Origin: a virus | Taxonomy: Duplodnaviria > Caudoviricetes | Virus record (IMG/VR): IMGVR_UViG_3300021599_001088 | Span: 1-24,222 of that record | DNA: 24,222 nt | Direction: 5' to 3' (one strand) | Shown here: piece by piece, positions 1 to 24,222 of the stretch | Numbering within the stretch: the stretch's first letter is position 1 | How the letters are laid out: the number at the start of each line of letters is the position of its first letter | Notes under the pieces: model-generated | Databases searched by the model: none | What the model saw: the letters and a program-made list of their open reading frames with translations, nothing else | What the model was told of the DNA's origin: nothing | Position numbers and translations under genes: made by a program

Positions 1-5
1 TGACA

Positions 6-1403
6 CTAAAGCACATCCATCCCAAACCTAAACTCAATATGGTTAGTAGTATTAGGAGACTTAAGAATTGGCTGAGATCCTGTGTTTTTAATAACAGAGT
101 AGCCACTTAAACCATAAACTGGGTTAGAAGATGTTATATTTTCTAATCTTAAAGCATCTAATGCAACATAGTAGTTATCGCTTGGAGAAGCAATCTGTAC
201 TGTTGGGGATACTGCAGTTGAAGATACGACAGCCCCTGCGCTATTATACTTTATAGTATTTGATGTAACTTCTGTAATTTCAAATGTGCCGTCAAATCTT
301 CCAGAGTTTCCTAAACCAGCAACAATAATTTTGTTCCCTACACTAAAACTATGATTAGCGGAAGTCGTTAAAGTTACAACAGTATCGGTTGCAGATTTAT
401 TACTAACCAATGCAGTGCCTTTTATTACTGTGGCATAAAACTTTACAGTGTCTACAATATTCCAAGTAAAGCCAGATGTTTTAAGCAAGTCTTGTAGTGC
501 CACAGAAGAAACAAAATACCTATTTGTTGCAAAATCAACACCTGAGTCTGTTTCTTTTAATGCTACTTGGAGTCTTGCATACTGAGCGCCAGTTGTAGTT
601 GCTTCATCTGTATCTGAAAACTCAACAACAATTCTTACTTCATCTGGCTGAATTGAAGACTCTCCATCTTTATTAACAACAGAAAATGCAAGTTTAAGTT
701 GATCAGTAGGAGCATTTTTATTAAAATCAAGATTTACTCCAGTTAGATGTATGTGAGTTGACCCTGTTGGAATACCAACTGCTCCATCTGTAAGAGATAG
801 ATTGCTCATATCTCCTCTTATCATCATTATGTTATTTAAGAATCTACATCTTTCATACCTATTTACTCTCTCAGAGTTTGTAAAGGTTGGGTTATCTGCA
901 TTGGTTTGAAACACTGGCAGTTCTGTTAGTATTCCAGTTGAAGAGTATTTTCTTGATGAATCTATTTTATAAGAACCAGTAATAATATTATTATCACCTA
1001 AAGATATTTGTATGCTTGGAATGCTTAATGAGTTTGTTTGTATATGGTGCTCCCAGTTTTCTGCTCCGCTAAAAGAATAAATAGTTTTACTGTCATAGGC
1101 TCCTGCGCTTGGATTAGCCCCAGCAGACCACAGTCCAACTTCAGTTATTTCATATCTTTCTGCAGTGGGAAGTTCTGCTGTAAAAACAATTTTTGATTGG
1201 CCTTCTTCGGTAACATATCCACGAGAAGTAATGGGTACACGAAACATTTCAAAGTCTAATGATTGCTTGTCTGAATAGTCTCCAAGTGTTGCATTAAGGG
1301 CTAGTGGCTTTGCTCCACAACCAATTGCAATATGTGAAGCATAGGCAGGTGCCTGCCCAATAAGGTATTTAGCCAAAATATTTTTACCTGTATTAGTTAT
1401 CAT
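6..1403 (-). CDS. Baseplate / tail-fibre attachment minor tail protein
   Basis: 465-aa ORF with AGGAG RBS upstream. N-terminus MITNTGKNILAKYL..SHIAIGCG and ITEVGLWS resemble tail-fibre/baseplate anchoring N-termini. Lies downstream of the hub gene. Confidence 0.6.
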   Translation of the reverse strand: MITNTGKNILAKYLIGQAPAYASHIAIGCGAKPLALNATLGDYSDKQSLDFEMFRVPITSRGYVTEEGQSKIVFTAELPTAERYEITEVGLWSAGANPSAGAYDSKTIYSFSGAENWEHHIQTNSLSIPSIQISLGDNNIITGSYKIDSSRKYSSTGILTELPVFQTNADNPTFTNSERVNRYERCRFLNNIMMIRGDMSNLSLTDGAVGIPTGSTHIHLTGVNLDFNKNAPTDQLKLAFSVVNKDGESSIQPDEVRIVVEFSDTDEATTTGAQYARLQVALKETDSGVDFATNRYFVSSVALQDLLKTSGFTWNIVDTVKFYATVIKGTALVSNKSATDTVVTLTTSANHSFSVGNKIIVAGLGNSGRFDGTFEITEVTSNTIKYNSAGAVVSSTAVSPTVQIASPSDNYYVALDALRLENITSSNPVYGLSGYSVIKNTGSQPILKSPNTTNHIEFRFGMDVL

Positions 1404-1411
1404 TTTTACTC

Positions 1412-1918
1412 CTATTCATATATTGTACCATTAAGTGTATCTCCACTATCCAATATTTGTATATCTACCTGCTCGTCAGGATCAAGTGATGAAACGTTTA
1501 TGACCATATCTCCTGTAGTTGGATCTATATATACCACCTCGCCATTTGGACCTGTTCCGTAGGCTGGAAGTTTGTTCTCTAATTTAATTGGAAAGTTTTT
1601 AAAATATGTATCGGAAGTACTTTCTAACCTGATTATGTTGTTTGGGTTATACTGAATGTATAGGTCTTTTAGATTTTTTATTGGGCTATAGACTACATCT
1701 TGCCCGTCAATAATATCATTTCTTGAAATATTAATTAATTCTTGTCCCCCAATATTTTCAAAAATTAAGTCTGTCATCCTCTCTTCACTTAGAGTTGGAT
1801 TGCTAAGTGCAAGTAAAGGTGGGGTTGCAGGCTTTGTTGCCTTCTGAGATAAGTTCAACTGCTCCATATGGCGCTGTGAAATAGACATAGATTGATTTGC
1901 TACTGCATCAGTTGCCAT
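1412..1918 (-). CDS. Minor tail protein, function unknown
   Basis: 168-aa ORF. Start overlaps the upstream stop (TAATG at 1916-1920) with GAGG upstream. Located in the tail-tip cluster. Confidence 0.6.
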   Translation of the reverse strand: MATDAVANQSMSISQRHMEQLNLSQKATKPATPPLLALSNPTLSEERMTDLIFENIGGQELINISRNDIIDGQDVVYSPIKNLKDLYIQYNPNNIIRLESTSDTYFKNFPIKLENKLPAYGTGPNGEVVYIDPTTGDMVINVSSLDPDEQVDIQILDSGDTLNGTIYE

Positions 1919-4900
1919 TAAACTACCTCACTTAAAAATACTGTCATTGATGGACCACTTTGATCTTTAGAGTACTCTATATTGTACACAACAAATCTAC
2001 TGCTTTTTGGTGAAACCATTTCAATTAAATTATCAATATAGTCTAAATTAATTATGTCTCCTAATTGAATCATTGGATTTGCAAAAATCTTAACTCCAAC
2101 AGACTTTCTTGGCTTCATTATTTTATTAATCACCCAAGACATTAAACTTTCTGCAGCATCTTGTGACTGAATGTATGGAACATCTAAACTAAAATCTTTT
2201 TTACCATAAGACATTCTGCTTAACTTTATATCTTGATAATCTTTTTTAATTTTAAGCGGGGACACTACCAAAGAAGATCCAACTACTTCTGGATTAGCAA
2301 GATTGCTATTTTTTGAAAAATATTCGTCAACTGTTAAATCTACATTTGATTCTTGGGTAAATGTTATTCCTTGTATTTTTAAATAGTTGCCAGATGTTGA
2401 ATCTAAATTTAATGTTGTATCTGTTGCATTAAAAACTAAAAACTCTGCCCCATAAGATCCTGCTCTAAATCCAGAAATAACATAACCTTTTAGTTTATTA
2501 AAAGTAGGAGATATTTTTGCATAAAGGGCTGGGTATGCTTTATCATACTTAATATTAAACGATGCAGCCTCTCTCATAATTGTTCCGAATTCTTCAAAAT
2601 ACATATCAAATGCTGATGGCTCGGCAGAGGTTATTCCTGATAAATATGTTTCTTGAACTGCTCCACTCATAGCGTACTTCATAAATGATTCGTTTGCATT
2701 TATTTCAGAATCTCCAAAGGCTGATGCTATCGGGGCATTAATTTTAAAAGCAGTATTTTGTGAGTAATTATATCCTAAAGCATAAATATTTTCAAACATC
2801 ACTCTGGATGAACCACGAACAAAGAGAGCCATATTATTGTATACTGGAAGTGGGTCTTCGTCATCTACCTCTGCAACAAGGTTGTTGTTTATATACAAAA
2901 AGAATCTTCTTTTTGTTCCTATATCTTGATACTCAATAGACAAATCATAAACTGTTGGATGTTTTTCTGCAGCCATTCTGTACTGACCAGTAAACATTCC
3001 GTCATCAACTATAATTCCTGCTAAGCCTTCATATAGTTTTATTGGAATAGCAGAAGAGCCAGAAGCCTTTATCTTATAAAATATAACGTCATTTACATTT
3101 TGTTTTTTAGCGTCATCTAAGTTATTTGATCCTAAAGCAATAATCTCAAAATAGTATCCATTGTTTGTTAATGGATTAAGCATAACAGCAAGTCCTCCAG
3201 ATCCTCCAACCACACTTATGCTTTTATCTGGAGTTGTTCCTGCAACCGTGTAATATGTAGCAGCACCAACAGATGTTTGTCCACGGTTTGCATCATTTTC
3301 AATTTTTCCAATGACTCTCATTCTCGTTCCAAAGTGTTTATACTTATTGCTTAAATTTTTATATACATAGGAAACAAAGTCAAGAGGAGATTCTGTTGTA
3401 GTAAATCCTGGACCATTCATAATTAGTGCTGATGACTGTATTGTTCCTGCTTGTGTGGATAACATAGCATTGATATTTGATTCAGATATATACTTTGATG
3501 CTAAAGGATTTTTAATAATGCCGCTTCTTGATGTTTTTTGTGCAAGAGTATTATTTATTCCTGCAGGGCCAACAGTTGTTGCGGGAAGAGTTTGATTTAA
3601 ATTAAACAAATACTTTGATTCCATAGTGCATCCACGAACATTTTCATTATTAGACCAGTATGGACTGACTCCTGCAGAGTGAGAAATAACTGCTGTTCCA
3701 AACTGTCCTCTTCCGTGTTTTGCTACTGGCCCATTTTTTAATTTTGTAACTCCAAAAACTTCTTCATAGTTTGGCTCAGAGTATATTCTTACTAATCCTG
3801 TTGGATAAATTTTTCCATTAAATGGTAGTGATGAAAAATACTTTTCATATTCCTGAACGCTATCTATCCAGACATCACCAGTACCAGATATATTATATTG
3901 AACAGCATCATATTTAATAATTTCTCCGTTTGAATAAAAGTATCCATTGTATCTTGTTATAAAGAAAATTCCTTCTCCGAAATCAATAACATTATCAACA
4001 ACTCTATTATTTTTTACCGATGGTACTTCTGACGACAAGTTTGAGTTTAAAGGTATTGCACTTAGTGAATAGGTTGACTGATTTTGAATTTCTTGATTTA
4101 TAGACTTTGTGCCTTCTGAGCCACCCAATTCCCAAAGAACTACTGGCTTATAAATCCAAACCTTTTCGTTGTCTACAAGGCTTGCCTGCCTGACTGTTCC
4201 AACTGATCTTTCTATAGATCTTGCAGTATAAGTAATTTTTCCATCATTGTAAACCTCATTATCCTGGGATGTTATCTCCAAGATATTTGAAAGTTTATTG
4301 TTTGTTCTTTCATTCTTGATAACTCCCGTGTCAGAAAAATCTGTGGTTCCATAAAGAGTTATATCTACTGGTCTTTGATTAACTGATGGCATAATGTAGT
4401 CTTTGCTCATCATAACAAAATTATTATATTCATCAAAGAACATTGCAGTCTGTGTTGACACTGCAATATCTTCTAATACCTCTGCCACACTTTTTTCTGG
4501 AGGAATAAAGAAATAAGGAATGATAACCTCAGATTCTCCTTCAACCCTTTTAAAAACATAATTAGAAAATCCAATAGAGTCAAGTAGCAACGATACTGCT
4601 GAACTAACAGATGTATTTGTAAGCAATATTTGCGGAGCGATTCTTGACTCAAAATAAAAATATAAATCTCTAAGTTCTATAGATACTTCTTTAGACTGAT
4701 TATCTAGTTTTGGAAATCCATCAGAGTACATGGTCTTGATTGGAATATAATACTCAGTTGCAGAATTATCTGTAATTACTTCGTAAAGTTTAAATTGAAT
4801 ATTTTTAGAAACATACTTACTAATAATGCTTAAATTATTTGATGGATGAAAGGCATCATCAAAGTCAAACAAAGAAATTGATCCTGTTGAAGCAAGAAGT

Positions 4901-6192
4901 TGCCCCACTGGTAACCCGCTAACCCCTAAATCTGAAGCACTTTTGTTAACAGAAAACTCTAGAACTCTATCGCTTAAGTCTGATACAAGTCTTGGAGATA
5001 GTTCAATTAAATCAAATGTGGAATCAAACTTATTCATACTGTCTATCACAATTCTTATTCCAGAAATATATTCAAACTCTTTATACTTAATTTGATTGCT
5101 TATTGTAAATGCTGGGGGATTAGTTAAGTCTGTAACAAAACTTGTAAGAGTTCCAACATTAGAGTCTTCAAGTCTCCAACCATAAGAAGGAATAAAAGTC
5201 TTCCATTCTCCTTTATACCAAACATAATATGTGCCTAAAGACATACTGTTAGAGATAACTAAGTAAGCATCGCCTTCTTGGGCTGTCTCTGGCTTTAATG
5301 TTTCTGAAGATAACTCTGCAATAAACTTGAATATATTTGAATAAATCTTTGGAACAATCAAACCGTATGAAACTTCAACATATCCATCAGATCCAATTAT
5401 TGATTTACCATCTTTTCTTCTATCTCTATCAGAAAAAGATATAGCATCCACCCAATTGTTATTTTTCAATACCTGAATCTTCCAGTTATTTGGAGTTGTC
5501 TGATTTGCTTCTCCATAGTATGGGTCTAAGAATGATTCAGAGGAGTTGTAAAATGTTCTATAGTCTATTTCCCCTGTATTGGTTTGCATCTTTACAATTA
5601 GTCTATTTGCTGGAACCTTTTCCTTATATACAACAAATGGTGCTGTATCTTCTATTCTATGTTTTCCATTAATAGTTTTGTTAGCAACTCCATACTCAAT
5701 ACCGTTTTCTGTTCTAAAAGAAGTCCAATACTTAAAGGGATCATCTTTATCTGACATATAGTATCTTGGTCTTTTGGCCATATTAATATTTGGGTTATGC
5801 AAAAACTTTCCATTAAGATATGTTGCTTTATTAATACCAGATCTTGGTCTCTGATAACCAAAGCAATCTTCCAGAGAATAAAGCATCTTCATTTTTTCTT
5901 TAATTGGTTTTAGTATTGCTGGATCCCCATTATCCTCAAAGCCACCATCAATAACTACATCTGCATCTGTTGCTCCATAGTAAAATGCTGGAGAAGAGTC
6001 TTTGTTCTCTACAATAAAAGTATTAGGGATAGTTCTATAAATAGAAGTAGGATCGTTTGGACGATATCTATAGTTCCCTAGCATAGAAATGTTTGTTGCA
6101 ATATTCATATTCCATTCAGCAATGACTGAAGATTTTGTTTTAACAGAAGAACTTGTTTCTATATAATCTAATAATTCTTTGTTTTGAAACAT
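1918..6192 (-). CDS. Large baseplate hub / tail-tip (Tal-like) protein with beta-rich, possibly lectin-like regions
   Basis: Long ORF. True start is probably ATG 6192 (MFQNKELL), coupled by TAATG to the upstream stop, rather than 6225. Hub-like segments SVAEVLEDIAVSTQTAMFFDEYNNFV and C-terminal ANPMIQLGDIINL. Second gene after the tape measure locus. Confidence 0.7.
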   Translation of the reverse strand: MFQNKELLDYIETSSSVKTKSSVIAEWNMNIATNISMLGNYRYRPNDPTSIYRTIPNTFIVENKDSSPAFYYGATDADVVIDGGFEDNGDPAILKPIKEKMKMLYSLEDCFGYQRPRSGINKATYLNGKFLHNPNINMAKRPRYYMSDKDDPFKYWTSFRTENGIEYGVANKTINGKHRIEDTAPFVVYKEKVPANRLIVKMQTNTGEIDYRTFYNSSESFLDPYYGEANQTTPNNWKIQVLKNNNWVDAISFSDRDRRKDGKSIIGSDGYVEVSYGLIVPKIYSNIFKFIAELSSETLKPETAQEGDAYLVISNSMSLGTYYVWYKGEWKTFIPSYGWRLEDSNVGTLTSFVTDLTNPPAFTISNQIKYKEFEYISGIRIVIDSMNKFDSTFDLIELSPRLVSDLSDRVLEFSVNKSASDLGVSGLPVGQLLASTGSISLFDFDDAFHPSNNLSIISKYVSKNIQFKLYEVITDNSATEYYIPIKTMYSDGFPKLDNQSKEVSIELRDLYFYFESRIAPQILLTNTSVSSAVSLLLDSIGFSNYVFKRVEGESEVIIPYFFIPPEKSVAEVLEDIAVSTQTAMFFDEYNNFVMMSKDYIMPSVNQRPVDITLYGTTDFSDTGVIKNERTNNKLSNILEITSQDNEVYNDGKITYTARSIERSVGTVRQASLVDNEKVWIYKPVVLWELGGSEGTKSINQEIQNQSTYSLSAIPLNSNLSSEVPSVKNNRVVDNVIDFGEGIFFITRYNGYFYSNGEIIKYDAVQYNISGTGDVWIDSVQEYEKYFSSLPFNGKIYPTGLVRIYSEPNYEEVFGVTKLKNGPVAKHGRGQFGTAVISHSAGVSPYWSNNENVRGCTMESKYLFNLNQTLPATTVGPAGINNTLAQKTSRSGIIKNPLASKYISESNINAMLSTQAGTIQSSALIMNGPGFTTTESPLDFVSYVYKNLSNKYKHFGTRMRVIGKIENDANRGQTSVGAATYYTVAGTTPDKSISVVGGSGGLAVMLNPLTNNGYYFEIIALGSNNLDDAKKQNVNDVIFYKIKASGSSAIPIKLYEGLAGIIVDDGMFTGQYRMAAEKHPTVYDLSIEYQDIGTKRRFFLYINNNLVAEVDDEDPLPVYNNMALFVRGSSRVMFENIYALGYNYSQNTAFKINAPIASAFGDSEINANESFMKYAMSGAVQETYLSGITSAEPSAFDMYFEEFGTIMREAASFNIKYDKAYPALYAKISPTFNKLKGYVISGFRAGSYGAEFLVFNATDTTLNLDSTSGNYLKIQGITFTQESNVDLTVDEYFSKNSNLANPEVVGSSLVVSPLKIKKDYQDIKLSRMSYGKKDFSLDVPYIQSQDAAESLMSWVINKIMKPRKSVGVKIFANPMIQLGDIINLDYIDNLIEMVSPKSSRFVVYNIEYSKDQSGPSMTVFLSEVV

Positions 6193-6851
6193 TATGCCTC
6201 TTCCAGTGATAGAGACACATTCCAAAAGTCAAAGTTCAAACCACTTCGTTTTACAACCGAGTAACTAAAGTCTGCAAAAAAGACTTCTATGATCTCATTA
6301 TATTTATTTACATTGTTAAACCTGTTGTCTTTTGCACTGCTATCTGTGTCCTCAAAATTTGTGTACTTATCGTAGGCAAGGTAGACCCAAAAAGATCCTT
6401 TGTGGTTATCGTACCAGTTAAGGAGTTCTACTCCACCTGCTCCACCATCTGTTGTAAACTCTAGTGGGTTTGGTCTAGTGAGTACATTTTTTACCATATC
6501 TGGATTTCCATTAGCATCAAATCCTGCTTTTGTATCATAGGCTCTGGATGGCAACATATTCCAAGATGCTGATATATTTAGTTTGTCTGCAATGTGATAT
6601 GACCTCATACGGCCATTGATCATTCTCTCCCGCTTTTCAATTCTAACGGGACTAAAGTCTATTTCTGACCTATTATCATCAGACAGGATTAAAAACTCGC
6701 CATTGGTGGCTGTAAAGCCCGTAGAAGACCCTATTTCGTTTCCATCTGGGATGTAAAATCCATCAACCAAGGTTCCAGGGTTGTCTGCAAATAGCATTGC
6801 TTGGGGTCTAGAATATTTTTTTCTACCAGACATATAAGTATTGTTTGCCAT
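6192..6851 (-). CDS. Distal tail (Dit)-like minor tail protein
   Basis: 219 aa, immediately after the tape measure locus with TAATG coupling. Ends in WNVSLSLEEA, typical of Dit-like proteins, and contains an IEKRERMINGRMR hairpin-like motif. Confidence 0.6.
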   Translation of the reverse strand: MANNTYMSGRKKYSRPQAMLFADNPGTLVDGFYIPDGNEIGSSTGFTATNGEFLILSDDNRSEIDFSPVRIEKRERMINGRMRSYHIADKLNISASWNMLPSRAYDTKAGFDANGNPDMVKNVLTRPNPLEFTTDGGAGGVELLNWYDNHKGSFWVYLAYDKYTNFEDTDSSAKDNRFNNVNKYNEIIEVFFADFSYSVVKRSGLNFDFWNVSLSLEEA

Positions 6852-9800
6852 TAGATTCTAGTCCCCCTAATTCTTTGAGCATCTACGCTCTTTATTTGTA
6901 CCATAACTGCTCTTGCAATCTCATCTGGATTGGCATCAGACTTTACATTTAAGTTAAGGTTATAATTATACACTGAATCCCCAACTGATGAGCCAGAATT
7001 TATTGCCTTCATTGTGTCTGTTCCATATGATTGAACAGCATATTTACTCATAACAAATTCTCCTGGAGTTAGCATCGCTGGAACTGTGTCGGTTCCCATT
7101 GCATATCCACCAGCAGCAAAGTGCTTTGGAATTAGTCTACCAGTTTTTTTATCAATACCAATATCTAAAGGTAGTGGTGCTAAACTGCTCTTAGGTATAC
7201 TTTCTTTAGAAATAGGCTTAGTTTCATAGTTATAATAACCTACAAGGTTTCTTAATTGTTCTGTATCTGATTTACTAATAAAGGCTGGAGTCATACCCCC
7301 AATTGGAAACATTATATTAAAAGGATTTTTTGCATGTCCAAAGAAAGCAGTAGTATTCTGGCGAATTCCATAAGGTGCATCGTATTCACCAATGTTTAAA
7401 GAATGAAGAATTTCGTGCGCTACTACACGTGCTCCACCTGCTCTGTTTTGGGTACCCAAGTTAAGTCCTCTTGGAGAAGTAAGGTTAATCTCTCTAGATC
7501 CAGCAACAGCATCTCCCGCAACACCTTGTTCGGCAAGCCGCTTGCTATCTGCCCAATTTATCTTAATTACATCTGGATCGTTTCTCATTCCAAATGTTGC
7601 TCTCTTAAATTGAACACCAGTTTGTCCTGTCAAATACTGAAGTCCTTGATTAACAATTGGGGAACGGTCTTTTGAATTAAAACGATTAGCCATATCATAA
7701 ACATATATTGTTTCAGCATTTGGGTTAAGTGTTTTCTTTTCCATCCATTTGGTACCATCGCCACTTGTCTCAACCCACTTATTTAAATCTTTATTTTTTC
7801 TATATGAATCTATTCTGTTAAGTATATTTAGTCCTAAGCCCATGCCTTTACCAACTAGCCCTATTGGGTTTAAAATACTACTAAATAATCTGCCAATTTT
7901 AGATTTGTCAACTTTTCCACCAGCAGCAAAGTAACTTGGAATTAGTCCGCCTTTTGACTTTAATAACACATTTCCAGAACCACCACGTAAATTTTTTACT
8001 TCTCTATCGTCCTTTCCAAACAAACTTCCTAACTTGCTAAAAAGTTTACCAAAATCTATTCCAGAGGACATTGATCCAGTTGGGTCCATTGTTCCACCAG
8101 TAAGTGTGCCCTTGTTAGATAGCATTGTTCCACCACTAAGTGCTCCATCGGTAGGTAATATTGATCCCCCACCAATAATTTCATATCTATGGTTTTCAGG
8201 CTTATACTCTGGGTAAGTTGTTTTATATGTATCTGGTAAAAATACTTCTGCTCTTCTATTTTGAGCCATGTTTTCTGGACTTGTATTTGGAACAAGTGGC
8301 TTATAAACACCATGACCTACTGGAACAAACGCAGTTTCTGGCACAAGTTTAGACAAATATTGTGCTGTTGCTTTTGCTCTATTTAGTGAAAGCAAATCAT
8401 TATCTACTCCACCTCTTGAGTCAGCATGGCCTTGAACTACAAGTGATTTTAATTTATGCTTGGCAATTTCCTTTGCAAGACTATCAAGTTCTTGTTTTTG
8501 TTTTTTGTTTAGTTTAAAAGAGTTTGTGTTAAAGTTGGCTCTGATTGGAGGAATTGAAATTTTTATTGTTTTTTTATTTTGTTCTTGATACTCTCTTTTT
8601 GCAGTATCATAAGGCGATTCAAGAAATCTTCCTGTAGTTGGAGGTCCTGGAACTTCTCCGCCATTTGCAAAGTAATTTGGTACTAAGCCACCTTGAGCCA
8701 TAATTAGAGTAGGATCAAATTTCCCAGGCTTAGGAACAGGGGCTGAAGGAGCAACCTTTCCAAAAGGAATTTTGCCTTGGGAATTCTTTAATCCAAAACC
8801 TGGAGATCCAACATTCCAATTTGTAACAATGTCATCAGTTTTATATCCAGAGTATCCCTTGGCTTGTAGTAGTCTTGCAAAATCATCTGTTATAGTTGCT
8901 AGAGGATCTATACCTGCTTTTGCTGCTTCTACTGCTAATTGAGCATCATCAATTGCTCCTTTTCCTAAAGCAGTTTTAATCCAAGCAAGTGGGGATAAAC
9001 TAAGTTTGTGTGCTTCTGTTCCAAATGTATCTCCCATAAAGGTACCTGTTGTTGATCCATATGTACCAGGTCCATACTGATGCATTGCATCAGTTGGTCT
9101 ACCTATACTAGGAAGTAACTCGTCTGGTGACTTGTGAGCATAGTGAACCCAATTTCTTGCTTCTGAAATATTTGCAAAAATCTTTGATAAAATTCCTGAA
9201 GATTTTTTTATTATTGGAGATCCTGCCTGTATTCCTTCTTTACCAATCTTTCCTATACCAAGGAAGTTTAGTGGGAATAGTGCAGCAGCAAATTTATCTC
9301 CTGCTTGGCCTTGCCCAGTTAGTTGCCTTAATACTGATCCTGCCCCCAAAGCATCTGCTTTTCCATTCATTCTCATAAATGATGGAATCATCTTTCCTGC
9401 ATCTTCTTGAGATTTTGTTAGTCTCTGAATGTAACTTGTAAACCAGTTATCCTTTGTTTCAGGTTTAGTTCCATACTTTGGTCTTGACCCAAACTTAGAA
9501 ACCTCTCCACCATCTGAATACATTCCAACATTCATTGCGTCAAGATTCTTAACGCCATATCTCTTTACTGCATCTTTTCTTAAGACATATTCTCCTGGTG
9601 TAAGCATTGCTGGGACTGTATCAGTTCCCTTTGCATACCCTCCAGATTCAAAAACACTTGGAACAAATCCACCTGAAGCAAATGTTGCAACTGCTTGACC
9701 AGGTTTAGCCTTACGCAAGGCTGCTGCAACTCTGGCTGCTTCTGCTGCAAGCATTGCTGCTTCTGCTGCTTCTGCTGCAAGTCTAGCAGCCTCTGCCTTA

Positions 9801-11938
9801 TCTGCTTTGGCTTTGTCTTCAATTTTCTTTTTTTCGTCAATTACTTCTTTTGAAGTTGTGCTGTATGTTGATAACTTGGCAAGAATGTCTTTCCACTTAT
9901 TGTCTATTGCTGTAGTAGAAGCAAGCAGTGCTCCAAGTTCCTTATCAAAATCTTTTGCTGCAAGAGCGTCGGCATCTATCTTTGACTTTATTGCATCCCA
10001 CTCTTTCTGTGTTTTACCTAATTCTGTTTGTTCTGCTACAAGTTTGTCTATTGTTGTTTGAATCACAGAATTTCTATAAGTTAGTTTTGAAATTGTCTCT
10101 TCTAGTGGATTAAGGTTCTCAACTTGAATTTTATTTATTTTGTCTTCTTGAACTCTAATTGCATCAAGTGCTTTTTCACGCTCTTCTTCTTTGTTATAAA
10201 TGTCATCTTGCTTGTCTCGAATTTGTTTTAATATTGCAATTCTTGCTGGATCGTTTTCCATTGCATAAATTCTTTGTGAATTCTCAAACTGCTTCTTGTT
10301 TATCTGCTCTTGAGTTAAACCACCTGGTCTAGCAGTTAAAGAACTAAGTTCATTTTCTCTTGCCTGCTGTAAAGCCTTACTTTGAGCATCGGCAAACCTT
10401 GCAGCGTTTCCTGCTCTTATTTCTTGTACAGCACGGGCTGCTGCAGATATATCTCCAGATGTTATTGCATCTGCTAAATCAAGTTGTTGCTTTTGTTGAT
10501 CTAAAATATTTTGATTGATCTCAGAAACTTTTTCAAGGGCATCGGCTTGTTCGTCATATCTTTTATTAACTTCATCAGCAGCATTTGAGATAAGCGTTAA
10601 ATCATTAGACAAAGCACTATTTTCATCTTGAATACTTTGTATAGCACGATCACCAAATAGTGGATTCATCTCTAATTCACGGTTTAGATCATTAACCTGT
10701 TCACTTAAATCTTCAATTGGTCTTGTGTATTTTTCTTCAATTGCTCTTTGATCTTTTGTAATTGCACGATTGATCTCCTCAATCTTTTCTCTAAATGGTA
10801 TTGCAGATGCTTCTGCATCTCGAATTGCTATCTCATTCTTGTTCATTTCGTCAACTATAGAAGTTGTTCTTTCATCTACACCAGTTCTTAAAAGTCTTTC
10901 TTTAACAGCAAATATTTCATCTAAAGCGTCAAATCCTGGCTGAGCAGATTCTGAATATTCTCCAGCGTTAAAGTTAGATTGAATATCAATTATCTTGCGC
11001 TCTTCAATTGAGTTTAGATAGTCTGCAATATCCTTAGAGAGTAACTTGCCAGCCTTTAAATCATCTATCATAAACTTTGCAAGTTCTGGATCACCAAGAA
11101 CTGCATCAATTTGATCAGTACTGTAGCCTAGCCCCTTCATTTGAGAAACAAGTTTTGGCATTTCCTTGTATATCTTAAAGTCTTCATTTTCACGAATTGC
11201 TTTATTCAAAACTGCTTGACGTTCAAGTGCTGTGTTAGAAGTCTTTATGTTACTAATATATTTATTCCAGTTAGGGTCAGATTTTGAAATTGCCCCCGCA
11301 GCAATGGCTGCTGCTTGGCTTTGGTCTGAAACAACCTCTAAGGCTTGGCCTGCTGAAAGACCACTGCTAATTAAGATATTGTAAGCCTTGGTTTGGTCTT
11401 GTATGTTTTTTATTGTTTCTTCATTGATAAGATTAAAATTACCAAGGTCTCTTTGCATATACCCTTGGTCAACGGCCTCGCCAGTCTCAGTTAGCCCAGT
11501 TATTGTATCTTTTGACCTTGGCTTGCCCTTTGCAAAGGTAAATAGTGCTTTCTTACCTTCTAGTTTTGCAATCTTGTCAAAGTCTTCTGCAGACATTGAA
11601 GATACAGCGTCTCTAAGTCCTTTACCTGCACCAAATCTTAAAAGTCTATTTTGTATGCCATCAAATAAATTAAAAGCATCCTTCTGTGTTTTTTTATTTG
11701 TAAATGCTGCAAGAAGTGACTCTACAGGTTTAAGTGCATTAAATGCATTATCTTTTACCTGCTTTAGATCCATTGCTAATGGCTTTAGGAAATCAAGTGG
11801 ATCTGTCTTTGTTCCGTTACCAGTTGAATTTCCGTTACCAAGACCTAATGCTTTTAGTTTTGCTGCATTTTTAGGGTCTGCTGCCCAGATTGCAGCCTTT
11901 TCATTTATTTGCGGCAAGCCAAGTGCTGGCAAACCCAT
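6851..11938 (-). CDS. Tape measure protein, C-terminal part (coiled coil plus ART-like, OmpA-like and metallopeptidase cassettes); probably continuous with 11905-18507 via a frame change
   Basis: Long coiled-coil region, two GTDTVPAMLTPGE motifs and a TMP-type C-terminus (NYNLNLNVKSDANPDEIARAVM). The frame is open upstream to 12040 and there is no SD before ATG 11938. Confidence 0.8.
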   Translation of the reverse strand: MGLPALGLPQINEKAAIWAADPKNAAKLKALGLGNGNSTGNGTKTDPLDFLKPLAMDLKQVKDNAFNALKPVESLLAAFTNKKTQKDAFNLFDGIQNRLLRFGAGKGLRDAVSSMSAEDFDKIAKLEGKKALFTFAKGKPRSKDTITGLTETGEAVDQGYMQRDLGNFNLINEETIKNIQDQTKAYNILISSGLSAGQALEVVSDQSQAAAIAAGAISKSDPNWNKYISNIKTSNTALERQAVLNKAIRENEDFKIYKEMPKLVSQMKGLGYSTDQIDAVLGDPELAKFMIDDLKAGKLLSKDIADYLNSIEERKIIDIQSNFNAGEYSESAQPGFDALDEIFAVKERLLRTGVDERTTSIVDEMNKNEIAIRDAEASAIPFREKIEEINRAITKDQRAIEEKYTRPIEDLSEQVNDLNRELEMNPLFGDRAIQSIQDENSALSNDLTLISNAADEVNKRYDEQADALEKVSEINQNILDQQKQQLDLADAITSGDISAAARAVQEIRAGNAARFADAQSKALQQARENELSSLTARPGGLTQEQINKKQFENSQRIYAMENDPARIAILKQIRDKQDDIYNKEEEREKALDAIRVQEDKINKIQVENLNPLEETISKLTYRNSVIQTTIDKLVAEQTELGKTQKEWDAIKSKIDADALAAKDFDKELGALLASTTAIDNKWKDILAKLSTYSTTSKEVIDEKKKIEDKAKADKAEAARLAAEAAEAAMLAAEAARVAAALRKAKPGQAVATFASGGFVPSVFESGGYAKGTDTVPAMLTPGEYVLRKDAVKRYGVKNLDAMNVGMYSDGGEVSKFGSRPKYGTKPETKDNWFTSYIQRLTKSQEDAGKMIPSFMRMNGKADALGAGSVLRQLTGQGQAGDKFAAALFPLNFLGIGKIGKEGIQAGSPIIKKSSGILSKIFANISEARNWVHYAHKSPDELLPSIGRPTDAMHQYGPGTYGSTTGTFMGDTFGTEAHKLSLSPLAWIKTALGKGAIDDAQLAVEAAKAGIDPLATITDDFARLLQAKGYSGYKTDDIVTNWNVGSPGFGLKNSQGKIPFGKVAPSAPVPKPGKFDPTLIMAQGGLVPNYFANGGEVPGPPTTGRFLESPYDTAKREYQEQNKKTIKISIPPIRANFNTNSFKLNKKQKQELDSLAKEIAKHKLKSLVVQGHADSRGGVDNDLLSLNRAKATAQYLSKLVPETAFVPVGHGVYKPLVPNTSPENMAQNRRAEVFLPDTYKTTYPEYKPENHRYEIIGGGSILPTDGALSGGTMLSNKGTLTGGTMDPTGSMSSGIDFGKLFSKLGSLFGKDDREVKNLRGGSGNVLLKSKGGLIPSYFAAGGKVDKSKIGRLFSSILNPIGLVGKGMGLGLNILNRIDSYRKNKDLNKWVETSGDGTKWMEKKTLNPNAETIYVYDMANRFNSKDRSPIVNQGLQYLTGQTGVQFKRATFGMRNDPDVIKINWADSKRLAEQGVAGDAVAGSREINLTSPRGLNLGTQNRAGGARVVAHEILHSLNIGEYDAPYGIRQNTTAFFGHAKNPFNIMFPIGGMTPAFISKSDTEQLRNLVGYYNYETKPISKESIPKSSLAPLPLDIGIDKKTGRLIPKHFAAGGYAMGTDTVPAMLTPGEFVMSKYAVQSYGTDTMKAINSGSSVGDSVYNYNLNLNVKSDANPDEIARAVMVQIKSVDAQRIRGTRI
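7106..7947. repeat. 32-bp direct repeat pair (7106-7137 and 7916-7947) flanking the peptidase cassette
   Basis: tccaccagcagcaaagtgctttggaattagtc vs tccaccagcagcaaagtaacttggaattagtc: 29/32 identical, 810 bp (270 codons) apart. They encode LIPKHFAAGG and LIPSYFAAGG. Confidence 0.9.
7236..7712 (-). other. Zinc metallopeptidase domain (metzincin/matrixin-like) within the TMP
   Basis: VVAHEILHSL (HExxH at 7403-7417), candidate third His in FFGHAK (7334-7336) and Met-turn-like NIMFP (7304-7318). Boundaries approximate. Confidence 0.8.
8234..8545 (-). other. OmpA/MotB C-terminal-like peptidoglycan-binding domain within the TMP
   Basis: Signature motifs in correct order: NFNTNSFKL, VVQGHADSRG, NDLLSLNRA, GHGVYKP, NRRAEV. 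Confidence 0.9.
8812..9155 (-). other. ADP-ribosyltransferase-like domain within the TMP
   Basis: HYAHKS..., YGPGTYGST..., LLQAKGYSG..DDIV resemble the H / G-x-G-x-Y / GYDG pattern of phage ART-fold domains. Divergent; boundaries approximate. Confidence 0.55.
9718..9800 (-). repeat. Low-complexity Ala/Glu helical linker (AEAARLAAEAAEAAMLAAEAARVAAA)
   Basis: Imperfect tandem gcttctgctgcaag units in the DNA, between the coiled coil and the cassette array. Confidence 0.7.
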
Positions 11939-14900
11939 GCGAGATGCATTAACTGCAGATCTTTCTGCGTCGGTTCCAGCAGCCTGTAAATAAGCATCAA
12001 GAACACTGAAATTCTTTGAACCTTTGACATACTGTTTGTATTAACATCCAAGTTAATGCCATAAGTTTCTTGTATTTTAGACAATATGTCAACTGCTGAT
12101 GTTATCTCTTCATTAGTATACTTATCTCCTTGATTATTTAATAAGTCAATAACAATAACTTTTGATTCAGTACTTAAGCCAGCCTTTGATAGTAGTTGCG
12201 AAATAACTGCTGCTTCAGCAGTATTACCACCCAAAGTAGTTTCAACTAAAAGAGTCCAGGATGATTGATAATTTGGATTGTTAAGTAATTCAATCAATGT
12301 CATTGGGTCAAGGTTTCCACTTGCAAAATCTAATTGCATCTGTGTTTTGAATGTGCTATTGCTAAGCGATTCTAGTTGGTCAAGTGCTACATTTTTTAAT
12401 TCTGCTAAAGGTCCCTTTTTGTATAGTTCGTTTGCTGCACCTCTAATAGCAGCGTTGAAAGCAGTATCTCCAATTGCATCCTTAGATGCTAGGATAGTCT
12501 TTAGTTGGTCCTGATTTTGTTTGTTTAAGGCATCTAGGGCATCCTTGCGTTCTCCTTCAATTCCTTGAATTTCTTTTTCAGTTTTTGCAGTCTTTAGTTT
12601 AATATCATATTGTTTATTTATTGAGTCTATTAGTTGCTGATTATTTTGCAACTCTTGAATCATTAATTGTGCGCCTGCAGTTCTAATTTTATTTGTTTGT
12701 GCATTAGCATCTCTAATTTGGAAGAATGCTGATGTTAATCCAAAAGAAACAATTGATAGGGTCTTGTCTAAACCACTCTTTTTTGGATCAAAGAAGTCTT
12801 GATAAATATATGGGTTTACGTTTGCTAAACCTGCTTGAACTATTCCCTTTTTCCCCGATAAAGCATTATTTGCATTTTCAAAAGTTCCTCCTTTGCCAGT
12901 AAAAGATTTTGTAAAATCTTGCTTTGCTGCAAAATCAATCATCTTTTTAGAAGTTTGGAATGTTTTTTTATCAATATCTAAAGCAACCTTGATTGGATCT
13001 TTTTCAATATTTTCTCCATTAGGTCCTGTTATTCGAATAATTTCTCCAACTACACTTGCAGATAGAGGGTAATCTTTTAACTCATTACCTAAAGCCATCG
13101 CCAGGCTTCTTGCTTGTTCTGAAGTTATGACACCACTAAGCATTGCACTGGATAGTTGAACTCCAATATTTTGACCAACTTCTTTACTTGACATTCCTGC
13201 TTTTGCTTGTGTATCTACATCTGCAAGTAATGATTTCCCAAACTCGGAATCTAATATTGTTTGTCCAACCTTGCGCTGTTTTTCTGTTGCTCCAGAAAGC
13301 CTATCCTGCCTCTTTTTATCTGCTGCTTCACTTGCGGAAACTGTTTTAGTAATTTGAGACAATTCAATTAATTTTTTATTAGTCATAGACATTGAGTTAG
13401 CCAGAGCAATACCTTCTTCTCTAGCCTTCTTCATAGCAGCATTAAAGGCATAAACTGCTCCTGCAACTGCAAGAAGTCCTGCAACAATTGCTCCTTTTGG
13501 ATCGGTAAGCATTGGAGCAAGACCTGCTACTGCAGATGCACCCATTAATGTCATACCACCTGTTTGATTGCCAGACATCATCATGGCTGATCCAGCCATT
13601 CCAAGACCCATTGCTAAGCCACCTGACACACCACCTATTTTTTGTTGACGAGCCATTCTTTTTTGTTGTTGTTCAGCCTTACGTGCTTGTCTTGCTGTTT
13701 GAGGAGGATTTTTCTTAGCCTCATTAAGAGCCATTCTTTCTTGGTGAACTCTTGCTTTTGTAATTTCAGCCTCAGTTCTTTGCATTCTTATTTTTTCAAT
13801 TGCTCTTTGAATCTGAGTTTCAGTTAATCTATTGTCTTTTCTTAATAAATTTGCTTTCTGAATAAGCCCAGCATTAATCCTTCTTTGTGCTGCCTTACTT
13901 AATCCATCTGATGATGGACCTCTTCTTGTTGATTGTAAATCTAATGTTGGATCTCCCTTGTCTCTTGCAGGAAGTACCACAACTCCTCTGCCTCCAGCAA
14001 TTCTTCCTGCTTGAGACTTTGTAACTACCGACCTTCCCTGACCCTCTTTTACAACTCTATTATCTGATGGCTTGCCATTATCTGGTTTTACTTTTCTCCC
14101 AGCCCTTTTGCTATTTTTTTGTGTTATTTCTTCTAAAACTTGCTTAGGTCTATCATATATATACTCTCCGAGTTTTGCTAAAACAAGACCCTTAAGATTT
14201 CCTGCTCCAAAGTTATATCTAGTTGCAGACTCGTAGAAACCTCTTCCTGCTTTATCAGCAAGTAATGAGCGCATGGCAATTAATTTTTCTCTACTATATC
14301 CTGTCTTTTTGTCACTTGGAACTGTTGGGTTATCCAGTGCTAGTAAGTCTGCTTCTGCTGCTAATGCAACAAGAGATGCTTCATGAGCAGTTGATGGATG
14401 TTGACGTTTTCTCATAAAAGAAGCAGCCTCGTAATATTTATCAATTCCGTCTTTTGGAATTACAGAGTATCCATTATCCTTATTCCATTGTAATAGGCTT
14501 GAAAGACGTTTTTCAGAGTTCATATACCTATTGACTATTAATGAATCAAAAAATCCAGTTCCTCTTAACCATTTTTCAGGTCCTCTTCCTGGTGCTCCAG
14601 TTTTTGCTCTGTGAGATAGTTCTGCTTTTAGTTCTATTCTTGCCTCTTCTGCTGATAATCCAGCATCAGTCATCATCTTTAAATATCTTTCATCAGTGTA
14701 TTCAGTATTGTAAGCCTTTTCTGCAGCCCTTAAAGGTTTTCTAAATTCTTTTTTAGCATTGCCCTTCCAACTACCAGACTCTTTTCCACCTACTCTTAGA
14801 TCTGTTAAAAAGTCGGATGGATTAGCAAACTTTCCCGTAAACTTGTTACTAGCAACAAATCTTCCATTCTTTTTAATAGTACCCATTCTATATAAAAGTT

Positions 14901-17900
14901 TATTAAGAACTTCTTCTTTTGTTCTTGCAAGTCTAGGTGCTTCAACATCTGGATTTGATAAAAATCTTTCCATGTCAACATCAGCAATATATCTGGTTAC
15001 TCCGTCAATCGTTACTGGAGTCATGCTTTGAATGTGATTTAAGAAAGTTGATTGTCTTGGTGAAGTAAACCCTTGGTTTCTCATTGATGGAGGAATCTCA
15101 GCACTGCCACCTTGCCATGCTGCTTTTACGACTGACGCTCTTTGTGGATCACTCAATTCTAAATCTACAAGTCTTGATGCAAACTGATTTTTAGCATCAA
15201 GTTTTAATTCATCTATGATTGACTGTTGTTGTGTGCCTGATCCTGTAATATATCTGCCAACTTGTTCTCTTATTTCAGGGCTAAGCGCTGCTGGATCAAT
15301 TCCTACTATTGCTTTTTTAATACCTTCTCCAGCACGAGCATGAATTGGTTGAAGTTTGTCCCAGTGTGTTCTTTTTCCAGCCTCAAGTCTTTCAAGCATG
15401 TTGTTATATACAACTAGTTCTTCTGGGTCTAGATCCCCCTCCCAAGATTTAATAAGACTTTTTAGTCTAGGAATAGACTTAGAGATTTCTGTTTTTATTG
15501 CTGTGTCATATTGTGCTGGAGTCATGCTTGCTGCAAGAGATGATGTTTCTTGTGCAAAGAACTTCTTTGCTCCACCCTTTACTCCAAGAAGGTTAACAAC
15601 TGCTTGCTCTTCCATGCTTGGCATTGTCTTAGCAAAATCCCTAAAGCCAGATGCTCTATCAAATACTCCAGCAGTTCCAACATCTGCCAATACATTTCCA
15701 GATAGGTTTGCCTGTTGTAAGTCTCTGTCTCCTCTTAGTGTTGACGCAACTAATTGCTTAATCATGTCAGATCTAGAGAACTTGCCATCCATTGCCGCAA
15801 TTCTTGGATCATACGGAGACTCAACAACAACAAACTTTCTTTGTCCTGAAGGATCTGTTGGATCAATCATTGTTCTAATGCTTTGTTTTGGCGCAATTAA
15901 TCCATGAACTTCTCTAGCAATCTCAGTAGCACGAACTTCTGCTAAAGCAGTTCTTTCATCCATTGTTGGTTTTACTACTACGATTTCTCCATTGGGCTTT
16001 CTATATATTCCGCCGACTCCTCGCACAGGGAAACTTCTTCCAGAAAATGGTTGTAATAATGTTCCAAAGTCTGAAGGAGGCAAAGTTCCAAACCTTCCAA
16101 GACTTGCTTGCTGCGCTATTTTTTCTACTATCTGTCTTGACTGAGATGCTTGTTCAGCAGACTTTGGCATTCCAACAAACTGAGGACCAGACTGTTTTTC
16201 TGGATGTGTGCCAGGGTAAGTAGAACGCTTTATCCTTTGCATTATCAAGTCATTGGTGGAATACTTAGCAGGACCAGCAGGAATTCTGCCAGCCATAAAT
16301 CCTGGAACCTTATCATTAAATATTGCACTAATCAAACCTTTATATTTTTCAGTAGTCTTTGCTGGAATAACTGCTTCACCTGGAGCAAGCATTGCAGGTT
16401 GAATATCTCCTGCACCCTTTGGACCTGGTACAGTTAAAATTCCATCTTTATACCTTCTAACTGGAGGTAGCCCTCGTACTGCTGATGTTGCTCCTGGTGC
16501 TCCCCCAGCAAATAGTGCAGGGTTTTGAGATGCCATTGCTCGCATTTGTGTACTAAGAAAATTATAAGATGAAGCAAGTGCATTAACAGATGCTTTTTCA
16601 ACGTTAAATACTTCTATTAATCTTGTGTGAGTTTGATGCAAAGATTGTGATGAAGCAGCATTTTCTATCTGCTCTTGTGTCATATAGTTAAACCCTGCAC
16701 CCAAAACATTTGTCTGTCCGTTTAGTCTTGCTATTCCTCCACGAAGAAGTGCAAAGAATTTAATAGCATTTGCAACACCATTTGCAAGTAAACCAAAGGT
16801 CATCAAAAGAACTGGACCAAGGCCTGCAACTACTCCAACAATAACTGCAATAACCTTTTTAGTCTGATCACTTAGTCCATTAAACTTTTCAAATAGTGAT
16901 CCAAAAAATTTAACAACTGGAGTTAGCGCTTCTAAGAATATTTTTCCTAGTGGCATAATCTCTTGCTTAAATTGTTCTACCGCTGCCTGGAATTTTACAC
17001 CTACGGAATCTTCAATTTTTTTCATTTCTCGCTCAGAGAGAATTGCTAATTCTTCTATTGATGCTCCTGCTAAACCAAGTGCTCTAGATGCCTGAGTACC
17101 ATCTTTTGTAACATTTTGGAATAATGTTGATAGACGTGCAAACTGGAATTTACCAAACATCTGCTCAATTGCACGTGCACGGTTAAGTGGATCCAATTTA
17201 TCAAGTGCTTGTGCAAAACCAACAACAGTTGCTTTGATATCTCCACTGTTTTGATCAACAATTGACTTAATGTTAATGCCCAAGTTTCCAAGAAACTTTG
17301 CTGCCTTATCAGATGGATTAATTAAAGATGCGAGACCAGACTTTAGTGCGTTAGCGCCTTCTGATGCATTGATTCCGCCTTCTTTCATTGCAGTCATAAA
17401 GAATGCAAGATCTTCTACAGATCCACCAAGTTGTTTAATTACTGGCGCTGCTTTTGGAATAGCAACTGTTAAATCTTCAATCGATAAAAGTGTCTGGTTT
17501 TCTACTGCGTTAAGAAAATCAATTTTCTTTGCAAGTTCTTCACTTGAAAGACCAAAAGCACTCTGTAAAGAAATAGTTGTTTCAAGTGCTTGCTGTTGTT
17601 CAACTTGACCAAGAACTGATAACTTTGTTGCTGTTTCAACTTGAGCATTTAATGCTGCTCCTGTAAAACCTGCTGCAGCAGCAGTTGCTGCCATTTCAAC
17701 AGTCTTTGTTACAGAAACGCCATACTTTGTATATTCGCTTGCTAATCTTCTAATATTATTAACTGCTGCATCTGTTTCTGAATCATTAGTAAATGCGTCT
17801 CCATAAACACGCTTAAACTTTACGATCTCTGCTTCAAGTTCTCTGAATGTCTTTGCAGCCATACCACCAAATAATGCAAGTGGCATTGTAAGACCAACCA

Positions 17901-18507
17901 TTAACTGACGACCAGCCCACTGAGTATTCTTACCGAAGTTCAGGAGTTGTGTAGATCCCTGCTTAAGTAACTGATTTAAGAACTGCTGTCTTTGTGCAGC
18001 ATACTGAATTCTTGTTCCAAGTTCAGTAAATTTACCATTTGCCATCGCAAGACTTTTTGGCATAATCTTAATTGCATCCATAAATCCAGCATTGGACTTA
18101 TTCATTTGGATGTATTGTGCCTGTAAAGCCTTTACTCTGTCTCGGCGAGCACGGTTTATAATTTCTCTTTCTGCTGCAAAGGCTTTTCCAAGAACACGGG
18201 TATTGGCAGTTGCTGCTGCCATTGTGTATCGATAGTACTCACGAAGAGATAATTTATTTTTTTCTAAGGCAGAAGTAAATGCAAGTGTACTTCCTGCTAC
18301 CTTAACTTGACTTGCAGAAAACTTTCCTGTAGCACCAATAGATTGTAGTAGTTGAGCGTTTAAACCTTTTTGTGCATTTGCAGCAGCCAGGTTGCCCTCA
18401 GCAAGTGATTGATGAAACCTGCTGAGGCCTGCCTGAAGTAAACGAAGTTGTGCAAGGGCGGCATCTGTATTAAAATTAATATTAATATTAGAGTTTACAT
18501 CTGCCAT
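11905..18507 (-). CDS. Tape measure protein, N-terminal part (phage minor-tail/TP901-type core, hydrophobic segments, kinase-like insert)
   Basis: 2200 aa, follows the chaperone genes. Core motifs DFLNAVENQT, GGINASEGANALKSGL and RARAIEQMFGK. Hydrophobic stretches near 16780-16856 and 13443-13638. The last ~33 codons look out of frame. Confidence 0.9.
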   Translation of the reverse strand: MADVNSNININFNTDAALAQLRLLQAGLSRFHQSLAEGNLAAANAQKGLNAQLLQSIGATGKFSASQVKVAGSTLAFTSALEKNKLSLREYYRYTMAAATANTRVLGKAFAAEREIINRARRDRVKALQAQYIQMNKSNAGFMDAIKIMPKSLAMANGKFTELGTRIQYAAQRQQFLNQLLKQGSTQLLNFGKNTQWAGRQLMVGLTMPLALFGGMAAKTFRELEAEIVKFKRVYGDAFTNDSETDAAVNNIRRLASEYTKYGVSVTKTVEMAATAAAAGFTGAALNAQVETATKLSVLGQVEQQQALETTISLQSAFGLSSEELAKKIDFLNAVENQTLLSIEDLTVAIPKAAPVIKQLGGSVEDLAFFMTAMKEGGINASEGANALKSGLASLINPSDKAAKFLGNLGINIKSIVDQNSGDIKATVVGFAQALDKLDPLNRARAIEQMFGKFQFARLSTLFQNVTKDGTQASRALGLAGASIEELAILSEREMKKIEDSVGVKFQAAVEQFKQEIMPLGKIFLEALTPVVKFFGSLFEKFNGLSDQTKKVIAVIVGVVAGLGPVLLMTFGLLANGVANAIKFFALLRGGIARLNGQTNVLGAGFNYMTQEQIENAASSQSLHQTHTRLIEVFNVEKASVNALASSYNFLSTQMRAMASQNPALFAGGAPGATSAVRGLPPVRRYKDGILTVPGPKGAGDIQPAMLAPGEAVIPAKTTEKYKGLISAIFNDKVPGFMAGRIPAGPAKYSTNDLIMQRIKRSTYPGTHPEKQSGPQFVGMPKSAEQASQSRQIVEKIAQQASLGRFGTLPPSDFGTLLQPFSGRSFPVRGVGGIYRKPNGEIVVVKPTMDERTALAEVRATEIAREVHGLIAPKQSIRTMIDPTDPSGQRKFVVVESPYDPRIAAMDGKFSRSDMIKQLVASTLRGDRDLQQANLSGNVLADVGTAGVFDRASGFRDFAKTMPSMEEQAVVNLLGVKGGAKKFFAQETSSLAASMTPAQYDTAIKTEISKSIPRLKSLIKSWEGDLDPEELVVYNNMLERLEAGKRTHWDKLQPIHARAGEGIKKAIVGIDPAALSPEIREQVGRYITGSGTQQQSIIDELKLDAKNQFASRLVDLELSDPQRASVVKAAWQGGSAEIPPSMRNQGFTSPRQSTFLNHIQSMTPVTIDGVTRYIADVDMERFLSNPDVEAPRLARTKEEVLNKLLYRMGTIKKNGRFVASNKFTGKFANPSDFLTDLRVGGKESGSWKGNAKKEFRKPLRAAEKAYNTEYTDERYLKMMTDAGLSAEEARIELKAELSHRAKTGAPGRGPEKWLRGTGFFDSLIVNRYMNSEKRLSSLLQWNKDNGYSVIPKDGIDKYYEAASFMRKRQHPSTAHEASLVALAAEADLLALDNPTVPSDKKTGYSREKLIAMRSLLADKAGRGFYESATRYNFGAGNLKGLVLAKLGEYIYDRPKQVLEEITQKNSKRAGRKVKPDNGKPSDNRVVKEGQGRSVVTKSQAGRIAGGRGVVVLPARDKGDPTLDLQSTRRGPSSDGLSKAAQRRINAGLIQKANLLRKDNRLTETQIQRAIEKIRMQRTEAEITKARVHQERMALNEAKKNPPQTARQARKAEQQQKRMARQQKIGGVSGGLAMGLGMAGSAMMMSGNQTGGMTLMGASAVAGLAPMLTDPKGAIVAGLLAVAGAVYAFNAAMKKAREEGIALANSMSMTNKKLIELSQITKTVSASEAADKKRQDRLSGATEKQRKVGQTILDSEFGKSLLADVDTQAKAGMSSKEVGQNIGVQLSSAMLSGVITSEQARSLAMALGNELKDYPLSASVVGEIIRITGPNGENIEKDPIKVALDIDKKTFQTSKKMIDFAAKQDFTKSFTGKGGTFENANNALSGKKGIVQAGLANVNPYIYQDFFDPKKSGLDKTLSIVSFGLTSAFFQIRDANAQTNKIRTAGAQLMIQELQNNQQLIDSINKQYDIKLKTAKTEKEIQGIEGERKDALDALNKQNQDQLKTILASKDAIGDTAFNAAIRGAANELYKKGPLAELKNVALDQLESLSNSTFKTQMQLDFASGNLDPMTLIELLNNPNYQSSWTLLVETTLGGNTAEAAVISQLLSKAGLSTESKVIVIDLLNNQGDKYTNEEITSAVDILSKIQETYGINLDVNTNSMSKVQRISVFLMLIYRLLEPTQKDLQLMHLAWVCQHLACRK
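15370..16080 (-). other. HipA/PI3K-PI4K-like kinase domain within the TMP
   Basis: Gly loop GVGGIY, VVVK, AE..A...HGL.AP, catalytic-loop-like GDRDLQQAN and metal-binding ADVG, in kinase order. Confidence 0.7.
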
Positions 18508-18527
18508 ATTCTATGTGCCCCTTTTAT

Positions 18528-18869
18528 TTATTTGTTTAGCGAATTAAGCAATGCTCCAGCATCAGAGTTTTGGAGGCCTGATGCCACATCGATAATTTGA
18601 TATACAGTTGGAAGGTCTAGAAGATCTTCTAGCGCTTCTCTGTCTTCTGCCAATTCTGGCTTGAATTGCTTTAGTGCAATCTGTGCACAATCAATAAGAA
18701 TATCCATTGACTTATCATTATCGTCTGATGCCTCTTGTAGCAAAGCAAACTTAGCCATAAAAGGTCTAAGTAGTGATAACTTAAGTGGTCTTACTGAAAG
18801 TTCTGTACCGTCCATTAGTGTGATGGTCTTGCCGTCTGTAGTTTTTGTTGTTGAAGGCTTGTCAGCCAT
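18528..18869 (-). CDS. Tail assembly chaperone (gpG-like, short)
   Basis: 113 aa between the major tail and tape measure genes, with a strong AAGGAGG RBS. Alignable with the N-terminal half of 18922-19602. Confidence 0.75.
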   Translation of the reverse strand: MADKPSTTKTTDGKTITLMDGTELSVRPLKLSLLRPFMAKFALLQEASDDNDKSMDILIDCAQIALKQFKPELAEDREALEDLLDLPTVYQIIDVASGLQNSDAGALLNSLNK

Positions 18870-18897
18870 AGTCTTCCTCCTTATAGGTTAACAGTTA

Positions 18898-18906
18898 ATT
18901 ATACCA
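18898..18906 (-). promoter_or_regulatory. Extended -10 promoter TGGTATAAT upstream of the short chaperone and tape measure genes
   Basis: Perfect TGnTATAAT in the intergenic gap, followed by an SD and ATG. Confidence 0.7.
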
Positions 18907-18921
18907 CGCTAGGGCTAGTTT

Positions 18922-19602
18922 TTAATCTATTTTCTCGTAAGATAGGCCCATTCCAATTCCAAAACCTGCCTTTTCTGCATTAATTCCTTGCAATGCCAAA
19001 ATATCTTTAGAGTTTGCTGCTTGTCCTCCGCTAAACACTCTAGCCTTCATTTCTTCCCAAGCATCTTGCTTACCACTTGATTTATCTAAATCAACACCTT
19101 GCATTGCAGCAAGAAACTTCTTGTTAGAATAATCAAGGTCTCTCTTAACCTTAAGAGTAGCCATAATCTCTGGCATTGACATAGATGATTCTAGTTCGTC
19201 ATAATCTTGCCAGATTCCCTGCAAAAAAACCTCTGACTCTATCTCTGCTAAATCTAGTTCATCCCAGGTAGATCCACTCTCTTTTGCTTGTTCTTTTACT
19301 GGCTCTTCAGATTTTTCATTTATCTTAATTCCTGCTGAATAATCTAAAAGTTTATATATTGTAGGCATATCAATATTATCTTCTAACTGCTCTTGAGTTT
19401 TTATTTTTGGAAAATACTGTCTCATTGTTATTGTTGCACATTTACACAAAGCATCGATTGCCTCAATATCATTTGTTGCTGTTTTTACATTTTCAAACTC
19501 TTCTAAAAATAACTTTAAATATTTTATTTTTAATGGCGTTATATACAGTTCTGTTCCATCAAAGAGTTCTATAATTGAGGTTTTGTATATTTCTGTAGGC
19601 AT
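18922..19602 (-). CDS. Tail assembly chaperone (gpGT-like, G domain fused in frame to a T-like domain)
   Basis: Likely start ATG 19602 (MPTEIYK, 226 aa); the 19632 start lies inside the terminator. The C-terminal half (WQDYDELESSMSMPEIMATL) resembles gpT-like extensions. Confidence 0.7.
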   Translation of the reverse strand: MPTEIYKTSIIELFDGTELYITPLKIKYLKLFLEEFENVKTATNDIEAIDALCKCATITMRQYFPKIKTQEQLEDNIDMPTIYKLLDYSAGIKINEKSEEPVKEQAKESGSTWDELDLAEIESEVFLQGIWQDYDELESSMSMPEIMATLKVKRDLDYSNKKFLAAMQGVDLDKSSGKQDAWEEMKARVFSGGQAANSKDILALQGINAEKAGFGIGMGLSYEKID

Positions 19603-19608
19603 TATATA

Positions 19609-19617
19609 AGTATACCA
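19609..19617 (-). promoter_or_regulatory. Extended -10 promoter TGGTATACT, probably producing a leaderless mRNA
   Basis: The -10 hexamer is separated by only 6 nt from ATG 19602. There is no SD, and it directly follows a terminator. Confidence 0.6.
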
Positions 19618-19654
19618 AACAGAAAGGCCCAACCCCGAAGGATTGAGCCTCTCC
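19617..19654 (-). terminator. Rho-independent terminator after the major tail gene
   Basis: AGGCTCAATCC-TTCG-GGGTTGGGCCT stem (cUUCGg loop, G-U pairs on the minus strand) followed by TTCTGTTT. Confidence 0.85.
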
Positions 19655-19668
19655 TATATTAAGTTGTA

Positions 19669-20292
19669 TTATGCTGCTGGGATAGTGCGGTCTACGATCT
19701 TACCGTATGATGCATCATCATTTGGAAGAAGACGGAATGATACTTCGAACATTGTCGCTTCATCTCTCTTTGCAGATACTGTTACGCTTTCGATTGAAAG
19801 TGCACGGTATGCTACATAGACTCTTTCGAGTTCATCTGATGCTGCACACTCGCCAGTTCCTGGACCAACTGCAACCAAACCACGTTCGACTGGGCATTCG
19901 CCAATGTCTCCTGCTGAAAGATTAAGTGTTGGGTTTCCTGAAACTGTGCTTAGATCTGCATCCTTGCCTGCGAGAGCAAAGAGAAGATTCTCTAGTGTTG
20001 ATTCTGCGAATGTAGTATTTAGGTTTACCTGCATGCCTTGCTTGAACAACTTAGCAACGTCAAGTACCTGGTCTACTGCTACTTCGCCGAAATCTGGCTG
20101 GAACTGAATTTCCAAACCATTCATTGTGTATCCAACATTGCGGAAGTCTGCATCATCTGACAAAGTTGCCTTGTATGATGTTCCTGCTACATATGCTGGA
20201 AGTGCTGAATCTGTGAGTACGCCTGCTTCATGTGTGAAGAGGGCTGCTGCTCCAACAATAATATTGTTGCTGCTACCACGTGTATATGCCAT
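19669..20292 (-). CDS. Major tail (tube) protein
   Basis: 207 aa with NIIVGAA, VGYTMNGLEI, TFAESTLENL and FEVSFRLLP motifs of siphovirus tube proteins. GAGGTG RBS (20299-20304), own promoter and terminator. Confidence 0.85.
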   Translation of the reverse strand: MAYTRGSSNNIIVGAAALFTHEAGVLTDSALPAYVAGTSYKATLSDDADFRNVGYTMNGLEIQFQPDFGEVAVDQVLDVAKLFKQGMQVNLNTTFAESTLENLLFALAGKDADLSTVSGNPTLNLSAGDIGECPVERGLVAVGPGTGECAASDELERVYVAYRALSIESVTVSAKRDEATMFEVSFRLLPNDDASYGKIVDRTIPAA

Positions 20293-20347
20293 TTATTTCA
20301 CCTCTTTATTTTCTTATGGATTAAAGGGGCTTGTTTCCTCAAGATTA

Positions 20348-20356
20348 ATTATAACA
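20348..20356 (-). promoter_or_regulatory. Extended -10 promoter TGTTATAAT upstream of the major tail gene
   Basis: TGnTATAAT in the intergenic gap, with the same GTGnTATAATTAA context as the 18898 site. Confidence 0.7.
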
Positions 20357-20362
20357 CCCCTT

Positions 20363-20929
20363 TTAAGAAGATGAAATTGTAGTATCTTGGTGGTATTCAA
20401 AGTCTATGATTATCTTGTTCCCGCCATAGGTACGGGCTGTGCCAAAGTCAATAATGTCTCTTACCTCTTCAAGTTGATATACTCTGAATCTATGGAAGAA
20501 GAACTTGCAGTCCATACCATCGATCTGTCCCTTGGCTTTTGCCCACTTGTTAATTTCTTCGCCTGTTTCATCTTCTCTATCCATTAAGCGAAGAACCTTT
20601 TCTTGGACCTGAACCATATTCTCTATAACATTGTCCTGTGTAGCATAAAAATAATAAAGCAATTGTTCTTGCTTGATATGTGGGAATGGAGATCTACGCA
20701 TACGAACAAGTCTGTCCCAAGTTGCCATAACTCCAGCATAGGCAAGTCTTTGTGGCTCTAGAGTGCTTGATGGTGTAATAGTAATCCAACTCTCAGTTAA
20801 TTCATCAATAGTTGCTGGACGTGATGGAAAGAAGGGCACTCCTATGCCTGTATCTAAACCAATACTTTCTTTTAAGTATTCATTAATCCAGAGAACTGGA
20901 GTATTAAATGTTGATGTTGATTCTGCCAT
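20363..20929 (-). CDS. Probable tail terminator / tail completion protein
   Basis: 188 aa immediately before the major tail gene, TAATG coupling. The call is positional. Confidence 0.55.
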   Translation of the reverse strand: MAESTSTFNTPVLWINEYLKESIGLDTGIGVPFFPSRPATIDELTESWITITPSSTLEPQRLAYAGVMATWDRLVRMRRSPFPHIKQEQLLYYFYATQDNVIENMVQVQEKVLRLMDREDETGEEINKWAKAKGQIDGMDCKFFFHRFRVYQLEEVRDIIDFGTARTYGGNKIIIDFEYHQDTTISSS

Positions 20930-21603
20930 TATGCAATCCTCCCTGCATTAGCAACCCATTGGTATCCAGTCTTTATTCCTAAAGATCTTCCGCCTCTTTT
21001 TGCTGCTGATATGTTTTTCTTATAAACCTTTGGAGAGTTAAAATACTGTAAAAGTCCGCTTGAGTTTAAGAATGATTGTCTAAAGTAAACTCCAAAGAAG
21101 TTGCTAATCACTTTATCAAACTGACCCTGTGTTTGTCCACCAGGATTGTCTACACGAACCTCTTGTGAAGTATAAACTTCTTGTCCATCTATTTCAAATC
21201 TAAGAACGCTTGCTCTTTTTGGTTTAATAGTAACCCCGACTCCTTGCTCCATAATAGTTGCTTTATTATAAAACGGTACATTAGATCCTTGCTTAATAGA
21301 AGAAGACTGTTTCAAAGATGATGTAAAGGTTATTCCTGCGCTGCTTATGGTGTAGTCAATATCAAATAATCTTGCTGATGGACTTCCAACCTTTTCCCAT
21401 TCATAAACGTGGTGAAGTAGTTCTGGAGACATTTTAGCATTTGCATCAATGAACTGTGAAGCCATCTCAGATATTTTTGGTGCAAGAGACATATACAGTT
21501 CTGCCTTGCCTTTTTGTACGCCCTCTAAAAATCCAGTTGAATAATTTACAATATTGTTTATTTCTTTTTGAAACTGTCTGCTATCCATAACAACTTTAAG
21601 CAT
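20929..21603 (-). CDS. Neck / tail completion protein (HK97 gp10-like position)
   Basis: 224 aa with KATIMEQG..TIKPKRASVLRF..V.NPG, a pattern seen in gp10-like neck proteins. TAATG coupling. Confidence 0.55.
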   Translation of the reverse strand: MLKVVMDSRQFQKEINNIVNYSTGFLEGVQKGKAELYMSLAPKISEMASQFIDANAKMSPELLHHVYEWEKVGSPSARLFDIDYTISSAGITFTSSLKQSSSIKQGSNVPFYNKATIMEQGVGVTIKPKRASVLRFEIDGQEVYTSQEVRVDNPGGQTQGQFDKVISNFFGVYFRQSFLNSSGLLQYFNSPKVYKKNISAAKRGGRSLGIKTGYQWVANAGRIA

Positions 21604-22049
21604 TATAAGTCTCCTGACTGATTCTCAGATCTACGAACTACAAGGTTGTAATATTCTATTCCACCAAATGGGCCTACGTATGGTTCTTGTGTAGCAATTT
21701 CAAATATGGTAGATTTGCCTGCACGTGGACCAGAGGTTTCTGTGTATATAGGGTTACAGTTTTTATCTCTAACATTTGTCAAGATAACGTTTGTTATTGA
21801 GTGAGGAGAATCTAAACTTGAAATTCTAACATCTGTTTTTGCTCTGCCAATAAGGACCGTTTTTTGTGTAATGTTTACATTTGGCTTAACTTCTTCATTG
21901 TTAGCATTGCCTGCTGCACTAAAATTAACAGCAATAGTTTTATCTAAAATCCACGTCTTTTTAACATTGCCATAAGTTCCTTGGTCAACGATTGGATAAT
22001 AAACATCTGCTTGCATTGGGAAAATAAAATCTGGCTCTTCGCATATCAT
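21603..22049 (-). CDS. Head closure (head-to-tail stopper) protein
   Basis: 148 aa, beta-rich, QGTYGNVKKTW motif. Follows the adaptor gene with TAATG coupling. Confidence 0.6.
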   Translation of the reverse strand: MICEEPDFIFPMQADVYYPIVDQGTYGNVKKTWILDKTIAVNFSAAGNANNEEVKPNVNITQKTVLIGRAKTDVRISSLDSPHSITNVILTNVRDKNCNPIYTETSGPRAGKSTIFEIATQEPYVGPFGGIEYYNLVVRRSENQSGDL

Positions 22050-22963
22050 TAAATTATCCCTGGCTTAACGATAGTCTTAACATACTTATCAAGTATCTTA
22101 TCAACTAAAAAATTTCCTGTTCCGCTAAGCATTGCCTTGTCAAATTGAATTCTAAACTGATCCGTATTGTATGCAGTAACATATCTCTTATAGTAGTCTA
22201 GTTTTCCACATTTTAGATCTTCAATTAATAACTTTGTTGCATATTCAACATCATCAGGTACAGTTATGTATCCGTGATCTACTACAACTGTGTAGTCATA
22301 CCCTGCTGGGAATGCTATTCCATTGTATCCATAGTAACCAAGATCTCCACTCGCAACTGGAAGATTCTGTGCAGTTGACTCGTATCGATTTAAATCTCCA
22401 TCTTGTACTCTTTGAATAGCAGTTTTATCTGATGTAATGATATACTGAAATTCATACAGATCTGGATTAGATCTATCATAAACTAAAACGTTATTTTCGT
22501 AAACCTTAAATATTCTATAAACCTTTTCCCATAAAGGTAGGTAGTCTCCCCCATTGCCAGTTCCAAGTATTGTAATCTTTTTATTATAAAATCCTTCTGG
22601 CACAAATGTGTCTATCATTGATCTTGCAACTAATTCTAAAATTTTATATTCAGCAATCTCTGATGCTGTTGTTCCTAATGTGTTTGGGTCTACATATGGT
22701 CTTGTTAGTTCATAATACTCTTCGTGAATTAATTCTTCTACCTCGTCAACTGTAAATATTTCAACTCTATAGTGATTATCATATCTTCCAGGAAGTTCAA
22801 TATTAATATTATCTCCTGTTGACGATTCTAAAAATTCTAAAGTTTGTACTGAAAGGTCCGCCATATCGGTTACTCTTGCATAGATATCTGCATCGCTGTA
22901 TCCAGAAGGAACAACAAAGTTTACTATGATGTCATCGTATGGCGGAACTCTCAATATCTCCAT
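22049..22963 (-). CDS. Head-to-tail adaptor (connector) protein
   Basis: 304 aa with ARSMIDTF, GYITVPDDVEYATKLLI and VDKILDKY, typical of gp6/gp15-like adaptors. Position after the capsid gene. Confidence 0.7.
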   Translation of the reverse strand: MEILRVPPYDDIIVNFVVPSGYSDADIYARVTDMADLSVQTLEFLESSTGDNINIELPGRYDNHYRVEIFTVDEVEELIHEEYYELTRPYVDPNTLGTTASEIAEYKILELVARSMIDTFVPEGFYNKKITILGTGNGGDYLPLWEKVYRIFKVYENNVLVYDRSNPDLYEFQYIITSDKTAIQRVQDGDLNRYESTAQNLPVASGDLGYYGYNGIAFPAGYDYTVVVDHGYITVPDDVEYATKLLIEDLKCGKLDYYKRYVTAYNTDQFRIQFDKAMLSGTGNFLVDKILDKYVKTIVKPGII

Positions 22964-22966
22964 CGC

Positions 22967-23416
22967 TTACTTTCCAAATTCCTTTGCAACTTCTTCTGGT
23001 GTTGCTATACGGATGTGAGAACGAGTAAGCCATTTTTCAGCAGCATCCTTTTCAACAATGTTATAGCCACGGTAAACCTTGCCTACCTCTGACCAAGTAA
23101 CATTCTTTGTTGAATAAATTGCAACAGTTTCAGCCTTTGTTGCAGGCTTTGCAGCCTTCTTCTTTTCAGGTGATCTTGGTGCCTTTGTTGCTCCAATTAC
23201 TCCTTCTGCTACAGATCCAAGTGCCTGAACTTCTTCAGGTGCCTGGTATGATGGTGCTTCAACGACTGCCTGGGCAGCCTCTTCTACAACTGGAGCCTCA
23301 ACAACATCTTCGACATGTGGTGCCTCTACAACAGGCTCTTCTGCAACTGGTGCTTCAAAAACTGGTGCTTCATTTGTTGTTTCTTCTACAATTGGATTTT
23401 CATTAATGTTTTCCAT
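22967..23416 (-). CDS. Hypothetical protein: acidic Glu/Ala/Pro/Val-rich N-terminus plus small C-terminal domain
   Basis: 149 aa with AAGGAGG RBS (23421-23427) and its own promoter. Repeated VEAP/VVEE units. Confidence 0.75.
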   Translation of the reverse strand: MENINENPIVEETTNEAPVFEAPVAEEPVVEAPHVEDVVEAPVVEEAAQAVVEAPSYQAPEEVQALGSVAEGVIGATKAPRSPEKKKAAKPATKAETVAIYSTKNVTWSEVGKVYRGYNIVEKDAAEKWLTRSHIRIATPEEVAKEFGK

Positions 23417-23433
23417 AATTCCTCCTTGTTAGT

Positions 23434-23442
23434 ATTATATCA
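23434..23442 (-). promoter_or_regulatory. Extended -10 promoter TGATATAAT
   Basis: TGnTATAAT directly after the capsid terminator and before an SD and ATG. Confidence 0.65.
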
Positions 23443-23446
23443 TTAT

Positions 23447-23487
23447 AAGTAATAAGGGGAGCAGGAGAACTAACTCCTACTCCCCCT
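23447..23487 (-). terminator. Rho-independent terminator after the major capsid gene
   Basis: GGGGAGTAGGAG-TTAGTT-CTCCTGCTCCCC 12-bp stem followed by TTATTACTT. Confidence 0.8.
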
Positions 23488-23506
23488 AAAATGTACTGTT
23501 TACAGA

Positions 23507-24222
23507 TTATGCGTCTGCTGCAGCGTCAGCGAATGCAATTGCATCCTGCTCTTCCCACTGAATACCGAAGCGAACGAAGACTGTGTATTCTACAGTGTCC
23601 TTCTTTGGCTTGTATTCGCGGTTTACTGTGATGTCACGCTGGAATCCCCATACACGGTTCTGTGGGAATGTCAAGTCGACATATCCTGCAGGGTAGTAAG
23701 GAACTTCCTGCACGTCAATTCCAAGAACACGTGTTGTACGTGCTCCACCGAATGTCTGTGCTGTGCCATCAAGATATGCCTGACGGTTTGCAGGTGTACC
23801 TGCTGGAGTACCAGCAAATGCTTCTGCGATTGCATCAGCCAAAGTACCATTATTCTTAATGATTCCCTGGAATGCATCTGTACCAGCATAGAACTTCAAG
23901 TTAGACTTGATTGCACGGTACTTACGTGGCATTGCAAGAATGATCTTCTGCATTGCATCTGTTGTCCAGTTATCATTTGTAACTGTTACAACTGCTTCGT
24001 GAGCATCTCCGTCAGTCTTTACATGGTTTACGAAACCATTCATGATTGACAAGAAGTTGCCTGTTGCAGCATCACCGTTGATTGCAAGGTCTTCGATATC
24101 ATTACCGAAAGCATTTGTCATCAAACGGACAATGTGATCTTCTAGTGCTGCACCTTCGATGTTATCTTCTAGTGCTTCTGCAGATACTTCCCAGTCAAGA
24201 CGAATCTTCTTTGTAGTCAATT
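23507..24222 (-). CDS. Major capsid protein (5' end outside the window)
   Basis: LDWEVSAEALEDNIEG..AFGNDIEDLAINGD and GFQRDITVNREYKP are HK97-fold capsid motifs. The frame is open to the window edge and a strong terminator follows. Confidence 0.9.
   Translation of the reverse strand, partial: LTTKKIRLDWEVSAEALEDNIEGAALEDHIVRLMTNAFGNDIEDLAINGDAATGNFLSIMNGFVNHVKTDGDAHEAVVTVTNDNWTTDAMQKIILAMPRKYRAIKSNLKFYAGTDAFQGIIKNNGTLADAIAEAFAGTPAGTPANRQAYLDGTAQTFGGARTTRVLGIDVQEVPYYPAGYVDLTFPQNRVWGFQRDITVNREYKPKKDTVEYTVFVRFGIQWEEQDAIAFADAAADA

What the first reader, a model, noticed from the sequence alone, without database searches (positions are those of the whole stretch)
6851..16460. Tape measure protein used as a modular effector carrier: kinase, unknown, ART-like, OmpA-like and peptidase cassettes separated by a recurring linker
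Seen: the tape measure locus holds at least five non-helical domains. In the C-terminal part three cassettes (849, 741 and 810 bp, all multiples of 3) are delimited by the same linker: YSDGGEV (9500-9520), GGLVPNYFANGGEV (8651-8692), GGLIPSYFAAGGKV (around 7910-7951) and LIPKHFAAGG (7106-7135). Looser versions bracket the N-terminal cargo (RRYKDG 16441, VPGFMAG 16288, KKAIVG 15301, PARDKG 13954). Established: tape measure proteins leave the tail during DNA entry, and ART, metallopeptidase and kinase folds are common in phage polyvalent proteins. Inference: this is a plug-and-play injected toolkit in which the linker acts as recombination homology and/or a proteolytic release site.
Basis: partly seen in the sequence, partly recalled or inferred. 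Interest (0 to 1): 0.88.

Follow-up and report, generated by a model that had tools for sequence, protein, structure and literature searches.

The report
Swappable enzyme cassettes inside phage tail ruler
The giant tail-length 'ruler' protein of this uncultured freshwater phage carries five extra protein modules fenced by a repeated short peptide; related phages gain, lose and reorder such modules, often at that peptide, so the ruler likely delivers a variable enzyme kit into the host, though delivery and cutting are untested.

Summary
Observation confirmed, with one correction: the window's two ORFs are one tape measure protein (TMP). The window lacks 178 bp at 12005/12006 that five sequencing runs and a near-identical contig (single 3,940-aa ORF) contain. 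The linkers lie where stated, spacings 849/741/810. They are copies of the head of a ~60-aa TMP element ((F/Y)xxGG…D.VPA.L.PGE) also present in cultured phage TMPs. Linkers are preferred, not exclusive, breakpoints (97 of 258 boundaries, background 15%). Kinase fold (CotH/CtkA/HipA-like) and OmpA are supported; ART-like, zincin and a His-Me-type nuclease for the 'unknown' are predictions. Best reading: a polyprotein stored stretched in the tail, ejected, and likely cut at the linkers; cutting is untested and an uncut, tethered form is a real rival. Enzyme-bearing TMPs and polyvalent proteins are known; my searches found no paper on this linker grammar, but this scan noted it on three other genomes. 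New variant of a known kind.

The parts
6851..18507 (-). Tape measure protein gene, one gene in the population (3,940 aa in near-identical L001); shown as two ORFs here
   Evidence: follows tail tube and chaperone genes as in Streptomyces phages Tomas/Comrade
17152..17733 (-). TMP core (PF10145 PhageMin_Tail, aa 259-452)
   Evidence: E 1.4e-28, above cut-off
16771..16863 (-). Hydrophobic, probable membrane segment (aa 549-579) just before the first cargo array
16288..16458 (-). Element M1 (RRYKDG ... DIQPAMLAPGE ... VPGFMAG), opens the N-terminal array
   Evidence: low confidence/disordered in the model
15319..16287 (-). Kinase cassette, CotH/CtkA/HipA/PI4K-like atypical kinase fold
   Evidence: CotH Z 11.9, rmsd 3.9, 216 aligned; K172, D253, D255, N260, D268 invariant in 34 sequences
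15301..15318 (-). Degenerate linker KKAIVG between kinase and next cassette
   Evidence: pLDDT under 50 at model residues 391-394
13972..15300 (-). 'Unknown' cassette; folded domain, predicted His-Me finger (HNH-like) nuclease; invariant His near 14611-14613 and Asn near 14530-14532
   Evidence: strand 621-625, strand 643-648, helix 649-654; no family or structure hit
13954..13971 (-). PARDKG, weak candidate closing linker
12005..12006 (.). Site where the window lacks 178 bp (probable assembly error causing the apparent frameshift)
9500..9688 (-). Element M2 (FASGG-FESGG ... DTVPAMLTPGE ... YSDGGEV), opens the C-terminal array
9251..9499 (-). Leader A, ends in a hydrophobic helix; in other TMPs it precedes other ART-like domains or the kinase
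8756..9178 (-). ART-like domain (H, YGxGxY, GYxG motifs; no canonical catalytic Glu)
8651..8692 (-). Linker GGLVPNYFANGGEV
7952..8650 (-). OmpA-like peptidoglycan-binding cassette (domain about 8255-8533)
   Evidence: (PF00691, 51 bits, cut-off 27.2)
7910..7951 (-). Linker GGLIPSYFAAGGKV
7136..7909 (-). Zincin-like peptidase cassette (HEILH at about 7403-7417)
6980..7135 (-). Element M3 (LIPKHFAAGG ... DTVPAMLTPGE), the terminal copy shared by ordinary relatives
6851..6979 (-). Conserved C-terminal segment, presumed tail-tip anchor
   Evidence: 44-75% identity in relatives; role inferred from PMC12617516, PMC13033339

Best explanation
This is one tape measure protein whose two variable regions hold exchangeable modules fenced by copies of a conserved (F/Y)xxGG peptide; it is likely stored stretched in the tail, ejected ahead of the DNA, and likely cut at those peptides to free the modules. 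Shown: single gene, TMP identity, linker copies, cassette gain, loss and reordering, kinase fold, OmpA domain. Inferred from other phages: storage in extended form (so a tail of roughly 590 nm at 0.15 nm per residue) and ejection. Predicted: the OmpA-like and zincin modules act at the cell wall, while the kinase, the His-Me-type nuclease and the leader-preceded ART-like module act inside an actinobacterial host on defence or expression proteins. Arrays would grow by duplication of the conserved element and by short-homology recombination at its head; insertions there would be kept because the peptide is already a processing or release point. The protease is unknown; the ~60-aa element itself, with near-invariant Asp and Glu, is a candidate.
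For: One ORF. Variable content: kinase in 10 of 56 relatives over 2600 aa found by the TMP core; a two-element C-terminal array in 4 of 52 complete ones; L003 (90% identical core) has none. Exact loss: L018 matches L016 before the first MAG linker and after the second, switching within 9 identical bases. Order: peptidase last here, first after the opening element in L082, P0002, P0004, P0005; OmpA second here, first in P0043 and P0046; L152/L160 read element-X-kinase-element, L144 element-kinase-X'-element, X and X' 24% identical. Kinase: 150 listed representatives, 128 of them at least 1400 aa, 128 of 128 with the element, 110 of 128 with the TMP core, kinase starting between about residue 660 and 2860; strict motif upstream in 65 of 124 and downstream in 39 of 145, control 350 of 6840 (pattern chosen after viewing flanks). 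Boundaries: 97 of 258 within 25 aa of a linker against 15% background. Independent folding with low-confidence linkers. Protein-level conservation: M2 versus M3 12 of 24 same-residue codons identical, 11.4 expected. Element in cultured phage TMPs, twice in Douge gp16 (E 3e-16) and bracketing a non-helical segment in Tomas and Comrade. Literature passages: deleting a 114-aa enzyme motif shortens the TM4 tail by about 20 nm (PMC1796659); lambda gpH is cut in a glycine-rich region near its C terminus by an unknown catalyst at an unknown site (PMC12617516). Host: whiB in 5 of 5 large relatives tested.
Against: No cleavage, ejection or activity data. In P23-45 the TMP-fused RNA polymerase is in virions as part of full-size gp96 (PMC10770324). 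The Douge paper models a 1,699-residue TMP and never uses the word cleavage. 161 of 258 boundaries are not near a linker; cassette X1 in L007 and the ~500-aa variable regions of L024, L026, L028, L049, L069, L072 have no linker on their N-side. Several kinase C-flanks lack the motif (106 of 145 by the strict pattern). N-terminal linkers here are degenerate (KKAIVG, PARDKG). Lambda gpH was not hit by my PDB searches with the element, so that link rests on recall and an earlier AI note. ART, zincin and nuclease calls have no family hit above cut-off.
Confidence: 0.55

Rival explanations
1. Same modular carrier, but never cut: the ejected TMP stays anchored in the membrane and the modules refold as beads on it; the peptide is a structural or chaperone-binding spacer that tolerates insertions.
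For: P23-45 gp96 RNA polymerase is packaged uncut (PMC10770324). The N-terminal array lies between hydrophobic segments at aa 549-579 and 1670-1688, which could place it in the cytoplasm without release. Degenerate N-terminal linkers.
Against: Tandem doubling of (F/Y)xxGG, its repetition at both ends of the element and between cassettes, and conservation of aromatic and glycine positions across distant phages fit a recognition site better than a loose spacer; lambda and T5-type TMPs are cut near the C terminus.
Confidence: 0.28
2. The linker is only a recombination scar: a duplicated piece of the conserved element supplies DNA homology for cassette exchange and has no protein function of its own.
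For: L016/L018 switch inside 9 identical bases; one pair of window linkers shares 17 exact bases; 36 of 58 same-residue codons identical against 25.6 expected, pairs not independent.
Against: Other pairs share only 5-9 exact bases and 38-73% identity; M2 versus M3 is at synonymous saturation while the peptide is kept; the peptide persists between cassettes in lineages whose TMP cores are only 36% identical (L082).
Confidence: 0.1
3. The cargo is aimed at protist grazers that eat infected cells ('Trojan horse'), not at the bacterial host.
For: Proposed for ADP-ribosyltransferases of freshwater phages, some actinophages (PMC6802176, passages); the kinase fold also matches CtkA, MavQ and PI4K.
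Against: That proposal concerns VIP2-like enzymes; this ART-like domain resembles ART-PolyVal clusters. An OmpA-like wall-binding domain and a position inside the tail lumen point to the bacterial host. A shared fold shows no target.
Confidence: 0.04
4. The segments are decayed filler that only lengthens the tail.
For: The 'unknown' cassette diverges to 21-34% among relatives.
Against: Catalytic-type residues are invariant across 34 sequences; both N-terminal cassettes model as confident folds; cassettes are 50-66% identical between distant TMPs.
Confidence: 0.03

Closest known systems
Mycobacteriophage TMP enzyme motifs (TM4 gp17 mt3; PMC1796659, passages) and Douge gp16 (PDB 8zdo; PMC13033339, passages)
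   Same: Enzyme domains embedded in a siphovirus TMP and counted in tail length; Douge gp16 carries the same element twice.
   Different: One or two cell-wall enzymes there; here five modules including kinase, ART-like and nuclease-like, reordered among relatives. The passages read describe no linker grammar.
Thermus phage P23-45 gp96 (PMC10770324, passages)
   Same: Giant TMP (5,002 aa) that carries an enzyme acting in the cytoplasm.
   Different: A single fixed RNA polymerase, packaged uncut; no cassette array reported in the passages read.
Phage lambda gpH/gpH*/gpHC (PMC12617516, passages)
   Same: TMP cut in a glycine-rich region near its C terminus; site and catalyst unknown.
   Different: No cargo. 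Presence of this element in gpH is recalled and noted in an earlier AI finding; my PDB searches did not hit gpH.
Polyvalent proteins (Iyer et al. 2017, PMC5512222, passages) and MuF/portal-fused phage effectors (PMC5576092, search listing only; BFVD hits)
   Same: Several conflict-type domains (kinase, ART, metallopeptidase, nuclease) in one virion-borne polypeptide with shuffled architecture.
   Different: Carrier is the TMP ('tape' occurs 0 times in that main text); modules are fenced by a repeated peptide; the kinase keeps its C-lobe, unlike the polyvalent-protein kinase described there.
Polymorphic toxin systems (PMC3482391, passages from the first 300,000 characters)
   Same: Leader plus exchangeable catalytic domain.
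   Different: Several cassettes inside one essential structural protein; no immunity gene or orphan cassette next to the gene in this window.

Membership tests
Siphovirus tape measure protein | TMP core domain | tested here: met
   PF10145 E 1.4e-28; phrog_10030 E 1.5e-93; 28-30% to Streptomyces phage TMPs
Siphovirus tape measure protein | Position after tail tube and chaperone genes, before tail-tip genes | tested here: met
   same order as Tomas and Comrade
Siphovirus tape measure protein | Length sets tail length; protein is ejected | not testable with these tools
   uncultured phage
HipA/CotH/CtkA/PI4K-like atypical kinase | Kinase fold | tested here: met
   CotH Z 11.9 rmsd 3.9 216 aligned; CtkA Z 10.1; HipA Z 9.1; Foldseek best rows all kinases but E only 0.02
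HipA/CotH/CtkA/PI4K-like atypical kinase | ATP-binding Lys and catalytic/metal Asp, Asn, Asp | tested here: met
   K172, D255, N260, D268 invariant in 34 sequences; role assignment by recalled kinase motifs
HipA/CotH/CtkA/PI4K-like atypical kinase | Phosphotransfer and substrate class (protein or lipid) | not testable with these tools
   -
Polyvalent-protein kinase (Iyer 2017) | Loss of the whole C-terminal subdomain | tested here: not met
   model has a full helical C-lobe aligned to residue 376-385; definition from passage
ART-PolyVal / H-Y-E clade ADP-ribosyltransferase | Profile or fold match | tested here: inconclusive
   Atlas score 0.92, 166 shared features, to a cluster with PF18760 on 24% of members; no Pfam or PDB hit; single-sequence model failed, pLDDT 34
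ART-PolyVal / H-Y-E clade ADP-ribosyltransferase | Catalytic acidic residue on the last core strand | tested here: inconclusive
   H and YGxGxY-type motifs present (motif recalled); no conserved Glu; an Asp is at least 90% conserved in 10 sequences
OmpA-like peptidoglycan-binding domain (PF00691) | Profile match above cut-off | tested here: met
   51.1 bits, cut-off 27.2; many NCBIfam OmpA-like models, all below their own cut-offs
OmpA-like peptidoglycan-binding domain (PF00691) | Asp and Arg that bind the peptide stem | tested here: met
   GHADS...LSLNRA in the sequence, kept in P0043/P0046; motif recalled
Metzincin metallopeptidase | HExxH | tested here: met
   HEILH invariant in 3 of 3 aligned and present in P0001-P0005
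Metzincin metallopeptidase | Third His six residues later and Met-turn | tested here: inconclusive
   conserved His lies 22 residues after the motif, followed by a conserved Met; Reprolysin_3 E 0.07, below cut-off
His-Me finger (HNH-like) nuclease | Strand-strand-helix unit with His and Asn | tested here: inconclusive
   model: strand ending at invariant H625, strand 643-648, helix 649-654 with invariant N652; fold search was filled by the kinase and the domain was not folded alone; HHalign to a related cassette pairs this motif at E 0.011, probability 3.7%
Polyvalent proteins | Two or more conflict-type domains in one polypeptide with variable architecture | tested here: met
Polyvalent proteins | Delivered into the host with the DNA | not testable with these tools
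   inferred from TMP behaviour
Polymorphic toxin system | Adjacent immunity gene and orphan cassettes | tested here: not met
   flanking genes are tail chaperone-like (18528-18869) and a 219-aa gene followed by a minor tail protein

The most novel reading that the evidence does not exclude
The (F/Y)xxGG-bracketed element is the general processing signal, possibly the self-cutting protease, of siphovirus tape measure proteins, and freshwater actinophages have multiplied it into a polyprotein code that releases a swappable kit of kinases, ADP-ribosyltransferases, nucleases and wall enzymes at the moment of injection.
Probability: 0.3. Interest if true: 0.9.

Novelty: new variant of a known kind. 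Interest (0 to 1): 0.72.

Why it matters
It points to the tail ruler as a routine delivery route for pre-early host-takeover and counter-defence enzymes in phages of abundant freshwater Actinobacteria, and the linker marks cassette borders in hundreds of unannotated proteins, so it can be used to mine effectors that Pfam misses (no cargo family was found in 14 such proteins). It also gives a specific, testable candidate for an old open question, where and how TMPs are cut, and cultured phages that carry the doubled element (Douge, Tomas, Comrade) make the test feasible.

Tried and rejected
Programmed frameshift or split gene at 12005: rejected, 178 bp are missing from the window. Single-sequence fold of the ART cassette failed (pLDDT 34). 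PDB sequence searches with kinase, 'unknown', ART and peptidase queries found no cargo relative. No kinase match among 50,697 cultured phage records. Atlas search of the 'unknown' cassette gave only 0.76. The 'unknown' HMM did not extend beyond 9 of 42 N-terminal regions, and HHalign to the other groups gave probabilities of 0.1-2%, so their homology is unproven despite similar His motifs. Fold searches did not test the 'unknown' domain because the kinase filled the lists. Lambda gpH not hit. The metagenome scan with the OmpA cassette gave 2 identical contigs and 15 hits at 33-41% over the OmpA domain only, not examined further. The count '64 of 196 with a C-terminal array' was discarded because the filter mis-assigned middle regions. 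Complex prediction for copies of the element was not available, so its oligomer state is open. No whiB in the window itself, a 22% complete fragment. Literature searches that found no description of linker-fenced cassette arrays in TMPs; subscription journals are largely missing and I read no supplements (the architecture files of PMC5512222 could list TMP fusions).
Full report
Setting. The window is a 24-kb fragment of a virus record with a minus-strand head-tail module: capsid-like gene, connectors, tail tube, two chaperone-like genes, TMP, tail-tip genes. Runs that hold it are mostly labelled lake or freshwater, some 'fungus metagenome'. The TMP core is 28-30% identical to TMPs of Streptomyces phages of the Stanwilliamsviridae, and 5 of 5 large related contigs tested carry whiB, a marker used for actinophages in PMC6802176 (passages). 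An actinobacterial host is therefore likely.

One gene, not two. The window shows ORFs of 2200 and 1695 aa. Contigs from 5 of 8 runs bridge 12005/12006 with 178 extra bases, the other three stop there (two of them shown with loose ends), and none shows the window's form. The near-identical contig L001 has those bases and a single 3,940-aa ORF. Among 80 loci found with the TMP core, 52 are complete single ORFs of 2,713-3,957 aa.

The linker. The peptides and spacings are as reported. They derive from a ~60-aa element, (F/Y)xxGG...G..D.VPA.L.PGE...(F/Y)xxG, present three times in full (M1 16288-16458, M2 9500-9688, M3 6980-7135). Ordinary relatives have one copy after the core and one about 76 aa from the C terminus. 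A PSSM from 13 such terminal copies scores the C-terminal linkers at 21-39 bits against a shuffle maximum of 7.0; YSDGGEV is marginal (7.6) and the N-terminal peptides are missed. A profile of the element hits Douge gp16 twice (E 3e-16) and two other TMP chains weakly (8vjh E 0.05, 8rk3 E 0.097); 56 cultured phage records match M3, most listed rows annotated as TMP (30 of 56 shown). In Tomas and Comrade two copies (E 7e-7 and 0.014; 0.002 and 0.029) bracket a non-helical segment that I read from recalled motifs as a lysozyme-like plus an M23 peptidase domain. So the linker is a reused part of a general TMP element.

Content varies: the kinase is in 10 of 56 long relatives; a two-element C-terminal array is in 4 of 52 complete ones; L003, 90% identical in the core, has none, and L090 has a single different cassette between similar M2 and M3. 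L018 lacks the kinase of L016 and switches between the two MAG linkers within 9 identical bases. Order varies: the peptidase cassette (55-61% identical) is first after the opening element in L082, P0002, P0004 and P0005 but last here, and its homology starts at one linker and ends near the next; L082's core is only 36% identical. The OmpA cassette is first in P0043 and P0046. The ART-like domain (50-66%) occurs in 9 further proteins with different leaders and neighbours, in five of them ending at a linker. L152 and L160 read element-X-kinase-element where L144 reads element-kinase-X'-element. A search of 1.84 billion representatives gave 164 kinase hits; of the 150 listed, 128 are at least 1400 aa, all 128 with the element and 110 with the TMP core. 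In P0107, P0109 and P0110 the kinase follows a relative of this window's ART leader.

Limits. In 57 non-redundant C-terminal arrays (63 before dereplication; five proteins and those mis-segmented were left out) 97 of 258 internal homology boundaries lie within 25 aa of a linker, against 15% of positions; the boundaries are not independent. The rest include a second junction between a leader ending in a hydrophobic helix and the catalytic domain, which resembles pre-toxin domains by my recall but has no Pfam support. Some variable regions have no linker on one side. For the kinase a strict motif is upstream in 65 of 124 and downstream in 39 of 145 cases against 350 of 6840 control windows, with the pattern chosen after seeing the flanks.

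The cargo. An AlphaFold2 model of M1-kinase-'unknown' from 34 sequences has mean pLDDT 76 and pTM 0.42, two confident domains, and low confidence in M1 and at KKAIVG. The first domain matches CotH (Z 11.9, rmsd 3.9, 216 aligned), CtkA, MavQ, PI4K and HipA and phage PI3/4K-like domains fused to portal, ART and TMP proteins; its catalytic-type residues are invariant. The second has a strand-strand-helix unit with invariant His and Asn, as in His-Me finger nucleases (motif recalled); no search confirmed it. The ART-like call rests on motifs and an Atlas neighbour with ART-PolyVal on 24% of members; a canonical Glu is absent. OmpA passes the Pfam cut-off. The peptidase has HExxH, a displaced third His and a Met.

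DNA or protein signal. Window linker copies share 38-76% identity over 45 nt, longest exact runs 5-9 bases except one of 17; identical codons at same-residue positions are 36 of 58 against 25.6 expected, but 12 of 24 against 11.4 for M2 versus M3. Short-homology recombination is plausible for making cassettes move, but the peptide is what is conserved.

Mechanism. TM4 shows that an enzyme motif in a TMP counts toward tail length (114 aa, about 20 nm; PMC1796659, passages), so cargo is likely stored extended and refolds after ejection. Lambda gpH and the T5-like DT57C TMP are cut near the C terminus, and for lambda site and catalyst are unknown (PMC12617516, PMC10713586, passages). I therefore favour cutting at the linkers (0.55), with an uncut tethered form as chief rival (0.28; P23-45 gp96 is packaged whole, PMC10770324, passages). 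Modularity itself I put near 0.9.

Novelty. Enzyme-bearing TMPs and polyvalent proteins are known. The main text of Iyer 2017 does not contain 'tape', nor does the held part of PMC3482391 contain 'tape measure', and nine searches found no account of linker-fenced cassette arrays in TMPs; supplements were not read. Other papers opened as passages without bearing on the claim: PMC13033339, PMC7824862, PMC13728456, PMC9022992, bioRxiv 2026.02.24.707460. This scan has noted the same arrangement on three other genomes; those notes are not evidence. Verdict: real, recurrent, a new variant of a known kind; interest 0.72.

Noticed in passing
window 8831-8917: Nine substitutions cluster in 87 bp of the ART-like domain relative to L001 and runs X2, X4, X5, X6, while the rest is almost identical: a local allele patch, possibly recombination or diversifying selection.
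   Followed up: partly
window 7771-7782: L001 lacks 12 bp (4 codons) of the peptidase cassette that the window and distant homologues have.
   Followed up: partly
window 18528-18869 and 18922-19632: Two adjacent ORFs both hit phrog_10504; the second also hits phrog_10474. A duplicated tail assembly chaperone-like pair before a very long TMP.
   Followed up: no
L162 and L163 (Streptomyces phages Tomas, Comrade), TMP aa about 1640-2070: Two copies of the element bracket a non-helical segment with lysozyme-like and M23-like motifs (names by recall): cultured test cases.
   Followed up: partly
L082 TMP aa 2057-3430: Array of at least five linker-fenced cassettes, including the same peptidase, a second HExxH domain and a further ART-like segment.
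   Followed up: partly
L007, L032, L082, P0006, P0007, P0010 (cassette X1): A ~110-aa Trp/Pro/Gly-rich cassette of unknown function recurs, usually first after the opening element.
   Followed up: no
NC_070962.1, NC_015279.1 and other cyanophage records: The element also matches proteins of large cyanophages annotated 'endolysin' or 'transmembrane protein', so it may not be confined to siphovirus TMPs.
   Followed up: no
L018, L031, L033, L043, L046, L051 C-terminal regions: LysM-like repeats (VKSGxTLSxIA, motif recalled) sit just before the terminal element in these TMPs.
   Followed up: no
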